Assembly (NCBI GenBank): GCA_017963805.1
Contig: JAGCTE010000006.1
Span: forward strand, 5,118-69,117
DNA: 64,000 nt
Direction: 5' to 3'
Origin: a bacterium
GTDB lineage: Bacteria > Auribacterota > UBA3054
Below are positions 1-64,000 of the stretch, in pieces (position 1 is the first letter of the stretch; each line of letters opens with the position of its first letter). Below the pieces are notes generated by a model that saw only the letters and a program-made list of their open reading frames with translations, searched no databases and had not been told where the DNA came from. Both the position numbers and the translations under genes were made by a program.

Positions 1-392
1 GGCAGTATCGTCACAAAGCGGCTGAGCGTTTTCGTTTCCACGTCGGTCGTTATCGTTTCCTTAAGAGCATAAGTTTCGTTCTTGGGAAGCGAGGCATATT
101 CGGAATCGTAGTAATCCCAGCACACCGTGCCTTCCGCTTCGTCGGAAGTCGTGTCGGAAAAGACGAGGCCGGACTGCTCAGGATCGGAAGCGACCTCCGC
201 CTTTATCACAAGAGACTTCATGTTGCCGCCAGCCAGAGCGCTGCAGTAATAGAGCTCGTCCGTGTGCAAAAGCAGTATGGGCTCGTCCGTTATTGGCGCT
301 CCGTTAAAAGAAGCGTTCCCGGACCAGCAGTCCTCGCCAAGCGCCGCGCCGCAAATTAGCGCGGATACAAAAAGCAAAAGAACTCTTTTCAT
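1..392 (-). CDS. Partial small secreted protein running off the left window edge. It is a paralog of the N-terminal PEP-CTERM module of the 5734..7434 product.
   Basis: Not in the ORF track because it is truncated by the window edge. The reverse complement from ATG at 390..392 reads MKRVLLLFVSALICGAALGEDCWSGNASFNGAP...ETKTLSRFVTILP. This is collinear with MKNILFAGLVALFCLAAFCDECWSEAGSFDGNEL...FACTVTILPEP of the 5734..7434 product. It has a signal peptide, a CWS..SF(D/N)G motif and the TILP(EP) start of a PEP-CTERM tail. Confidence 0.5.
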   Translation of the reverse strand, partial: MKRVLLLFVSALICGAALGEDCWSGNASFNGAPITDEPILLLHTDELYYCSALAGGNMKSLVIKAEVASDPEQSGLVFSDTTSDEAEGTVCWDYYDSEYASLPKNETYALKETITTDVETKTLSRFVTIL

Positions 393-471
393 GTTTTTCT
401 TCCTTTATGTTATCTACGGAAGCCATTTTACCCCAAACCATTATAAAAATCAACAGCAAACCGTTTTAGAA

Positions 472-2388
472 CTAAGCGTTCATAAAATCTTCCCAGGCGG
501 CGTAGAGATCTGCGAGTTCTTGCTGGGCTTGTTCTTTTTCCTGGGTGAGGGCGCGGCCGAGTTCGTGATCTGCTCTGGCGAAGGCCTCGGCGATCTGTTT
601 GTCGAGGTCTTCGATCTTCTGCTCAAGAGATTCTATTTTGTTGGTGAGCTCTTCTTCCTGTTTGGCCAGTTTCTGCCTGGCGTTGTTGGAAAGCGGTTTG
701 GCAGAAGTGTTTTCCGTTTTGGGTTTGGGCTGTTCTTTTTTGCTCTGCTTGTTTTCCTTCGCTTCCTTTTGCTCCCTTTCTTTCTTGTGGTACCAGAATT
801 CCGAGTAGGAGCCGGGGTAGGAGTGGAGTTTTTTGCCGTCGACTTCTATTATTCTCGTGGCGAGCTTGTCTAAGAAATAGCGGTCGTGGGAGACGACGAT
901 CAAAGTGCCCTTGTAATCGCTCAGGGCTTCCTCAACGGCTTCGCAGGTCTGGATATCGAGGTGGTTGGTGGGTTCGTCCAGGATCAGCGTGTTGGGGTTT
1001 ATTAGCATCAGTTTCGCGAGCTGGAGGCGGTTCTTTTCGCCACCGGAAAGATCTTTGATCTTCTTTTTAAGGTCGTCCTTGAAAAAGAGGAATCTCGCCA
1101 GGAGGTCGTAAGCCTGTTTTTCGTTGGTGATGCCGGAGATGGCGATCTCCTCGAAGACCGTGTTGTCGGGGTTCAAGGTCTCCTGCTGCTGGGAGCAGTA
1201 GCCGATCTTGATGGAGGGGCCTACTCTCAAGGTTGGGTTTTCCCAGTGGCCGTCGTTCATGATGGCTTTGATGAGGGTGCTTTTGCCGCTGCCGTTGGGT
1301 CCGACTAAGGCGACGCGTTCCCCGGACGTGATGTCGAGGTCAACGTGGTCGAGGACTAATCTTCCGTCGAAAGAGGCGGAAAAGCCTCTGACCTGGATGG
1401 CGATGTTGGCGTGGCTTGATTCGCCCTGGAAGCGGATAGATGCTTTCTTATCCTCTTTTTCCGGAGCCTGGACGGCGGTCTGCTTAAGCTGCTCTATCTT
1501 CGATTCCCGGGAGCGGATCATTTTCCCCCAGCGCTTGTCGTCGTAGACCTGGGCGAAATTTCTTATCCTTAAGATCATGGCTTCCAGGCTGGCAAGCCGC
1601 TTCTCATAAGCGGCGTGCTCTTTTTCCTGGCGTATCTGCTGCTCGAGCTTCTGGGCCCGGTAGTCGGAGTAGTTGCCTGGGAAATACGAGATCCTGCCGC
1701 TTTTCAGTTCGAGTATGCCGTTGCAGGTCTGGTCGAGGAGATAGCGGTTGTGGGAGACGAGAAGAATGGCCCCTTTGTATTTCTTAAGGAAATCTTCCAG
1801 CCAGGCGATGCCGACGTAGTCGAGGTGGTTGGCGGGTTCGTCAAGGATGAGAAGGTCCGGGCGGTTGAGAAGCGCGCCGGTCAGGGAGACGAGGTTGCGT
1901 TCGCCGCCGGAAAGCGACATGACGGTCTGCTTGGTCCTGTTGGCGAGTCCGAAGGCAGCCAGCATGCGCTCGGCTTGCACGGCGTAGTTGTCGCCGCCCT
2001 GCTCTTCGAAGAGATCCCTCGCCCTCTGGAAGGCGTTGAGCTTTTTGTCGAGCTCTTCGGGGGCGCACTCCGCAAGCTGCTTTTCCGCTTCCCTAAGCCT
2101 TCTCTCGACCTTGTTGTGCTCTTTCAGGAGGTAATCCAAGATCGTGACGTCGTCGGGGCAGACCACAGTCTGCGGAACGTAGCCGATCCTTGCTTCCTCG
2201 TCAAAAATAAAAGATCCTCCGGAGGTTTTCTCTTCCCCCACGAGGATCTTCAAAAGCGTGGTCTTGCCGCAGCCGTTGGCGCCAACCAATCCCCATTTGT
2301 CGCATGGGTTGATCTCGAAGGAGACGCCGTCCAAAAGGACTTGCAGTCCGTATTCCTTCCTGAGTCCGTTGACGCGGAGAAGGGCCAT
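472..2388 (-). CDS. ABC-F family ATPase (Uup/EttA/YheS-like) with two ABC domains and a C-terminal coiled coil.
   Basis: Two Walker A motifs (GANGCGKTTLLKIL, GPNGSGKSTLIKAI) and two ABC signature motifs (LSGGERNLVSLTGAL, LSGGEKNRLQLAKLM), each followed by a Walker B (LLILDEPANHLD, LILDEPTNHLD). The C-terminus is a K/E/Q-rich coiled-coil tail. No transmembrane domain. Confidence 0.9.
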   Translation of the reverse strand: MALLRVNGLRKEYGLQVLLDGVSFEINPCDKWGLVGANGCGKTTLLKILVGEEKTSGGSFIFDEEARIGYVPQTVVCPDDVTILDYLLKEHNKVERRLREAEKQLAECAPEELDKKLNAFQRARDLFEEQGGDNYAVQAERMLAAFGLANRTKQTVMSLSGGERNLVSLTGALLNRPDLLILDEPANHLDYVGIAWLEDFLKKYKGAILLVSHNRYLLDQTCNGILELKSGRISYFPGNYSDYRAQKLEQQIRQEKEHAAYEKRLASLEAMILRIRNFAQVYDDKRWGKMIRSRESKIEQLKQTAVQAPEKEDKKASIRFQGESSHANIAIQVRGFSASFDGRLVLDHVDLDITSGERVALVGPNGSGKSTLIKAIMNDGHWENPTLRVGPSIKIGYCSQQQETLNPDNTVFEEIAISGITNEKQAYDLLARFLFFKDDLKKKIKDLSGGEKNRLQLAKLMLINPNTLILDEPTNHLDIQTCEAVEEALSDYKGTLIVVSHDRYFLDKLATRIIEVDGKKLHSYPGSYSEFWYHKKEREQKEAKENKQSKKEQPKPKTENTSAKPLSNNARQKLAKQEEELTNKIESLEQKIEDLDKQIAEAFARADHELGRALTQEKEQAQQELADLYAAWEDFMNA

Positions 2389-2397
2389 TTTTAGCCC

Positions 2398-4350
2398 TTA
2401 TTCTCCTTTTTCCTCTGCCGGGACGATGCTTTCGACTTTGACATCGCCGCGGCCGGATCCGCCTTTCTTTACATTTTTGGAGACGGTCTTCTTCACTTCT
2501 TCCACCGTCTTTTTCGGCTTGGCCTTCTCGGATTTCTTGGTGGCTTCCAAGGTTTCCTCTTTGGCTTTTTCAGCGTTGCGGATCCTGTCCCTTTCGGCCT
2601 TCTCCTCTCTTTCCTTGGCCTCCCTTTCCCTTTCGGCGTCGGCTAAGGCTTTTTCGGCGATCCTTTTCGCCTTGGCTTCGGCTTCCGCTTTGGCTTTGGC
2701 CTGGTATTCTTCCCAGAGAAGTCCGCTCTCGACGTCGACTTGCTGCATTTTGAGGGTCGCTTTGTCCTCGGGGGCGGGCATGAGGCGCCACTCGACTTTG
2801 CGGCCGTCTATGACTTCCGTTTGCGGAGCGGAAGGAGGCGTTGAGGGGTTGGAAACTATTACGGGCGCGCCGCTATTGTCCTTCTTTACGACCGTCATGG
2901 TCATTTCGTTCTGCTTAGGCTGCTGCGGAGTTGTCGGCTGGACAGTTTTGGCAGGCTGCGCCGCGGGCTGGGCCGTTTGGACGGCCGGGGCGGAAGGGGC
3001 GGTCTGCTTTGGCTGCTGAGCCTGGCCTTGCTTGGCGGCGGCCATCTGCCTGAGGTACGCGTCGAAATAATTGTAGGTCGGCTTGGCGGTCGCGGGCCTG
3101 GGGCCGGAAACCGTCTCGCCCTTTACGAGCTTTATGATGATGTCGAGGGCCTGGGGCATGCAGAAGTAGCCGAGGTGCGAGCCGTGGTCGAGCATGACGA
3201 GGCGGTCGCCCATCTGGCGCTTGAGCCAGTTGCGGTCGTAGTCGTTCAAAAGGAAGTCGTCGGCGGTGTGCAAGCAGACGATGTTTCGGTTCTGCCTGAG
3301 CTCGTTGGCCATGGCCGGGAGGCTGCAGATGCCGTTGACGTGCTTGAAGGGCTCGCTGGTCGCGAAGATCGTGGGATGCGCTTCCTTTAGGAAGGTGTCG
3401 ACGTAGCGCTGGTAGCCGTAGCGCTCCAGTTGCTTTTCGAACTCCTGCTGCTTCCAGCTGGAGACTTCGCCGAAGATCTCCATGGGATGGCGCTCGATGA
3501 TCTTTTTCATAACGTCGCCCAAAGACATCCTGAACGTGAAGCCGATGACGAACGAAGCCTGCTCTTCCGTAACGGGAAGGTAGGTGTCGGTCTGGAGGGC
3601 ACCGTAAGAGTAGCCCTTGTAGAAGCCGACCGCCATGTTGCGGTTGTTGGTCAAAGTCACGGCGTCCCAGTTTTTCCAAATGCCGTAGTATTTGTCCAGA
3701 GTCGTCAAACCGTAGATGAGGTTGACGGGCGGATTAAGGAGCACGTAGCGCTTGACGTTCAGGCGGTGCTCTATAACGTCGTTGCGGGTAAGGAAAGCCG
3801 CCTGCAGGGCGCCCAGAGAATAGCCGACGACAGTGATGTCCTTCACTTTCCCGGGATGCTCCTCGTTGATGTCGTCGAGGACCCTGGCGATGTGATGGTA
3901 GAGGTCCTTGGCGTCGCTTCTGGTGTAGCCGGGAGCCATGCTGGTCAAAGCGGACTGCGTGAATTCCCAGCAGAAGGGGTTGCTTACTATGGCGACGGAA
4001 AAGCCTGCGTTGAAGATGGCTTCCGCCAAGAGCGCGGCCTGCGAGTTGCGGTAGTGGTCGCCTAAGCCGGGCACGATGAAGACGAGGTCCGCCGGCTGCT
4101 TCTGCATCCAGACGCTGTAGCGGGAATCGACTTCTTCTTCCTGGCCGTCAATTTTGTTGGTGAATTTGACCTTGCCTTTCTCGACGTCGAAATAGAAGTC
4201 GTTGTCCTTGAAGTTCGCCAGCTTGTAGCGGAAGGAGTCGACGACGGGGCCCTGGGCCGGGAAGTTGGTCAGGGCTATGTAGATCTCGCCGCTGGCGGCG
4301 AGCGTCCCCAAAGAGACGAGCAGGGAAAGTAATGCTATAAGTTTTTTCAT
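2398..4350 (-). CDS. Secreted alpha/beta-hydrolase-fold esterase/lipase-like protein with a long low-complexity C-terminal tail.
   Basis: N-terminal signal peptide MKKLIALLSLLVSLGTLAAS. GXSXG nucleophile-elbow motif in VVGYSLGALQAAF. The C-terminal ~200 aa are a P/Q/A-rich then K/E/A-rich low-complexity region. Confidence 0.55.
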   Translation of the reverse strand: MKKLIALLSLLVSLGTLAASGEIYIALTNFPAQGPVVDSFRYKLANFKDNDFYFDVEKGKVKFTNKIDGQEEEVDSRYSVWMQKQPADLVFIVPGLGDHYRNSQAALLAEAIFNAGFSVAIVSNPFCWEFTQSALTSMAPGYTRSDAKDLYHHIARVLDDINEEHPGKVKDITVVGYSLGALQAAFLTRNDVIEHRLNVKRYVLLNPPVNLIYGLTTLDKYYGIWKNWDAVTLTNNRNMAVGFYKGYSYGALQTDTYLPVTEEQASFVIGFTFRMSLGDVMKKIIERHPMEIFGEVSSWKQQEFEKQLERYGYQRYVDTFLKEAHPTIFATSEPFKHVNGICSLPAMANELRQNRNIVCLHTADDFLLNDYDRNWLKRQMGDRLVMLDHGSHLGYFCMPQALDIIIKLVKGETVSGPRPATAKPTYNYFDAYLRQMAAAKQGQAQQPKQTAPSAPAVQTAQPAAQPAKTVQPTTPQQPKQNEMTMTVVKKDNSGAPVIVSNPSTPPSAPQTEVIDGRKVEWRLMPAPEDKATLKMQQVDVESGLLWEEYQAKAKAEAEAKAKRIAEKALADAEREREAKEREEKAERDRIRNAEKAKEETLEATKKSEKAKPKKTVEEVKKTVSKNVKKGGSGRGDVKVESIVPAEEKGE

Positions 4351-5555
4351 TCGTCGATCTCCGCGCTTCTCTTAAGGTACCACATGTCTCTGGCGAAGGA
4401 GTAGGGATCGCCGTTGTCTATAAGCATGCTGTCGATGGAATCGACCTGAAGGCTGATGTTGTTCATGACCATGAAGGTCTTGACCATGCCGCCGAAGGGC
4501 AGGTACGTCCTCGGGTCCATGGCCTCGTCGAAGATCATGCCGACCGTGTCGCGGGCGGTCAAAGGACCGGCGATGGGCAGGAAGATATAGCAGCCGGGGC
4601 CGATGCCGTAATAGCCGAAGGTCTGCCCGGTGTCCTCGTCGTATTTTTCAAGGTCGAACCAGGCTTTGGCAGGGTCGAAAAGACCGCCGATGCCGACGGA
4701 CGTGTTGATAAGGAAGCGGGCGGTCTCGACGCCGGCTCCTTTGAATTTAGCCTGAGCGAGGTTGTTTATGAGTCTTTTGGGCCAGACGATGTTGTGGTCC
4801 ATTTGCGAGATGCACTCTCTGGCCACGGTGGGAACGACGAAACGGTATCCTTTGCAGACCGGGCCGATGAAGTAGGTGTAAGCGTAGTCGTTGACGACGA
4901 ACATGCAGCGGTTGAAACGCTCTATCGGGTCGTCGACGAAAAGTTCGTCGGAAAGAAGCGGCGCGGCGTCGTCCGCGTCATAGTCGTGGGAGATCTGGCT
5001 GTAATCCATGTAGTCTACGTAATCGCCGCCCACAACATTCTGCGGAGGAAGCTCAACAGTTTCCTGCTTGGGCGGCTTGGGAGGGTCCAGCTCCCGGAGC
5101 GTCACTTTCGGCAGAGCCTCAATAAGCTCCACCATATCCGGAGTGTCCAGCTTCGGGGGGTTGACCTTCATGTAGACCTTGTGGTCCAGTTCCTTGTACG
5201 GCGTGTAGAAGACCACGTTCGTTGTAAAGTTCGTGACAGAAACGTTGATGTAGTAGTCCTTCGTCTCGAAGCGCCTGACGCCGCCGGTGACCGTCACGGT
5301 CTCTATGGCCAGCTTGTAGTAGACGGAATCGGGAAGATTGGCGTCCACTCTCTCCCAGTTGGAGCTGGAGTTCATGACGACGTTCGTCACGTAGCGCGCC
5401 ACGCTCATGGTCTGCGTCTGCGCGGAGATAGTTCCGGGCGTGACCGTCTGCATGGTGACTTCGGCGTAGGCGAAGGCGCCGAAGAGGGCCGCCGCGGCCA
5501 AAACGCCGAGACGGAACCTTAGATCCTTTTTGTTTTCTCTCATTTTTATTCTCAA
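4347..5555 (-). CDS. mlaA: MlaA/VacJ-family outer-membrane lipoprotein with an extra N-terminal domain.
   Basis: The C-terminal half matches MlaA/VacJ conserved blocks (NRCMFVVNDYAYTYFIGPV, NLAQAKFKGAGVETARFLINTSVGIGGLFDPA, GYYGIGPGCYIFLPIAGPLTARDTVGMIFD). Signal peptide and hydrophobic N-terminus. Confidence 0.65.
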   Translation of the reverse strand: MRIKMRENKKDLRFRLGVLAAAALFGAFAYAEVTMQTVTPGTISAQTQTMSVARYVTNVVMNSSSNWERVDANLPDSVYYKLAIETVTVTGGVRRFETKDYYINVSVTNFTTNVVFYTPYKELDHKVYMKVNPPKLDTPDMVELIEALPKVTLRELDPPKPPKQETVELPPQNVVGGDYVDYMDYSQISHDYDADDAAPLLSDELFVDDPIERFNRCMFVVNDYAYTYFIGPVCKGYRFVVPTVARECISQMDHNIVWPKRLINNLAQAKFKGAGVETARFLINTSVGIGGLFDPAKAWFDLEKYDEDTGQTFGYYGIGPGCYIFLPIAGPLTARDTVGMIFDEAMDPRTYLPFGGMVKTFMVMNNISLQVDSIDSMLIDNGDPYSFARDMWYLKRSAEIDE

Positions 5556-5613
5556 AATGGTGATAGATATCCAATTTAAGGGAAGGTTATATTAACAAAA
5601 AGGGCTTTTTTTT

Positions 5614-5650
5614 GCAAAAGAAAAGGCCGCCCGACCGGGCGGCCTTTCTT
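5614..5650. terminator. Bidirectional rho-independent terminator hairpin ggccgccc-gacc-gggcggcc with T-rich flanks.
   Basis: GC-rich inverted repeat at 5625..5644, flanked by a T8 run on one side and tttctt on the other. It lies 3' of the minus-strand 5734..7434 gene. Confidence 0.6.
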
Positions 5651-5733
5651 AATCGCTCTCTCAGCCTCGCTTTCAGCCCGTGCGTCTAGCTAACACCCGC
5701 GCCGCGCCGCGGCTGAAAACGAGCAGGGACAAT

Positions 5734-7434
5734 TTATTTGACTAGGAACACACGGAAGCCGACATCTACGTAGCCGTGAGTGGAGCGGATAAAACGGAAG
5801 GCGGAGCGGCATAAAGAGGCTTTGGATGAATAACTTCCCCCCCGGACCACACGCTGATAATTTGTGCTCGCTCCCGCGGGATCGGTCTCCGCGCCGGTGT
5901 AATCGCCGTAGATATCCAGACACCACTCATACACGTTCCCGTGCATATCGTACAAGCCCCAGGCGTTGGGCAGATACGAGCCGACTTCGGTGTGTTTGTC
6001 GTCATATCCCCCTTTGCCGTCGGATATATTCGAAGCGTATCTGCCAAGTTTGTTCAATTCCGGATCTTCATTTTCATTTGTTATATACGTCCCGTTGTTC
6101 CATGAGGTCGTCGTTTCCGCCCTGCAGGCGTACTCCCACTGAGCTTCCGTCGGCAGGTCAAAATCAAATCCGGTCTTGGCGCGCAGAATGCCCATGAAGG
6201 ATCCTTCGTCTACCGCGTTGTTAGCCGGCCAGCTTAATCCAGTATTGTCCCCGCGGATATCGTCGTATGCAACTTGTTCCGCCGGCCTCGTATAGCCAAC
6301 ATGTTCGAACGGCCTGGTATCGAGGGCGGTTTCGCTACAGTCCATGACCAATTCATACTGTCTTTGGGTAACTTCGAACACGCCGGCATAGAAAGGTCTG
6401 GTCAGCGTCACTTTGTGCTCAACTTCGCGGGCGAGTCTGCCTATTTCGCCTTCGGGACTTCCCATGATGTATGTTCCCGCAGGGATCACGCGCAGGACCA
6501 GCTTCGTGGTCTTGTACTCTTCTGTCCAGCCGCCTTCTGGCACATCGGCAAGGTAAGACACCGGAAAACTTTCCGCGTCTTTTCCACCGGAAAGGTCTAT
6601 GACCATGTAAGTCTTGGCACTGTCAATTGCCTCGGCCTGTACCTTAACTTTGAACTTGTCGGTTTTGACGGAGTTAAAGCTTTCGTCCGGGATCCAGATT
6701 ACTTTGTGGTTTCCGGAGCCGCAGAAAGTTTCGTTGAGCGAAGAACAGAGCGCTCCCTGAAGCGTGCCTTTTTCCTTAAGCTCGAAAGTCGTTTCGCCGT
6801 TGTCAACGGAACCGTAGAACTTCATGTCATAAACCGTATTCGCGTTCGCGGGAGTCATCGTATAATTTATGACTACGTTTTTGGAACAGGGCTTGATCTG
6901 CAGGAAGCTGATGTTCCCGACGACACCGTCGGCTTTGGCGCTGAAAGAAGAAACACCGACAAGCGCCAAAATCGCGGCAAGAACTTTAACGCGCCTGCGC
7001 AGGAAAAGCGCGCCGACTATCGCGAAGATCGCGAAAATCGCCGGCTCGGGCAAAATAGTGACCGTGCAGGCGAAGGCTTCGCTAGACCTGGAGCTGGTGA
7101 CGGTCTCGGTCATCTCGTAGGTGGCGTTCTTGGGCAGATAAGAATATTCCAAAGCTCTGTAGTTCCAGGTAGTCGTTCCTTCCAGCGCCGTTCCGGTAGC
7201 GTCGGAAAAGATTTCGGCAACTATGGTCTCGTCTGATTCTTTGACCGCTTCTATGGTCAAAGAGACCGGAGCGCCGTCCGCCAGGGCGCTGCTGTAGGCT
7301 ATAGGGTCGGTGGGTTTCAAAACTATTGTCGTAAGCTCGTTTCCGTCGAAGCTGCCGGCTTCCGACCAGCACTCGTCACAGAAAGCGGCAAGGCAGAAAA
7401 GAGCGACTAACCCGGCAAACAAGATATTTTTCAT
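5734..7434 (-). CDS. Fusion or read-through protein. N-terminal part is a small secreted PEP-CTERM module (~146 aa). An in-frame second signal-peptide-like segment and a formylglycine-generating enzyme (FGE/SUMF1, sulfatase-modifying) domain follow.
   Basis: aa 1-146: signal peptide then ...CTVTILPEPAIFAIFAIVGALFLRRR, the classic PEP + TM helix + Arg cluster. No stop codon follows. The frame continues VKVLAAILALVGVSSFSAKA (signal-peptide-like) into an FGE domain: GTYIMGSPEGEIGR ... WEYACRA ... GLYDMHGNVYEWCLD ... RVVRGGSYSSKASLCRSAFRFIRSTHGYVDVGFRV. Confidence 0.7.
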   Translation of the reverse strand: MKNILFAGLVALFCLAAFCDECWSEAGSFDGNELTTIVLKPTDPIAYSSALADGAPVSLTIEAVKESDETIVAEIFSDATGTALEGTTTWNYRALEYSYLPKNATYEMTETVTSSRSSEAFACTVTILPEPAIFAIFAIVGALFLRRRVKVLAAILALVGVSSFSAKADGVVGNISFLQIKPCSKNVVINYTMTPANANTVYDMKFYGSVDNGETTFELKEKGTLQGALCSSLNETFCGSGNHKVIWIPDESFNSVKTDKFKVKVQAEAIDSAKTYMVIDLSGGKDAESFPVSYLADVPEGGWTEEYKTTKLVLRVIPAGTYIMGSPEGEIGRLAREVEHKVTLTRPFYAGVFEVTQRQYELVMDCSETALDTRPFEHVGYTRPAEQVAYDDIRGDNTGLSWPANNAVDEGSFMGILRAKTGFDFDLPTEAQWEYACRAETTTSWNNGTYITNENEDPELNKLGRYASNISDGKGGYDDKHTEVGSYLPNAWGLYDMHGNVYEWCLDIYGDYTGAETDPAGASTNYQRVVRGGSYSSKASLCRSAFRFIRSTHGYVDVGFRVFLVK

Positions 7435-7698
7435 TTGATTCCTTAATGGTTGTTTTTAGTTATGTTTTCCACCGTTAGCGGATGAACCAGCCGCAAACGA
7501 TGGCGTTATGAGACTCTTTATAAGTGTATCAAAAATAACAAGAAACAACAATCCCCTTTGTTTATGCAACATCAGAGTAATTTTCAAGATACATTCTGTG
7601 TTCTGACCTTCAAAAACGAAGTGTTTTGAAAACGTGCTCAGAACAGCAACATACCCGTCACGTTTTGGCAAGTTTGCTTTTTCGCCCGGAGGTCAAAC

Positions 7699-7739
7699 AA
7701 AAAAACAGCCGCTCTTGAAGAGCGGCTGCTTTTTGATTT
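7699..7739. terminator. Bidirectional rho-independent terminator (cagccgctcttgaagagcggctg) with an A7 run upstream and a T-run downstream.
   Basis: Perfect 9-bp stem at 7706..7728. Read on the minus strand it is followed by T7, serving the 7758..9461 gene. Read on the plus strand it is followed by ctttttgattt. Confidence 0.65.
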
Positions 7740-7757
7740 AGGCTTTAGGCTTTCGCT

Positions 7758-9461
7758 TTAGCGCTGCTTGCGGGCGGCAAAGAGGCCTATGAGGGCCAGG
7801 ATGCCGAGGAAAGCGGGCTCGGGCAGCGTGCCGGACTTGATCAGCTCGACCTTGAAGTTGTCGATGTAGTAGCCGTCGGAGCCGCTGAAGGTGTAGTTGC
7901 GGAACTGCAGGAAGTTCTCGTTGTCGCCGGCGGCGCCGGGAACGTACTCGTTGTCAAAATGGTAGGTCTCGCCGTCGAATTCAGCGTAGTGCAAAACAAA
8001 GGGGCGGGATTCGTCGCTGGCAAGGCCGATGGTGAATGTGTAGGCCACGTTGAACCACTGGCCGTAGGGGGCCAGATTGGGAACGTCGACGTTCTTGAAG
8101 GGTTCGCCGCCCATCTTGATGCCGCCGGCGGTGTGGCTCATGCTGACTTCACCCATCCTGTGGGAGAGGTCGGTGCCGAAGACCAGGTACGGCGTGACGC
8201 CTTCCGGATAGTACATATCCATGGAGACGCGGACGTCATAGGTGGGATAGATAACGTCAGGCATGTTGACCGCGGTGTGGATCTGTCCGGCGCCCGTGAT
8301 CTTCAGGCACTGGTTGCCGGCGTCTTCGGGGTCGGCCGCGATCGCGTTAGCGGCGCCGGTCTCGCCCCAAGCGGGCTGAAGTTTGACATCGCCGCCCAGA
8401 GGCATTCTCTCGAAGTCCGTGGCGTAGAGCGCCCAGCCCAAGCCTTTGTTGCCGTTCTGAGCCACGACGGAATGCGTGAAGGATTTGTCTTCTTCGCCGT
8501 TGTAATAGGAATAGGTGATGGTGGCCGCGGGCATGTTTCGGACCTGTTCGGGCAGGTTGGCGGTAAGGCCGATGGACACGGGTTCACCGGGAGCGACTTC
8601 GACCTGCTTGGTGAACTCGCCGTTCATGGAGAGCCAGTTGTCATCCGAATCGATGTCAACGGTGACGGTGGCGGAAGCGCCGGTGGCGGAGATCACGGTT
8701 TCAAGGCCTTCGGCCTCACCGAGCTTCACGACGCCGGGAGCGCTGGCGGTCACGTTGGCGGTGGGAGGAACATCGACGAATTCGCATTTGAAATCATCGA
8801 TATAGATGCTGGCGCCGCCGCCCCAAAGGAACGTTCTAAAACGACGGAATTTGTCGGGAGCGGTCTGGCCGCCCATGGGGATGTTCAGATTTGAGTAGGT
8901 CACGTCGCCGAAGGTGCATTCGCGAAGGAAAGCGCCGTTGGCAACGGTGTTGAAGGTGTAGCTGAAATAGACCCACTCGTCGCGGGGCTCGGAATTGTCA
9001 AGCGTCAGCTGCGGGGAGGTCGAGCTGAAGCGAATGCCGAACTGGCCGTCTTTTTTGATCCAGTGGTTCTCGCCCAGGCCGTCGTTGCTGCCGAAGATGA
9101 TGTCGCCGGTGTATTCGCCGGAACCGTCGGCTTTCTGCGTCGGACGCTTGACCATCATGGAGACTTTGTAGTCATACTGGGAGGACTTGCCGCCCACGTT
9201 GTCAATGTCGGTGTGAGTGCCGAACAAATTGTCCTTGGCAAAGATGTGGAGGCACTTGCCGCCATTGTAGCCGCCTTCTTCGACGATGGCGTTGTTGTTT
9301 TCCGTCGCGCCGGTGTAGCAGATCGACCAGCCGTCGAGGCCGATGATGCTAGTACCCGCTTCATAACCTTCGAAATCGTTTTCGTAGATCGTGGAGGGTT
9401 CAGCCTGCGCCATAGCCGCGCAAAGCAGAAGCGCGGTGGTTAAAACTAGAGCTTTTTTCAT
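7758..9461 (-). CDS. Secreted PEP-CTERM (exosortase-sorted) surface protein, function unknown.
   Basis: Signal peptide MKKALVLTTALLLCAAMAQA. C-terminus SGTLPEPAFLGILALIGLFAARKQR is a PEP motif + TM helix + basic tail. Beta-rich G/T/S/D-rich body. Confidence 0.75.
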   Translation of the reverse strand: MKKALVLTTALLLCAAMAQAEPSTIYENDFEGYEAGTSIIGLDGWSICYTGATENNNAIVEEGGYNGGKCLHIFAKDNLFGTHTDIDNVGGKSSQYDYKVSMMVKRPTQKADGSGEYTGDIIFGSNDGLGENHWIKKDGQFGIRFSSTSPQLTLDNSEPRDEWVYFSYTFNTVANGAFLRECTFGDVTYSNLNIPMGGQTAPDKFRRFRTFLWGGGASIYIDDFKCEFVDVPPTANVTASAPGVVKLGEAEGLETVISATGASATVTVDIDSDDNWLSMNGEFTKQVEVAPGEPVSIGLTANLPEQVRNMPAATITYSYYNGEEDKSFTHSVVAQNGNKGLGWALYATDFERMPLGGDVKLQPAWGETGAANAIAADPEDAGNQCLKITGAGQIHTAVNMPDVIYPTYDVRVSMDMYYPEGVTPYLVFGTDLSHRMGEVSMSHTAGGIKMGGEPFKNVDVPNLAPYGQWFNVAYTFTIGLASDESRPFVLHYAEFDGETYHFDNEYVPGAAGDNENFLQFRNYTFSGSDGYYIDNFKVELIKSGTLPEPAFLGILALIGLFAARKQR

Positions 9462-9617
9462 TATGTGTTTCCCTTCCCTTGATTCAGGGGGTTGTGATTA
9501 ATTAGGATCTTCGTCCATTTTGATTTGGGAGATTCAGTTTATCATAGTGTTATCATTTTTGCAACTCGGCCTGTTTCTTTAGGGAAGGTCACGGGGAAGA
9601 AAAAAGACGTTGGCTTT

Positions 9618-9626
9618 TGGTATAAT
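9618..9626 (+). promoter_or_regulatory. Extended -10 promoter (TGgTATAAT) for the partner-switching operon.
   Basis: tggTATAAT at 9618..9626 matches TGnTATAAT. A Shine-Dalgarno aaggag lies ~6 nt before the ATG at 9656. No good -35, which is typical of extended -10 promoters. Confidence 0.45.
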
Positions 9627-9655
9627 TTAGGTGAATCTTTTCACAAAGGAGCTTT

Positions 9656-9955
9656 ATGACTTATGAGATCACCTCTCCTCCTCCGGATCTGACGGTCACC
9701 GTCCAGGGCCGCCTCGACACGCTTACCTCCCCCAAACTGGAAAGCGAACTGGAGCCGAGCATCGCCCAGGCCAAGAACCTTGTTCTGGATGTTACCGGCG
9801 TGGATTACCTCTCCAGCGCCGGGCTGCGCCTGCTTCTTACCTTGCAGAAACGTTTCAAAAGGGAAGGCGGCAGCTTCAAGCTTCGCGGCATCCAGCCGGG
9901 CGTGATGGAGATACTCCGCATGACGGGCTTTTTGAAGATCCTATCCGTTGAATAA
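9656..9955 (+). CDS. STAS-domain anti-sigma-factor antagonist (SpoIIAA/RsbV-like).
   Basis: 99 aa. Conserved phosphorylatable Ser context DYLSSAGLRLLL. First gene of a 3-gene operon with a PP2C phosphatase and an anti-sigma kinase. Confidence 0.8.
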   Translation: MTYEITSPPPDLTVTVQGRLDTLTSPKLESELEPSIAQAKNLVLDVTGVDYLSSAGLRLLLTLQKRFKREGGSFKLRGIQPGVMEILRMTGFLKILSVE

Positions 9956-9964
9956 GCCTGCTTT

Positions 9965-11827
9965 ATGCGCCGATCATTTCAATTGTGGCTTTTTGTTTCC
10001 GTGGCGCTCGCTTTCGCCGCGCTCTTCTATCTGACCTATTACCTTCAGACGAAAGAGGCTTTCGGTTCCGCGGAAGCCATGATCGAACTGAGGATGGACG
10101 ACGCCAAGAAGCAGATCGCCATCAACGAGAACAACCTCAAAGCCGTGCTTGACATCTGCAACGCCTCGATGGCCAACGACGTCAAGACCGTGGCTTATAT
10201 CCTCTCGTGCGCGCCGGCCTTCGCCACCAACGCTTACAAGCTGGAAGAGCTGCGCCGCGTCATGGGCTACGACGAGGTCCACATCATCAACAGGCACGCG
10301 CTTATTGAGAACAGCGCCATCGATCCCGTCCTTGGCAACGCGGAAAACTACATCGGCTTCAATCTTAAGCTTCACGCCCAGTCCGAACCCTTCGTCCACG
10401 GCATCGGCAAGCAGGATTTCGTCCTGGTCCAGCCGCCTCTGCCCAGGGGAATGGACCGCAAGCTCTTCCAATACGGCGGCGCTTCCAGACTCGACGACGA
10501 AGGCATCGTGCAGCTTGGCATCTCCGTCAGCTTCCTGGAAAAAGCGATGGAAAACAACAGTTTGGCGACCCTTTCCCCCGGCTTGCGCATCGGCGTTGGC
10601 GGAGAGATCCTTATTGTGCGCGGCGAAAAGATCGTCGGCGCCGCCAGGGTCGACCTTGAAGGCCGCACGCTCACCTCCGTAGGATTGGATCCCGAGCTCA
10701 TATCCAAGCTCCATCAGGGCGAGGGCTCTTTTTCCGCCGAGATAGACGGCGTGGATTTCTTCGGTTTGTATGTTCAGAGCGGCGACCTTACGCTCCTTGG
10801 CGTTATGCCTACCTACGAGGTTACGAGGAAAAGGAACAGCATCGCCATCCAGCTTGTCATTTCCGCCCTGGTTTTGATGCTGGTCGTCTTCCTCTCCGTT
10901 TCGAAGCTCGTCCAGGTCATAGTTATAGACGGCATCGACCGCATCAACGCTTCCCTTGGACGCATCACGGCCGGCCACCTCGACGAGAAAGTCACGGAAA
11001 ACCGCTCCAAGGAATTTGAGGAGCTCTCCGGCGGCATCAACACGACGGTGGAAGCCCTCAAGGGCGCCATCGCCGCGGAAAAGACGAGGCTGAACAGCGA
11101 GCTGGAATTCGCCCGAGCCGTCCAGATCTCCGCGCTGCCCCAGATCCACGACGACCCGCGCTTCGAGATCTTCGCCTCCATGGAAGCCGCGAAAGAAGTC
11201 GGCGGCGACTTCTACGATTTCTTTATCGTTGACGAGTCGCACCTCGCCTTCCTTATCGCCGACGTTTCCGGCAAAGGCATCCCGGCCGCCATGTTCATGA
11301 TGAACGCCAAGGCGCAGCTGAAATCGAACATCCTGAACAACCCCCAGAAGCCGCTGGACGAAGTGATCTACGAGGTCAACAACAGCATCTGCGAAGGCAA
11401 CGACGCCTGCATGTTCGTGACCGTCTTCGTCGGCGTCCTCGACCTTAGAAGCGGGCTTATGAACTATGTCAACGCCGGCCACAACGCCCCCATCATAAGG
11501 CGCGCTAACGGCGACGCCTCCTGGCTGCCCGTGGAAAACGGCTTCGTGATAGGCGGCATGGACAGCGTCGACTACATCCAGGAGTCCGTCACCCTCTCTC
11601 CCGGCGACGGCATACTCCTTTACACCGACGGCGTCACGGAAGCCATGAACCGCCAGCTCGCCCTCTACGGCGACGACAGACTGATATCCCTCATGGACGG
11701 CCCCATCATGCGCTCCGCGCCAACCGACTGCATTCTTGGCGAACTGAAAAGCGACGTTTCGGCCTTCGCCGACGGCGCCCCTCAATCTGACGATATAACT
11801 ATGCTCTTCCTGCATTATTTGGGATAA
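9965..11827 (+). CDS. Membrane sensor PP2C-type serine phosphatase (SpoIIE/RsbU family) with an N-terminal periplasmic sensor region, TM helix and HAMP-like linker.
   Basis: The C-terminal PPM domain reads FEIFASMEAAKEVGGDFYDFF, AFLIADVSGKGIPAAMFM and LLYTDGVTEA. There are N-terminal and internal TM segments (LWLFVSVALAFAALFYLTYYL; IAIQLVISALVLMLVVFLSV). Confidence 0.8.
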   Translation: MRRSFQLWLFVSVALAFAALFYLTYYLQTKEAFGSAEAMIELRMDDAKKQIAINENNLKAVLDICNASMANDVKTVAYILSCAPAFATNAYKLEELRRVMGYDEVHIINRHALIENSAIDPVLGNAENYIGFNLKLHAQSEPFVHGIGKQDFVLVQPPLPRGMDRKLFQYGGASRLDDEGIVQLGISVSFLEKAMENNSLATLSPGLRIGVGGEILIVRGEKIVGAARVDLEGRTLTSVGLDPELISKLHQGEGSFSAEIDGVDFFGLYVQSGDLTLLGVMPTYEVTRKRNSIAIQLVISALVLMLVVFLSVSKLVQVIVIDGIDRINASLGRITAGHLDEKVTENRSKEFEELSGGINTTVEALKGAIAAEKTRLNSELEFARAVQISALPQIHDDPRFEIFASMEAAKEVGGDFYDFFIVDESHLAFLIADVSGKGIPAAMFMMNAKAQLKSNILNNPQKPLDEVIYEVNNSICEGNDACMFVTVFVGVLDLRSGLMNYVNAGHNAPIIRRANGDASWLPVENGFVIGGMDSVDYIQESVTLSPGDGILLYTDGVTEAMNRQLALYGDDRLISLMDGPIMRSAPTDCILGELKSDVSAFADGAPQSDDITMLFLHYLG

Positions 11828-11842
11828 ACAAGGAAACGACCT

Positions 11843-12253
11843 ATGAACGTAGCTGTAACTCTGCAATTCTCGGCTGAAACTAAGAACCTCCCCAACGTTC
11901 TGGAACAACTGGACACCCAGCTTCTCGCCGCGGGCTGCCCCGAAGACGCCAGGATGCAGCTGGCCGTAGCCGTGGAGGAGATCTTCGTCAACATCGCCAA
12001 CTACGCCTACGAGGGCAAGCTCGGCTCCGCCACCATAAACATCAAGGCGGACGCCCACAAAGCGACCGTTTCCTTCGCTGACAGCGGTTTCCCCTACGAT
12101 CCCCTGAAGAAGGAAGACCCCAATATCGAGCAGGCCGCGGAGGACCGCCCGATAGGAGGGCTCGGCATCTTCCTTGTCAAGGAAATGTGCGACGAGGTCC
12201 ATTACGAGCGCCGCGGGGACATGAACCTTTTGACCATCGTCAAAAAGTACTGA
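11843..12253 (+). CDS. Anti-sigma regulatory factor / serine-protein kinase (RsbW/SpoIIAB-like, HATPase_c).
   Basis: 136 aa. GHKL ATPase motifs (EEIFVNIANYAYE; DRPIGGLGIFLVKEMCDEV). It is operonic with the STAS and PP2C genes. Confidence 0.75.
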   Translation: MNVAVTLQFSAETKNLPNVLEQLDTQLLAAGCPEDARMQLAVAVEEIFVNIANYAYEGKLGSATINIKADAHKATVSFADSGFPYDPLKKEDPNIEQAAEDRPIGGLGIFLVKEMCDEVHYERRGDMNLLTIVKKY

Positions 12254-12256
12254 CCT

Positions 12257-13231
12257 TCATTCCACTTCGCGAAATTCCCCTTTCCCGTGGGAGGCTACCC
12301 TTTTTAAAAAGGCGCAGCCGCGTTCCGCTTTTTCCCTTCTCTTTACGCTTCCGTCCCTCATGGGCCTGTAGGCGATAGCGTTTATCTGCGTCGCTTTCTC
12401 CCTTCTGCTTTCGTCAATCAGAGCCATTATCCTTCTTTCGTGGACGATTTCGTCCTCGCCCTGCAGGTACGGCGGGTCGTCGCTTATCAATACGACCGCG
12501 TCGGGCTTAAGGGAGAGCGCGAACTCCAGGGCTTTTATGGGCGTGCTGCCGCTGGTGTCGGGGTCGTTGCCGCGGTTGACTTTCATCTCCTTGGCGAGCC
12601 AGGAAGAGAGTTCCCTTTTGGCGCTCTTGGTGGCGAAACAAAGGTTAGTTCGGAAGGGGAACTTCCCGTCCGTAAAGAGCACGACGTTGAAGAGCGTGTC
12701 GGGATGAAAAAGCTCCACGGTCTTCTCGGCCTCCTTCCTCACCGCCTCGAAAACGCCCTTCTGGACGATCGAGGAAGAGGAGTCCACCAGGATAACGATC
12801 GATCTAGCGGCGATCCGTTGTCCCAGGAACTCTATCTCGCCCCAGCCGTCGCCGCCCTTGGGCGCCTTACCGAGCCCCGCGTCCCCTAGGGAAAAGCTCA
12901 GGTTGTCGCTGAGGGAAAGCCCTTCGCTTTCCCTTTTTACGTTGGGCTTGACCATCTCCGGTTCCGGCAGCGCAAGACTGCTCGTGTCGCACTTGGCCGA
13001 GACGCGCATGTTTTTGGCCATGCTCTGCCCGTAGGATGCCGCCTTCTTGCACTGCAGCCTGTGCTTCAGTTCCCGGGCTTTCAGTTTCGGCCCGGCCGCG
13101 CTCGCCGTGAAGAGCGGTTTCGGCGGCTTTACAGCCCGATAGACTACTATCCCTCCCGCCACGAGAAAGAGGGCAATATGGATGCCTACGCTCACAAAAA
13201 GGCTGCCGTAGCGCGAAAAGTCAATCTTCAT
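12257..13231 (-). CDS. TonB-like N-terminal membrane anchor fused to a von Willebrand factor A (vWA) domain. Last gene of the ExbB-ExbD-ExbD cluster.
   Basis: Single N-terminal TM (LFVSVGIHIALFLVAGGIVVY) and a Pro/Lys-rich linker, in the position where TonB normally sits. The C-terminal domain has a vWA MIDAS-like start (IVILVDSSSSIVQKG ... LFTDG ... VLISDDPPY). Confidence 0.6.
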   Translation of the reverse strand: MKIDFSRYGSLFVSVGIHIALFLVAGGIVVYRAVKPPKPLFTASAAGPKLKARELKHRLQCKKAASYGQSMAKNMRVSAKCDTSSLALPEPEMVKPNVKRESEGLSLSDNLSFSLGDAGLGKAPKGGDGWGEIEFLGQRIAARSIVILVDSSSSIVQKGVFEAVRKEAEKTVELFHPDTLFNVVLFTDGKFPFRTNLCFATKSAKRELSSWLAKEMKVNRGNDPDTSGSTPIKALEFALSLKPDAVVLISDDPPYLQGEDEIVHERRIMALIDESRREKATQINAIAYRPMRDGSVKRREKAERGCAFLKRVASHGKGEFREVE

Positions 13232-13664
13232 CTTCCCCGCAGCTGAAAGTTACGTTGGTTAACCCGGCCTTGTGGCAGCAGTCCAAGACCAGCGCGATCC
13301 GTTCGTGGAGCGCTTCGTCATCGGCGGAGACCGAGACCAGGGCCGGGATCTTAGCGCCCCGGGAAGCCGCTTGGAAGCGCAGCAAGGTCTCTGTGAGCTC
13401 GGCGAGGTCCCGGCTTTTGGCCCTAACGAAGGTCTGCCCGTTCAGAACGACCGCTCCTTCTGGGTCGATCTCTATGACCTGCTCGTCCGGCATGACGACC
13501 GCTTCCGTCTCACGGCCTTCCCCAGGCAGGGAAAAACCCAAGTCCCCTTCCGTCTTGTTCAAAGAGCAGGCGGACATAAAATAGATCAAAAGCAGAAAGG
13601 TGCAGTCTATCATGGAGGAAATGGGAAAGCTGATCTTGCCCGTTTCTTTCTTTTCTCTTCTCAT
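13221..13664 (-). CDS. exbD: ExbD/TolR biopolymer transport protein.
   Basis: 147 aa. N-terminal TM with the conserved ISSMIDCTFLLLIYFM block. Confidence 0.8.
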   Translation of the reverse strand: MRREKKETGKISFPISSMIDCTFLLLIYFMSACSLNKTEGDLGFSLPGEGRETEAVVMPDEQVIEIDPEGAVVLNGQTFVRAKSRDLAELTETLLRFQAASRGAKIPALVSVSADDEALHERIALVLDCCHKAGLTNVTFSCGEDED

Positions 13665-14074
13665 CAGCTCTCCTCGTAGACGGAAAAGATTATCTTCGCG
13701 AGCCCCGCTTCGCCGCAGAGCTTCACGAATTTTTTCGTCACCGCGCTCTTGCTTCTTCTGTCAATCCTTAAGAGCACCGTGCCCTTGGGCGTCGTTTTCG
13801 CGAAAGTTTCCAATTCCTTCTTCGCTTCCTCAACGTCGACCTTCCTCCCATTGATAAGACAGCTCTCGTCACTAAGGATCGTCAGCGCGCAGAAGGCTTC
13901 CTCGCCTTCCCTCTTCCCGAAATTCTTGACTTCCGGCAGCTCCAGCTCTTCCGGCGTATTTAGATTCTGCATGGTGGCGCTGCACATGAAGAAGATGAGA
14001 AGCAAAAAGACCATGTCGATCATGGGCGCCATGTCCAGCTCACACTCCGCTTTCTTTTTCCTTTGCCGCAGCAC
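13664..14074 (-). CDS. exbD: ExbD/TolR biopolymer transport protein (second copy).
   Basis: 136 aa. MAPMIDMVFLLLIFFM block. Confidence 0.8.
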   Translation of the reverse strand: MLRQRKKKAECELDMAPMIDMVFLLLIFFMCSATMQNLNTPEELELPEVKNFGKREGEEAFCALTILSDESCLINGRKVDVEEAKKELETFAKTTPKGTVLLRIDRRSKSAVTKKFVKLCGEAGLAKIIFSVYEES

Positions 14075-14843
14075 TTCTCCTCCTTTTCGGTCTCTCTTTT
14101 TCCTCCTCTTCCTCCAGGCCCAGCCTTATCCTAACTTTCTCCCTGGCCAGCCCGGATCCCGCGTAAACGTCGATTAGTTCCGTCGCCTTGGAAAGCAGCT
14201 CCCTTTCCCTGATGTCGAAACGGCTCTTTAAAACGAAGAAGAAGACCATGGCCGGGATGCCGACGACTAACCCCGCGGCGGTAGTAAGGAGCGCCTCGCC
14301 GATGTCGCCCGCCAGCAGTTCCGGCTTGCCCATCCCGCCCAGGCCTATCTTTGAAAATGCTTTGATCATGCCGGAGACCGTTCCCAGAAGCCCCAGCATC
14401 GGGGAGAGCGCCGCGATAGTCGAGAGCAGATTGAACCAGAACTGCATCACGATGCTTTTCCCCTCCCACTTTTCGATTATCGCCTCTTCCGCCTGCTGCC
14501 GCTCCTCTTTGTCGAGAGGATACTTCAGTTTTTCGACTCCCGGCGTCATAACGACAGCCAAAACGCTTTTGCCGATCGCCAAGAGATCCAGCGCCGCGTG
14601 TATGTCGCGCCTGTAGAGCGCCTCTTCCAAGCGCTCCGGAAGGCCTTTGGGAATAAATTTTCCCTTGCGCGTCTCGAAGAAACTGTAGACGGTAAGCCAG
14701 ACCACGACGCAGGAGCAGAGCGCCAGAGGGTACATGAGAGGCCCTCCCGTCTTGAAAAGCCCCAAGGCGGTGGTGCTAAGCGATTCCTCTTCCCCGAAAA
14801 CGGTCATCGCGGCGAAAGCAAGTATGGTAAGCAAAGATCTCAC
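14040..14843 (-). CDS. exbB: MotA/TolQ/ExbB proton-channel protein.
   Basis: 267 aa with three TM helices. Conserved LGLLGTVSGMIKAF and ALLTTAAGLVVGIPA blocks. Confidence 0.85.
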   Translation of the reverse strand: MRSLLTILAFAAMTVFGEEESLSTTALGLFKTGGPLMYPLALCSCVVVWLTVYSFFETRKGKFIPKGLPERLEEALYRRDIHAALDLLAIGKSVLAVVMTPGVEKLKYPLDKEERQQAEEAIIEKWEGKSIVMQFWFNLLSTIAALSPMLGLLGTVSGMIKAFSKIGLGGMGKPELLAGDIGEALLTTAAGLVVGIPAMVFFFVLKSRFDIRERELLSKATELIDVYAGSGLAREKVRIRLGLEEEEEKERPKRRRSAAAKEKESGV

Positions 14844-15679
14844 GGCAAAAGCTCCTCGGTGTAATTGTTGATCAAATGTGTTTTGGTGTAGCGCTCCCCG
14901 ATCTCCAGCCAGCGCAGGATGAGCTTCCTGTGGCGGCGGAATTCGGTTTCCTTGTATTCGTTGGTCAATACGCCGGCTAAGCGGACCGCCGTTTCCATGT
15001 CGCCTGCTTTTAAGGCGCAGACGCTTCCCAAGAAAAGGCCGTCCGCCCCGACTTTCCTTTCCAGGGCGAAGAAAAGGTGCGGCGGCAGAAGGTAAAAGAG
15101 CGCGTTCCTATAATCTTCCTCCCCGTATAGGATCCGGCCCATGTAGTAATGCCAGAGCGCCGCCCCTTCGTCGGAGCCTTTTTCCCACGCATACCTTTCC
15201 AAAGCCTCCCTTGCCTTTTTGAGATCCCCGGTCTTCCAATAGCAGATCCCCAGATACAGTCCCGCCATTTCTTCCTGGCTCTTCAAAAAATAGCGCTTGG
15301 CTTCCTGATAGCGAGAGCAGTTGAAAAGCAGTTTCCCGTAGATATAATACGGCGCCTCCGCTCCGCCCGGCCAGCTTTCGGCCCAGGAATAAAGCTCCCA
15401 CAATTCATGCCCCCTTTCCAGCGCTCGTTTTCTTTTCGGTCCTTTGCGGTAAACCGTTTCCGAAAGCTCACGAAGCTCTACCGGATCGCTTAGCCTCAGT
15501 TTCGTCACCTGCTCCTTTTTCGCCCGGCATTTCATAAGGGATCCGTCCTTGGCGTAGCGCTCGTAAACGATCGCGTTCTCCTCGTGGGTCAGCAGTCTTC
15601 CGCTGAAACTCTGCCCGGACTGCAGCGTCAGCCTTATCGGCAGCGCAACGGACAGCAATATCCAATAGGGCTTTCTCAT
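14840..15679 (-). CDS. TPR-like repeat protein immediately upstream of exbB.
   Basis: Helical TPR-like repeats (YYMGRILYGEEDYRNALFYL; YLGICYWKTGDLKKAREALERY). The start was chosen at MRKPYWILLSVALP (signal-like) so it does not overlap the upstream TPR gene. Confidence 0.5.
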   Translation of the reverse strand: MRKPYWILLSVALPIRLTLQSGQSFSGRLLTHEENAIVYERYAKDGSLMKCRAKKEQVTKLRLSDPVELRELSETVYRKGPKRKRALERGHELWELYSWAESWPGGAEAPYYIYGKLLFNCSRYQEAKRYFLKSQEEMAGLYLGICYWKTGDLKKAREALERYAWEKGSDEGAALWHYYMGRILYGEEDYRNALFYLLPPHLFFALERKVGADGLFLGSVCALKAGDMETAVRLAGVLTNEYKETEFRRHRKLILRWLEIGERYTKTHLINNYTEELLP

Positions 15680-18165
15680 AAGTATCCTTTCTCCTTGGCT
15701 TCCTTTTCCGTCGCGGCCCAATCATTCGTCCTTCCCATAGCCTTGAAACACGCCATGCTTTTTTCATAGGCCTCCTTCGCCGCTTCTTTTTCCCCCTGGT
15801 ACATGACGTAAACGCGCTGGTAATAGGAGAGCGCCTCGCCGTATTTCCCCCCTTCCCGGTAACAGTCCCCCGCCAGCAGGAGCAATGAGGTTTTCTTTGC
15901 CGGCGCCAGGCCTTTCTGAGCCAAAAGCGCGAGAAACTTCCCAAGCGCCTCTTCCCTTTTTCCCTGCCTGAAAAGCGATAACGCCGAGATCTCGTCTTTG
16001 CGCAGGAGATCTTCCAGGCTCTGGAAGGAATCCTCGCCCTCCGCGAGGTATGTTTCCGCCTCGTCGTAGCGCTCCAAATTAACGCTCGCTTCGGCCAAAA
16101 AGAGCCAACCCTCGGAAGCCGCCGGGTCTTTCGGGAATTCCTCCGTCAAATATTTCGCCAGCTCTTTTGTCTCTTTCCCGTTCTTTTCTTCCGAAAGGAC
16201 GAGCCTGCGCCTCAAAGCCTCCGGCCCCAGGGAACGAAACTTCAGTTTGACGAGCATTGGATCGTCTTTTAAAAACAGCGAAATTTTGGCAAAGGAGCCG
16301 GTTTTCCCTTTTTCAAGATCCAATCGCGCTTCCTTCCTTAGCTCTTCCTTATACTCCGACAAGTCGGAAGAAAGCTTTGCCCCGACTTCCAGCGCGCCAA
16401 CCGCCTCCCGTTCGACAAGGTCGTCCTTTGTCTTCAGCCAAAGTTTTTTCGCCGCGGTTCTTCCTTTTTCCGTCTCTCCCAAGATCCGGCAAGCCTCGAG
16501 GTAATTTTGCAGCGCTTCGCCCCTGAAGCCCGGCGTTCCTTCCGACAGCAGGTAAGGCTCAAGCAATTCCATAACAAGCCTTGGCCTTCCCAGGACCTTG
16601 TGGATCTCAGCCGCTTTCAAAAGCGCGTAGCACTCGAAATTGTCAGGCCGCCCGCCTTCCTTAGGCAGATTCTCCTTATAGGCCGCGAGCGCTTCCGCAA
16701 GCTCCCCCAGAGCGCCCAGGGCGTCGCCTAAGGTGTTGCTTACCTCTTTTAGGTTATCGTACTTGGGGTAGCGCTCCAAAACCGCTTTAAGGGCCTTCTT
16801 GGCCCCCGAATAGTCTTCCCTGCGGTAGAGTATGGCCGCCAAACGGAACTCCACGTCCGCCATATGAAGGTTTTCGGGGTATTTTTGCTTGAAAGCCAAA
16901 AAGGTCGCCTGCGCCTCCTCGTCCATCCCCTGGTAATACTCCAGCATGCCCTTCCAATAAACGGCCTCACCTGACAGCTTGTGCTCTTCCCCGAACTCCG
17001 CCAGCCACTTCTCCGTTTCCAACAGAGCCGCCTTCTCCTCCCCCATGAAACCCAGGGCGCAGTCGGCGTAAAGTTTCGCCTCGCCAAGCATTGAGGATTC
17101 TCTGTATTTTTCCGCGTAGGCCAAAAAGCGCTCCCGCGCCCGTAAATATTCCCCCGAGCGCATGGCGCCCTGGGCCGGCAGCAGCGCCAGCGCTTCGATC
17201 TCGTCGTCTTTCAGCTTTTCCCTCAGAAGCTCCTCCGCGCCTCTGTCCAGACGATCCAGGTATCCGCCCTGCAGACAGGCGTAGCAGCTGAGCTTTCTCA
17301 ACCCGATCCTAACGAAGTCGTTGGTCGTTATCCTTATCCCTTCCCCGCAGTAGACCGCGCATTCTGGATAATACGAGGCGTCGTAGCAGGCCCTGGCCAG
17401 TCTAGCAAGCCTCGCCTCTCCGCAGGATCTTTTATTGGCCAGGCGGTAAGCGCTAAGCGCGCCCGCGAAATTATTGCTCATGTACATGACGTCCCCCAAG
17501 CGCAGCGCCAGATAATTCCTCAGCGTTTCCGCTTCTTCCTTTTTGTTGAGCGCCAAGCCTTCCCGCAGATAAGAAAGCGCCGGATCCGCCTTCCCTGTCT
17601 CCAACAAACACCAGGCCAGATGCAGACTAGAGAGCGCCCGGAATTTCTTTTCGTCCTTCACCTCTTCCCAATAGGGCAGGGCCTCCTCATAGCGCCCCGC
17701 CTTCGTCAGAGCCAGGGCCAAATTAGCTTTCACTTCCATTGCCTCGCCGACTCCCTCAGACAAAAGCGCGCGGAAAGTGTCCGCCGCGGACATAAATCGC
17801 CCGAGCTCCATTTCCGCCATGCCGAATCCGAAGCGCGCCTTCCCCGCTTCCGAAAAATCGGGATAAGCCTTCCCGACTTTATCGAAAAGCTCCGCCGCAA
17901 AATCGAACCGCCTGATCCTATACGCCGCCACGCCCCCAAAATAAGTCATCCTCGGGAAATAATTCGACATCGCCTCCTCTTCCCCGTAGCGCTCCAAAAA
18001 CGTACGCGCCGCCAAAAAGGCGTTGGTCGCCTCTCCTCTTTTCAGCGAAGCGTAAGCAAAGCGAAACAGCCCCGCCGAATCGAGATCGTCAAGCTCTCCC
18101 CCAAACGTTAGGCTAAGCCACAGGACACTTATTCCGCAAGCTATGATAATTTTCTGACCGCGCAT
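15676..18165 (-). CDS. Large secreted tetratricopeptide-repeat (TPR) protein.
   Basis: 829 aa. Signal peptide, then dozens of Ax(2)Yx(8)Ax(3)F-type TPR units throughout. Confidence 0.75.
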   Translation of the reverse strand: MRGQKIIIACGISVLWLSLTFGGELDDLDSAGLFRFAYASLKRGEATNAFLAARTFLERYGEEEAMSNYFPRMTYFGGVAAYRIRRFDFAAELFDKVGKAYPDFSEAGKARFGFGMAEMELGRFMSAADTFRALLSEGVGEAMEVKANLALALTKAGRYEEALPYWEEVKDEKKFRALSSLHLAWCLLETGKADPALSYLREGLALNKKEEAETLRNYLALRLGDVMYMSNNFAGALSAYRLANKRSCGEARLARLARACYDASYYPECAVYCGEGIRITTNDFVRIGLRKLSCYACLQGGYLDRLDRGAEELLREKLKDDEIEALALLPAQGAMRSGEYLRARERFLAYAEKYRESSMLGEAKLYADCALGFMGEEKAALLETEKWLAEFGEEHKLSGEAVYWKGMLEYYQGMDEEAQATFLAFKQKYPENLHMADVEFRLAAILYRREDYSGAKKALKAVLERYPKYDNLKEVSNTLGDALGALGELAEALAAYKENLPKEGGRPDNFECYALLKAAEIHKVLGRPRLVMELLEPYLLSEGTPGFRGEALQNYLEACRILGETEKGRTAAKKLWLKTKDDLVEREAVGALEVGAKLSSDLSEYKEELRKEARLDLEKGKTGSFAKISLFLKDDPMLVKLKFRSLGPEALRRRLVLSEEKNGKETKELAKYLTEEFPKDPAASEGWLFLAEASVNLERYDEAETYLAEGEDSFQSLEDLLRKDEISALSLFRQGKREEALGKFLALLAQKGLAPAKKTSLLLLAGDCYREGGKYGEALSYYQRVYVMYQGEKEAAKEAYEKSMACFKAMGRTNDWAATEKEAKEKGYL

Positions 18166-18216
18166 ATATTGCTCCCAATATATAAGCGGTCGCGAAAACG
18201 AAAAAATTGCGCAAAA

Positions 18217-21375
<3,159 letters not shown>

Positions 21376-21418
21376 TCAACCTAAGAAGTGCTAACATATC
21401 TCGCACAAAATGAAAAAC

Positions 21419-21495
21419 GCGCCCGTGGCTCAATTGGATAGAGCGTTTGGCTACGGACCAGAAGGTTAGGGGTTCGAGTCCCTTCGGGCGTACCA
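21419..21495 (+). tRNA. tRNA-Arg (anticodon ACG), CCA encoded.
   Basis: Hand-folded cloverleaf. Acceptor stem GCGCCCG/CGGGCGT (one G-U pair). D-arm GCTC-AATTGGATA-GAGC. Anticodon arm TTTGG-CTACGGA-CCAGA, so anticodon ACG. T-arm with GTTCGAGTC. Ends ACCA. Confidence 0.85.
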
Positions 21496-21532
21496 TATTT
21501 TCCGCCGGAGTTTCCGCTCCGGCGGTTTTTTT
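21438..21532 (+). repeat. 95-bp direct repeat, copy 1. It comprises the 3' part of tRNA-Arg (D-loop to CCA) plus the downstream terminator. It is identical to 28363..28457.
   Basis: The atagagcgtttggctacggaccagaagg...ccggcggttttttt stretch is identical in both places. The flanks diverge immediately outside it. Confidence 0.9.
21502..21532 (+). terminator. Rho-independent terminator after tRNA-Arg (ccgccggag-tttccg-ctccggcgg + T7).
   Basis: Perfect 9-bp GC-rich stem immediately followed by ttttttt. Confidence 0.7.
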
Positions 21533-21562
21533 GTTTTCAAATTGTGAACGCACCGCGTTCCA

Positions 21563-21589
21563 AATTCGTGGCACACTGTGCCACGAATT
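21563..21589. promoter_or_regulatory. Perfect 27-bp palindrome AATTCGTGGCACA-c-TGTGCCACGAATT. Candidate dimeric protein-binding or recombination site.
   Basis: 13-bp arms are exact reverse complements around a single central nucleotide. It sits 31 bp after the tRNA terminator. Confidence 0.4.
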
Positions 21590-21638
21590 CATCAAAAAGC
21601 GCTGAAAACAGTTAAATCATTGGTCACACGCAACTTCA

Positions 21639-21665
21639 AATTCGGTACACACTGTGTACCGAATT
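21639..21665. promoter_or_regulatory. Second perfect 27-bp palindrome AATTCGGTACACA-c-TGTGTACCGAATT, related to the first.
   Basis: Same outer half-sites (AATTCG...CGAATT) and the same central ACACTGT, 76 bp from the first copy. Both are preceded by ttcaaattcg / tccaaattcg. Confidence 0.4.
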
Positions 21666-21725
21666 CAGTACAAAGACAGGCTCGCCATAAATTGCAGATG
21701 ACCGGAAATAGCGCTCAGATATAAT

Positions 21726-23627
21726 CTACTCTGTTTGTCGGCGTTGAAAAACGTTGTTGTTAAGAACGCGATTCGTAGCGATATTCAAAGGTATTTCAAA
21801 ATTCTTCGGCCATTTGTGAGTTGCCGCGTCAAACATCTCTTCTCTGAATTCAGATCCGTCTTTTTCCATAGCCTGCGCAAGCACAGAATTAAAGTCCTGT
21901 TCATCAAGCGGATGTTCCTGACAATAACGCCATAGAGTTTCCTCACACTGCCAACTTATCCCGGAATTTTTCAGATCCTCGTCCGCTTTTTCGCCGCCGT
22001 AGCGCAAAGCTTGCTGAACGTTTTTGACATAATTGGTCTTGTCGCGAACAATCTGTGCGTAAAGAGCCGCGTTTTTGTGTCGCTTCCATTCCATCATGGA
22101 AAAATCTATGCTCGGAACATCAACCATAGAAAGTGTGAGAGCGCTGTAACTCTCACCGCGCTCACGTAAAAGTTCTGCCGCCATTATGTAAGCATAGGAA
22201 GTATATGTTAAGCATGTCGGATACTTATGTACGCTAAGCAAGTGAGACAAAGCCGCTGCCGAACGGTCTTCCTCAGTAAATCCAAAATCAAAGCGATGAA
22301 TTTCATGGAGCATTCTCCCGAGGAAAAAGTGCGCAGCCCCTTTGGTAAAACCATCTGAATTTTCCGGCAAAAGGAAAAAATTCATGAGGGTATAGGCCTT
22401 TTCATAATCTCCCTGCCAAAAAACGCTTTCCGCTTGCCAATACAGACGGCCTGCCGCTCCCGAGATCGCAAGTATACCTTTATATTTTTCACAATCTTCC
22501 AATCTATCTGAAGCATCAGCGATTCGCGCCTCAAACTCATCTATTTCGACAAAACGCTCAATATAATCGGACAAAGTCAGCGCGTTTGTCTCGCGCTGAC
22601 GCTGTTCCGGACTCCATAAATAAGCCGATGTTTCAATTATATTTTTCCAAGGTATAGCCTCGCTTCCTTTAAGAGAGAGATTTTTAGACCATTCCTCTCC
22701 TTCTTTTTTCATTTCTAAAAAAGCGTCCGGGATTTGCCTTCTTTCGTCCAGGAAATTTTCAGCGCTCTGTATAAAACGCATGGCATAAATCAAAACAGGC
22801 ATGCGGTTTTTATTATTTTGCTGTCGCAGCGCATAATTTTTCACATTATCTATGGCATCTAGAATCTTAATTTTTTCGCTGGAATTAGTTACGCAAAGGT
22901 AGGCGTCAAGGCAGGTTTTCGCTAAATTTGGAAAAGCGTTAACATTAACTTCCATCCACTTTTCCAAAAGTTGTAATTTTTCGCCTTCCGAAAAACCGCC
23001 TTTCAAAACAAGATTGAGCGTCGTCTCAAAATCAAGAGATTTGTCAGCACTCCTTAAAGATAGAATAAATTCACGCACTTCCTCGGTAACTTCAGGATGT
23101 TTTTCTCTAAATGAAAGCAGATACTCAATCTGGGGTTTATCAAGATTATCATACATGATAACCTCTTCATAAAGACGAAGGGCGTTTTTGATATCGTTTT
23201 GCTTGACGTAATATCTCCGCAAAGCTTGCTGGGCGTACTTGTATGAGAACCAGCGACGGCCGGCGGCTTTTTCACGGTATTTTTCCAAAACTGCCATCAG
23301 CAAAGCCGGAGCATTTCTTTGCGTTTCTGGGTCTTTCAAACTATAGACCGCGGCCAAACTTTCCAACACAAGATCTAAAGGTTCTCCGTTGGAAAGGAAA
23401 ACGCCCCTGCTCTCTTCGGCTTTAGCGGCAGCGTTAGCGAGTTTGACGGCTGTCCGCCATTGCTTTTCCTTGGCCGCATTTTCTATTTTCAAGCAACGTT
23501 CTGTCAGCCAGACGCTTCCTGTTATGTGAGGGCTGACAAGCCAGACACCCCTCTGAATATCTATGTTACCCAGGGAAAAAGAAGCCCATATGAAACTTAA
23601 GAAAAAGCAAAAAGTGTTCTTCATCAC
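21726..23627 (-). CDS. Family-D secreted helical (TPR-like) protein, copy D1, in the tRNA-flanked island.
   Basis: 633 aa with a signal peptide. The C-terminal ~250 aa are clearly homologous to the 62301..63560 product (YEKAYTLMNFFLLPENSDGFTKGAAHFFLG vs CKKAYRCMNYFLLPENKDDFSVGAAHYYLG; KYPTCLTYTSYAY vs QYKTCLTYIAYSY; TNRVLNN in both). The N-terminus is homologous to the 63557.. partial product. Confidence 0.6.
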   Translation of the reverse strand: MMKNTFCFFLSFIWASFSLGNIDIQRGVWLVSPHITGSVWLTERCLKIENAAKEKQWRTAVKLANAAAKAEESRGVFLSNGEPLDLVLESLAAVYSLKDPETQRNAPALLMAVLEKYREKAAGRRWFSYKYAQQALRRYYVKQNDIKNALRLYEEVIMYDNLDKPQIEYLLSFREKHPEVTEEVREFILSLRSADKSLDFETTLNLVLKGGFSEGEKLQLLEKWMEVNVNAFPNLAKTCLDAYLCVTNSSEKIKILDAIDNVKNYALRQQNNKNRMPVLIYAMRFIQSAENFLDERRQIPDAFLEMKKEGEEWSKNLSLKGSEAIPWKNIIETSAYLWSPEQRQRETNALTLSDYIERFVEIDEFEARIADASDRLEDCEKYKGILAISGAAGRLYWQAESVFWQGDYEKAYTLMNFFLLPENSDGFTKGAAHFFLGRMLHEIHRFDFGFTEEDRSAAALSHLLSVHKYPTCLTYTSYAYIMAAELLRERGESYSALTLSMVDVPSIDFSMMEWKRHKNAALYAQIVRDKTNYVKNVQQALRYGGEKADEDLKNSGISWQCEETLWRYCQEHPLDEQDFNSVLAQAMEKDGSEFREEMFDAATHKWPKNFEIPLNIATNRVLNNNVFQRRQTE

Positions 23628-24508
23628 AACATTGCCAGCGCCTCCACACGGCGCAATTCGCCAATAACAGAAACGATTAAGGGGAGCCTTTTCTTATCAT
23701 CTTTTTGCTCTTGCAGCCATTGTCTCAGAGCCCGGCAATAATCTCTTATAAATTCTGGTTTTTTAACGTCAAGTACGCTAGCCGCTCCAACTATAAAACA
23801 GTTCATTTCGCTTTCCCCGGCACAAGAATTATTTTTTAGCCAAGAGATTATTTTTTCTTGTTTCTTCTCCGCTGATATATCAGAGCGCAGAAAATCTCCT
23901 ATCATGAACAGCGCGTCTTTTTCTCCGGAAAAATCATCTAATAATTCCCCCAACCAGGTTACGCTATACGGCCTTTCCGCCGCTGCGTATAAGATGGTCA
24001 TCAAAGCGATTTTAGACGAAGAGTCATAAGCGAGCCATCTTCTGGCTGTCAGATCATGCGACCGCACGTCTCCCAAAGTCCAGTAATACGACATCAAAAC
24101 TCGAAAAAAGTCGACGTAACGAGCAGAAAACTTTTCTTCCGACAGTTCTTTAAATTCTAGCAAGGCTTTTTCCGTCAGTTTGGGCAGTTCCGGATCGTCG
24201 CGCCGAGCTTCGCTCAAGCATTCTATTTGGGTCAACCGTAAAGTAAGCGCCAGATCTTCTCCGCAGGCCAATTTTATACCAGCCACGGCTGAATCTAGCT
24301 TCTCACATTCAACGGACGCTCGCAAAAAATCCTTGCTTCGCATCAGCGCTTCTATGCGTAGTAAGCCTTCCTTTATAAGGTCGTCCTCTCCTTCATAATG
24401 CCGGCTGACATAACGCACGCCTTCTGTCTTTTCGCATCCGAAAACAGATCCCGCACAAAATGCCAAACAACAGCAAAATAAGAAGAGGCAAAGCTTACCC
24501 GGATTCAT
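23624..24508 (-). CDS. Hypothetical secreted protein (island cargo).
   Basis: ORF 23624..24577. The probable start is the internal MNPGKLCLFLFCCCLAFCAGSVFG signal peptide. No recognisable domain. Confidence 0.4.
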   Translation of the reverse strand: MNPGKLCLFLFCCCLAFCAGSVFGCEKTEGVRYVSRHYEGEDDLIKEGLLRIEALMRSKDFLRASVECEKLDSAVAGIKLACGEDLALTLRLTQIECLSEARRDDPELPKLTEKALLEFKELSEEKFSARYVDFFRVLMSYYWTLGDVRSHDLTARRWLAYDSSSKIALMTILYAAAERPYSVTWLGELLDDFSGEKDALFMIGDFLRSDISAEKKQEKIISWLKNNSCAGESEMNCFIVGAASVLDVKKPEFIRDYCRALRQWLQEQKDDKKRLPLIVSVIGELRRVEALAML

Positions 24509-25797
24509 TTTCTTCTGTGCAGGCAAAGCAGGCCAAGAATCACCAATCCAAGCATGCCCGGCTCTGGCAGTTCCCAAGCCAGCGTAGGCAGAGAAACGCC
24601 TTCTTCGATATACCAGACATGCTCAAAATCCCAGTTTTCAAAGGTTACTTCGCTTTTTAATTCGTCATGAGTTTTAGCAATAGCAAACGAATCATCCAAA
24701 CCGAATGTGGTGGTATCGAAATAGCAATTTGTAACAGTCAAGCTCTTTACTGATTTGAAAGCTAAAAATCCGCCGGTGTGTTTAAAATCTCCTTTTATAT
24801 TTCCTGTAGCATAGCATCTAGAAATGTTAACGCTCACATCATTTATGTAGTTTGTGGTTGAAAAATTTGGGGAAAATGATAGAGAGCCAATAAATCCTCC
24901 CGCAAAAGTCTCACGCCCTGGAAAAGAAGAATCCATTTCCAAATTGAACGCCGCATAGCAGTCCTCAATAGAGAACTCTGCATTGCCATCAGCAAGGAAA
25001 AAGCCAATTAACCCGCCAGTTTCACCAAAACCGGAAGAATATTCAGTATCATTCTCGGCATAGCAACGCGATATTCTCAAATGCGAATTTGTTTCCATCC
25101 TTATCTCACCTATCAACCCCCCTATAGAAGATTGTCCATTCACATGAACTCTGGCCTTGCATTGAGAAATAGAAATTGAATTGTTATATTGGGCATAGAC
25201 CTGGCCAATTAATCCGCCTATTCCTTCAACGGCCACTTCTTTAGGCATTTTTGATTCTATGGTTCCGCTAACAGAACAATTTTCAATAATGGAATTTCCC
25301 TGAGCTTTTCCAACCAAAATACCGGAGCCAAGCCGCCCACAATACTGGACTTCAGCGTCTTCAATCACTATGTTTTTTAAATGAAAATTCCCACATCTAA
25401 AAATACCAACATTTTCTACATATTCCATCGGCATTCTGATGTATGGGTTTTTGATGGCAAAACCTTGCCCATTATAATTTAAAATAAAAGGTTTTATATT
25501 TAAAATTCCAGAATAAGCAGTCATTATGACAGGAAATCCGCCTGCTTCACTCCACTCTTCGCCTTTGGTTTCCGAAGCCAAGATATCCTGCGTCTGCTTG
25601 CAATAAACGGTGGTTCCTTCCTGAAAGGTAGAAAGATTTTCGCTTAGCCAAACAAAGTTTTCCAAGCAAGCAATCTCATACGGACTATCTTCCGTCCCGT
25701 CTCCTTGCGGCTTCACAGGCGTCCTGTCGGCAAAAACTGCAACCACGCACAGAAAACTAAGAATTAAAAATATTTTTTTCATTGTAAACCTCCTCAT
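24505..25797 (-). CDS. Family-A surface protein, copy A1. It has GLUG-like (GG[LF]IG) repeats, likely a beta-helix, with a PEP-CTERM anchor.
   Basis: Signal peptide. N-terminal PxGDGTEDSPYEI..LENFVWL motif. Repeated GGLIG/GGFIG and I..CY motifs. Conserved C-terminal TFENWDFEHVWYIEEG block. Tail LPEPGMLGLVILGLLCLHRRK is a PEP-CTERM. Paralog of 49789..50976 and 53444..54655. Confidence 0.7.
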   Translation of the reverse strand: MRRFTMKKIFLILSFLCVVAVFADRTPVKPQGDGTEDSPYEIACLENFVWLSENLSTFQEGTTVYCKQTQDILASETKGEEWSEAGGFPVIMTAYSGILNIKPFILNYNGQGFAIKNPYIRMPMEYVENVGIFRCGNFHLKNIVIEDAEVQYCGRLGSGILVGKAQGNSIIENCSVSGTIESKMPKEVAVEGIGGLIGQVYAQYNNSISISQCKARVHVNGQSSIGGLIGEIRMETNSHLRISRCYAENDTEYSSGFGETGGLIGFFLADGNAEFSIEDCYAAFNLEMDSSFPGRETFAGGFIGSLSFSPNFSTTNYINDVSVNISRCYATGNIKGDFKHTGGFLAFKSVKSLTVTNCYFDTTTFGLDDSFAIAKTHDELKSEVTFENWDFEHVWYIEEGVSLPTLAWELPEPGMLGLVILGLLCLHRRK

Positions 25798-27170
25798 TCG
25801 GGATCTGGGGTTGGATCCGGGGCCAAGACAAAACGGCTCAGAATCGGACTGTTAATTTGTTGCGCTCTATATAGAATCTTCGGTCGCCCGAAGAAAAATG
25901 TATTGACCATTGACCAACTGGGATAACAGCCCCATCGTTGATCAGGAGGCGCTTTACGCGCCGCCAACGCGCTGGCGTATTCTATTATGTCGGCGCCGAA
26001 GTCAGACACATTGTTATTGAGTAGAAAATTTTCTGACCAAATCGGACTTTGATAAAAAGCAATGTCATCAATTCCGAAATTCATCGAATGATTTTTATTC
26101 CCAAATGTATCTTGACTGATACAAAGTAATGATATGCCTTCATAAATATAGTTTGTTGGAGAGTAAATGTCCGGACACAAAGGTTCGCAAGGCGTCACCA
26201 CGAAAGGTGTTCCATATGCCTCCCAAGTCGGATCCACCGCCCAGGCAACAGAATTAAAATTGGTTGCCACATCTTCTCTAAATATTCCCCATTCGCAACC
26301 ATCAAAATTGCATCCCAAGTTGGCAAATATAGTCCGTTCAGTTAGAGTAGGTCGCGAGGCTGCTAAGACCGCATAGGCATGGTATTGTAAATCAAGTAGT
26401 TCTCTTCCGTTAAAACGAACTTTCAAAGATCCTGTCGGGCTTGAATAATATAAATCTCCATGTCGTTCCATGAACATGTGGTATCCATCAGCGTATTCCT
26501 CCAACCACGTTTGCAAATCGCAATTTTGAATAATAAAATGCTGAGGATAATAATTATTTTTCCGGGTATCACCCCACAGTTTATAACCGCCGGAAGTTAT
26601 TATTTCCAATTTTCCTGGACCAATATACAAATCAGAATCTCTGACCCAAATTTTAACGCTGAGAAGATCATTGTCGTTCCTGTTCATTTGAACATCATCA
26701 TGATCTGGAGTCCCGTTCTTGTTGTCATCATCAAAATTCCAGTGAATAGGAACAGTAACTTGATCGCCAGTGTGCATCCCGTCTATTCCTCTCCTTTGCG
26801 AACTTAAAACAATATCCCTGTAATAAATATATTTTTCTTTTTCCAAGTGACAGATACGTCCTGTAGGATAAATATAATCAACACGAGCATAAGCAACAAG
26901 AACTACAGGCTCGCCTATATAACTTATGGTCAACGGGTTATACACGCTTGTACTCATAAGCTCGTTTCCCCACAAATCTCTTATTAAAAATACATTGGAA
27001 GTCACATCTCCCGAACAGTTAAAACTAACGGTAAACGTGTTGTTAGTTGTTCCTACCGCGACGCGAAACCTACCAAAAATGTCAATAGAATCCGGCACGT
27101 TTGCTAATGCCGCTTTGGCAAAACAAAAAGTGAACAATACAATTGAATGCAATATTATGTTTCTTTTCAT
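25794..27170 (-). CDS. Family-B secreted protein, copy B1 (HWNFDDDN / CEW motif family, function unknown).
   Basis: Signal peptide MKRNIILHSIVLFTFCFAKAALA. Shares VPIHWN(I/F)DDD(D/N)K and DGCEW motifs with the 50996..52432 and 59056..61059 products. Confidence 0.6.
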   Translation of the reverse strand: MKRNIILHSIVLFTFCFAKAALANVPDSIDIFGRFRVAVGTTNNTFTVSFNCSGDVTSNVFLIRDLWGNELMSTSVYNPLTISYIGEPVVLVAYARVDYIYPTGRICHLEKEKYIYYRDIVLSSQRRGIDGMHTGDQVTVPIHWNFDDDNKNGTPDHDDVQMNRNDNDLLSVKIWVRDSDLYIGPGKLEIITSGGYKLWGDTRKNNYYPQHFIIQNCDLQTWLEEYADGYHMFMERHGDLYYSSPTGSLKVRFNGRELLDLQYHAYAVLAASRPTLTERTIFANLGCNFDGCEWGIFREDVATNFNSVAWAVDPTWEAYGTPFVVTPCEPLCPDIYSPTNYIYEGISLLCISQDTFGNKNHSMNFGIDDIAFYQSPIWSENFLLNNNVSDFGADIIEYASALAARKAPPDQRWGCYPSWSMVNTFFFGRPKILYRAQQINSPILSRFVLAPDPTPDPE

Positions 27171-27171
27171 T

Positions 27172-28140
27172 TTACTCCTCCTTTTCCTTTAAGGATTCTG
27201 AGATAGCTTTCCTTACATCTTCGAATTCATATTCTTCCTTTTCGGGAAGTCTGTAATACCAGTAATTGTGATCGGGATGCTCAAAATAGCTTTCCATTTC
27301 TCTATGCCAATTAGGCATTTGTTCCATTACCCATGGTTCAAGCCGCATCTTACCATTAGCCAAGGCTCGTTCTATGCGCGCCCAACCTTCGGCATCTTGG
27401 AGGGTATATTTTTCTCGATTTGTTTCCCACCATTTTGCGTAATCTTTTCCTATTTGCGGATATCTATAGCCCTTTTGGAAAGGCTTTATAACCGCTTCTA
27501 AACTCTTGTCTCCATTTAGAAGCTCTTTGAAAATATACGGAAAGATATGATATCCCATGGAAGTAATGTCGCTGATAAGAAAAGACAAAATGAACTCCCT
27601 CGGATTTTCCCTCCTGTTTTCCTCCTGTCAGCAAGCATACCAGGCCTGCCAAATTTTTGGCATGTGTTTTCTTCCATATACGTACCAGAAATAATACAAA
27701 TCATCGGCACAGAAGATCCTATCGTCCTCTTTGCAATGGAACCAGGAGAAGGCCATGCATTTTGGCGCTTCATAGCCAAATTGCAAACCGCCGTGAATTC
27801 GCATCTGCTTTAAAACAGCTTCTGCCACTGTTCCAGTGGCGTACCCGTTACCGTCACAATATATTCTGGTCTCGACATCTATGCCCCAGCCGTCTTCTAC
27901 CAACTCAGTTAATTTTTCCCAAGCCTCAGAAGGCGACAAACTTTGCAACTGAATACGCGCCTCAAAACCCTCTTTGAACTGTTGTTTAATTTCACCAGGA
28001 TGCTTGTCCCAAGAAAAATCTTCCTTTTCAAAGATAACTACAGGCGTGTTCTCGGCCTTGATGAGCAAATTTGTATATGCCGCCGTCTCTATTCCAAAAA
28101 CCGGAATGGATAAGCATAAACATAAAAGCATTTTCTTCAT
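27172..28140 (-). pseudogene. Family-C secreted protein, copy C1, interrupted by a single in-frame TGA at a conserved Trp codon (28140..27631 plus 27627..27172).
   Basis: ORFs 27628..28140 and 27172..27588 are in the same frame. Across the junction the sequence reads WYAC*QEENRR...GYHIFPYIF, versus intact paralog C2 WYRCWQEENSR...GFYIFPYLA. The TGA at 27628..27630 replaces the TGG that all other copies have. Confidence 0.6.
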
Positions 28141-28362
28141 TGATTCTCTCCGCTTAATAGGCTAACTTTTAACTTCGCAATTATTGTAATAGATAAGTGT
28201 CCTTTTTGTCAAGTCTTGCTTTGCCAAAACGGTATGCCTGTTTTCACACGGCAAAACTTGCCTATTAATAACAAGTTTGAAACTTTTTTGACTACATTGC
28301 TTTGTAATAAGCTGTCGCAAAAACAAAATTTTTGTGTCAGGCTCGTTCGTATTACAGTTAAA

Positions 28363-28457
28363 ATAGAGCGTTTGGCTACGGACCAGAAGGTTAGGGGTTC
28401 GAGTCCCTTCGGGCGTACCATATTTTCCGCCGGAGTTTCCGCTCCGGCGGTTTTTTT
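28363..28457 (+). repeat. 95-bp direct repeat, copy 2. A 5'-truncated tRNA-Arg fragment plus terminator copy (att-like right end).
   Basis: Identical to 21438..21532. It lacks the tRNA acceptor 5' strand and D-stem, so it is not a functional tRNA. Confidence 0.9.
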
Positions 28458-28464
28458 ATAAAAA

Positions 28465-29631
28465 CTACCTGCTGCAGATCTCTTCCACAGCGTTCACGAA
28501 ATGCTCCCGGCCTTCGCTGATCTTGAGGGCGACTTTCAAATAATAGACAGGGGGAGGATCGAGTTCGACGCCGGCTCGCTTGGAGAAGCGGACCGCGTCC
28601 TTTTCGGTGATGAGGATGGCTTTGGCTTCAAATTGTTTCGCGGTCTCGTATATTTCCTCGATCTCGTAGCGCCTGAAGCGGTGGTGGTCCGGGAAGAAGC
28701 GTTTGCAAACGATGTTCGCGCCTTGAGTTTCCAATATTTTGACAAAGCCTTCTGGCTGGGCGATGCCGGTCACGACCATGACAGGCAGATCCTGCAGAAG
28801 CGAGAGGGGGAAGCGGCTTTCCGTATGCACGCTTATCAGTTCCGAGGGTTCGTAATAGCTGACGAGAATGTCGGCTTTCCTGTTGTACTTTCTGATCTCC
28901 TCTATGAGCTCCTCTTTCTTTTCCGGCGTCAGGTCGCGGGCTTTCGTGATGAGGATGTGGTCGGCTCTTTGCAGCTCTTCTATGGGCTCCCTCAAAAGGC
29001 CGGCGGGAAGCATCCTTTCGTATCCGAAGGGGCAGTTGGCGTCTATCAAGACCACGTCTTTCTGGCGGCGCAGCCTCATGTGCTGCATGCCGTCGTCAAG
29101 GATGATGGTGTCCACGCCGAATTCCCGCATGGCGTAGCGGGCGCCTCTCACCCTGTCGGGATCGGTTATGACGACGACGTTCTTAAGGTCCTGGGCAAGC
29201 ATGTAAGGCTCGTCGCCGGCTATCCTGGGGGAAAGCAAAAGTTCCTTGCCGTCGCAGACGACCTTGGTCTTGTTGCTGAAATCTTTGTATTTCCAGCGGA
29301 AACGCCAGCTGGGGGAATGCGATTTGTAGCCGCGGCTGACGATGGCCACTTTTCTTCCGCCTTTGCTGAGCGCGCGGGCCAGCTCTGCCACCACGGGCGT
29401 CTTGCCGGTGCCGCCGACCGTTATGTTGCCGACGCTTATGACGTAGCAGCCGGGCCAGTAGCGTTTTTTGTAGCCTTTTTTGTAAAGCCAGTTGCGGATG
29501 CCTATTATGCCGCCGTAAACTTTTCCCAGGAAGATCAGAATCGGAAGAATGACATATTTCCGCCAGCTTTTGTCGCCGCCGGAAATTAGTCTCTTCCATT
29601 TCTGCTCTCTTGAGAGTTTGTTTTTTTTCAT
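28465..29631 (-). CDS. lpxK: Tetraacyldisaccharide 4'-kinase (lipid A biosynthesis).
   Basis: P-loop ISVGNITVGGTGKTPVV followed by VAIVSRGYKS, typical of LpxK. N-terminal TM helix. Confidence 0.8.
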   Translation of the reverse strand: MKKNKLSREQKWKRLISGGDKSWRKYVILPILIFLGKVYGGIIGIRNWLYKKGYKKRYWPGCYVISVGNITVGGTGKTPVVAELARALSKGGRKVAIVSRGYKSHSPSWRFRWKYKDFSNKTKVVCDGKELLLSPRIAGDEPYMLAQDLKNVVVITDPDRVRGARYAMREFGVDTIILDDGMQHMRLRRQKDVVLIDANCPFGYERMLPAGLLREPIEELQRADHILITKARDLTPEKKEELIEEIRKYNRKADILVSYYEPSELISVHTESRFPLSLLQDLPVMVVTGIAQPEGFVKILETQGANIVCKRFFPDHHRFRRYEIEEIYETAKQFEAKAILITEKDAVRFSKRAGVELDPPPVYYLKVALKISEGREHFVNAVEEICSR

Positions 29632-30272
29632 TTGTTTTCGGCTTCCCGCTCCGCGAAGTCTATGAGTTTCCTGGCGACGGATATTTTGCTGATAAGGCCC
29701 AGGCGCTCCTTTTCCTTCTTGGGATATAGGAAAGTAGCGTTCAGTTTTCCCACCGCGAACCCGGCTAGGGGCTTGGAGACGTCGTTGGCCACGATCAGAT
29801 CGAGCCCTTTTACGAAGAGCTTCCTTTTGCCGGAGGCCTCGAGATCATTGGTCTCCGCGGCGAAACCTATTACGATCCTTTTCCCCTTGTCGGGGGAAAG
29901 GGATTTAAGGATGTCTTTGGTGCGGACCAGTTCCAGGATCGATTTCTCGGCGATCTTGTGCTCTTTCTGTTTAAGTTTTTTCGCAGGTTTGAAATCGCTG
30001 ACGGCCGCGGTCATAATAAGGACGTCGCAACGAGCGAATTCCTTTTTTATGGCCTGGTACATGTCCTCGGCGGAAACTACGGGAATGAATCTGCAGCCCT
30101 TGGGCGGCCTTAAGTTGACGGGCCCGCTTACCAGAACGCACTCATAGCCCCGCTTCACCGCCTCTTTTGCGACGGCGAAACCCATCTTGCCGGAACTGGG
30201 GTTGGAAAGGAAGCGGACCGGGTCGATGTATTCCCTGGTCGGTCCCGCGCTGACTAAAAATTTCAAGGGCAT
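29628..30272 (-). CDS. coaB: Phosphopantothenate--cysteine ligase (CoaB domain, stand-alone).
   Basis: The true start is [31 protein letters not shown], a CoaB signature. That ATG at 30270..30272 lies 2 nt after the coaC stop. The longer ORF 29628..30428 is an upstream in-frame extension overlapping coaC. Confidence 0.75.
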
Positions 30273-30274
30273 GT

Positions 30275-30799
30275 TTATTTCTTGACGATCTTCAAAATGT
30301 CTTCCAGAGGGGCGAGTCTGCCTAAGCCCGCTTTCCCGCAGGCTAGTTCGCCTTCCGTGGGATAAACGACTTCGACGCCTCTCTCCTGCAGTTTCTGGAT
30401 GTTTTCTTTCGTGGCGGGAGCTTCCCACATGCCGTCGTTCATGGCGGGAGCCACGATCTTTCTGCCCCTGTGGGCAAGCATGACGGAGCTTGGTCCGTCG
30501 TCGGCGAACCCGTAGGCCATCTTGGCGATGAAATCAGCGGAGGCCGGCAGAACTATTGCCGTTTCGCAAAGCTCGGCTAAGGCTACGTGCTCGGGGCGCC
30601 AGTCAAGCGGCTGGGCGAACTGGTCGATGTAGACAGGATTCCTGGAGAGGGTCCTGAAGGACACTTCGCCCACGAACTTCAGGGCGGCTTCCGTCATGGC
30701 GACGTGCACGTTGTAATCGTTCTTCACCAGAAGGCGCGTGAATTCGCAGGCCTTGTAGGCCGCGATCGATCCTGTTACGACTAAGAGAATGTCTTTCAT
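30275..30799 (-). CDS. coaC: Phosphopantothenoylcysteine decarboxylase flavoprotein (CoaC domain, stand-alone).
   Basis: [24 protein letters not shown] flavoprotein fold. 174 aa. Stop-2nt-ATG junction with coaB. Confidence 0.75.
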
Positions 30800-31362
30800 T
30801 TGTTACCTCCGTAGATGATATCTTCCAGCTCTTTCGCGGCTCTGTCGGCGTCGTCGTTTATGACGGTGTGGTCGAACCAGACATGTTCCGCCATTTCGCT
30901 TTTGGCTTTGGCTAATCTTCTTTTTATGACTTCCTCGCTGTCGGTGGCGCGGCCTCTTAACCTTCTCTCCAGCTCCTCATATGAGGGCGGCATGATGAAT
31001 ATGAGGTGCGCCTCCGGCATTTTCTCGTGCACGGACCTGGCGCCCTGGACGTCGATGTCCAGGAGAACGTAGTAGCCTTCCTCAAGCTGCCGCTCCACCG
31101 CTTCCCTGGGCGTGCCGTAATAGTTGCCGTGGACGGTGGCGTGCTCTAAAAAGCGGTCCTCCTTGAGCCAGGCTTGGAAAGTCTCCACGGAAAGGAAAAA
31201 GTAATCCTTTCCCTCGATTTCTCCTACTCTCGGCGGCCGCGTGGTCGCGGAAACGGAGAAGCGAAGATCGTCGTGCCTCGCCATGAGTCTGGTGACGATG
31301 GTGGATTTTCCCGCGCCGGAAGGACCGGTCAGGACGAACGCTCTGCACTTCGGATCAGCCAT
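30796..31362 (-). CDS. gmk: Guanylate kinase.
   Basis: P-loop LTGPSGAGKST and the TTRPPRVGEIEGKDYFF guanylate-kinase motif. Confidence 0.85.
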   Translation of the reverse strand: MADPKCRAFVLTGPSGAGKSTIVTRLMARHDDLRFSVSATTRPPRVGEIEGKDYFFLSVETFQAWLKEDRFLEHATVHGNYYGTPREAVERQLEEGYYVLLDIDVQGARSVHEKMPEAHLIFIMPPSYEELERRLRGRATDSEEVIKRRLAKAKSEMAEHVWFDHTVINDDADRAAKELEDIIYGGNK

Positions 31363-31865
31363 TACTGTTTTTTCGCTTTGGCGGTCTTTTTGGCGGCCGG
31401 CTTTTTGGCCGCGGGTTTTTTCGCGGGCTTCTTGGCCGCGGGCTTTTCTTCCTTGGGCTCCTCCTTGGCCTTTTTGGGCGCGGCTTTCTTCGCGGGGACC
31501 AGCTCCTCGAAATAGGTCTCCCTGTTGGCCCAGATCTCCTCGATGTTGTATTCAGATCTGGCTTCTTCCGTGAAGAGGTGGACTATCACGTCGACAAGGT
31601 CGACCGCCACCCAGTTGTTGCCGGAGAGCGTCTCGTCCGCGCTGTAGGGTTTGACGCCCATGCCTTTCAGCTCTTTCAGAAGATTCTGCCCTGCGGCCTG
31701 CATCTGCCTTTCGTTCCTGACGGAGCCGACGATGAAGAAGTCCGTGATGGGAGAGAAGCCTCTGACGTCATAGATCTTGATGTCGCTGACCTGCTTGTCT
31801 TCCAGAAGCGAGCGGTAGGTGAAAACGATCTCAGGGAGATTGGGATTTTTTGCGGTTTTTGCCAT
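31362..31865 (-). CDS. rsfS: Ribosomal silencing factor RsfS (Iojap) with a C-terminal lysine-rich PAAKK-repeat tail.
   Basis: Core IKIYDVRGFSPITDFFIVGSVRNERQMQAAG ... WVAVDLVDVIVHLF matches RsfS. Tail AKKAAPKKAKEEPKEEKPAAKKPAKKPAAKKPAAKKTAKAKKQ. Located next to nadD, as is usual. Confidence 0.75.
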   Translation of the reverse strand: MAKTAKNPNLPEIVFTYRSLLEDKQVSDIKIYDVRGFSPITDFFIVGSVRNERQMQAAGQNLLKELKGMGVKPYSADETLSGNNWVAVDLVDVIVHLFTEEARSEYNIEEIWANRETYFEELVPAKKAAPKKAKEEPKEEKPAAKKPAKKPAAKKPAAKKTAKAKKQ

Positions 31866-31866
31866 G

Positions 31867-33111
31867 TTATTTTCCTGTATAAAGTTTTTTGCTTTTTATT
31901 AGCTTCGCTACAGAAGCGGGAATATCTTTCTTATCTATCTTACCTTCTTCCAGCTTTTGACGCAAAGCGGTGGAAGAAACATCGGTGGCGGGACCCTTTA
32001 TCAGGATGTCTTCCGGCTTGATCTTCGCTGCTTCTCCCTTGCGCTGGTAAACGGCCAGCTTCGCCAGTTTCCTTATTTTTTCCGGCTCGCGCCAGGTATT
32101 GAACCCTAGGTAATTGTCGGAGCCCAGAAGGAAATAAAGCTCGCAGGGCGCGAATCTTTTTTTCAGCGTTTGAAGCGTTTCCACGGTGTAGGAAACGCCG
32201 CCTCTTTCGAGTTCGCAGCTTTCCAGCCGGAAGGCTGGCTCCTTTCTCAGCGCGGCGCTGATCAGTTCGCAGCGAACTTCGTTGTCGGCGTAGATCTTGT
32301 CCCTTTTGTGCGGCGCTATATAAGCCGGCACGAAAAGCGTAAGATCGAGTCCTAGCTGTTTTTTGGCCCTTTTGGCGATGGCTAGGTGCGTCTTGTGGAC
32401 GGGATCGAAGGATCCTCCGAAAACGCCTATCTTCAGTTTCGCCTTCCTGGGCTTCAAAAGTTTTACGATGTCCCCTGTCTTCTCTGCGTAGAGTTCCGGA
32501 TTGTAGGGCGCGACATCTTCCTTGTCGCGGAAGCCCCAGGCGACGGCCATTACCGGGATCTTGGCGTTCCTGGCGGTCTGCATGTCCACTTCGGAATCTC
32601 CGATGTAGACCGCTTCCTCAGGTTTTGCTTTGAGAAGTCTCAGGGCTTCCCAGACGGCGTCGGGAGCGGGCTTCCTTTCCCTTCCCGGCTTGTCGCCCAA
32701 GGCCGCGTCCCAAAGGAGCGGGAAAAAGCGCTTGCAGAGCTTTCTAACCGCGCGCTCAGGCTTGTTGGAGACTATGGCGATCTTGAAGCCAAGCTCTCTT
32801 AACTTTCGGAGCGCTTCCGGGATCCCGGGATAGGGCCTGGTTTTTACGACGGTATGCGCCGCATAGTAGCGGCGCATATCCGCCAGTATTTCCGGATACT
32901 CCGGATCGCGCAAGCCTTCCTTCAGCGAGCGCTCCACGAGTTTGCCCACGCCGTTGCCGACGTAGCGCCTCGCCTCGCCGAGCGTGATAGGAGGCCTGCT
33001 ATGTTTGCTCAAGGCGAAATTGACGGCGGTCTGAAGATCGTCGAGGGTATCGAGAAGCGTCCCGTCAAGATCGAAGACCGCGCATTTGTTGGTTTTGCCC
33101 ATCAATTCCAC
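31867..33111 (-). CDS. nadD: Fusion protein. N-terminal HAD-family phosphatase (phosphoglycolate-phosphatase-like) plus C-terminal nicotinate-nucleotide adenylyltransferase NadD.
   Basis: HAD motif I VFDLDGTLLDT at the N-terminus. The C-terminal half reads IGVFGGSFDPVHKTHLAIAKRA, the (H/T)xGH nucleotidyltransferase motif of NadD. Confidence 0.7.
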   Translation of the reverse strand: MELMGKTNKCAVFDLDGTLLDTLDDLQTAVNFALSKHSRPPITLGEARRYVGNGVGKLVERSLKEGLRDPEYPEILADMRRYYAAHTVVKTRPYPGIPEALRKLRELGFKIAIVSNKPERAVRKLCKRFFPLLWDAALGDKPGRERKPAPDAVWEALRLLKAKPEEAVYIGDSEVDMQTARNAKIPVMAVAWGFRDKEDVAPYNPELYAEKTGDIVKLLKPRKAKLKIGVFGGSFDPVHKTHLAIAKRAKKQLGLDLTLFVPAYIAPHKRDKIYADNEVRCELISAALRKEPAFRLESCELERGGVSYTVETLQTLKKRFAPCELYFLLGSDNYLGFNTWREPEKIRKLAKLAVYQRKGEAAKIKPEDILIKGPATDVSSTALRQKLEEGKIDKKDIPASVAKLIKSKKLYTGK

Positions 33112-34067
33112 CAGAGCTCGCCCTCCATCTTTTCCCTGATCATGTTGCGCTTCAAAAAGCCGATGGCGCTTTCCAAGCCTTCCCTGGGCGTCATGAGGCT
33201 GTCTTCGTGCTCGATACTAAGGGCGTAGTCGTAGCCTTCCATCCTGAGCGCGCCGAAGATCTGCTTCCACTTTTGCTCGCTCATGCCGTGACCCACGGTC
33301 CTGAAGAGCCAGGCGCGGTCCCTTTCCTTGTCGAAGGGCTTCGTTTCCAAAACGCCGGTCCTGTTCATGACCTCCGGATGCAGCTCGGTGTCCTTGGCGT
33401 GGAAGAAGTGGATCGCCTTGCCCAGATAGCGGATGACGGAGACGATGTCCATGCCCTGCCAGATAAGATGCGAGGGGTCAAGGTTGGCGCCTATTATGTC
33501 GCCGACGGCCGCCCTCAGCCTTAGGAGACTGTCGGGATTGTAGACGCAGAAGCCGGGGTGCATCTCGAGGGCGACGTACTTGACGCCGCCGGATTCCGCG
33601 ATCTTGGCGGCCTTCTGCCAGTACGGGATCAGAACTTCGTTCCACTGGTAATCGAGGACTTTCCTGTACTCGGTGGGCCAGGTGCAGGTCACCCAGTTGG
33701 GCTGGTCGCCTTTCCCGTCGCCGGGGCAGCCGGAGAAGGTGACCAAATGATCGACGCCCAGCTGCCCGCACAGTTCGCAGGCCGCCTCGTAATCCGCCTC
33801 AAATCTGGCGGCTATTTCGGGGTTGGGATGCACGCAGTTGCCGTGCACGGAGAGGCAGACGAGGTTTATCTCGTGCTTCTTGAAGGTGTCCAAGAGTTTC
33901 TGCCTGGCCTTAGGATCCTTGACGAGCAATTTGGCGTCGGCGTGGGCCGTGCCGGGGTAGCCTCCGACGCCCAGCTCCATGGCCTCGACGCCCTGGCTTT
34001 TCAGGTAAGCGAGAGCGGCGTCAAGGCTCATGTCGGCCAGAGCCGGGGAAAATACGCAAAGCTGCAT
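33102..34067 (-). CDS. Sugar phosphate isomerase/epimerase (xylose-isomerase-like TIM barrel).
   Basis: 321 aa. Typical AP-endonuclease-2 / xylose-isomerase-like barrel blocks (LSIEHEDS, HAKD, ALEMHPG). Confidence 0.6.
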   Translation of the reverse strand: MQLCVFSPALADMSLDAALAYLKSQGVEAMELGVGGYPGTAHADAKLLVKDPKARQKLLDTFKKHEINLVCLSVHGNCVHPNPEIAARFEADYEAACELCGQLGVDHLVTFSGCPGDGKGDQPNWVTCTWPTEYRKVLDYQWNEVLIPYWQKAAKIAESGGVKYVALEMHPGFCVYNPDSLLRLRAAVGDIIGANLDPSHLIWQGMDIVSVIRYLGKAIHFFHAKDTELHPEVMNRTGVLETKPFDKERDRAWLFRTVGHGMSEQKWKQIFGALRMEGYDYALSIEHEDSLMTPREGLESAIGFLKRNMIREKMEGELWWN

Positions 34068-34076
34068 ATTGCCTCC

Positions 34077-35177
34077 TTATTTTTTGGAGCTTTTCTGTTT
34101 CTTGAAGTAGAAGGGTTTGCCGGTCTTGGCGGATTCGTAGATGCCTTCCAGGATCTGCGTGACGACGTAGGCCTGCTCGGCTTTGACCACCAGTTCGCCT
34201 TTGCCGAGGACGGCCTGCGTGAAGACGCGGGCTTCCCTGTCTTCCGAATTCTCGGTGTGCCCGTCGAAGAAAGCCGCGCCGCTGGCCTTGAGGTCGGGCT
34301 TAAGGACGTAGCGGGCGTTGTTCTTGATGCCGTTGATCCTCAAGCCGTCTTTCATGTCGGCGCCGGCCAAGGTGCCGCTGAATTCCGTGCAGGCTTCGCC
34401 GGTACTGAGGGTGTTGAGCGCCCAGCTCGATTCCACGATGATGGTGGCGCCGTTCTTCATGACGACGAAGCCGAAGGCGCTGTCTTCCACCGTGAACTTC
34501 TTGGGATCCCAGTCGCCCCAGGCGTTGCCCTGGTCGGTCTGCTTGTTGAGCTTGTGGTAGGTCGTCCCGACGGCGTAGGCGGGCTCGTAGTTGTTCAGCA
34601 TGTAGAGCGTCAGGTCGAGGGTGTGCGTCGCGATGTCGATAAGGGGACCGCCGCCCTGCTGCTTCTCGTCAAGGAAGACGCCCCAGGTCGGGACGGCCCT
34701 GCGGCGGATGGCCTGGGCCTTGGCGTAGTAGATGTCGCCGAAGGTGCCCTTCTCGCATTCCTTCTTCAAGAAGATGGCCTGCGGGGTGTAGCGGCTCTGG
34801 TAACCGATGGTGAGGATGCGTTTGTATTTCTTGGCGGCGTCCAGCATCTTTTTCGCTTCCTTGCTGTTGATGGCCATGGGCTTTTCGCACATGACGTGCT
34901 TGCCGGCTTTCATGGCGTCCACGGAGATGAAGCTGTGGGAGATGTTGGGAGTAAGGACCAATACCGCGTCGATGGTCTTGTCTTTAAGGAGCTCCTTGTA
35001 ATCCTTGTAGACCTTGGCGCCGGGGATCCCGTACTCCTTGGCGGCCTTTTCCGCTCTCTCCACGATGATGTCGCAGAAGGCGACCATTTCGGAATCAGGG
35101 TTGTGCTTGTGGGCGGGAAGGTGCTTGCCGTTGGCGATGCCGCCGCAGCCGATGACGCCGATGCGAACTTTTTTCAT
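34077..35177 (-). CDS. Gfo/Idh/MocA-family NAD(P)-dependent oxidoreductase.
   Basis: N-terminal Rossmann motif MKKVRIGVIGCGGIANGKH. 366 aa. Confidence 0.8.
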   Translation of the reverse strand: MKKVRIGVIGCGGIANGKHLPAHKHNPDSEMVAFCDIIVERAEKAAKEYGIPGAKVYKDYKELLKDKTIDAVLVLTPNISHSFISVDAMKAGKHVMCEKPMAINSKEAKKMLDAAKKYKRILTIGYQSRYTPQAIFLKKECEKGTFGDIYYAKAQAIRRRAVPTWGVFLDEKQQGGGPLIDIATHTLDLTLYMLNNYEPAYAVGTTYHKLNKQTDQGNAWGDWDPKKFTVEDSAFGFVVMKNGATIIVESSWALNTLSTGEACTEFSGTLAGADMKDGLRINGIKNNARYVLKPDLKASGAAFFDGHTENSEDREARVFTQAVLGKGELVVKAEQAYVVTQILEGIYESAKTGKPFYFKKQKSSKK

Positions 35178-35208
35178 TTTTTTCTCCTTTGAGGGGTGTT
35201 ATATTTTT

Positions 35209-35940
35209 TTAATTTTCTGCGATGGGTTCCAGAGGCTTAACATTGGGGCAGTCGATCTCCGTTAGCCACTTGTCGGGCTTCACGAATTCCGCGATGTTCG
35301 TTAAAAGCTTCTGGATCTTGGGATCCTGGTAGACTGGGTAGGTCTCGTGTCCGGGCTGGAAATAGATCACCTTGCCGTAGTAGCGCTTGAAGAACGCGAT
35401 GGAACGGAAGACTTCCCCGCCCTGGAACCAGCCGATGGCGAGAAGCCTGTCGGGCTGCGGGATGCCGAAGGGTTCGCCGTACATCTCTTCGTGCGGTATC
35501 TCGAGGTATTCGCCATCAAGGCCTTCGAAGATCTGGTGATTGGGCTCCACGAACCACAGTCTTTCCTTTTCGGCCACCTCTCTCCATTTCAGTGTGCAGG
35601 GGCCGCCCACCAAGGAGCGGAAGGGTTTGGATAGGTGCGCGGAATGCAAAAAGACTATGCCCATGCCTTTCCAGACTCTTCTCACGATCTTCTTGACGAG
35701 TTCGTCGTTTACTTTGCCGTGATAGCAGTGTCCCCACCAGAAGAGGACGTCGGTGGATCCAAGGATCTCGTCGGTAAGGTTCGCCCCGTCGTCGCCTTCA
35801 TTCTGCAGCACGACTGTCGTTTTGTTGCCGGCTTTCTCAAGGAACGCGGCGATCGTCTCGCCCATGCCCAAGGGATACGCTTCCTTGACTTCGCCTTCGC
35901 GCATCTGCCTATAGTTTTCGCACCAAACGGTGATGTTCAT
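35209..35940 (-). CDS. ThuA-like (trehalose-utilisation / class-I glutamine-amidotransferase-like) protein.
   Basis: 243 aa. Sits between two Gfo/Idh/MocA genes, as in ThuA/ThuB pairs. Assignment from overall pattern, moderate confidence. Confidence 0.45.
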   Translation of the reverse strand: MNITVWCENYRQMREGEVKEAYPLGMGETIAAFLEKAGNKTTVVLQNEGDDGANLTDEILGSTDVLFWWGHCYHGKVNDELVKKIVRRVWKGMGIVFLHSAHLSKPFRSLVGGPCTLKWREVAEKERLWFVEPNHQIFEGLDGEYLEIPHEEMYGEPFGIPQPDRLLAIGWFQGGEVFRSIAFFKRYYGKVIYFQPGHETYPVYQDPKIQKLLTNIAEFVKPDKWLTEIDCPNVKPLEPIAEN

Positions 35941-35960
35941 AATGTTTCCCCGGTGTTGGG

Positions 35961-37013
35961 TTAAAAATCTATTTCGACCACCTTGTTTTCCGCGGCGGAT
36001 CTGGCGGCGGCGGTCATGATCTTAAGTACGCGCAGGACTTCCCAATTCTTGACGTAGGGCTCCTCTTCCTTTCTCATTGCCTTGATGAAATGCTTGTAGA
36101 AGGCGAAGGGCTCGGGCTTGACGATCTCCAGAGGCAGCGTCTCCACCGTATCGTGCGGACGGTAGGCCATGGTTTTCGTGAAGCCGTTGCCGGCCTTGAT
36201 GCCGGTTATCTCTCTGGGCTTTTCCGTATAGATGGGGCGGACCATTTTGCCGTGGAGATCCCAGTCCTCCACCACCGCCGTGCCGTCGTGGCCGTAGACC
36301 ACCCAGCGGGGCAGCGGCGTGAAGCAGTTGGTGTCCACCACCACTTCGACGCACTTGTTGCCACTGAAGACCATCTCCAGCTTAAAGGCGTCATCGCAGT
36401 CGTAGCCGGCCTCGTAAGAGTACTGGCAGTAAAGGTGCAGAAGCTTCTCCTTCATCATGAACATGACTTGGTCGATCATGTGCACGCCCCAGTCGAGCAT
36501 CATGCCGCCGCCTTTAATTTTCTCGCAGCGCCAGCCGGACGGGACGCCGTTGGCGCCCTGCACTCTGGACTCTATGCGGCCGATCGGGCCGAGGAGATCC
36601 TTCTCGTAAATGTTTTTGACGACGAGGTAGTCGTCGTCCCAGCGCCTGTTCTGATGGACCATTAGAAGCGTTCCGCATTCGTCGGCGGTCTCCGCCATGT
36701 CCTCGAAAAGGCTTGGCGTTATGGCGGCGGGCTTTTCGCAGATGACATGCTTGCCGGCTTTGGCGCAGGCCTTGGCGTAAAAGGGATGCCAGTCGTTGGG
36801 AGTCGCGATAAGGACGGCTTCCAGTTCCGGATCAGCCAATAAGTCCTCGTAATTCTTGTAAACGACAAGGCCGTTTTCCGCGGCTCTTTTCTGACTCTTG
36901 GGATCAATGTCGTAGACGCCTTTCGCTTCGATAATTCCGCTCTTGGCCATATGTTTGACATGGTATCCGCCCATGCCTCCGTAACCGATGACGCCGACCT
37001 TTACCGTGCTCAT
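35961..37013 (-). CDS. Gfo/Idh/MocA-family oxidoreductase (ThuB-like).
   Basis: MSTVKVGVIGYGGMGGYH Rossmann start. 350 aa. Confidence 0.8.
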   Translation of the reverse strand: MSTVKVGVIGYGGMGGYHVKHMAKSGIIEAKGVYDIDPKSQKRAAENGLVVYKNYEDLLADPELEAVLIATPNDWHPFYAKACAKAGKHVICEKPAAITPSLFEDMAETADECGTLLMVHQNRRWDDDYLVVKNIYEKDLLGPIGRIESRVQGANGVPSGWRCEKIKGGGMMLDWGVHMIDQVMFMMKEKLLHLYCQYSYEAGYDCDDAFKLEMVFSGNKCVEVVVDTNCFTPLPRWVVYGHDGTAVVEDWDLHGKMVRPIYTEKPREITGIKAGNGFTKTMAYRPHDTVETLPLEIVKPEPFAFYKHFIKAMRKEEEPYVKNWEVLRVLKIMTAAARSAAENKVVEIDF

Positions 37014-37074
37014 AGCTTTTTGTTTTTTCTCCTGATGTTTTTTAGTGATTTATGTTTTTATATTTTATTATTTT

Positions 37075-37992
37075 CTAGCTCATGGCGCGCAGCCTCGCCA
37101 CTCTTTCCGCGATGGGCGGGTGAGTGGCGAAAAGGGAGTCGGCGCTGAAAAAAGATTTTTTCATAGGCTCGGAAATGAACAGCGCCTTGGTCGCGCCGGA
37201 GGCGGCCTTGACTTCCCCGGGATCCGCCGCTATCTTTTCCAGGGCGCTGGCCAACCCTTCGGGGTTCCTGGTCAGGAAGACGGCCCCCGCGTCCGCCAGA
37301 TATTCCCTTTCCCTTGAAATGGCCAGCTGCACGATGGTGGAAAGCAACGGTGCGAAGATCATCAGCGCCAGGCAGACTATCAGGATCAGCGCCTGCCCCT
37401 GCCCGGCTTTCCGGGAAGAGGACCGCCTTCCGCCCCCGAAGAGCATGAAGCGCCAGGCGAAGCGGGCGATCATGGCCACCGCGCCAACCATGAAGCAGAC
37501 CAGGGTCGAAAACAGAATGTCGTAGTGCCTGATGTGGGAAAGCTCGTGGGCGATGACGCCCTGCAGTTCGTTTCTGTTCAGCTTCACAAGCAAACCCCTG
37601 GTGACCGCCACCGCGCTGTCCTTGGGGTCGCGCCCGGTGGCGAAGGCGTTGGGCGCCTCCTCTTCCATGATGTAAACTTTCGGCATTGGCAGCCCGCCGG
37701 CGATGGCCATCTCTTCCACAACGTTGTAAAGCTGCCGCTCGCTTTTGGGATCCGCCTCTTTGGCTCCGCTCAGGGCCATGATGGCCGCGCTGCCCTTAAA
37801 ATACCCGAAGAAGATGTAGACCGCGACGAAGATCAGGGAAAGAACAATGACGGCGCCCTGCTCCTCTTTCGGGAAAAAACCGGAGAGCGCCGCGCAGAAA
37901 GCCGTCAGAAGGATCGCCAGAAGCGCGACGAAGAAAACGGACTTCCGTTTGTTGGACCTGATGCAGTCCTGGATGCTTTTTCTTTCGGCCAT
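37075..37992 (-). CDS. htpX: M48-family zinc metalloprotease HtpX-like.
   Basis: HEXXH in VIAHELSHIRHYD. Downstream EREYLAD third-ligand motif. Multiple TM helices. Confidence 0.8.
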   Translation of the reverse strand: MAERKSIQDCIRSNKRKSVFFVALLAILLTAFCAALSGFFPKEEQGAVIVLSLIFVAVYIFFGYFKGSAAIMALSGAKEADPKSERQLYNVVEEMAIAGGLPMPKVYIMEEEAPNAFATGRDPKDSAVAVTRGLLVKLNRNELQGVIAHELSHIRHYDILFSTLVCFMVGAVAMIARFAWRFMLFGGGRRSSSRKAGQGQALILIVCLALMIFAPLLSTIVQLAISREREYLADAGAVFLTRNPEGLASALEKIAADPGEVKAASGATKALFISEPMKKSFFSADSLFATHPPIAERVARLRAMS

Positions 37993-38004
37993 TCGCGGTC
38001 CCTT

Positions 38005-38547
38005 TTAGAACTTCACTTCGGGGGCGGTTTCCTCCGCTTCCGAGACCTGGAAATACTCGTAGGGCTTGAAAGAAAAGAGCTTCGCTATTATGACGCTGGG
38101 GAAGCTTTCGCAGCGGGTGTTGAAAGTCATGATGCTGTCGTTGTAATGCTGCCTGGCGAAAGCCACTTTGTTTTCGGTGGCCGTCAGCTCTTCCTGCAAT
38201 GAAAGCATGTTGGCGTTGGCTTTCAGCTCTGGATATCTCTCCACCACCGCCAAAAGGCCGTGCAGCGAATTCGTCAGCTTGTTCTCCGCGGCCACGGAAT
38301 CGCGGACGTCCTTGGCGTTCAGGGCCAGGTTGCGGGCTTCTATGACTTTTTCCAGCGTCTCTTTCTCGTACTGCATGTACCCCTTGACGCACTCCACCAG
38401 ATTGGGTATCAGCTCATGGCGTCTTTTAAGCTGCACGGAGATCTGTCCCCAGGCGTTTTTGATCTCGTTGGTCCCGCGGACAAATCCGTTGTAGGAAAGG
38501 ACGGCCCAGGAGACGAGGATCACAAGCAGGATAATAGTGATCAGCAT
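38005..38547 (-). CDS. lemA: LemA-family membrane protein.
   Basis: 180 aa. N-terminal TM followed by conserved NGFVRGTNEIKNAWGQISVQLKRRHELIPNLVE. Confidence 0.75.
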   Translation of the reverse strand: MLITIILLVILVSWAVLSYNGFVRGTNEIKNAWGQISVQLKRRHELIPNLVECVKGYMQYEKETLEKVIEARNLALNAKDVRDSVAAENKLTNSLHGLLAVVERYPELKANANMLSLQEELTATENKVAFARQHYNDSIMTFNTRCESFPSVIIAKLFSFKPYEYFQVSEAEETAPEVKF

Positions 38548-38647
38548 AGTTGGTCCTAAATTTGCTTTTGAATCGGTTATTTGTTTGTCTTTTTATAAGT
38601 TATATTGTAGCAAAAGGGAAAATGCTTTTAATTAAAAGCGTTTCAGG

Positions 38648-38656
38648 CGTGGATAA
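38648..38656. promoter_or_regulatory. DnaA box (cGTGGATAA, 8/9 match to TGTGGATAA).
   Basis: Read directly in the dnaA upstream region. Confidence 0.45.
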
Positions 38657-38696
38657 GCCGCTTTTTCAACAAACTTGTCAACACATTGCTGACAGG

Positions 38697-38705
38697 TTAT
38701 CCACA
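38697..38705. promoter_or_regulatory. Perfect consensus DnaA box TTATCCACA.
   Basis: Exact 9-mer, ~450 bp upstream of the dnaA start. Confidence 0.55.
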
Positions 38706-39150
38706 TTTTTGTAAAAGGGCGCCGGCGTGCTTTCCCGAGGCCGTTTCCCACGCCCGGAAAAGGGCGCATTCCGCGGTTCCGCCGAATGCTCGGGATCTTT
38801 TTTCACACCATTATTCACTTTTATATAACTATCTTGCGGCCACTATCTTATGCGGCGTAAGAAAGAGCCTCTTGCTTTTCTCGCCCGGGTTTGCTACATT
38901 TTTCCCCGTATCATGTGCCAAAAAGACTCCTGAACGGGGCCTCTTCGACAAGATATCAACATGTCGGCGAGACTTTTTCAGAAAAACCGTCTTTACAAAC
39001 GGAGAGGATTATGGTAAAGTGGTGCCGTTCTTTTTTGCGAAAAGGTAAAAAGGAATGACCGGAAAGAGCGCCGTGCCCTTTTTGGTGTGTGTGTAAAGAA
39101 GAATTAATCGGGCCAAGCCCGCGTAACAATATTCAGTGTAAGGGTTATTT

Positions 39151-40518
39151 GTGAACGACTATCAGGGAATGTGGGAGAAAGTCCTGGAGCTGGTGAAGCA
39201 TTCCACCGATCCAATGGTCTTTTCGGCTTTCTTCTCTTCTGTTGAACCTGTCAATTTTGCGGATGGCCTCTTTTCTATTCGTACCAACAACGCGTTGACT
39301 GCGGAGTATGTGAAGAAGAACCTGGGCTCCTTCATCGAGGAGAATCTCTCGAAGGAAGCCGGATCTCCCGTCACTTTGAAAGTCATCGTCAACGGTGAGC
39401 CGGAAGAAGAGAGCGCCCCGTCACCCGTTTCTCCTGATAGTGAAGTTAAGGAACCCGTTTTGCGCGCCCAGGAACCTCCGAAACTGAACCGCAATTACGT
39501 TTTCTCAAATTTCATTATCGGTCCTTCGAACCAGTACGCTCACGCCGCCGCCTATGACGTGGCCAACAATCCCGGCGTTTCCTACAATCCGCTTTTCATC
39601 TACGGCGGCTCCGGGCTCGGCAAAACGCACCTTATGCAGGCGATCGGCAACGCCATCTACGAAAGGGACAACAGCAAAAGGATCCTCTACATCACTTGCG
39701 AGAACTTCTGCTCCGATTTCCAGGCTTCCCTTTCCTTCAAGAACAACGTGCATCAGTTCAGGGAAAAATACCGCTCCAACTACGACGTCATTCTTATCGA
39801 CGACGTGCAGCATCTCTCCTTGGTGAACCGCACTCAGGACGAGTTCTTCCAGCTCTTCGAGTATCTTTTCGCCAACAATTGCCAGATCGTCATGACCTGC
39901 GACAAATCCCCGAAGGAACTGAAGAACATCAGCGACAGGCTCATTACGCGCTTCGAGTGGGGCGTGGTCGCCGACATTCAGCCGCCTGATTTCGAGACGC
40001 GCCAGGCCATCATCAAGAAGAAATGCCAGGACCGCGGTTTCAAGATCGACGACGACGTCTGCTCTTTCCTCGCCGGCAAGATCCAGAATCATGTCAGGGA
40101 AATTGAGGGCGTGCTCACAAGACTCAGGATCTACGCTTCCGTCCAAAACCAGCCCATCTCCATCAAGCTGGCGAAGGAATGCATGAAGGAATACGTTTCC
40201 GACCAGAACATTTCCCTGGACGTCATCAAGCGCGCGGTCGCCGCTTATTTCGACATAAGCCTAAGCGACCTCACCTCCCACAGAAGGCCGAAAAACATCG
40301 CGAAACCGAGGCAATTGGCCATGTTCCTCTGCCGTTCCATGACCAACAGCTCGCTTAACGAAATAGCCGCTTCTTTCGGCGGAAAAGATCACACGACGGT
40401 CCTTTACGCCTGCAAGAAAATAGAGGAAACGAAAAACAGCGACGACGAGCTTAGTTTCCAAATAGACGCTCTGAAAAAGTACATCATGAAAAATCGTCGG
40501 GAAGAATCTGACAGATGA
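39151..40518 (+). CDS. dnaA: Chromosomal replication initiator DnaA (GTG start).
   Basis: AAA+ Walker A GGSGLGKTHLMQAIGN and Walker B ILIDDVQHL. C-terminal DNA-binding domain block ASFGGKDHTTVLYACKKIEE. Confidence 0.9.
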   Translation: MNDYQGMWEKVLELVKHSTDPMVFSAFFSSVEPVNFADGLFSIRTNNALTAEYVKKNLGSFIEENLSKEAGSPVTLKVIVNGEPEEESAPSPVSPDSEVKEPVLRAQEPPKLNRNYVFSNFIIGPSNQYAHAAAYDVANNPGVSYNPLFIYGGSGLGKTHLMQAIGNAIYERDNSKRILYITCENFCSDFQASLSFKNNVHQFREKYRSNYDVILIDDVQHLSLVNRTQDEFFQLFEYLFANNCQIVMTCDKSPKELKNISDRLITRFEWGVVADIQPPDFETRQAIIKKKCQDRGFKIDDDVCSFLAGKIQNHVREIEGVLTRLRIYASVQNQPISIKLAKECMKEYVSDQNISLDVIKRAVAAYFDISLSDLTSHRRPKNIAKPRQLAMFLCRSMTNSSLNEIAASFGGKDHTTVLYACKKIEETKNSDDELSFQIDALKKYIMKNRREESDR

Positions 40519-40524
40519 AAAAAA

Positions 40525-40553
40525 GAGACCCTGAAAAACAGGGTCTTTTTTTT
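40525..40553 (+). terminator. Rho-independent terminator after dnaA (agaccctg-aaaaa-cagggtct + T8).
   Basis: Perfect 8-bp stem followed by tttttttt. Confidence 0.7.
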
Positions 40554-40910
40554 GACATTTTCTCCACAGTTTTTTCTCAGGTTAAAAATGGATCCAATAA
40601 AGTGTGAGTATTTTGAGAATAAAATCGGCCGGTTATCCACCTGTTGAAAAGAGGCCCTTTTTTCACTTCCATATTCACAGCTTTTTCAAAGCTCGAAAAT
40701 GTATATCATATTTAAACAAGCAAATTTATATAAATTTTTCTATCAACTCACAACCCATAATGATAATAATTCTTTAATAGATCTATAAATGATTTTTAAC
40801 AGTACCTTGTGTAAGAACTTGTAGGAATATGATTACACACAGGAAAAAGAAAGAGGAAATATGGTAAAATAGCTTACCTTGAAAATTAACCTCAATACAA
40901 ATTCAATCTT
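40554..40910. other. Candidate oriC. The dnaA-dnaN intergenic region holds a DnaA box (TTATCCACc at 40633..40641) and a ~200-bp strongly AT-rich DNA-unwinding element (about 40680..40880).
   Basis: AT-richness is striking against a ~58% GC background. The location is the classical dnaA-dnaN spacer. The DnaA box was read directly. Confidence 0.55.
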
Positions 40911-42005
40911 ATGAAATTCACTTGCGCCATTTCCGACCTGCGCGACGCCGTGCAGCTTCTGCAGCCTGTCTGTTCAAACAAACCGGCTTTCCCAATAGTA
41001 GCCAATATTCTGATCCGCACGAAGGAAAATTCCGTCGAGCTAACCGGCACAGATCTTGACATCACAATAAAGACTTCCATCGAGGCTTCCGTGGAAAAAG
41101 AAGGCGAGACCACCGTTCCCGTCCGCTACATGAGAGACACTTTGATGAAGATCAAAAGCGTCGCCCAGATCAGCGTGGAAGTCGATGAGAACAACGTGAT
41201 AAAGATCACGGCCGGCGAAAGGATCAAATGTAACTTGAGAGGCGTGGCCGCCGCCGACTTCCCCTCCTTCCCGGTCCTCAGCGAATGCGAATCCGTTTCC
41301 ATTCCCGCCAAGGAATTCTCGAAGATGCTCCGCTACACCGGCTACGCCATGAGCCATGACGAGCAGCGTTACATTCTGAACGGCATCTGCTTCTCTTTCG
41401 GAGAACAGCTGGACGTCGTGGCTACCGACGGCAGAAGGCTTGCCAAATACACCGTGCCTGAGATCAAAACGGAAAAAGTCAGCCAGATCATCATTCCTGT
41501 AAAAGCCATCAACATGATGCAGCAGCTTCTCGCGGGCGACGATCCCGTTTCCATGCGCTTCTCGTCTTCTCAGGTCGAAATAATCGTCGGGCGCAACACG
41601 CTTGTCGCGCGTCTGATGGACGGCCATTATCCCGATTACAAGCAGGTCCTGCCGAAAAACAAATCTTTCTCCTTGACTTTGAATTCCGGCGATTTCTCCA
41701 ACGCTGTCGAGCTCGCCTCCGTCGTCACGGACAAAAACAAACAGGGCGTCGTCAAACTGAGCCTGGCGGCCGGGAAGATGAAAGTCTCCGCCCAGACGGC
41801 CGACATCGGCGAAAACAGTTCCGAACTTGAGACCGAGTACGCCGGCGAACCGATGGACATTTCCTTCAACCCGACTTTCCTTCTCGACGTTTTCAGGAAC
41901 ATCGACGAGACGGAAGTCACGATGGACGTCATAAACCCCATCAGCCCGACCGTCATAAGAACCACGGACAACTTCATCAGCATCATCATGCCGATGCGCT
42001 TCTAA
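40911..42005 (+). CDS. dnaN: DNA polymerase III beta sliding clamp.
   Basis: 364 aa. Three-domain clamp pattern starting MKFTCAISDLRDAVQLLQPV. Located directly after dnaA. Confidence 0.85.
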   Translation: MKFTCAISDLRDAVQLLQPVCSNKPAFPIVANILIRTKENSVELTGTDLDITIKTSIEASVEKEGETTVPVRYMRDTLMKIKSVAQISVEVDENNVIKITAGERIKCNLRGVAAADFPSFPVLSECESVSIPAKEFSKMLRYTGYAMSHDEQRYILNGICFSFGEQLDVVATDGRRLAKYTVPEIKTEKVSQIIIPVKAINMMQQLLAGDDPVSMRFSSSQVEIIVGRNTLVARLMDGHYPDYKQVLPKNKSFSLTLNSGDFSNAVELASVVTDKNKQGVVKLSLAAGKMKVSAQTADIGENSSELETEYAGEPMDISFNPTFLLDVFRNIDETEVTMDVINPISPTVIRTTDNFISIIMPMRF

Positions 42006-42030
42006 TAAAAAAACTTTTTGACAAGCGAAT

Positions 42031-42055
42031 GAAAACCGCCGCGAGGCGGTTTTCT
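42031..42055 (+). terminator. Rho-independent terminator after dnaN (aaaaccgcc-gcga-ggcggtttt).
   Basis: Stem ccgcc/ggcgg followed by ttttctc. Confidence 0.5.
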
Positions 42056-42071
42056 CATCTATGAAGCCGGA

Positions 42072-42359
42072 ATGAAAAAACTGACTTTCCAAAAGAGCGA
42101 CGAACTGATAGACGTTTTCCTTGACAAGATCCTGGATTCCAAAAAGGGATTGCTTCTGAAAGTGAAGAACGCCTGGAGCGACTGCGTTGGCAAAGACCTT
42201 TCTCTGCATACCGAGCCCGAGGAAACGAACGGCGGGATCCTTTACGTCAAAGTCAAAAGCTCGCTTTGGAAAAAGGAGCTTAGGATGACCATGGGAAGGA
42301 TGGTGGAAGAGAAGGTGAGGGAGGTTTTTCCGGAAATCAAAAAGATCGTCTGGCGGTGA
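42072..42359 (+). CDS. DUF721-family small protein (DciA-like helicase-operator candidate) downstream of dnaN.
   Basis: 95 aa. Size, position next to dnaN and the conserved W...LWKKEL pattern are typical of DUF721/DciA proteins. Confidence 0.4.
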   Translation: MKKLTFQKSDELIDVFLDKILDSKKGLLLKVKNAWSDCVGKDLSLHTEPEETNGGILYVKVKSSLWKKELRMTMGRMVEEKVREVFPEIKKIVWR

Positions 42360-42925
42360 TGAAATTGCTTTTTGCCTGTTTTGATTTTTTCAGGGACGAG
42401 GAAATCTGCCTCTCGAAGGAGGCTTACGAGCTTCTGTCAAAAAATGGGCAAACCGCGGCGCGCCTGCTTCCGGTCTCCTGGGAAAAAATAGACGAAAGTG
42501 TGGAAGCTTTGATGAAGGAGGATTTCGATTCGCTCGTCATCTTTGGAAACGGCAGGGGCGAGACGCACAAAATAGAAAAGCTCGCCGTGAACGCCCAGGG
42601 GACCAACATCCTTGACAACAGCGGAGCGCGCTGCCAGGGGGACGCGATCTCAAAGGACGGCAAGGCGGCCTTTTTCTCGACCTGGAACGTCGAGGCGTTG
42701 AACGAAGAGATGCAAAAACTTGGACTTCCCTCCCAGATCTCCTATTTCTCCGGGCTTTTTCTCTGCAACGGCGCCTATTACCGCGCGCTGAGCGGTGAGT
42801 GCGGAAAAACCGAAAGGCGGCCCATAGTTCTTCTTCACCTCAGCCCCGAGCGGAACATAGGGTCAGATCTTCCACTAATTTTAAAAGCGCTCGCGTCTTC
42901 CTTGGACAGGACAATCTTGCTATAA
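42356..42925 (+). CDS. Pyrrolidone-carboxylate peptidase-like (peptidase C15 family) protein.
   Basis: Collinear with Pcp. FACFDFF aligns with TGFDPF. GRGETHKIEKLAVN aligns with GGRMQITPERVAIN (Glu). SGLFLCNGAYY aligns with AGTFVCNHLFY (Cys). LLHLSP aligns with FIHIPY (His). Confidence 0.55.
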   Translation: MMKLLFACFDFFRDEEICLSKEAYELLSKNGQTAARLLPVSWEKIDESVEALMKEDFDSLVIFGNGRGETHKIEKLAVNAQGTNILDNSGARCQGDAISKDGKAAFFSTWNVEALNEEMQKLGLPSQISYFSGLFLCNGAYYRALSGECGKTERRPIVLLHLSPERNIGSDLPLILKALASSLDRTILL

Positions 42926-42932
42926 TTAAGAT

Positions 42933-44495
42933 ATGTTGGATAAAAATTACGAAACGGATGTTCTTATAATCGGCTGCGGCGTCGGCGGGGCGGTCACCGC
43001 CCTGGCGGCCGCCGACAACGGCTGCAAAGTCGTCATTCTTTCCCGCAAAGAAGGTGTCGAGGACACTTCCACGGTCAGGGCCCAGGGCGGCATCATCTAC
43101 AAAGGCAAACTGCCGCCTGAGGAACTGGCCCGCGACATTCAGACCGCCGGCTGTTCCCGCTGCTGGCAGGAAGCTGTCGACCATCTCACCAAGGTCGGCC
43201 CCGCTCTGGTCGACAAATGGCTGGTCCAGCGCTCGGGCGTCAAGTTCGACGAAGGAGCGGACGGTTACGACCTGACGAGGGAAGGCGGCCACGGCGAGCC
43301 GAGGATCGCGCACTGCCGCGACAAAACGGGCTACGACATCGCGCACTGTCTTTTCGACACGATCAAAAAGCATCCCAACATCACGATCCTTGAGAACGCG
43401 ACCGCCATTGATCTTCTGACGACGACGCACCATTCCAGGAACCCGCAGGATCTCTACAAGCCGACCGAGTGCTTCGGAGCATACGTGCTTTTGAACAAGC
43501 CGCACGAGATCATAGAGATCTTCGCGAAGGAGACGGTCCTGGCGACAGGCGGCGTGGGCCGCATTTACCTGCACACGACGAACAACGAGAGCGCCAGGGG
43601 CGACGGCTACGCCATGGCTTACCGCGCCGGCGCCAGGCTCCTCAACATGGAGTTCGTGCAGTTCCACCCGACGACCCTGTACCTTGAGGGCGCGAAGAAC
43701 TTCCTTATCACGGAATCCCTGAGGGGCGAAGGCGCGGTTCTAAAAGACCGCCACGGCCGGACGTTCATGGAGCACTACCACGAGATGGCTTCTCTCGCTC
43801 CGAGGGACATTGTGGCCAGAGCCATCCACCACGAGATGTTAAAGGAGCAGCAGAACTGCATGTACCTCGACATCTCCTTTAAGGATCCCGAATGGCTCAA
43901 AGAGCGCTTCCCGACCATCTACCAGAACTGCCTGCAGTTCGGGATAGACATCACCAAGGAGCCGATCCCGATCGTTCCGGCCGCCCACTATTCCTGCGGC
44001 GGAGTTTTGGTCGACCTTATGGCGAGATCTTCTATTGACCGTCTCAGGGCGGTCGGCGAAGTCAGCTGCACCGGCATCCACGGCGCCAACAGGCTTGCCT
44101 CCACTTCGCTTCTCGAAGCGGTCATCTGGGGCGCCTGCGCCGGCGAGGACATAGCGAAACGCGTGGCGGAAAAGAAAAACTGGGCCTTCCCCGTCATCGA
44201 TCACTGGAAAGAGGAAAGGGAGCCGGTCGAGCCCGCGATGCTCAAGCAGGACTGGATGACGATCAGGCAGACGATGTGGAACTACGTCGGTTTGGTGAGG
44301 AGCCCGAAGAGGCTGCACCGCGCCAAGCTGATCTTAAGGGAACTGCAGAACGAAACGGAGACCTTCTACCGCAGGGCGGCCCTGACGGACGCGATAATCG
44401 GCCTCAGGAACGGACTCCAGGCCGCCATGATCGTCCTCTACTCCGCTATTCTGAACCCCAAGAGCAGCGGCTGCCACTACATTGAAAACGATTAA
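42933..44495 (+). CDS. nadB: L-aspartate oxidase (FAD-dependent, succinate-dehydrogenase/fumarate-reductase flavoprotein family).
   Basis: FAD dinucleotide-binding motif DVLIIGCGVGGAVTALAAA. RGEGAVL, HYSCGGV and ANRLASTSLLE blocks. 520 aa. Confidence 0.8.
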   Translation: MLDKNYETDVLIIGCGVGGAVTALAAADNGCKVVILSRKEGVEDTSTVRAQGGIIYKGKLPPEELARDIQTAGCSRCWQEAVDHLTKVGPALVDKWLVQRSGVKFDEGADGYDLTREGGHGEPRIAHCRDKTGYDIAHCLFDTIKKHPNITILENATAIDLLTTTHHSRNPQDLYKPTECFGAYVLLNKPHEIIEIFAKETVLATGGVGRIYLHTTNNESARGDGYAMAYRAGARLLNMEFVQFHPTTLYLEGAKNFLITESLRGEGAVLKDRHGRTFMEHYHEMASLAPRDIVARAIHHEMLKEQQNCMYLDISFKDPEWLKERFPTIYQNCLQFGIDITKEPIPIVPAAHYSCGGVLVDLMARSSIDRLRAVGEVSCTGIHGANRLASTSLLEAVIWGACAGEDIAKRVAEKKNWAFPVIDHWKEEREPVEPAMLKQDWMTIRQTMWNYVGLVRSPKRLHRAKLILRELQNETETFYRRAALTDAIIGLRNGLQAAMIVLYSAILNPKSSGCHYIEND

Positions 44496-44519
44496 CCAAC
44501 CAAACATTGGACAGAAATT

Positions 44520-45671
44520 ATGCACTACCAGATCGCGCCTCACGGCAATGAACTGATCAATCGCGTCCTCACAGGGGCGCGGCGGGATTTTTGGCAGGAA
44601 AAAGCGGAATCACTTCCGAGCATAACGCTTGACAAGCGCAAAGTCTACGACGTGATGATGATCGCGGACGGCGCCTACAGCCCCTTGGAGGGCTTCATGG
44701 GGTCCGAGGACTACACCAGCGTTTTGAACAAGATGCGCCTGCCCAACGGCCTGCCCTGGCCCATCCCCATTGTCCTGGGCGTTCACCCCGACAGAGCCGA
44801 CGAGTTCGACGTTTTCGGACACATCGCTCTGAAAGACAAGACCGGCCTGACCCTTGCCATTCTCCACCTGACGGAGAAATTCAAAGTCAACAAGGATCTC
44901 GAGCTGGCGAAAATTTACCGCACGACCAACCCCGAGCACCCGAGCGTCAAATACCTCCTGGAGGAAAGGGGCGACGTGCTTCTGGCCGGGCCCATAGACG
45001 TCATCAACCGTCCCGCCGAGGACGTCCTTGACACGCACCTTATGACGCCGGCCCAGACGAGAAGGATCTTCAAGGAACGCGGCTGGAGCCGCGTCGTCGG
45101 TTTCCAAACGCACAACCCCATTCTGAGAAGCCACGAGTATATGATCAAAACGGCCCTGGAGCTCTGCGACGGACTGTTTTTGCATCCCCTCAGGACGACG
45201 CCGCACGAGAACGCGGTCCCGGCCGACATCAGAATGAAGTGCTACGAGACCTTCATCGAGAATTATCTGCCCGAAGAAAGAGTGCAGCTGGCGGTCTTCC
45301 CGACCACCCAGCGCTTCGCGGGCCCGAGGGAAACGATATTGCACGCCATCGTTCACAAGAACTACGGCTGCTCGCATTTCATCGTCGGCTACGACCACGC
45401 CGGCTGGAAGGATTACTACAACGACATCGACACGACCAGGATCTTCAGGAACTTCGGTCCGATGGAACTCGGCATCCAGCCGATGTTCTTCGACAAGGTC
45501 GTCTACTGCAAGAAGTGCAAAGCCATGGTCACGGCCAAGACCTGCCCGCACGGCAGCGCCGACTACGTGAGTCTGACCTGCACCGAAGTGAGGGAAATGC
45601 GCCAGAAAGGCATGCCGGTCCCCGAGGAATTCATTCGACCCGAGATCGCGGAACTTCTGCAGATAAAATAA
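44520..45671 (+). CDS. sat: Sulfate adenylyltransferase (ATP sulfurylase).
   Basis: GFQTHNPILRSHEYM (QTRN-like) and GCSHFIVGYDHAG (HxxH/GRD region) blocks. 383 aa. Confidence 0.8.
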   Translation: MHYQIAPHGNELINRVLTGARRDFWQEKAESLPSITLDKRKVYDVMMIADGAYSPLEGFMGSEDYTSVLNKMRLPNGLPWPIPIVLGVHPDRADEFDVFGHIALKDKTGLTLAILHLTEKFKVNKDLELAKIYRTTNPEHPSVKYLLEERGDVLLAGPIDVINRPAEDVLDTHLMTPAQTRRIFKERGWSRVVGFQTHNPILRSHEYMIKTALELCDGLFLHPLRTTPHENAVPADIRMKCYETFIENYLPEERVQLAVFPTTQRFAGPRETILHAIVHKNYGCSHFIVGYDHAGWKDYYNDIDTTRIFRNFGPMELGIQPMFFDKVVYCKKCKAMVTAKTCPHGSADYVSLTCTEVREMRQKGMPVPEEFIRPEIAELLQIK

Positions 45672-46886
45672 ATGCCAAAGGTCTACACTCACGCGCTAGG
45701 CTGCAAGATCAGCTATTGTGACAACCGGGAAGCGGAGGAGCTGCTTTGCGCGATAGGCTGGACTTTGACAAAAAACGCCAAGGAGGCTGATCTTTTTCTC
45801 CTGACCGCCTGCACGGTGACGCAAAAAGCGGACGCCGATCTAAGAAAGCTGGCGCGCCAGTTGAAAAAGCAGAATCCCGGCGCTGATCTTTGGATCTACG
45901 GCTGCTGGGCCAACGTCGCGGAAAAGCACGAGCCCTTCCCGGAGCCGGCCCTTGTCATCAAGGGGAAAGCGGAGCTTGAGAAAGCGATAGGAAAACTTTC
46001 CTGCGACGCTCCTAAGGAAACCTCGCTGGAAAGGAACAGGCTTTTCGTCAAGGTCCAGGACGGCTGCGACAGGTTCTGCGCCTACTGCATCGTCCCCTTC
46101 GCCAGAGGCGTTCCCAAAAGCATGCCCTACTCCGAGATCCTCTCCCGCGTGAAAAAAGCGCGCGAAGAGGGCATCAAGGAATGCGTGCTCTCCGGGATCC
46201 ACATCGCCTCCTGGAAAGAGGACGGTAAGGACATCGCTGACCTTTGCGCCGCTCTCCTTAAGGACACAGACCTCCCGAGGCTCAGGGTAAGCTCGCTTGA
46301 CGTGACGGGCGCTTCGGAAAAGCTGAGAAAGCTCATGATAGAGGAACCAAGGCTCATGCCGCACTTGCACATTCCTCTGCAGTCCGGCAGCGACCGCGTC
46401 CTCAAGCTCATGAACCGCCCGCTTTCGAGAGCGCAGCTTATGGAGTCCATGGAAGCTTTCCTCGAAGAAGTTCCCAGGATGATGCTCTCTACGGACATCA
46501 TCGTAGGCTTCCCGGGCGAGACGGAGGAAGACTTCCAGGAGACCCTGTCCTTCGTGGGCAAGATCTCCTTCGGCAAGGTCCACTACTTCCCCTATTCGCC
46601 CAGGCCGGGAACGGCCGCGGCCAAAAGGGTAAAGGACTTCGTTCCGGACGGAGTGAAGAAGGAACGCGAGGAAAGGCTGAGAAAAGCGGCTGAGGAAGCG
46701 GCTAAGATCTGCCGCGCGCCCTTCCAAGGCCAGACCTTCAAGGTCCTGACGGAGAATAAGACCAAGGACGGCATTCTGGGCTTTACGGAGAACTACCTGA
46801 GAGTCTGCACTCGAAAGGAGCTCACTGAAAACGAAATATACGAACTTACCATAGACGGAACAGAAACAAAATTCATCGCGCAATAG
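45672..46886 (+). CDS. MiaB/RimO/MtaB-family radical-SAM methylthiotransferase.
   Basis: N-terminal MTTase domain with LGCKISYCD. Radical SAM CxxxCxxC in VQDGCDRFCAYCIVPFARG. C-terminal TRAM-like region. Confidence 0.7.
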   Translation: MPKVYTHALGCKISYCDNREAEELLCAIGWTLTKNAKEADLFLLTACTVTQKADADLRKLARQLKKQNPGADLWIYGCWANVAEKHEPFPEPALVIKGKAELEKAIGKLSCDAPKETSLERNRLFVKVQDGCDRFCAYCIVPFARGVPKSMPYSEILSRVKKAREEGIKECVLSGIHIASWKEDGKDIADLCAALLKDTDLPRLRVSSLDVTGASEKLRKLMIEEPRLMPHLHIPLQSGSDRVLKLMNRPLSRAQLMESMEAFLEEVPRMMLSTDIIVGFPGETEEDFQETLSFVGKISFGKVHYFPYSPRPGTAAAKRVKDFVPDGVKKEREERLRKAAEEAAKICRAPFQGQTFKVLTENKTKDGILGFTENYLRVCTRKELTENEIYELTIDGTETKFIAQ

Positions 46887-46889
46887 AAT

Positions 46890-47570
46890 ATGTGGAAAAA
46901 AACTAAAGATTTTTTCACCAACATCCTGTACAAAGTGATCTACTTTTTCGGCTGGTGCGGATTCAGGCTCCTCTTCTGCGTCGGCCACAGGTACAGGATC
47001 CACCGCACTGACAGGAAGAAGGTCCTGAAAGGCAGGAAGCAGGGCGTCCTCATCGTGGCGAACCACGCCAGCTTCCTGGACCCCGGCATCGTCGGCATCA
47101 TCTTCTTCCACCGCATCTGGTACCTGGCGAGGCAGTCGCTCTTCGAGAACAAGTCCTTCGCCTGGCTCATCACCGCGGTGGGCGCGCTGCCCATCTCCAG
47201 GGAGAAATTGGACCTGGCGACCTTAAGGCAGGTCAAGACTTACATCGAAGAAGGCCGCGACGTTCTGCTCTTCCCGGAGGGAACGAGGACGGACGACGGC
47301 GAACTGCAGGAAGGCCAGGCCGGCGTAGGCTTCTTCGCCGACAAAGTGAAAGCGGACATTCTCCCCGTCTATGTCAAGGGATCCTTCGAGTCCTGGCCGA
47401 AGAGCGGCGAATATCACTTCGCCAAGCTTGATTCCATAGTAGGAGACCTGATCCCCTACGAACACTGGCAGACGCTGCCAAGCGGCCGCGAGCGCTACCA
47501 GCTCATCGCCAACGGCATCATGGAAAAACTCGCAGAACTGAAAAAAGAGCTGGAAGAGATCAAGAAATGA
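46890..47570 (+). CDS. plsC: 1-acyl-sn-glycerol-3-phosphate acyltransferase.
   Basis: HX4D motif ANHASFLDP and FPEGTRT motif. Confidence 0.8.
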   Translation: MWKKTKDFFTNILYKVIYFFGWCGFRLLFCVGHRYRIHRTDRKKVLKGRKQGVLIVANHASFLDPGIVGIIFFHRIWYLARQSLFENKSFAWLITAVGALPISREKLDLATLRQVKTYIEEGRDVLLFPEGTRTDDGELQEGQAGVGFFADKVKADILPVYVKGSFESWPKSGEYHFAKLDSIVGDLIPYEHWQTLPSGRERYQLIANGIMEKLAELKKELEEIKK

Positions 47571-48526
47571 AAGAGAAAAGCGGCATAATCTTCATGGGAA
47601 CGCCCCAGATGGCGGCCGACTGCCTGAAAAGGCTCATAAGAGATGGCCGTCCCGTCAAGGCTGTCTTCACCCAGCCCGACAGGCCCGTCGGCAGACATCG
47701 CGAAATCACGCCGAGCCCCGTGAAATCTGTCGCTAAGGAAAACAACATCCCTGTCTACACTCCGGAAAGCCTTAAGACCAAGGAAGTGGAAGATCTCTTC
47801 AACGAGCTCTCCCCCAAAGTCGCGATCGTCGTGGCCTATGGCAAGATCATTCCCACGAATCTGCTTGCCATTCCGGAAAGCTTCATCAATCTGCACTTTT
47901 CGCTCCTGCCTCTCTACAGAGGCGCCGCGCCGGTGCAACGAGCCCTCTACGACGGCCAGACCGTAACGGGCGTCTCGATCCAGTACCTGGCGGCCAAATT
48001 GGACGCCGGCGACATCATTGCCGATGCTCCCTTCACCATAAACCCCAAAGACACCACAGAGACGCTCTGGGAGCGTTCTGTGGCCATCGGTGCGTCGCTC
48101 CTGACCAGGATAGCCGCCCAGCTTCTCGAGGGCCGCCTCCCCGCCACTCCGCAAGACGAGACGAAGGTCACCTACGCCGCCAAGATGGCCCGCGAGGACG
48201 GCTTCATCGACTGGACCTGGAACGCCAAGATGATCCACAACCATATCCGTGCCTGCAACCCCTGGCCCGGCGCCGTCACCTGGAGAAAAGGCAAGGAAAT
48301 AAAGCTCTGGGGAAGCGAATGGCCCGTTCCCGCGCCCGGCCCCCTTGGCAGCCCCGGCGAAATAATTACGACGAAAAAAGAGCTCTTCGTCTGCGCCATA
48401 GACGGCTTCATTAAGATAACCGACCTGCAGCCCGCGGGCGGCGCGAGGCAGAAAGCGGAAGCTTTTGTCGCCGGTTTAAGAGGCGAAAAGGCTTTTCTGG
48501 AAAACAAACCAGAGGACGTTGAATGA
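47567..48526 (+). CDS. fmt: Methionyl-tRNA formyltransferase.
   Basis: IIFMGTPQMAADCL N-terminus. HFSLLPLYRGAAPVQRAL catalytic block. C-terminal Fmt domain. Confidence 0.85.
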   Translation: MKEKSGIIFMGTPQMAADCLKRLIRDGRPVKAVFTQPDRPVGRHREITPSPVKSVAKENNIPVYTPESLKTKEVEDLFNELSPKVAIVVAYGKIIPTNLLAIPESFINLHFSLLPLYRGAAPVQRALYDGQTVTGVSIQYLAAKLDAGDIIADAPFTINPKDTTETLWERSVAIGASLLTRIAAQLLEGRLPATPQDETKVTYAAKMAREDGFIDWTWNAKMIHNHIRACNPWPGAVTWRKGKEIKLWGSEWPVPAPGPLGSPGEIITTKKELFVCAIDGFIKITDLQPAGGARQKAEAFVAGLRGEKAFLENKPEDVE

Positions 48527-49722
48527 CGGCCAGGCAGCTGGCCCTCGCCGCGCTCCTAAATTGGCAGAAAGATCCCCAAAGCCATCTGGAGCAGCACATC
48601 AAGGGAAACCTCCCTCCCAAAGACCTTGACCTCGCCTACACCATCTGCCGCGGCGTCCTGAAAGAAAAGTCTTTTTTGAAAGCCACTCTCAAGCGTTATC
48701 TCAAAAAAGACAAGCTTCCCAAAGCAACTGAAACCATCCTGCTCATTGCCGCCTATCAAAGGCTCTTCCTCACGAAGATCCCCAACTACGCCATCATTTC
48801 CGAAGCGGTCAAATTAGCCAAGCAAAAATCCCCCGCCCACGCCTCTCTCGTCAACGCCGTCCTACGCAATCTCGACCGAGACATCACGGAAGGCTTCGAT
48901 CCCAACAAACAAGACCTTTCCCTTTCTGAGCGCTACTCCCATCCCCAGGAACTCATCGACTTAATAAACGACGAGACCAAAGATCAGGCCCTAACGGAAC
49001 AGATCCTTATTTGGGACAACGCCAAACCGAAAACTTTCCTAAGACTGAAAAACGGCGGCTATGAAGAATGCCTTGACGTCAAGGCGGCCGTCAACAGTCC
49101 TGAGTTCAAGCAAGGCGAGATCTACTTCATGCAGCTCTGGTCGCAAGCCGTGGCCAACGCCGCGCCCGTAAAAGACGGCAGCAAAGTCCTTGACCTCTGC
49201 GCCGCCCCCGGCGGCAAGAGCCTCGCCCTCTTGGACCGAGCCAAAATAAAACTCACCGCCTGCGACCTCTCCGAAACCAGACTCTCGCAACTTAGAGAAA
49301 ACTTCGCGCGCCTCGGCTACGAAAACGATTCTAGTATCACAATAAAACAAATTGACGCCCGCATAGCCCAGACAGAGTTCCCGCCAGAATCTTTTGACCT
49401 TGTGCTCCTCGACGCCCCCTGCTCAAGCCTAGGCACCATCCAACGCAATCCCGAACTCAGGTGGCGCTTCAAAATTGACCAGCTCGCTGAATACGCCGCG
49501 CTCCAGAAAAGCATTCTAAATGCCGCCCAAACCTTGGTCGCTCCCCAAGGCTATCTCCTCTACGCCGTCTGCTCTTTTGCCAAAGCCGAGCGCGAGGCCG
49601 CGGACCTCCTCCGCCAGGACAAAAATTGGATTTTAAAAGAAGAAAAGCTCACCTACCCCGGCGAGCAGAACCTTTTCGACGGCGGCTACTTCGCTCTCTT
49701 CCAGAAAAAGAGCGGAACTTGA
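48523..49722 (+). CDS. rsmB: 16S rRNA (cytosine-C5) methyltransferase RsmB/Sun with an N-terminal NusB-like domain.
   Basis: SAM motif LDLCAAPGGKSLAL and catalytic DAPCSSLGTIQRNPELRW. Conserved fmt-rsmB synteny. Confidence 0.8.
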   Translation: MTARQLALAALLNWQKDPQSHLEQHIKGNLPPKDLDLAYTICRGVLKEKSFLKATLKRYLKKDKLPKATETILLIAAYQRLFLTKIPNYAIISEAVKLAKQKSPAHASLVNAVLRNLDRDITEGFDPNKQDLSLSERYSHPQELIDLINDETKDQALTEQILIWDNAKPKTFLRLKNGGYEECLDVKAAVNSPEFKQGEIYFMQLWSQAVANAAPVKDGSKVLDLCAAPGGKSLALLDRAKIKLTACDLSETRLSQLRENFARLGYENDSSITIKQIDARIAQTEFPPESFDLVLLDAPCSSLGTIQRNPELRWRFKIDQLAEYAALQKSILNAAQTLVAPQGYLLYAVCSFAKAEREAADLLRQDKNWILKEEKLTYPGEQNLFDGGYFALFQKKSGT

Positions 49723-49788
49723 TTCTACGAGTTGTTTTTTATAAAATATTCTAGAAACGGTTTTCATTTTATTATCGAGGGACATGTT

Positions 49789-50976
49789 ATGAAAAAAGCA
49801 TTGGCTTTGTTTTTGCTCATAGCCTGCACCAGTCTTTTCGCGGAAGACGTCTCCGTAAAGCCCGCGGGTGAAGGCACCGCGGAAAGTCCCTATTTGTTCG
49901 ACAGCTTGGAAAACTTTTTCTGGCTAAGAAAACAAACCTCCGAAATGGATCCCAACGTTCCGGTCTATTGCAAGCAGATAAAAGACATCGACGCCAGCGC
50001 CACGCAGCAAGGCGGCGATTACGCATGGTCGGACATAAACTTTTCCCAAAACAACCTTTTCGTCTACGATGGTCAAGAATATACTATCTACGGTCTTGAA
50101 CCGAACGAAAAAGGCGCCCTTTTCGGCACCGGCTACATGCAGCTCAAAAACATCCGAATACAAGGCGCGGAAGGGATCAAGACCTGCGCTTTGGCGAAAA
50201 ACTTATCTTCAGACAAAAGCAGAAACGGCTGTTTTGAGAATTGCTATATCAAAGGGCTTTTGGTAGAGACGCCAGCATTAGCAGATACAGTTAGAGGCAT
50301 GTTCATAAAAATCGAAGATTGTATCGTTGAAGCGGACATAGAAATAAAAAACGAGAAAACATCAAGCGGCGCTTTAATAAACTTTATGTACATTAAGGGA
50401 GGAACAAACAGCGTAAGAAAAACTTGTTTTAAGGGAAAAGTAAAAACAAAACCTCTATCGCACGTTTGTGGGTTAACGGTAACTTTGACATTAGGAAGCG
50501 TGCTTAACAACACCGAACTTAAAATAGAAGATTGCTACACGGATCTAACCGTGGAATGCGATCCTGATGACAGACATACCGTCACCGGACTAATAGGCGC
50601 TGCGGATATGAGCATTTACTCGAACGTAGTTTTGAGTATCGAGCGTTGCTACACGACGTGCGAGGCAAGCGAAAGCATGGATTATGGCGCTGCATACATT
50701 TATCAACTGACAAATACTGTCAACACGTTGAACATAAAGGGCTGTTATTACAGAGAGGCTCCACATTTCACCGACGATTACGCGATCGGAAAGACCGATG
50801 AGGAAATGAAGCAACAGGCCACTTTTGAAAACTGGGACTTTGAGAATGTCTGGGACATCGACGAAGGCAAAACCATGCCTTATTTCATATCCGAACTTCC
50901 CGAACCGACAGGAATGGCAATTATGTTTTTGATGCTTCTAGTAAAAATCGGAGACTCTAAAATAACAAAAAAATAA
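49789..50976 (+). CDS. Family-A GLUG-like repeat surface protein with a PEP-CTERM-like anchor, copy A2.
   Basis: Start taken at MKKALALFLLIACTSLFA (signal peptide; the ORF track starts 19 codons earlier). PAGEGTAESPYLFDSLENFFWL N-terminal motif. I(K/E)DCY repeat units. ATFENWDFENVWDIDEGKTMPYFISELPEPTGMAIMFLMLLV tail. Confidence 0.65.
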   Translation: MKKALALFLLIACTSLFAEDVSVKPAGEGTAESPYLFDSLENFFWLRKQTSEMDPNVPVYCKQIKDIDASATQQGGDYAWSDINFSQNNLFVYDGQEYTIYGLEPNEKGALFGTGYMQLKNIRIQGAEGIKTCALAKNLSSDKSRNGCFENCYIKGLLVETPALADTVRGMFIKIEDCIVEADIEIKNEKTSSGALINFMYIKGGTNSVRKTCFKGKVKTKPLSHVCGLTVTLTLGSVLNNTELKIEDCYTDLTVECDPDDRHTVTGLIGAADMSIYSNVVLSIERCYTTCEASESMDYGAAYIYQLTNTVNTLNIKGCYYREAPHFTDDYAIGKTDEEMKQQATFENWDFENVWDIDEGKTMPYFISELPEPTGMAIMFLMLLVKIGDSKITKK

Positions 50977-50995
50977 AAGGTCAACAGGAAATCAC

Positions 50996-52432
50996 ATGGA
51001 AAAAGGAATCGAAAAAGAACAAACATTCTGGCTTGTTTTGGCGACAAGTTTTGTGATTTTGAAAAGTTTAACTATATATGCCTATCAAACAGAATTTCTG
51101 AATATTATTGGTAATACCAACGTGGCAATTGGAAAATCATCGGTGTCATATGACATTGATTATAATGTTAATGGCAATATTTTGAATTGCCATTCAAGTG
51201 TCTTTGATGTAGAAGGCGATGTCCTTGACGAAAGCGTTCCTGGCAGCCAGAATCTTGATCTGTTTTTTACCGCACCCTCTCATGAGTGCGTTTTGATTAT
51301 TGAGGCTTCAATAACTTATCAAACATATATATATCCATGGGAATATCATGTCCTTTCAGCAACTAGAAATGTAAATGTTCAAAAGCCGTTTTTGCATACC
51401 ATTAGAACAGGCTTAGACGGTGTTACTTATGAAGACAACAGCATAGCTGTGCCCATTCATTGGAATATAGATGATGATGACAAATCCGGGTATGGCGGAG
51501 GCTCCAATGCAGATTATGGGGAAGATTATAGACAATACGAATTTTTGTCTAGCGGTATTGATGACGATTTATATAGTATACAAGCAAGCGTAACAAATGC
51601 CGATTTTAATGCATCTGGTTGTATATTAAAAATAAAAACCCCAGACTCTATGCGTTTGTGGTTTTCTCAAAACAAAAGCACGCTATGCTGTGATACGAAT
51701 AGCATTTATAGAACGCGTTGCAACATTGTAAATTGGTTCAATACTCACGCAAACTCAGCGGGAAACAGGTTGTATGTCGAATGGGTGGTTCCGCCAAACA
51801 CGACTACAAACGAATGTATTGAGTTTTACTGTAACGACATTCAATTTGCCGAATTGCGTTATAAAGGTTATGCCGTTACGGTTGGAGGGCTACCAAACAA
51901 AGCAGAAAGAGCGTTTTTTGAAACAAATTGCTATTTTTTGGATGGGTGCGAATGGCGTATTGCACCCGGCGGCGGAACTCACGTGCATGATCGCAATTCC
52001 TTATCGGAATCTATAGATCCAACCTGGGAGAGATACGGGGAAGAGTTTGTTGCAACAACCAGCGCACCGCTCTGCACAAACATTTATTTTTTGCGTACAG
52101 CAATGTATAATAACTTCCAATGCCGTTGCATCAGCATGGATTCCTTTTATGACCAGAATCACATATTTAGCGAAGCCGACGCAACGGCTTTTTTCACAAT
52201 CTATAATTTCTGGCATGATAATTTCTCAAATATCCGCTTTACAGCGATATCATATACTACAACGGACAGTTTGCGGCACGCAAAATTAATGATGCCAATA
52301 GGGTTAATTGTCATTCTTCTTGGGCAATGGTTTCAAGCCGTTTTTTCAATAGGCCAAAAATCGTTCATAGAGCCGAGCAGCTTGGACCAATTAAAACAAT
52401 TCAAAAAACTTACATTATGGTTCCATCGCTAG
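50996..52432 (+). CDS. Family-B secreted protein, copy B2 (HWNIDDDD / CEW motif family).
   Basis: N-terminal hydrophobic segment. VPIHWNIDDDDKSGYGG and LDGCEWRIAPGG motifs shared with B1 and B3. Markedly AT-rich coding sequence. Confidence 0.6.
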   Translation: MEKGIEKEQTFWLVLATSFVILKSLTIYAYQTEFLNIIGNTNVAIGKSSVSYDIDYNVNGNILNCHSSVFDVEGDVLDESVPGSQNLDLFFTAPSHECVLIIEASITYQTYIYPWEYHVLSATRNVNVQKPFLHTIRTGLDGVTYEDNSIAVPIHWNIDDDDKSGYGGGSNADYGEDYRQYEFLSSGIDDDLYSIQASVTNADFNASGCILKIKTPDSMRLWFSQNKSTLCCDTNSIYRTRCNIVNWFNTHANSAGNRLYVEWVVPPNTTTNECIEFYCNDIQFAELRYKGYAVTVGGLPNKAERAFFETNCYFLDGCEWRIAPGGGTHVHDRNSLSESIDPTWERYGEEFVATTSAPLCTNIYFLRTAMYNNFQCRCISMDSFYDQNHIFSEADATAFFTIYNFWHDNFSNIRFTAISYTTTDSLRHAKLMMPIGLIVILLGQWFQAVFSIGQKSFIEPSSLDQLKQFKKLTLWFHR

Positions 52433-52467
52433 ACCCGGAAGGTAATTCTTTGGAGGAGGAATAAAAT

Positions 52468-53427
52468 ATGATGCTAGTTGTTTGTATAGTTTTATTCTCA
52501 TCTATTGTTTTTGGAATAGAGCCGGAAAGGTTTACTTCGTTATTGGAAAAAGCGGGGCAAACGCCTGCTATTGTTTTTGAAAAGGACGATTTTTCTTGGG
52601 ATAAATATCCGGCGGAAGTCAAAACGAATTTCATTGATGGCGTTAACGCGCAGGACCAACTTAACAAACTGGCTCCTTCTGAAACGATTCCCATCTTGTT
52701 TGATTTACTTGAAAACGGCAAGGACATCGAAAAAGCGATTCCTTTATATCTTGAAAAACACGGGTATTACACCAATTCATTTACCGAAGAAATTTATAAG
52801 CAAATAAGAGATCAAGGCGGGATTAGTTGCGGGTACAGCGGACTGGGATCGTTAGCGTTTCCCTGGCTAACGAAGAAATATAGAGGTAAAGATTTCAACG
52901 AACGTGAGATCCAGTACTTCTGGTGGGTTTATGACAGAAAACATCTGCCTGAAATCTGGCAAACTTGGTATCGCTGCTGGCAGGAAGAGAACTCCAGACC
53001 GGAACCGAGAAAATATGTGCAAACACGTTTGCTTTCTGACGTTTCGTGTTTGGGATTTTATATCTTCCCTTACCTTGCGGAAACCCTGAAAAACGATAAG
53101 AGTTTGGAAGCGATTGTTGACATTTTTAAATCTTATCCGTGCTTTCCCATCAAAGGAGATTTTCAATTGTGGTGGGAAAATAACGAGGCTAGATACGCTT
53201 TTCCGGAAGCGAAAGGTTGGAATCACGCTCTAGAGATCATTCGCACAGAAAAATTAGCAGTATATGGATCGGCAAAGGAGAATATGTTTTTGTGGCACGA
53301 GCTTGCAGAAAAATATTATTCTGGCTATAATGTAAATCGGTATTGGTATTATTTTCTTTCCGACAAGGAAGAAATAAAAGAAGAAGATGTTACTGAGGCG
53401 ATTTGCAAAGCAATAGAAGACAAATGA
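52468..53427 (+). CDS. Family-C secreted W/Y-rich protein, intact copy C2.
   Basis: Signal peptide. FEKDDFSWDKYP, YFWWVYDRKHLPEIWQTWYRCWQEE and YWYYFLSDKEE motifs. It is homologous over its whole length to the C1 pseudogene pair and to C3 at 61099..62304. Confidence 0.6.
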   Translation: MMLVVCIVLFSSIVFGIEPERFTSLLEKAGQTPAIVFEKDDFSWDKYPAEVKTNFIDGVNAQDQLNKLAPSETIPILFDLLENGKDIEKAIPLYLEKHGYYTNSFTEEIYKQIRDQGGISCGYSGLGSLAFPWLTKKYRGKDFNEREIQYFWWVYDRKHLPEIWQTWYRCWQEENSRPEPRKYVQTRLLSDVSCLGFYIFPYLAETLKNDKSLEAIVDIFKSYPCFPIKGDFQLWWENNEARYAFPEAKGWNHALEIIRTEKLAVYGSAKENMFLWHELAEKYYSGYNVNRYWYYFLSDKEEIKEEDVTEAICKAIEDK

Positions 53428-53443
53428 TTTTAAAGGAGCGTTT

Positions 53444-54655
53444 ATGAAAAAAATATTTGTCTATATTTTTGTGCTTACAGGTTTGGTTTTCGCCGATTGT
53501 GGTCCCATAAAGCCCTTAGGCAAAGGGACACATGAGGATCCTTTTCTTTTTGCGCAGATCGGTAATTTTGCTTGGTTTGCGAACAATTATAAAAAGATCG
53601 AACATGGCCCAATCGTTTATTGCGTGCAGGTAAACGATATTGACGCCACGAAATCAAAAGACTGGTGGCGTTTCCCTATAATGCGGACGGATGATTATAT
53701 TTTGAATTACGATGGGCAAGGATATTCGATCAATAATCTTTGCATGGGCTGGTGTGATAACGAAACTGGCGGACTGTTCACGGAAGGCGTTTTCCAGTTG
53801 AAAAACATAAACCTTATTGAAGCGGAAAAGAACAGATATGAAAACACCGTCGGACTTTTAGTTGGGAAGCTATACGCGGGAAAAGGGCAGGAGGCGTTTG
53901 TCCGAAATTGTCATGTACAGGGAAAAACGACATACTGGCTTGCCAGCGCGTTTATCGGTAAGTTAACGGTTGGAAAAGGCGGCAAAATTGAAATAAGCGA
54001 TTGTTCCGTTGACGCGGAAATCAAAGACGGACCTGCGGGGCTGATCACGACGGTAAACAACCACGGAACATTGACGATTAAAAACACATCGATTAAGTGT
54101 CAAATCGATTATAATATCGATCCTTTGTCTTGGGGCGGAGATGTGAAGACCGCCGGTTTTATAAATCAGATTTTATTGTATAAAGGGTCAAAAACGAATA
54201 TCGAAGATTGCTATTCCGATGTTGATATTAATATTATGGTGAGATCCGCTGTCGCTTCCGGCTTTATAGGCGAATTGTTCAATCAGGACCATAGAGAGAG
54301 AGTCGATGTTGCGATCAAGCGTTGTTATTCTACAGGAACTATAAACAAGACCAACGGTTACGCGACGGCAAGTTTCCTATCCATAGTGGACAATCTCTAT
54401 ACCAACGAAGAGACCATAATTGTAAAGGATTGCTATTACAATTCCACGTCCTTTAAAAAAGGCGATAAATACGCGCTTCCCAAGACAGAAGAAGAGATGA
54501 AACAGTTGGCCACCTTCGAAAACTGGGACTTTGAGAATGTTTGGGACATCGATGAAGGCGAAAGCATGCCTTATTTCATATCCGAAATTCCTGAGCCCTG
54601 CGGAATGCTTGTGCTTCTTCTTTTGCCTTTGTTTTTAAGAAGAAACAAAAATTAA
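53444..54655 (+). CDS. Family-A GLUG-like repeat surface protein with a PEP-CTERM anchor, copy A3.
   Basis: Signal peptide. I(E/K)DCY / I(K)RCY repeat units. ATFENWDFENVWDIDEGESMPYFISEIPEPCGMLVLLLLPLFLRRNKN gives a PEP + TM + basic tail. Confidence 0.7.
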   Translation: MKKIFVYIFVLTGLVFADCGPIKPLGKGTHEDPFLFAQIGNFAWFANNYKKIEHGPIVYCVQVNDIDATKSKDWWRFPIMRTDDYILNYDGQGYSINNLCMGWCDNETGGLFTEGVFQLKNINLIEAEKNRYENTVGLLVGKLYAGKGQEAFVRNCHVQGKTTYWLASAFIGKLTVGKGGKIEISDCSVDAEIKDGPAGLITTVNNHGTLTIKNTSIKCQIDYNIDPLSWGGDVKTAGFINQILLYKGSKTNIEDCYSDVDINIMVRSAVASGFIGELFNQDHRERVDVAIKRCYSTGTINKTNGYATASFLSIVDNLYTNEETIIVKDCYYNSTSFKKGDKYALPKTEEEMKQLATFENWDFENVWDIDEGESMPYFISEIPEPCGMLVLLLLPLFLRRNKN

Positions 54656-56598
54656 AATTCTCCGGCGAAGGGGCCGGGGAGTATTTGGCCTTCGCGCTTC
54701 TTGCCCTCGAAGTCTGTGTCGAAAGTGATCGGCGTGCCGTCGGGGTTCTCGAAGGGCTGGTCGGGCTGGAAGGCTTTGCCCAAGGTCTCCGTGGTGATAA
54801 GTCTTACCGGATGGTTCTTTATCAGGTCGTAGAGGTTGGTCTTGAGTTTTAGTTTGCCGTCCTTTTCTTCCAATTCCACGAAAACTTTGCTTTGGTCGTC
54901 GACGATGGCGTTCCTCTCTTTTTTCCAGGGCTTGGCGCCGTTTAGGTAAACGTTCCCGGAGCACCAGACCGGCAGATAGCGGAAGTGGAATTTTTCCAGG
55001 GCGTCCATGTCGGGCGTTTCGTTTGCCATGTCGAAGTTGGCGATCCATTCCTCGTAGGTGGGAAATTCGTCGAAGACCGAGGTGCCCGTTTCGGTCTTGA
55101 ACTTGTAGTCGTCTTTCTTTATGAAGATGTTGTTGTAGATTCTGTCGTCGCCGTGCAGGATCGTCATGAAGCCCATGACTTCCGTGCGGTGCGGGATGTG
55201 GTACGGCGTGTAGCGCTGGCGGAGCTTGCCCTCGACCATTCCGTCGCAGCCGGCGTCGATAGAGGCGATGGGGCCCATGATGAGGTTGTGAACGAGAGCG
55301 AAGCCTTCCGTCGCCATCCTGAAGGAGACGTCGGAGAGCAGGATGTTGTTGTCTATGAGCGTGGGGCCGTGGCCGACTTCCACGAAGATGTCCTGGCTGC
55401 CCATGCCGCCCTCTAGGTGCTTTGCGAAGGTTGGGCGGTGGTTGTCGTGCAAAAGATTTTGGGTGATCCTGGTGCCCTGGGCTTCCCAGTCCGTCCAGAT
55501 GCCCATGACGCAATGATGGATGTGATTGCGTCGGATGGTGACGTCGATGGCGGCGTGCATCTTGATGCCCGCCACTTCCGCGCCGCCCAGTTCCATCATG
55601 GTGTTGATATGGTGGATGTGGTTGTCCTCTATGAGGGAGAAGACGCCGCCCATGCGGCCTATGATGCCACCCTGCTCGCAGTGGTGGATGTGGTTGCGGC
55701 GGATGATGTGGGAGCCAATTCTTTCCTTGAGCCAGCCGTGATATTGGCCGCGGCAGACCGCGTCGCGCTCCATCTGGGTCGGGCTCTTGACGTGCTTTAT
55801 GGTGAAGAAGTGTTCGTTTTCGGGGTCTAAGTATTTGCCAACGCAGATGCCGGCGCATTTGGAGAGCGAGATGTCGCAATCCTCGATGATCCAGCCCTTG
55901 GACCAATGCGGTCCTATCATGCCGTCCTGGAAGGCGGCGGGAGGAGCCCAGGTGGTGGCGGCCTTGTCGATCTTGAAGCCGCTGACGGTAATGTAGCTTA
56001 CGCCGGTTTTGGAGGGGAAGAAGCAGCGGCGGCGGACGGTGAATTCCACTTTCTCCTTGTTGGGATCCTTATCCTGGAAGTTGGCGTAGAAGACAGTATA
56101 GTCCCCTTCCTTTTCGGAATACCACTGGTAAAGGGACTTCTCCGGTTCCCAGGAAGTCTCGGATCTTTTTCCTTCCAGGCAGTCGTTTAAGGTCAGAGCC
56201 TCGTAGAGCGACTCGTCGTTCATGAAGACGCAGCCAGTGTGTCTTTTTTTCCCGGCGAAATACCAGTCACCGTAAACGAAGGTCGTGTAAGGATCGTAGT
56301 CGCCGAAGATGGCGGTCTTAACTTTGGCAGTCCAGACGCCGCCTTTGTAGGGTTTCCAGTCTGTCAGAAGTTCGGCGCCGGTGATCTCCGCGCCCAGAGG
56401 TTCTATGCTGCGGTAAACTATCCTCTGCTCTTCCGTGCCGGCGTTTTGGGGGTCAACGTACTCGCGGTAGAGGCCGGGGGCCACCAAAACTTCGTCGCCG
56501 GGTTGGGCGATTCGCGCGGCGTCGTTTATCTTCGCGAAGGGCTCTTCTTTCGTGCCGCGGCCGGGGGCTTTGGCTTTAGCGTCAACGTAGATGATCAT
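54652..56598 (-). CDS. Right-handed parallel beta-helix (pectin-lyase-fold) protein, cytoplasmic by sequence.
   Basis: 648 aa. Repeated NHIHHC units (RNHIHHCEQGG, EDNHIHHINT, RRNHIHHCVMG, LHDNHRPT) are typical of beta-helix coils. No signal peptide. Stop codon overlaps the A3 stop in a shared TTAA. Confidence 0.6.
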   Translation of the reverse strand: MIIYVDAKAKAPGRGTKEEPFAKINDAARIAQPGDEVLVAPGLYREYVDPQNAGTEEQRIVYRSIEPLGAEITGAELLTDWKPYKGGVWTAKVKTAIFGDYDPYTTFVYGDWYFAGKKRHTGCVFMNDESLYEALTLNDCLEGKRSETSWEPEKSLYQWYSEKEGDYTVFYANFQDKDPNKEKVEFTVRRRCFFPSKTGVSYITVSGFKIDKAATTWAPPAAFQDGMIGPHWSKGWIIEDCDISLSKCAGICVGKYLDPENEHFFTIKHVKSPTQMERDAVCRGQYHGWLKERIGSHIIRRNHIHHCEQGGIIGRMGGVFSLIEDNHIHHINTMMELGGAEVAGIKMHAAIDVTIRRNHIHHCVMGIWTDWEAQGTRITQNLLHDNHRPTFAKHLEGGMGSQDIFVEVGHGPTLIDNNILLSDVSFRMATEGFALVHNLIMGPIASIDAGCDGMVEGKLRQRYTPYHIPHRTEVMGFMTILHGDDRIYNNIFIKKDDYKFKTETGTSVFDEFPTYEEWIANFDMANETPDMDALEKFHFRYLPVWCSGNVYLNGAKPWKKERNAIVDDQSKVFVELEEKDGKLKLKTNLYDLIKNHPVRLITTETLGKAFQPDQPFENPDGTPITFDTDFEGKKREGQILPGPFAGEF

Positions 56599-57257
56599 AA
56601 GTTTGCCTTTTTTGTTTGCGCTCTGCGCGTTCTGATCAGGCTGAGGAAAATATCGTCAGAAAGACCGTAGTCCTTGTCCCAGCTTAAGAGGAGGCGGACC
56701 AGGGCGTTTTCCGAAAGATTAGGGTTTTCGTCGATGATGTCGGTGATCTCGTTCTGCTCTTCCCTTAAGAGCAGATAAAGGGCGGCGGCTTTTTTCAGTT
56801 CCGGCCAAAGAGCAGGGTCGCTCTTGAAAGCGCGCTTTCCTATGAGCAGCGTCTCGTACCAGATCTTGACGTTCTCCCAGGCGGAAAAAGCAAAGGACCT
56901 AACGGGAGCGTTGCTTTTGAATTCGTCGATGAGGGAGATCGTGGCTTCTTTTTGGCGGCCTATTTGGGATAGGTAGGCAAGAATGGTCAGAAGGTTGATC
57001 TGGCAGAAGGCCTCGTGGCCGAAGACGAGAGTCAATTCGTTGTTTTTGAGCTGTTCTTCGGGCGGCAGGATGGAGAAAACTTTTTGCTTGTAATCGTCAA
57101 GCGTTTCCCGGTGCCAGGCGGCGCGCGTTGCGAGGAAGGATGGGGAAAAGACTTCCCTTTCGCAGGGGCCCGTTATCATGGCTTCCCTCATGGGGACGCC
57201 CTCCGGATACTTGTCCAGGAGGGCGTCTCCGGGAATGATGACGATACGGCCGCTCAT
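56595..57257 (-). CDS. Hypothetical protein (220 aa) co-operonic with panC.
   Basis: 4-nt overlaps with both neighbours. No domain recognised. Confidence 0.4.
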   Translation of the reverse strand: MSGRIVIIPGDALLDKYPEGVPMREAMITGPCEREVFSPSFLATRAAWHRETLDDYKQKVFSILPPEEQLKNNELTLVFGHEAFCQINLLTILAYLSQIGRQKEATISLIDEFKSNAPVRSFAFSAWENVKIWYETLLIGKRAFKSDPALWPELKKAAALYLLLREEQNEITDIIDENPNLSENALVRLLLSWDKDYGLSDDIFLSLIRTRRAQTKKANL

Positions 57258-58117
57258 TTCTTGGGCGTAGTGAGCCAGACGTTGTCTATTAGTCTGGTGG
57301 TGCCGAAATAGACGGCCAGAGCGATCAGGATCTTCTGGCCGGGCTTGAAGCTTTTCACTTCCTCAAGCGTCCCGCGGTCGACTACGCTGACGTAGTCGAT
57401 CTTGGCAAGCGGCGCGGAAGTGATGATCTTGGTTATGAGGCTTCTGACTTGATTGGCGCTTTTGCCGGAGGAGACGGCCTTTTTGGCGGCCTTGAGGGAC
57501 TGGCTGAGGACCAGGGCCTGCTTCTTTTCTTCGGGGCTCAGGTACTTGTTGCGGGAGCTAAGAGCCAGGCCGCTTTTTTCCCTGATGAGCGGGCATTCGA
57601 TAATCTTTATGGGGAAGTCCAAGTCCCTGACCATGCGCTCAAGGATGAGGAGCTGCTGGGCGTCCTTCTTGCCGAAGCAGGCCACTTGCGGCTGGAAGAG
57701 ATTGAAAAGCTTGGAAACCACGGTGCAGACGCCCTTGAAGTGGCCTACTCTGCGGGCGCCGCAAAGGAAGCGGGAAAGGCTCTCCTCGTTGACCCAGGCG
57801 GAGCGGTCCTCGAAGTACATGTCCTTGGGCTGGGGCGCGAAGACGGCATCCACTTTTTCCCTTTCGCAGACCAAGAGATCGTCCTGAAAGGTCCTGGGAT
57901 ACTTGGCGAAGTCCTCGTTGGGGCCAAACTGGGTGGGGTTGACGAAGACCGAGACGATGACGATGTCCGCTTTGGGGCGGGCCTGGCGCATAAGGGAGGC
58001 GTGGCCTTCGTGCAAGGCTCCCATGGTGGGAACCAGCGCGATGGTCTTGCCGGCCTTCTGCTGGGCCGTGACGTAGGCTCTTGCGGCCTTCTTATCGCGC
58101 AGAATGACAGGCTTCAT
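57254..58117 (-). CDS. panC: Pantoate--beta-alanine ligase.
   Basis: VPTMGALHEGHASLMRQA HIGH-type motif. 287 aa. Confidence 0.85.
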   Translation of the reverse strand: MKPVILRDKKAARAYVTAQQKAGKTIALVPTMGALHEGHASLMRQARPKADIVIVSVFVNPTQFGPNEDFAKYPRTFQDDLLVCEREKVDAVFAPQPKDMYFEDRSAWVNEESLSRFLCGARRVGHFKGVCTVVSKLFNLFQPQVACFGKKDAQQLLILERMVRDLDFPIKIIECPLIREKSGLALSSRNKYLSPEEKKQALVLSQSLKAAKKAVSSGKSANQVRSLITKIITSAPLAKIDYVSVVDRGTLEEVKSFKPGQKILIALAVYFGTTRLIDNVWLTTPKK

Positions 58118-58416
58118 TATTTTTGCTCCTTGTCTTTTTTCTGATCCTCGGCGGTCTCGGCGTAGTTCATCTGCAGCATGGCGATCTGGTCGTTAAGCAG
58201 GTCAGATTCTTCCTTGGAGAGATTGCCCTTGGATTTTTCCCTCAGCATGACGAGGGAATCGATGAAGTAGCTGGCGCCCTGGAGGTCGACTTTCGTTTCC
58301 TTGGTCTCGGGGTTGGCGATCTTGCCAAGGTTGACCATGGCCAGCTGGGCGAAATTGAAGATCAGCATCACGAAAAGATGGCTGTTGTGATCGTGTTCGT
58401 GTTCATGTTCTGCCAT
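58117..58416 (-). CDS. DUF1844-family small protein.
   Basis: 99 aa. LAMVNLGKIANPETKETKVDLQGASYFIDSLVMLREKSKGNLSKEE matches the DUF1844 pattern. Confidence 0.5.
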   Translation of the reverse strand: MAEHEHEHDHNSHLFVMLIFNFAQLAMVNLGKIANPETKETKVDLQGASYFIDSLVMLREKSKGNLSKEESDLLNDQIAMLQMNYAETAEDQKKDKEQK

Positions 58417-58730
58417 AAATGCTCCTTAATGTTGTATTACCTCGTAAATTATACCATTTGCTTTAGGCGCAAAAAAACAACACCCACCCCCAAGCGAACT
58501 CACGGAAAATGGCGTATAAGGGAAAGCGAGCGCATAATCTGTGAACACGGAGCGAAGGCTTCATTTGTTCTCGGCTAGTTTTTTACAGCGGAAGCATACC
58601 GCCTAATTTTCTCTAAAACGCGATTTAAGGCCGCTCCGGAATCGCCCCTTTGCTTTTTGGCCAAAATCCGCGGAAACGCTGTTTTTGGCGATGCCAAGCG
58701 GCTTAAAAACGCCGTCTCGCACCCGCCCTG

Positions 58731-58759
58731 TTGACTTTTCCTCGTTTTTCTGATACTAT
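58731..58759 (+). promoter_or_regulatory. Sigma70-like promoter TTGACT-17bp-TACTAT, ~290 nt upstream of B3.
   Basis: -35 at 58731..58736 (5/6 match to TTGACA), 17-bp spacer, -10 at 58754..58759 (5/6 match to TATAAT). Confidence 0.4.
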
Positions 58760-59055
58760 GGCTGCACAGGCGCTTTAGCCCTTTCTGTTGTTCACTTAAC
58801 AACCGATCGTAACGCAGAACCCAACACCAAAACGAAACCATGAAAAACACAAGAAATGATTTTATTGGCGCTGAGTCCTTTGTTTGGCGCTACACCAGTC
58901 TACGCTGACGCTATCCTTTCATAAGCCCAGGCTAGTTTCAGCGTTTGTATTTAAAGGCCTCTCCGATACTACTCGCTAGGGCGCAGCTGTGCCCGGACAG
59001 ATCATACCACGCGCTTCGGAAGGCGAGCTCAACAAGTAATCCTTAACTAAAATTT

Positions 59056-61059
59056 ATGAATAGAAAAAGAAAACCTTTATCGCGGATGAAAACGTTTTTC
59101 TCCATTCTGCTCATCCTAGCCTGCGCGCTAGTATCAACATCTATTTGCTTAGCCAACGACGGGTCAGACATCACTATCAGCGGGGAGTCTCCTCGCCATG
59201 GAATTGGCTCCTCGCTTTATACGGCATCTTCAAAAGACGGCGATGTGGTTTCTTGCGATTGGTGGATAACAGATTTTGTAAAATACAATCCAACTTCTAC
59301 CGTAACGCTTGCTGAAGTTGAAAAGCGAGGAGAAGATGCTTACTTAACATTTCATGATTTCGGCTCTGTAACTCTCAAATGCAGAGCCTCAGTTGATATA
59401 AAAGGGGAAAACAAAGACCAATACGGTAGCAGGACAATTGAGTGCAAAAAGCTACCCCCAAACACAACTCCGACACTGAGCATTAATGGCGAAGATTATG
59501 TGTCGCTTAATTCAGAGCACGAATATGTAGCGGAATGTAAAGCGGCTGGAACCCCTACGATAACCTGGGCATATCCGGTCAACCAAACTCATACAGGGGA
59601 AAAAGTAACCATAGAATTCACGGATTTAGGATTCTTTCGATTGAATTGTACTTTAAAGTCTACCGACGCCCAAGGAAACAATGTTCCGGATGTAGACGAC
59701 CACAAAGACATACATGTTCTTTCGCCTGTCGTACTAACAGCGTTGAGAGCAAATTACGAAAATCCCAATGTCGCCAACATCCCCGGAGAAGAAATAGTCA
59801 AGATACATTACAATATTGACGATGATGACGAATCGTGCGAAGAAAACGACTACAACAAGGGTTGCGACTGCCTGCAAACAGCATTTAAGACAGGCAACGA
59901 AAATCCTGATGACGATCTGTGCAAACTTGAGATAAGCTTTGGAAACAACTTCAACGATTTTACAGAAGGAACTGTGTATATCGAAGTCACCAAGGGTTTA
60001 AGGCTTTGGTGTAACAACCTGCGCACAAATGACAATGATATTTTCTTAGGTAAAGATAATAAACCCGAACAAATAGCATTGTCTTTCAGTGTCCCGGCGG
60101 AAAAAACAAAAATTCAAAATATTATAAACAACGGCCTGTATGTTGAAGGCTTAGCTCCGGGTTACAGATACCTAAAGATAAAGTTTGCCGACAAGCAACT
60201 TAAATTGCCGTATTATTGTTACGCGGTTGGAGAACCACAAAACCAGCCGGACCTAACAACAAGGAAATCTTATAAGAAGAATAGCAGTTTCCCTAATCTT
60301 GTTGACTGCGAATGGTGCATAAAAGAGTTATCAAACACAACTTATCTTGATTCATATAACTGCATAGCATATGCTGTTGACCCCAGAAGAGAGGTTTTCG
60401 ACGATAATACTGCTAGTTATGCCACACCTTTTCAAGGGGCTTTCTGGGTAAATACAAACGAGTTCTGGTTAGGAACGCCAGGTTTTGATTCTTGGAACGA
60501 GAACAATTGGCGTATGGACCCGTTTGTATATGAGGTACATATTGCATTAGATGATTGGTCTTCTTTAAAAACAGAATATAGAGTTAAATTTCTAAACCCA
60601 AATATAACGCCATTTATAGCTTTGGATACAAATGATTCTGTATTTTTCCGAGGATTTTCTTTAGCTTATAGAGAATTATTAAAGGATGTTTTAAGAGAGC
60701 ACCCGACTTATATGACACTGACATGGCGTGGTACTTCAATGGCTGTATTTAATAGAGCGGCAGCGACTGATGACATAGATAATTTTTTCACTTTACCAGA
60801 TTTTGCCGCTTCAATTTATAACGGCCATACTCTTGTTGGATGTGATACAAACGATAACAGCAGAATAGTTATGTATTATTCAGAGTATCACGCGGCAAGA
60901 GCATTGTCAAAAACATTTGATTGTAAAAAACTTGGCAAAAGCGCTGATCCAGATTGGAAGATGGCTGTAAGTAAATGCGGAAAGAGACGACAGCTATTGA
61001 TCCATCGCGAAGAACAAGTAGCCCCTTTGTATGGAAAAGTAAAAAGAGCATACAAATAA
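59056..61059 (+). CDS. Family-B secreted protein, copy B3 (largest copy, 667 aa).
   Basis: Signal peptide in MKTFFSILLILACALVSTSICLA. IHYNIDDDDESCEEND and DCEWCIKELS motifs shared with B1/B2. AT-rich. Confidence 0.6.
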   Translation: MNRKRKPLSRMKTFFSILLILACALVSTSICLANDGSDITISGESPRHGIGSSLYTASSKDGDVVSCDWWITDFVKYNPTSTVTLAEVEKRGEDAYLTFHDFGSVTLKCRASVDIKGENKDQYGSRTIECKKLPPNTTPTLSINGEDYVSLNSEHEYVAECKAAGTPTITWAYPVNQTHTGEKVTIEFTDLGFFRLNCTLKSTDAQGNNVPDVDDHKDIHVLSPVVLTALRANYENPNVANIPGEEIVKIHYNIDDDDESCEENDYNKGCDCLQTAFKTGNENPDDDLCKLEISFGNNFNDFTEGTVYIEVTKGLRLWCNNLRTNDNDIFLGKDNKPEQIALSFSVPAEKTKIQNIINNGLYVEGLAPGYRYLKIKFADKQLKLPYYCYAVGEPQNQPDLTTRKSYKKNSSFPNLVDCEWCIKELSNTTYLDSYNCIAYAVDPRREVFDDNTASYATPFQGAFWVNTNEFWLGTPGFDSWNENNWRMDPFVYEVHIALDDWSSLKTEYRVKFLNPNITPFIALDTNDSVFFRGFSLAYRELLKDVLREHPTYMTLTWRGTSMAVFNRAAATDDIDNFFTLPDFAASIYNGHTLVGCDTNDNSRIVMYYSEYHAARALSKTFDCKKLGKSADPDWKMAVSKCGKRRQLLIHREEQVAPLYGKVKRAYK

Positions 61060-61098
61060 AACACAATTAAAATATTCTTCACATTAAGGAAAATTCCT

Positions 61099-62304
61099 AT
61101 GAAAAAATATACCTTATTCATTCTGATGTTTTTAACGGCACTCAACGTTTTTAGTTTAACTCAAGAAGAAAAAGAAAAAATCTATAATTCTATTGTCGCC
61201 GAAGCAAAGCTACCTGAGGATTACAGTAGCTCATCGCTTTTATCTATTTCATATGCTAGAAAAAACACACGTCAATTGCCTCCTGGATTCGATGTTGATG
61301 CATATGTTGAAACTCTTATTGGAACAAATTCCAAGCAAAAAACAAATTTTGTGGGAACGATTTCTAAATTAGAAGCAGACGCCAACAAAGCATCAAAATA
61401 TCTTAATTCTTTGCCGCCTTCAACGCTTATTCCGGCGTTTTATGAGCTAAGATTGGATGGTAAAATACGCGATTCTGTTGATTATTATGCATATATAGAT
61501 CTTGACGAAACCAACGAATATGACAAAGCAGATTTGGTTCGCGTTTTTGAGAATGAAGCGATCGTGCGGAAAAAGAGAGAACTTGCAGGAATTGTTCTCA
61601 GATATTCTCGTTGCGAAGGTTTTATAAAAGGCGACCTCATAGGAATGATCAATCCCAAAGCGTCGTATGAAAGCAATTTTCGCGCATACTGGTGGCTGGA
61701 AGGAAGGAGATTCATGCCTGAGATCTGGAACGTTTGGTATCCCTGCTGGCAAAACGAGATGTCCAGGAAAAAACCTAGGGAGTCGGTGACGGAACAATTG
61801 GTGGAAGACATCGGCTGTTTCGGTACATTTCTCTTTCCACATTTGAACGAAGCGATCAAGGAAGGTGATTATACCCTGACGCCTGTTTTAGAAGAGATTT
61901 CTTATCGCACCGAGGTTGAATTGCCGTCGGCAAAAGAATTCTGCGAATGGTATTCGACCAATAGTTACAAGTATGATTATCCGCCTTGCGAAGGCATAAG
62001 AAAGACGATCGAGAAAGTCAAGGATCCCTATATTCTTTCCGAGCTGAAAGGCGAAGACACGTATGACGATAGGAAAAAATTTGGTGACAAATGGGCGTTT
62101 CACACTTTTGAACGAAATGTGTTCAAGCAAGTCCTCTGGCAAGCGGAAGACTATTACAAGAAGAGGGAATACCCGCCCGATTACTGGTATTACAAGCTGC
62201 CTGACGAAGCGGCTTATGAATATAAGTCAGAGATTCCGAGCTTCAGCGGTTCCACCAACTTCAATAAGGGCTTCCTTAAGAAAATAGAAGAAAAGCGGAA
62301 ATGA
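61099..62304 (+). CDS. Family-C secreted W/Y-rich protein, copy C3.
   Basis: Signal peptide MKKYTLFILMFLTALNVFS. YWWLEGRRFMPEIWNVWYPCWQNEMSRKKP and DYWYYKLPDEAAYEYK motifs, collinear with C2. Confidence 0.6.
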   Translation: MKKYTLFILMFLTALNVFSLTQEEKEKIYNSIVAEAKLPEDYSSSSLLSISYARKNTRQLPPGFDVDAYVETLIGTNSKQKTNFVGTISKLEADANKASKYLNSLPPSTLIPAFYELRLDGKIRDSVDYYAYIDLDETNEYDKADLVRVFENEAIVRKKRELAGIVLRYSRCEGFIKGDLIGMINPKASYESNFRAYWWLEGRRFMPEIWNVWYPCWQNEMSRKKPRESVTEQLVEDIGCFGTFLFPHLNEAIKEGDYTLTPVLEEISYRTEVELPSAKEFCEWYSTNSYKYDYPPCEGIRKTIEKVKDPYILSELKGEDTYDDRKKFGDKWAFHTFERNVFKQVLWQAEDYYKKREYPPDYWYYKLPDEAAYEYKSEIPSFSGSTNFNKGFLKKIEEKRK

Positions 62305-63560
62305 ATAGGCTGCTGTTTGTTTTGCTTTTTTTCGGCTTTGGCGTTTCGGCCGCGTTAGGGGAAGCGCTGTCTTCCAATTTCGTCTTGGACGACAAGGATT
62401 ACGCTTCCATGACAGAAAGGCTGCTGCCTTACTGCGGTGAAGAAGCAAAGGGCTTTTTAGAGGAAAAGCTGCGCTCCGGGAAAGACCTTAAGGACGCGTA
62501 TGAGCTGGCCAGGATAGAAGCGCACCCCTTGCTGGAGCAGGAGCTTGAGAAAAGAAAAGCTCTGCTTGGCAAGGGACGGATAAGGCTGTTGTCATATGAC
62601 GAGATCTGTGACAATGTCAAATATGTCTGGAGCGCCTTCTATCTTCAGAAAAACGGAAAAGGCTTGTCGGTTGAAAAAATGATCGGGGCCTTGAACAAGA
62701 TCGAGGAACTGAAGGAAAGGCTAAAAGACGACAGCGACCAGCTGTATGATATAAACGAATACAGGGATCTGCATCTTCTGCCTGGAATGTCGGGTCAGCT
62801 TTACCAGCTGGCGGAGAAGATATTCTGGCGCGGACACTGCAAAAAGGCCTACCGCTGTATGAATTATTTCCTTTTGCCAGAGAACAAAGACGACTTCTCG
62901 GTAGGGGCGGCGCACTATTATCTCGGCAATCTTCTGGCGCATAGGTGGGACGAACTTGGCTATAAAGCTTCGGACAAAATGGAGCTGGAAGCGCTGCGGC
63001 ATTACATTAAAACGCCGCAGTATAAAACCTGCCTGACATATATAGCGTACTCATATTTTAAAGCGGCGGATATGGCATCCCGTTTCAATGATTACCGGAC
63101 ATCATACGCTTTGGCATCCATGGACGTTCCATGCGTGGATTATGACTATGCAACCGGCCAGCGTCATTACAACGCGGCCCTGGCCAGTTACGAGTTGAAA
63201 AAATTCACAAACTGCGTGCTGCATATCCAGGAAGTGCAGCGGTACTATCCGAGACTTGAAGTGGAATGGCTCTTAAAGCGGATCCCCTATTACGACAAGG
63301 AAAGCCTGTGGAACTGGTGCTTTACGAATAAGCTTAGCGAAGCTGACAGGTACAACGCCGTTGTTGATGCCTTGACAAACGAGACTGCGTGTGTCGAGCT
63401 GGACGAGCTTTACGAAATTCTGACGATAGAATGGCCAAAATCGGCTGATCTGCCGGAAAGCGTAAGGACGAACAGGGTATTGAACAACAAATTCTTCGAG
63501 AATCTGCATAACGAAAATTTGAAAAGATTGCGTCAAAACAAAAAGAGGAGAAAAGAATGA
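62301..63560 (+). CDS. Family-D secreted helical protein, copy D3.
   Basis: Signal peptide. Its C-terminal two-thirds are homologous to D1 (21726..23627). Confidence 0.6.
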   Translation: MNRLLFVLLFFGFGVSAALGEALSSNFVLDDKDYASMTERLLPYCGEEAKGFLEEKLRSGKDLKDAYELARIEAHPLLEQELEKRKALLGKGRIRLLSYDEICDNVKYVWSAFYLQKNGKGLSVEKMIGALNKIEELKERLKDDSDQLYDINEYRDLHLLPGMSGQLYQLAEKIFWRGHCKKAYRCMNYFLLPENKDDFSVGAAHYYLGNLLAHRWDELGYKASDKMELEALRHYIKTPQYKTCLTYIAYSYFKAADMASRFNDYRTSYALASMDVPCVDYDYATGQRHYNAALASYELKKFTNCVLHIQEVQRYYPRLEVEWLLKRIPYYDKESLWNWCFTNKLSEADRYNAVVDALTNETACVELDELYEILTIEWPKSADLPESVRTNRVLNNKFFENLHNENLKRLRQNKKRRKE

Positions 63561-64000
63561 GAAACACGTTTGGAAAAATATTGTTTTTGGCGGTTGTTTT
63601 CTGCGCCTGCAATTGCTTTTCCGGGCACATAGACATCGTCAACGGAGTGTGGGCGGTCTCCAAGAACATGACGAAGAACCAGGAGATAGGAGGGAAACTA
63701 AGGGAGATAGAGGCGGTTGCCCGGCAGGACACCGACAAGGCGGCCGAGCTTTGCAAGGAGCTGAAAGAGTCGCTTGACGATCCCGAGATCTATACGGACG
63801 ACGGGGAGTATCTGCCACTGGTGCTGGACAGCATGTGGCTGTATTACGCGGCGCATAAAGGTTTGCAGGGAAAAGCTGTGCTTACGGAAGCACAAAGGCT
63901 GATAGAGGAATACGCCGAAAAGGCGGAGGGGCAGAGATATTGTGCGTACAAGTATCTTTATCATCGCATAAGAGGGTATTACTACGGCAAGAAAGACAAT
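63557..64000 (+). CDS. Family-D-related secreted protein, N-terminal fragment, truncated by the right window edge.
   Basis: ATG at 63557 overlaps the D3 stop (ATGA). MRNTFGKILFLAVVFCACNCFSGHIDIVNGVWAVS...CAYKYLYHRIRGYYYGKKDN is collinear with the D1 N-terminus MMKNTFCFFLSFIWASFSLGNIDIQRGVWLVS...FSYKYAQQALRRYYVKQND. Confidence 0.5.
   Translation, partial: MRNTFGKILFLAVVFCACNCFSGHIDIVNGVWAVSKNMTKNQEIGGKLREIEAVARQDTDKAAELCKELKESLDDPEIYTDDGEYLPLVLDSMWLYYAAHKGLQGKAVLTEAQRLIEEYAEKAEGQRYCAYKYLYHRIRGYYYGKKDN

Follow-up and report, generated by a model that had tools for sequence, protein, structure and literature searches.

A mobile low-GC operon of four exported proteins in an uncultured rumen bacterium, with strain-to-strain exchange of a B-family C-terminal domain together with its neighbour C

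In the nuclease colicins and pyocins E2, E7, E8 and E9 with Im2, Im7, Im8 and Im9, homologous effector domains and their likewise homologous partner proteins diversify in step at a specificity patch, with the catalytic core conserved. Those nucleases are linked to plasmids or tailocins, their immunity proteins are cytoplasmic and they have receptor/translocation domains; in all this they differ from the B and C proteins described here, and we know of no sequence or fold similarity between them and the proteins of our locus. Polymorphic toxin systems, with a Sec/T2SS-dependent class and examples such as MafB/MafI, CdiA-CT/CdiI and Rhs-CT/RhsI, follow a template of secretion signal, central presentation/repeat domains, C-terminal effector and linked immunity gene, and recombination with standalone toxin cassettes exchanges their C-terminal domain (Zhang, de Souza, Anantharaman, Iyer & Aravind 2012, PMC3482391). 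The signature of papain-like toxin domains such as Tox-PL1 is 'NC, H, D' (PMC3482391). Here we describe an operon whose likeness to polymorphic toxin systems, pointed out in an earlier note on this DNA, proved apt.

The window analysed is the whole stretch of 64,000 nucleotides, and it holds three islands with the gene orders C-B-A-D2-D1, A-B-C-A and B-C-D3-D4. The third is an intact, complete low-GC operon (Table 1), whose four genes encode exported, uncharacterised proteins of an uncultured bacterium of the rumen. Its four + strand reading frames lie where the earlier note had placed them, and to the ATGA stop/start overlap already seen between D3 and D4 (63557-63560) we add a second one between C3 and D3 (62301-62304); C3 lies 40 bp downstream of B3. 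Export leaders, as judged by eye, are present on all four proteins, and that of B3 is hydrophobic and appears to end at CLA/NDG. The shorter form of B3 in Table 1 comes from the gene callers used on public contigs. A near-identical 105-kb contig (L001, 2 of 11,700 bases different) runs further right and extended the window in that direction. On it D4 reaches its full size of 307 aa, ending at window-equivalent position 64480, and is followed by a bidirectional terminator hairpin (L001 12229-12290), a convergent gene for an M60-like peptidase, with host-like GC, and then H+-PPase, YajC and SecDF. No A gene was found 3' of D4 on the extended contig, in agreement with the earlier remark that this cassette lacks the A protein. 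The M60-like peptidase was considered as a member of the system and ruled out, as its GC is host-like and the neighbours differ at other loci. A PEP-CTERM/exosortase cargo signature (C-terminal PEP motif, TM helix and basic tail) occurs neither in the four proteins of island 3 nor on the extended contig, and island 3 has no anchor motif; A1, A2 and A3 carry the signature. Many glycoside hydrolases and peptidases surround the operon (GH2, a GH120-like beta-helix protein and the M60-like peptidase). Among the matches to DnaA, all those above 53% identity bore only the label 'bacterium'.

The top promoter-like site of our scan lies 5' of B3 and may be its promoter; the overall number of such sites was not above chance, and TTGACT with TAnnAT ~17 nt further on is also found 5' of B in loci L007, L009 and L012. 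A conserved leader or RNA 5' of B was rejected, as the upstream regions could not be aligned except for the promoter-like TTGACT box and the terminators of the upstream genes. The only Rfam matches in the window were a tRNA-Arg and a partial duplicate of it. Scans of the B, C and D proteins with Pfam, NCBIfam, PADLOC and PHROGs gave nothing significant (DUF7689 was matched below threshold only), and none matched a PADLOC anti-phage system or a PHROGs phage family at E <0.003.

Table 1. Features of island 3 in window coordinates
Feature	Position	Strand	Basis or remark
B3, exported multidomain protein	59056..61059	+	ORF; 667 aa (657 aa with start at 59086)
Two Ig-like beta-sandwich domains, B3 residues 38-225	59167..59730	+	all-beta model; Foldseek
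Conserved acidic beta domain, B3 residues 226-395	59731..60240	+	motifs IHYNIDDDD, DDDLCKLE, LRLW, YVEG
Junction motif VGEPQNQPD, B3 residues 391-399	60226..60252	+	left recombination breakpoint site
B3 C-terminal domain, divergent DUF7689, residues 398-667	60247..61056	+	candidate Cys/His active or metal site
Hypervariable insert with ferredoxin-like beta-alpha-beta-beta-alpha-beta subdomain, B3 residues ~451-575	60406..60780	+	alignment and Foldseek
C3, exported partner, 401 aa	61099..62304	+	ORF; N-half variable, C-half conserved, Trp/Tyr-rich
C3 hypervariable segment, residues ~26-100	61174..61398	+	alignment identity
D3, exported helical protein, 419 aa	62301..63560	+	homologous to D1 C-terminal half
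D4, exported TPR-like protein, partial in window	63557..64000	+	homologous to D2 and D1 N-terminal half
Candidate sigma-70-type promoter	58731..58759	+	TTGACT-17 nt-TACTAT, TG before it; 640-bp intergenic region 5' of B3
Recombination tract, allelic replacement versus strain L004	60249..62274	+	B3 C-terminal domain and C3

The earlier note had described island 3 as a third cassette copy. B3 is truly homologous to B1/B2 and C3 to C1/C2, though very distantly: BLASTP gave 27% identity between B2 and B3 (E 6e-8) and 29% between C2 and C3 (E 3e-28), and island 3 as a whole has 22-33% protein identity to islands 1 and 2 and only motif-level DNA matches of 52-85 bp to them, indicating that the three islands are ancient paralogous types. 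B3 is the longest B paralog, as had been noted, with an extra second Ig-like domain and a ~125-aa insert in the C-terminal domain that are both missing in B1 and B2. The description of D3 and D4 as two D-family genes in a row did not hold: D3 aligns with D1 residues 287-633, D4 aligns with D1 residues 2-283 and with D2, and the two, which thus match opposite halves of D1, do not match each other. Judging from these alignments, D3 and D4 represent separate families, which D1 unites in one fused protein, and are not paralogs. Among orthologous operons D3 is 71-84% identical (dN/dS ~0.1), with no family or PDB match, and a profile search gave D4 weak TPR matches to PDB chains.

The three islands do differ in gene order and content, a difference that the earlier note had attributed to shuffling or recombination among the cassettes of this genome. 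Besides the differing order, such an origin could draw on D1, which looks like a fusion of D4-like and D3-like parts, and on a 145-nt repeat common to A2 and A3 (80% identity). The low nucleotide and protein similarity given above, however, argues against it, as do the fixed order of island 3 across genomes and the independent insertion of island 1, flanked by 95-nt direct repeats of its own, next to a tRNA gene. We therefore give this origin next to no credence, and for island 3 the sequences already contradict it.

Island 3 is horizontally mobile. The order B-C-D3-D4 is found again at five or more further loci from rumen metagenomes (L007/L008, L009, L011/L012 and L013), which lie at different, unrelated chromosomal sites, and these operons are all of low GC (36-44%, compared to 50-58% in their flanks). 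The site that the island occupies in L009 is empty in L011. The islands of L009 and L012 and island 1 of the window lie between long target-derived direct repeats, and no flanking direct repeats of at least 14 nt were found for island 3, island 2 or L007.

Only 21 homologs of B3 were found by a word index among 5.8 billion proteins, all without annotation. The AlphaFold model of B3 (pLDDT 81), searched at full length with Foldseek, matched only Ig-like structures (Ig, FN3 and S-layer proteins), and a profile search of PDB sequences likewise gave only Hoc/Ig matches for B, the phage Hoc match being weak. The acidic beta domain, in which H251, N253, D255-257, D285, D287 and L288 are invariant, was found in 353 proteins in an exhaustive HMM search, always directly ahead of DUF7689; it may bind Ca. 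The pattern G..[DN]QP at the following junction is kept across the family. The C-terminal domain itself scored 18.5 bits against DUF7689 (PF24738) when searched alone (E 0.0035, in two stretches) and 14.6 bits in full-length B3, i.e. below the Pfam gathering threshold of 22.6 bits; the low score results from an insert of ~125-170 residues that interrupts the domain. The relationship is seen more clearly through an intermediate profile that connects B3 to bona fide DUF7689 members, with the invariant N, C, H, W, K and H columns in common: the B3-family profile matches the 353 proteins, all 10 of the 10 sampled carry DUF7689 above threshold, as do 32 of the 36 members of the B C-terminal alignment. 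Like B, these proteins carry DUF7689 at the C-terminus after the same acidic beta domain and share the motifs NC..., HAAR, SK.G and H...Q with it, and their N-termini vary (PKD, HYR, Chlam_PMP, FlgD_ig/CHU_C). No mention of DUF7689 was found in the literature searched. A C-family gene lies directly 3' of the DUF7689 gene in four of five distant loci (L015, L016, L017 and L020), and in the fifth, from a Planctomycetota MAG (L019), there is a short C look-alike stub at the contig end.

Across 36 diverse sequences of the B C-terminal domain, E419, N435-C436, H612, W634, K640 and H650 are invariant. In the model of this domain (pLDDT 90.8) C436 lies at the N-terminus of a helix and H612 at the start of a strand. 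A Foldseek search with it against PDB and BFVD gave no PDB or viral fold match below E 0.05 and no hydrolase; the only matches were HMA/ferredoxin-like folds of ~74 residues, which correspond to the insert. The insert, which is also missing from canonical DUF7689, has a mean pairwise identity of 18-37%, compared to 50-65% in the rest of B. C3 has 22 homologs, none annotated, and no match in Pfam, NCBIfam, PADLOC, PHROG or PDB. The motifs of its C-half are YWWLEGRRFMPEIW, WYPCW and YWYY, and mean pairwise identity among C proteins is 66-90% in residues 201-375 compared to 12-45% in the N-terminal segment. Within B and C, only residues 451-575 of B and 26-100 of C form hypervariable patches. One C homolog matched the Rap1a immunity family at E 0.023, below threshold, which we took as chance.

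The demonstrable recombination is allelic replacement between strains, with the B3 C-terminal domain and C3 replaced as one unit. Strain L004 is 99-100% identical to the window outside the tract and ~20% different across it, with 405 differences inside and 0-1 per 600-1900 bp on either side. Dense differences start at the B domain junction (~60249, residue 398) and end just ahead of D3 (~62274). Relative to L004, dS was 0.004 in the B N-part, 0.83 in the B C-terminal domain, 0.56 in the C N-half, 0.26 in the C C-half, 0 in D3 and 0.005 in D4; dN/dS was 0.23-0.5 in B and the C N-half and ~0.1 in the C C-half, D3 and D4. The mosaicism and breakpoints suspected in the earlier note thus exist between strains, not among the three islands; that note had also named an A gene further on, with no mosaicism, as grounds against its view, and we found mosaicism and no such A gene. 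The same division recurs in nine pairs of B proteins, which are 90-100% identical in the Ig region and 35-71% identical in their C-terminal domains, still homologous to each other. Across loci, the identity of the B C-terminal domain correlated with that of the C N-half (r = 0.88-0.91), in contrast to r 0.15 with the B N-part. This co-variation could be mere physical linkage within one recombination tract.

The reading that we favour, though we give it slightly less than an even chance, is that B is a Sec-dependent polymorphic effector and C its extracytoplasmic or periplasmic, cognate immunity-like partner, with D3 and D4 as accessory proteins. The Ig-like and acidic beta domains of B3 would form the constant presentation part, followed by the G..NQP junction and by the variable DUF7689-type domain as the putative effector, which combines the invariant Asn-Cys/His/His constellation with the hypervariable inserted subdomain. 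C3, with a hypervariable N-segment that co-varies with the B tail, may be the neutralising partner. Homologous recombination exchanges the B tail and C as a block between otherwise identical strains, as one would expect of specific binding of C to its own B variant, and the conserved helical/TPR-like D3 and D4 may serve in handling or export. The C-family gene that adjoins DUF7689 genes even at distant loci, the invariant N435, C436, H612 and H650, the sharp strain mosaic and the co-variation (r 0.88-0.91) are consistent with this reading, as are the recurrence of the operon at mobile low-GC loci, the nine B pairs, the confined hypervariable patches, the higher dN/dS of B and the C N-half and the fit to the architecture of polymorphic toxins. 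Speaking against it, the toxic or catalytic activity is only predicted, all the C-terminal variants are homologs and not unrelated toxin domains, no standalone C-terminal or immunity cassettes were found, and C is atypical for an immunity protein in its ~400 aa, its signal peptide and its highly conserved half. As B1 and B2 lack the Cys and the His and yet keep C-type neighbours, the association of B with C does not strictly depend on catalysis; this point is tempered by a stop codon in C1 and a frameshift in B2.

That C neighbours persist beside such B proteins would also suit a surface or secreted adhesin or enzyme complex, with a tip diversified under pressure from phages, host antibodies or protozoan grazers and with C, D3 and D4 as assembly, chaperone or anchoring partners that have no toxin or immunity role. 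The Ig-like, Hoc-like N-terminal domains, the short-type cassettes in which B and C are joined with PEP-CTERM/GLUG surface proteins, the confinement of hypervariability to a discrete inserted subdomain (as expected of an exposed epitope or receptor tip) and a dN/dS below 1 throughout point the same way. We nevertheless consider such a complex unlikely: it leaves unexplained why C, an exported protein in its own right, has an equally hypervariable N-segment that is swapped along with the B tail, the strict N-C, H, H invariance in very distant relatives argues for chemistry and not mere display, and island 3 has no anchor motif. Still less probable, in our view, is a secreted hydrolase that serves to acquire nutrients or remodel the cell envelope, with C as a periplasmic inhibitor or maturation factor (zymogen control) and polymorphism that is neutral or imported by chance. 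The neighbourhood rich in GH2, the GH120-like beta-helix protein and the M60-like peptidase, the export of all four proteins and the candidate Cys/His site would fit such an enzyme, but low-GC islets at a different site in each genome and deep allelic divergence (dS 0.8) between strains that are otherwise identical are unexpected for housekeeping enzymes, and the constant N-part with variable C-terminal domain was seen again in the nine pairs.

If the B tail and C are an effector/immunity pair, one Pfam DUF and three unannotated protein families would gain a function, and a Sec-dependent polymorphic system would be added from a deeply branching, uncultured rumen lineage; to our knowledge, nothing is known about inter-strain competition in this lineage. 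B and C could serve as a compact model of how binding specificity diversifies, with a discrete inserted subdomain on one side and a ~75-residue partner segment on the other, and the natural allele swap between near-identical strains offers ready-made cognate and non-cognate B-C pairs. More broadly, and doubtfully, the DUF7689 and C families, often with TPR partners, may form an unrecognised Sec-exported effector/partner system with a new Cys/His catalytic fold and a specificity set by the insert, carried on integrase-less islets at gene 3' ends or terminators with target duplications of 95-241 nt, in uncultured gut bacteria and at least one Planctomycetota MAG. How such cassettes move, without an integrase and with long target duplications, is a separate question.

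Compared to known systems, the B C-terminal domain resembles Tox-PL1 in its invariant Asn-Cys, with the Cys at a helix start, and in a downstream invariant His at a strand start, and differs from it in the third residue, which would be His, Gln or Glu and not Asp. No papain-like Pfam family matched any of the 36 B C-terminal members and Foldseek gave no papain-like structure, so this resemblance is only a lead. Unlike those of polymorphic toxins, the B C-terminal variants belong to one DUF7689 family and differ mainly in the insert, not in unrelated folds. B carries none of the known trafficking domains (TPS, PAAR, Rhs/YD, LXG, MafB-N), the partner C is large, exported and half-conserved, and the operon has two extra conserved helical genes, D3 and D4. 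No orphan B-tail or C fragments were found elsewhere in the window, and no standalone C-terminal or immunity cassettes in the window or the loci, the second unit in L009 being a full-length B'-C'. The likeness of B to polymorphic toxins lies in its architecture and linked gene, its toxicity being putative: a leader or signal peptide is followed by constant presentation domains (two Ig-like domains and the acidic beta domain) and a variable C-terminal alpha/beta domain, as in the polymorphic toxin template (PMC3482391). In addition, the junction at which recombination occurs carries a short conserved motif comparable to VENN or DPxGL, the gene directly 3' of B co-varies with it, several paralogous low-GC loci are found per genome, and the C-terminal domain is swapped together with its partner from strain to strain.

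The third low-GC cassette of the window, island 3, comprises the open reading frames B3, C3, D3 and D4, all four of which were found as the earlier note had placed them, with ATGA overlaps at both C3/D3 and D3/D4 (see the table). The window (∼55% GC) contains three low-GC stretches, at roughly 22-28, 50-54 and 59-64 kb, and the third of these holds island 3. The presence of dnaA, dnaN and lpxK indicates that the DNA is chromosomal, lies near the presumed replication origin and comes from a diderm bacterium. As dnaA and dnaN are located between the islands, all three low-GC islands lie within about 25 kb of this presumed origin. Gene callers put the start of B at 59086 in all public contigs, and a strain with near-identical flanks (L004) carries a 10-nt insertion at 59049, just 5' of the ATG at 59056; the real B3 is probably the 657-aa form (MKTFFSIL...).

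Positions of the features in the window
Feature	Position	Strand	Remark
B3	59056-61059	+	ORF
C3	61099-62304	+	ORF
D3	62301-63560	+	ORF
D4	63557 to window end	+	ORF, partial in window
dnaA and dnaN	39151-42005		lpxK also in window
Tract differing in strain L004	60249-62274		B tail and C
Terminal [AFY]-Y-K of B3	61048-61056		B3 residues 665-667
Direct repeat around island 1	21438-21532, 28363-28457		95 nt, perfect
In-frame stop codon in C1	27628-27630		island 1
B2 C-terminus in another frame	52222-52461		island 2
A2/A3 direct repeat	50772-50916, 54463-54607		145 nt, 80% identity

The exact D3 protein is present on 15 public contigs. The rightward extension called for by the earlier note was carried out on one 105-kb ENA contig, which overlaps the window by 11,700 bases with 2 differences. 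There, the full D4 (307 aa) runs to window-equivalent 64480, and a long hairpin of the A-tract/stem/T-tract type comes next; beyond the hairpin lie a convergent M60-like peptidase gene (56-60% GC) and then H+-PPase, YajC and SecDF. No A-family gene was found 3' of D4 on this extension, and the hairpin and the genes beyond it indicate that island 3 consists of exactly B3-C3-D3-D4. In a Planctomycetota MAG (L019, 4775-10907) a DUF7689 gene also adjoins an H+-PPase gene, possibly by coincidence.

All-against-all BLASTP, which supplied the paralog identities that had been asked for, showed B3 and B1/B2, as well as C3 and C1/C2, to be true but very distant homologs (22-29% identity). The two adjacent D genes are real, but they belong to different families: D1 aligns in its N-terminal half with D4 and D2 and in its C-terminal half with D3, and D3 and D4 gave no match to each other. 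The B-C-D3-D4 order recurs in L007/L008, L009, L011/L012 and L013 (B 643-682 aa, C 375-401 aa, D3-type 411-419 aa, D4-type 303-320 aa), loci that by their sample or record names come from ruminant gut metagenomes (yak omasum, water-buffalo reticulum). Each has different housekeeping neighbours, and the GC content is 36-44% compared to 50-58% in the flanks. Among the relatives of DnaA, only entries labelled 'bacterium' exceed 53% identity. At the nucleotide level island 3 shares only motif-level matches of 52-85 bp with islands 1 and 2. The proposed shuffling of cassettes among the three islands thus found no support; the kept order and the short DNA matches point to a stable operon type that is an ancient paralog of islands 1 and 2 and not their recent recombinant.

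Recombination breakpoints, for which a search had been suggested, do exist between strains: they emerged from the comparison with strain L004, at 60249 and 62274. The two strains are 99-100% identical over 58400 to 60248 and 62275 to 64569, while the tract between has 405 differing positions (local identity 41-97%). Synonymous divergence (dS) is 0.004 in the N-terminal part of B, 0.83 in its C-terminal domain, 0.56 and 0.26 in the N- and C-terminal halves of C, 0 in D3 and 0.005 in D4. The tract is an allelic replacement by recombination and not the product of fast local evolution. Its left breakpoint falls inside a conserved junction motif, VGEPQNQPD (B3 residues 391-399), and its right one 27 nt 5' of the D3 start codon. 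In nine B pairs the Ig region is 90-100% identical and the C-terminal domain only 35-71%; the opposite case is B3 and the homolog P0003, whose C-terminal domains (75%) are more alike than their Ig regions (59%). Across six loci, identity of the B C-terminal domain tracks that of the C N-terminal half (r 0.88-0.91) but does not correlate with that of the B N-terminal part (r 0.15). Variability is centred on B residues 451-575 and C residues 26-100, and B and the C N-terminal half have a dN/dS of 0.23-0.5, compared to about 0.1 for the C C-terminal half, D3 and D4. Linkage alone could explain the co-variation of the B tail and C.

B, C, D3 and D4 have no match to curated families except a sub-threshold DUF7689 in B3. 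The full-length model of B3 (pLDDT 81) begins with a leader and two Ig-like sandwiches, which are followed by an acidic beta domain (motifs IHYNIDDDD, DDDLCKLE, LRLW and YVEG) and a C-terminal alpha/beta domain. Modelled alone (pLDDT 90.8), this last domain has C436 at a helix start, H612 at a strand start and an inserted ferredoxin-like subdomain; its core had no match among solved or viral structures. Searched exhaustively by HMM, 1.84 billion representatives yielded 353 relatives of B3, the distant ones having the acidic domain and then DUF7689 at the extreme C-terminus, with differing N-terminal parts (PKD, HYR, Chlam_PMP, FlgD_ig/CHU_C). The searched literature holds no mention of DUF7689. 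E419, N435, C436, H612, W634, K640 and H650 are invariant across 36 aligned proteins; for the invariant Cys, His, His and Glu, a metal site is as plausible as a catalytic centre. The short clade, which includes B1 and B2, has Ser for C436 and often lacks H612. Nearly all family members, distant DUF7689 proteins included, end exactly in [AFY]-Y-K; this conserved ending may serve for sorting or recognition, or may just be the final strand of the fold.

The B-C pairing extends to distant loci. A C-family homolog lies directly 3' of a distant DUF7689 gene in L015, L016, L017 and L020 (hmmsearch E-values 6e-12 to 6e-8 in a small database; BLASTP 5e-7 for L020), and in L019 the contig ends within a 64-aa stub that looks like the N-terminal part of these homologs. 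TPR proteins are encoded upstream in several distant DUF7689 loci. The C family gave 22 word-index matches compared to 21 for long-type B, all unannotated.

Island 1 (C1-B1-A1-D2-D1) is flanked by a perfect direct repeat made up of the 3' 58 nt of tRNA-Arg(ACG) and its terminator hairpin. By its sequence it is a classic tRNA-integrated islet, with no integrase gene inside. Long target-derived direct repeats also flank other copies of the four-gene operon: 241 nt at 98% identity in L012 (9578-9818, 15273-15513) and, in L009, 116-148 nt of the leuA 3' end and terminator, present three times (8236, 14144, 17905) around two tandem cassettes, the second being B'-C' with a remnant of the D4 3' end. 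The related genome L011 has an empty leuA/FGE-sulfatase site (3595-3742). Inside island 2, the sole sizeable nucleotide repeat is that of A2/A3, over the C-terminal FENWDFENVW...PEP-CTERM region. C1 has a single in-frame stop codon, and the proper C-terminus of B2 lies in another frame, which indicates a frameshift near 52.2-52.4 kb. In B1 and B2, Ser replaces the invariant Cys and the invariant His is absent. Islands 1 and 2 therefore look decayed, and island 3 is the only intact copy with possible catalytic competence. The catalytically degenerate B1 and B2, like the Ig-like domains, would be accounted for by the main rival explanation, in which pressure from phages or the host has diversified a surface or secreted complex; it leaves unexplained, however, that another exported protein is hypervariable to match.

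The island 3 operon is an uncharacterised system. The scaffold, junction motif, variable tail, co-varying partner, paralogous low-GC loci and swapping between strains lead us to favour, tentatively and at slightly less than an even chance, a polymorphic effector with its partner: B3 would be Sec-exported, C3 would be its cognate, exported neutralising partner, and D3 and D4 would be conserved accessory proteins. Binding between B3 and C3, catalysis and toxicity are only what we infer. Zhang et al. 2012 (PMC3482391) include among the polymorphic toxin systems a Sec/T2SS class for which a signal peptide is the sole marker. Unlike in those systems, the C-terminal variants of the island 3 type are mutually homologous rather than unrelated toxin domains, and both the large size of C and the conservation of half of it are unusual in an immunity protein; the window and the loci examined contain no orphan B-tail/C cassettes. 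The likeness to polymorphic toxin systems that had been suspected from gene order is nevertheless supported by other evidence, the strain-level replacement of the B-tail/C module. The features of island 3 that agree with how these systems are defined (PMC3482391) are a constant exported scaffold with a variable C-terminal domain bearing invariant Cys/His, a junction motif as recombination site, a co-varying partner gene immediately 3' and multiple paralogous low-GC loci, with the B-tail/C block swapped between strains.
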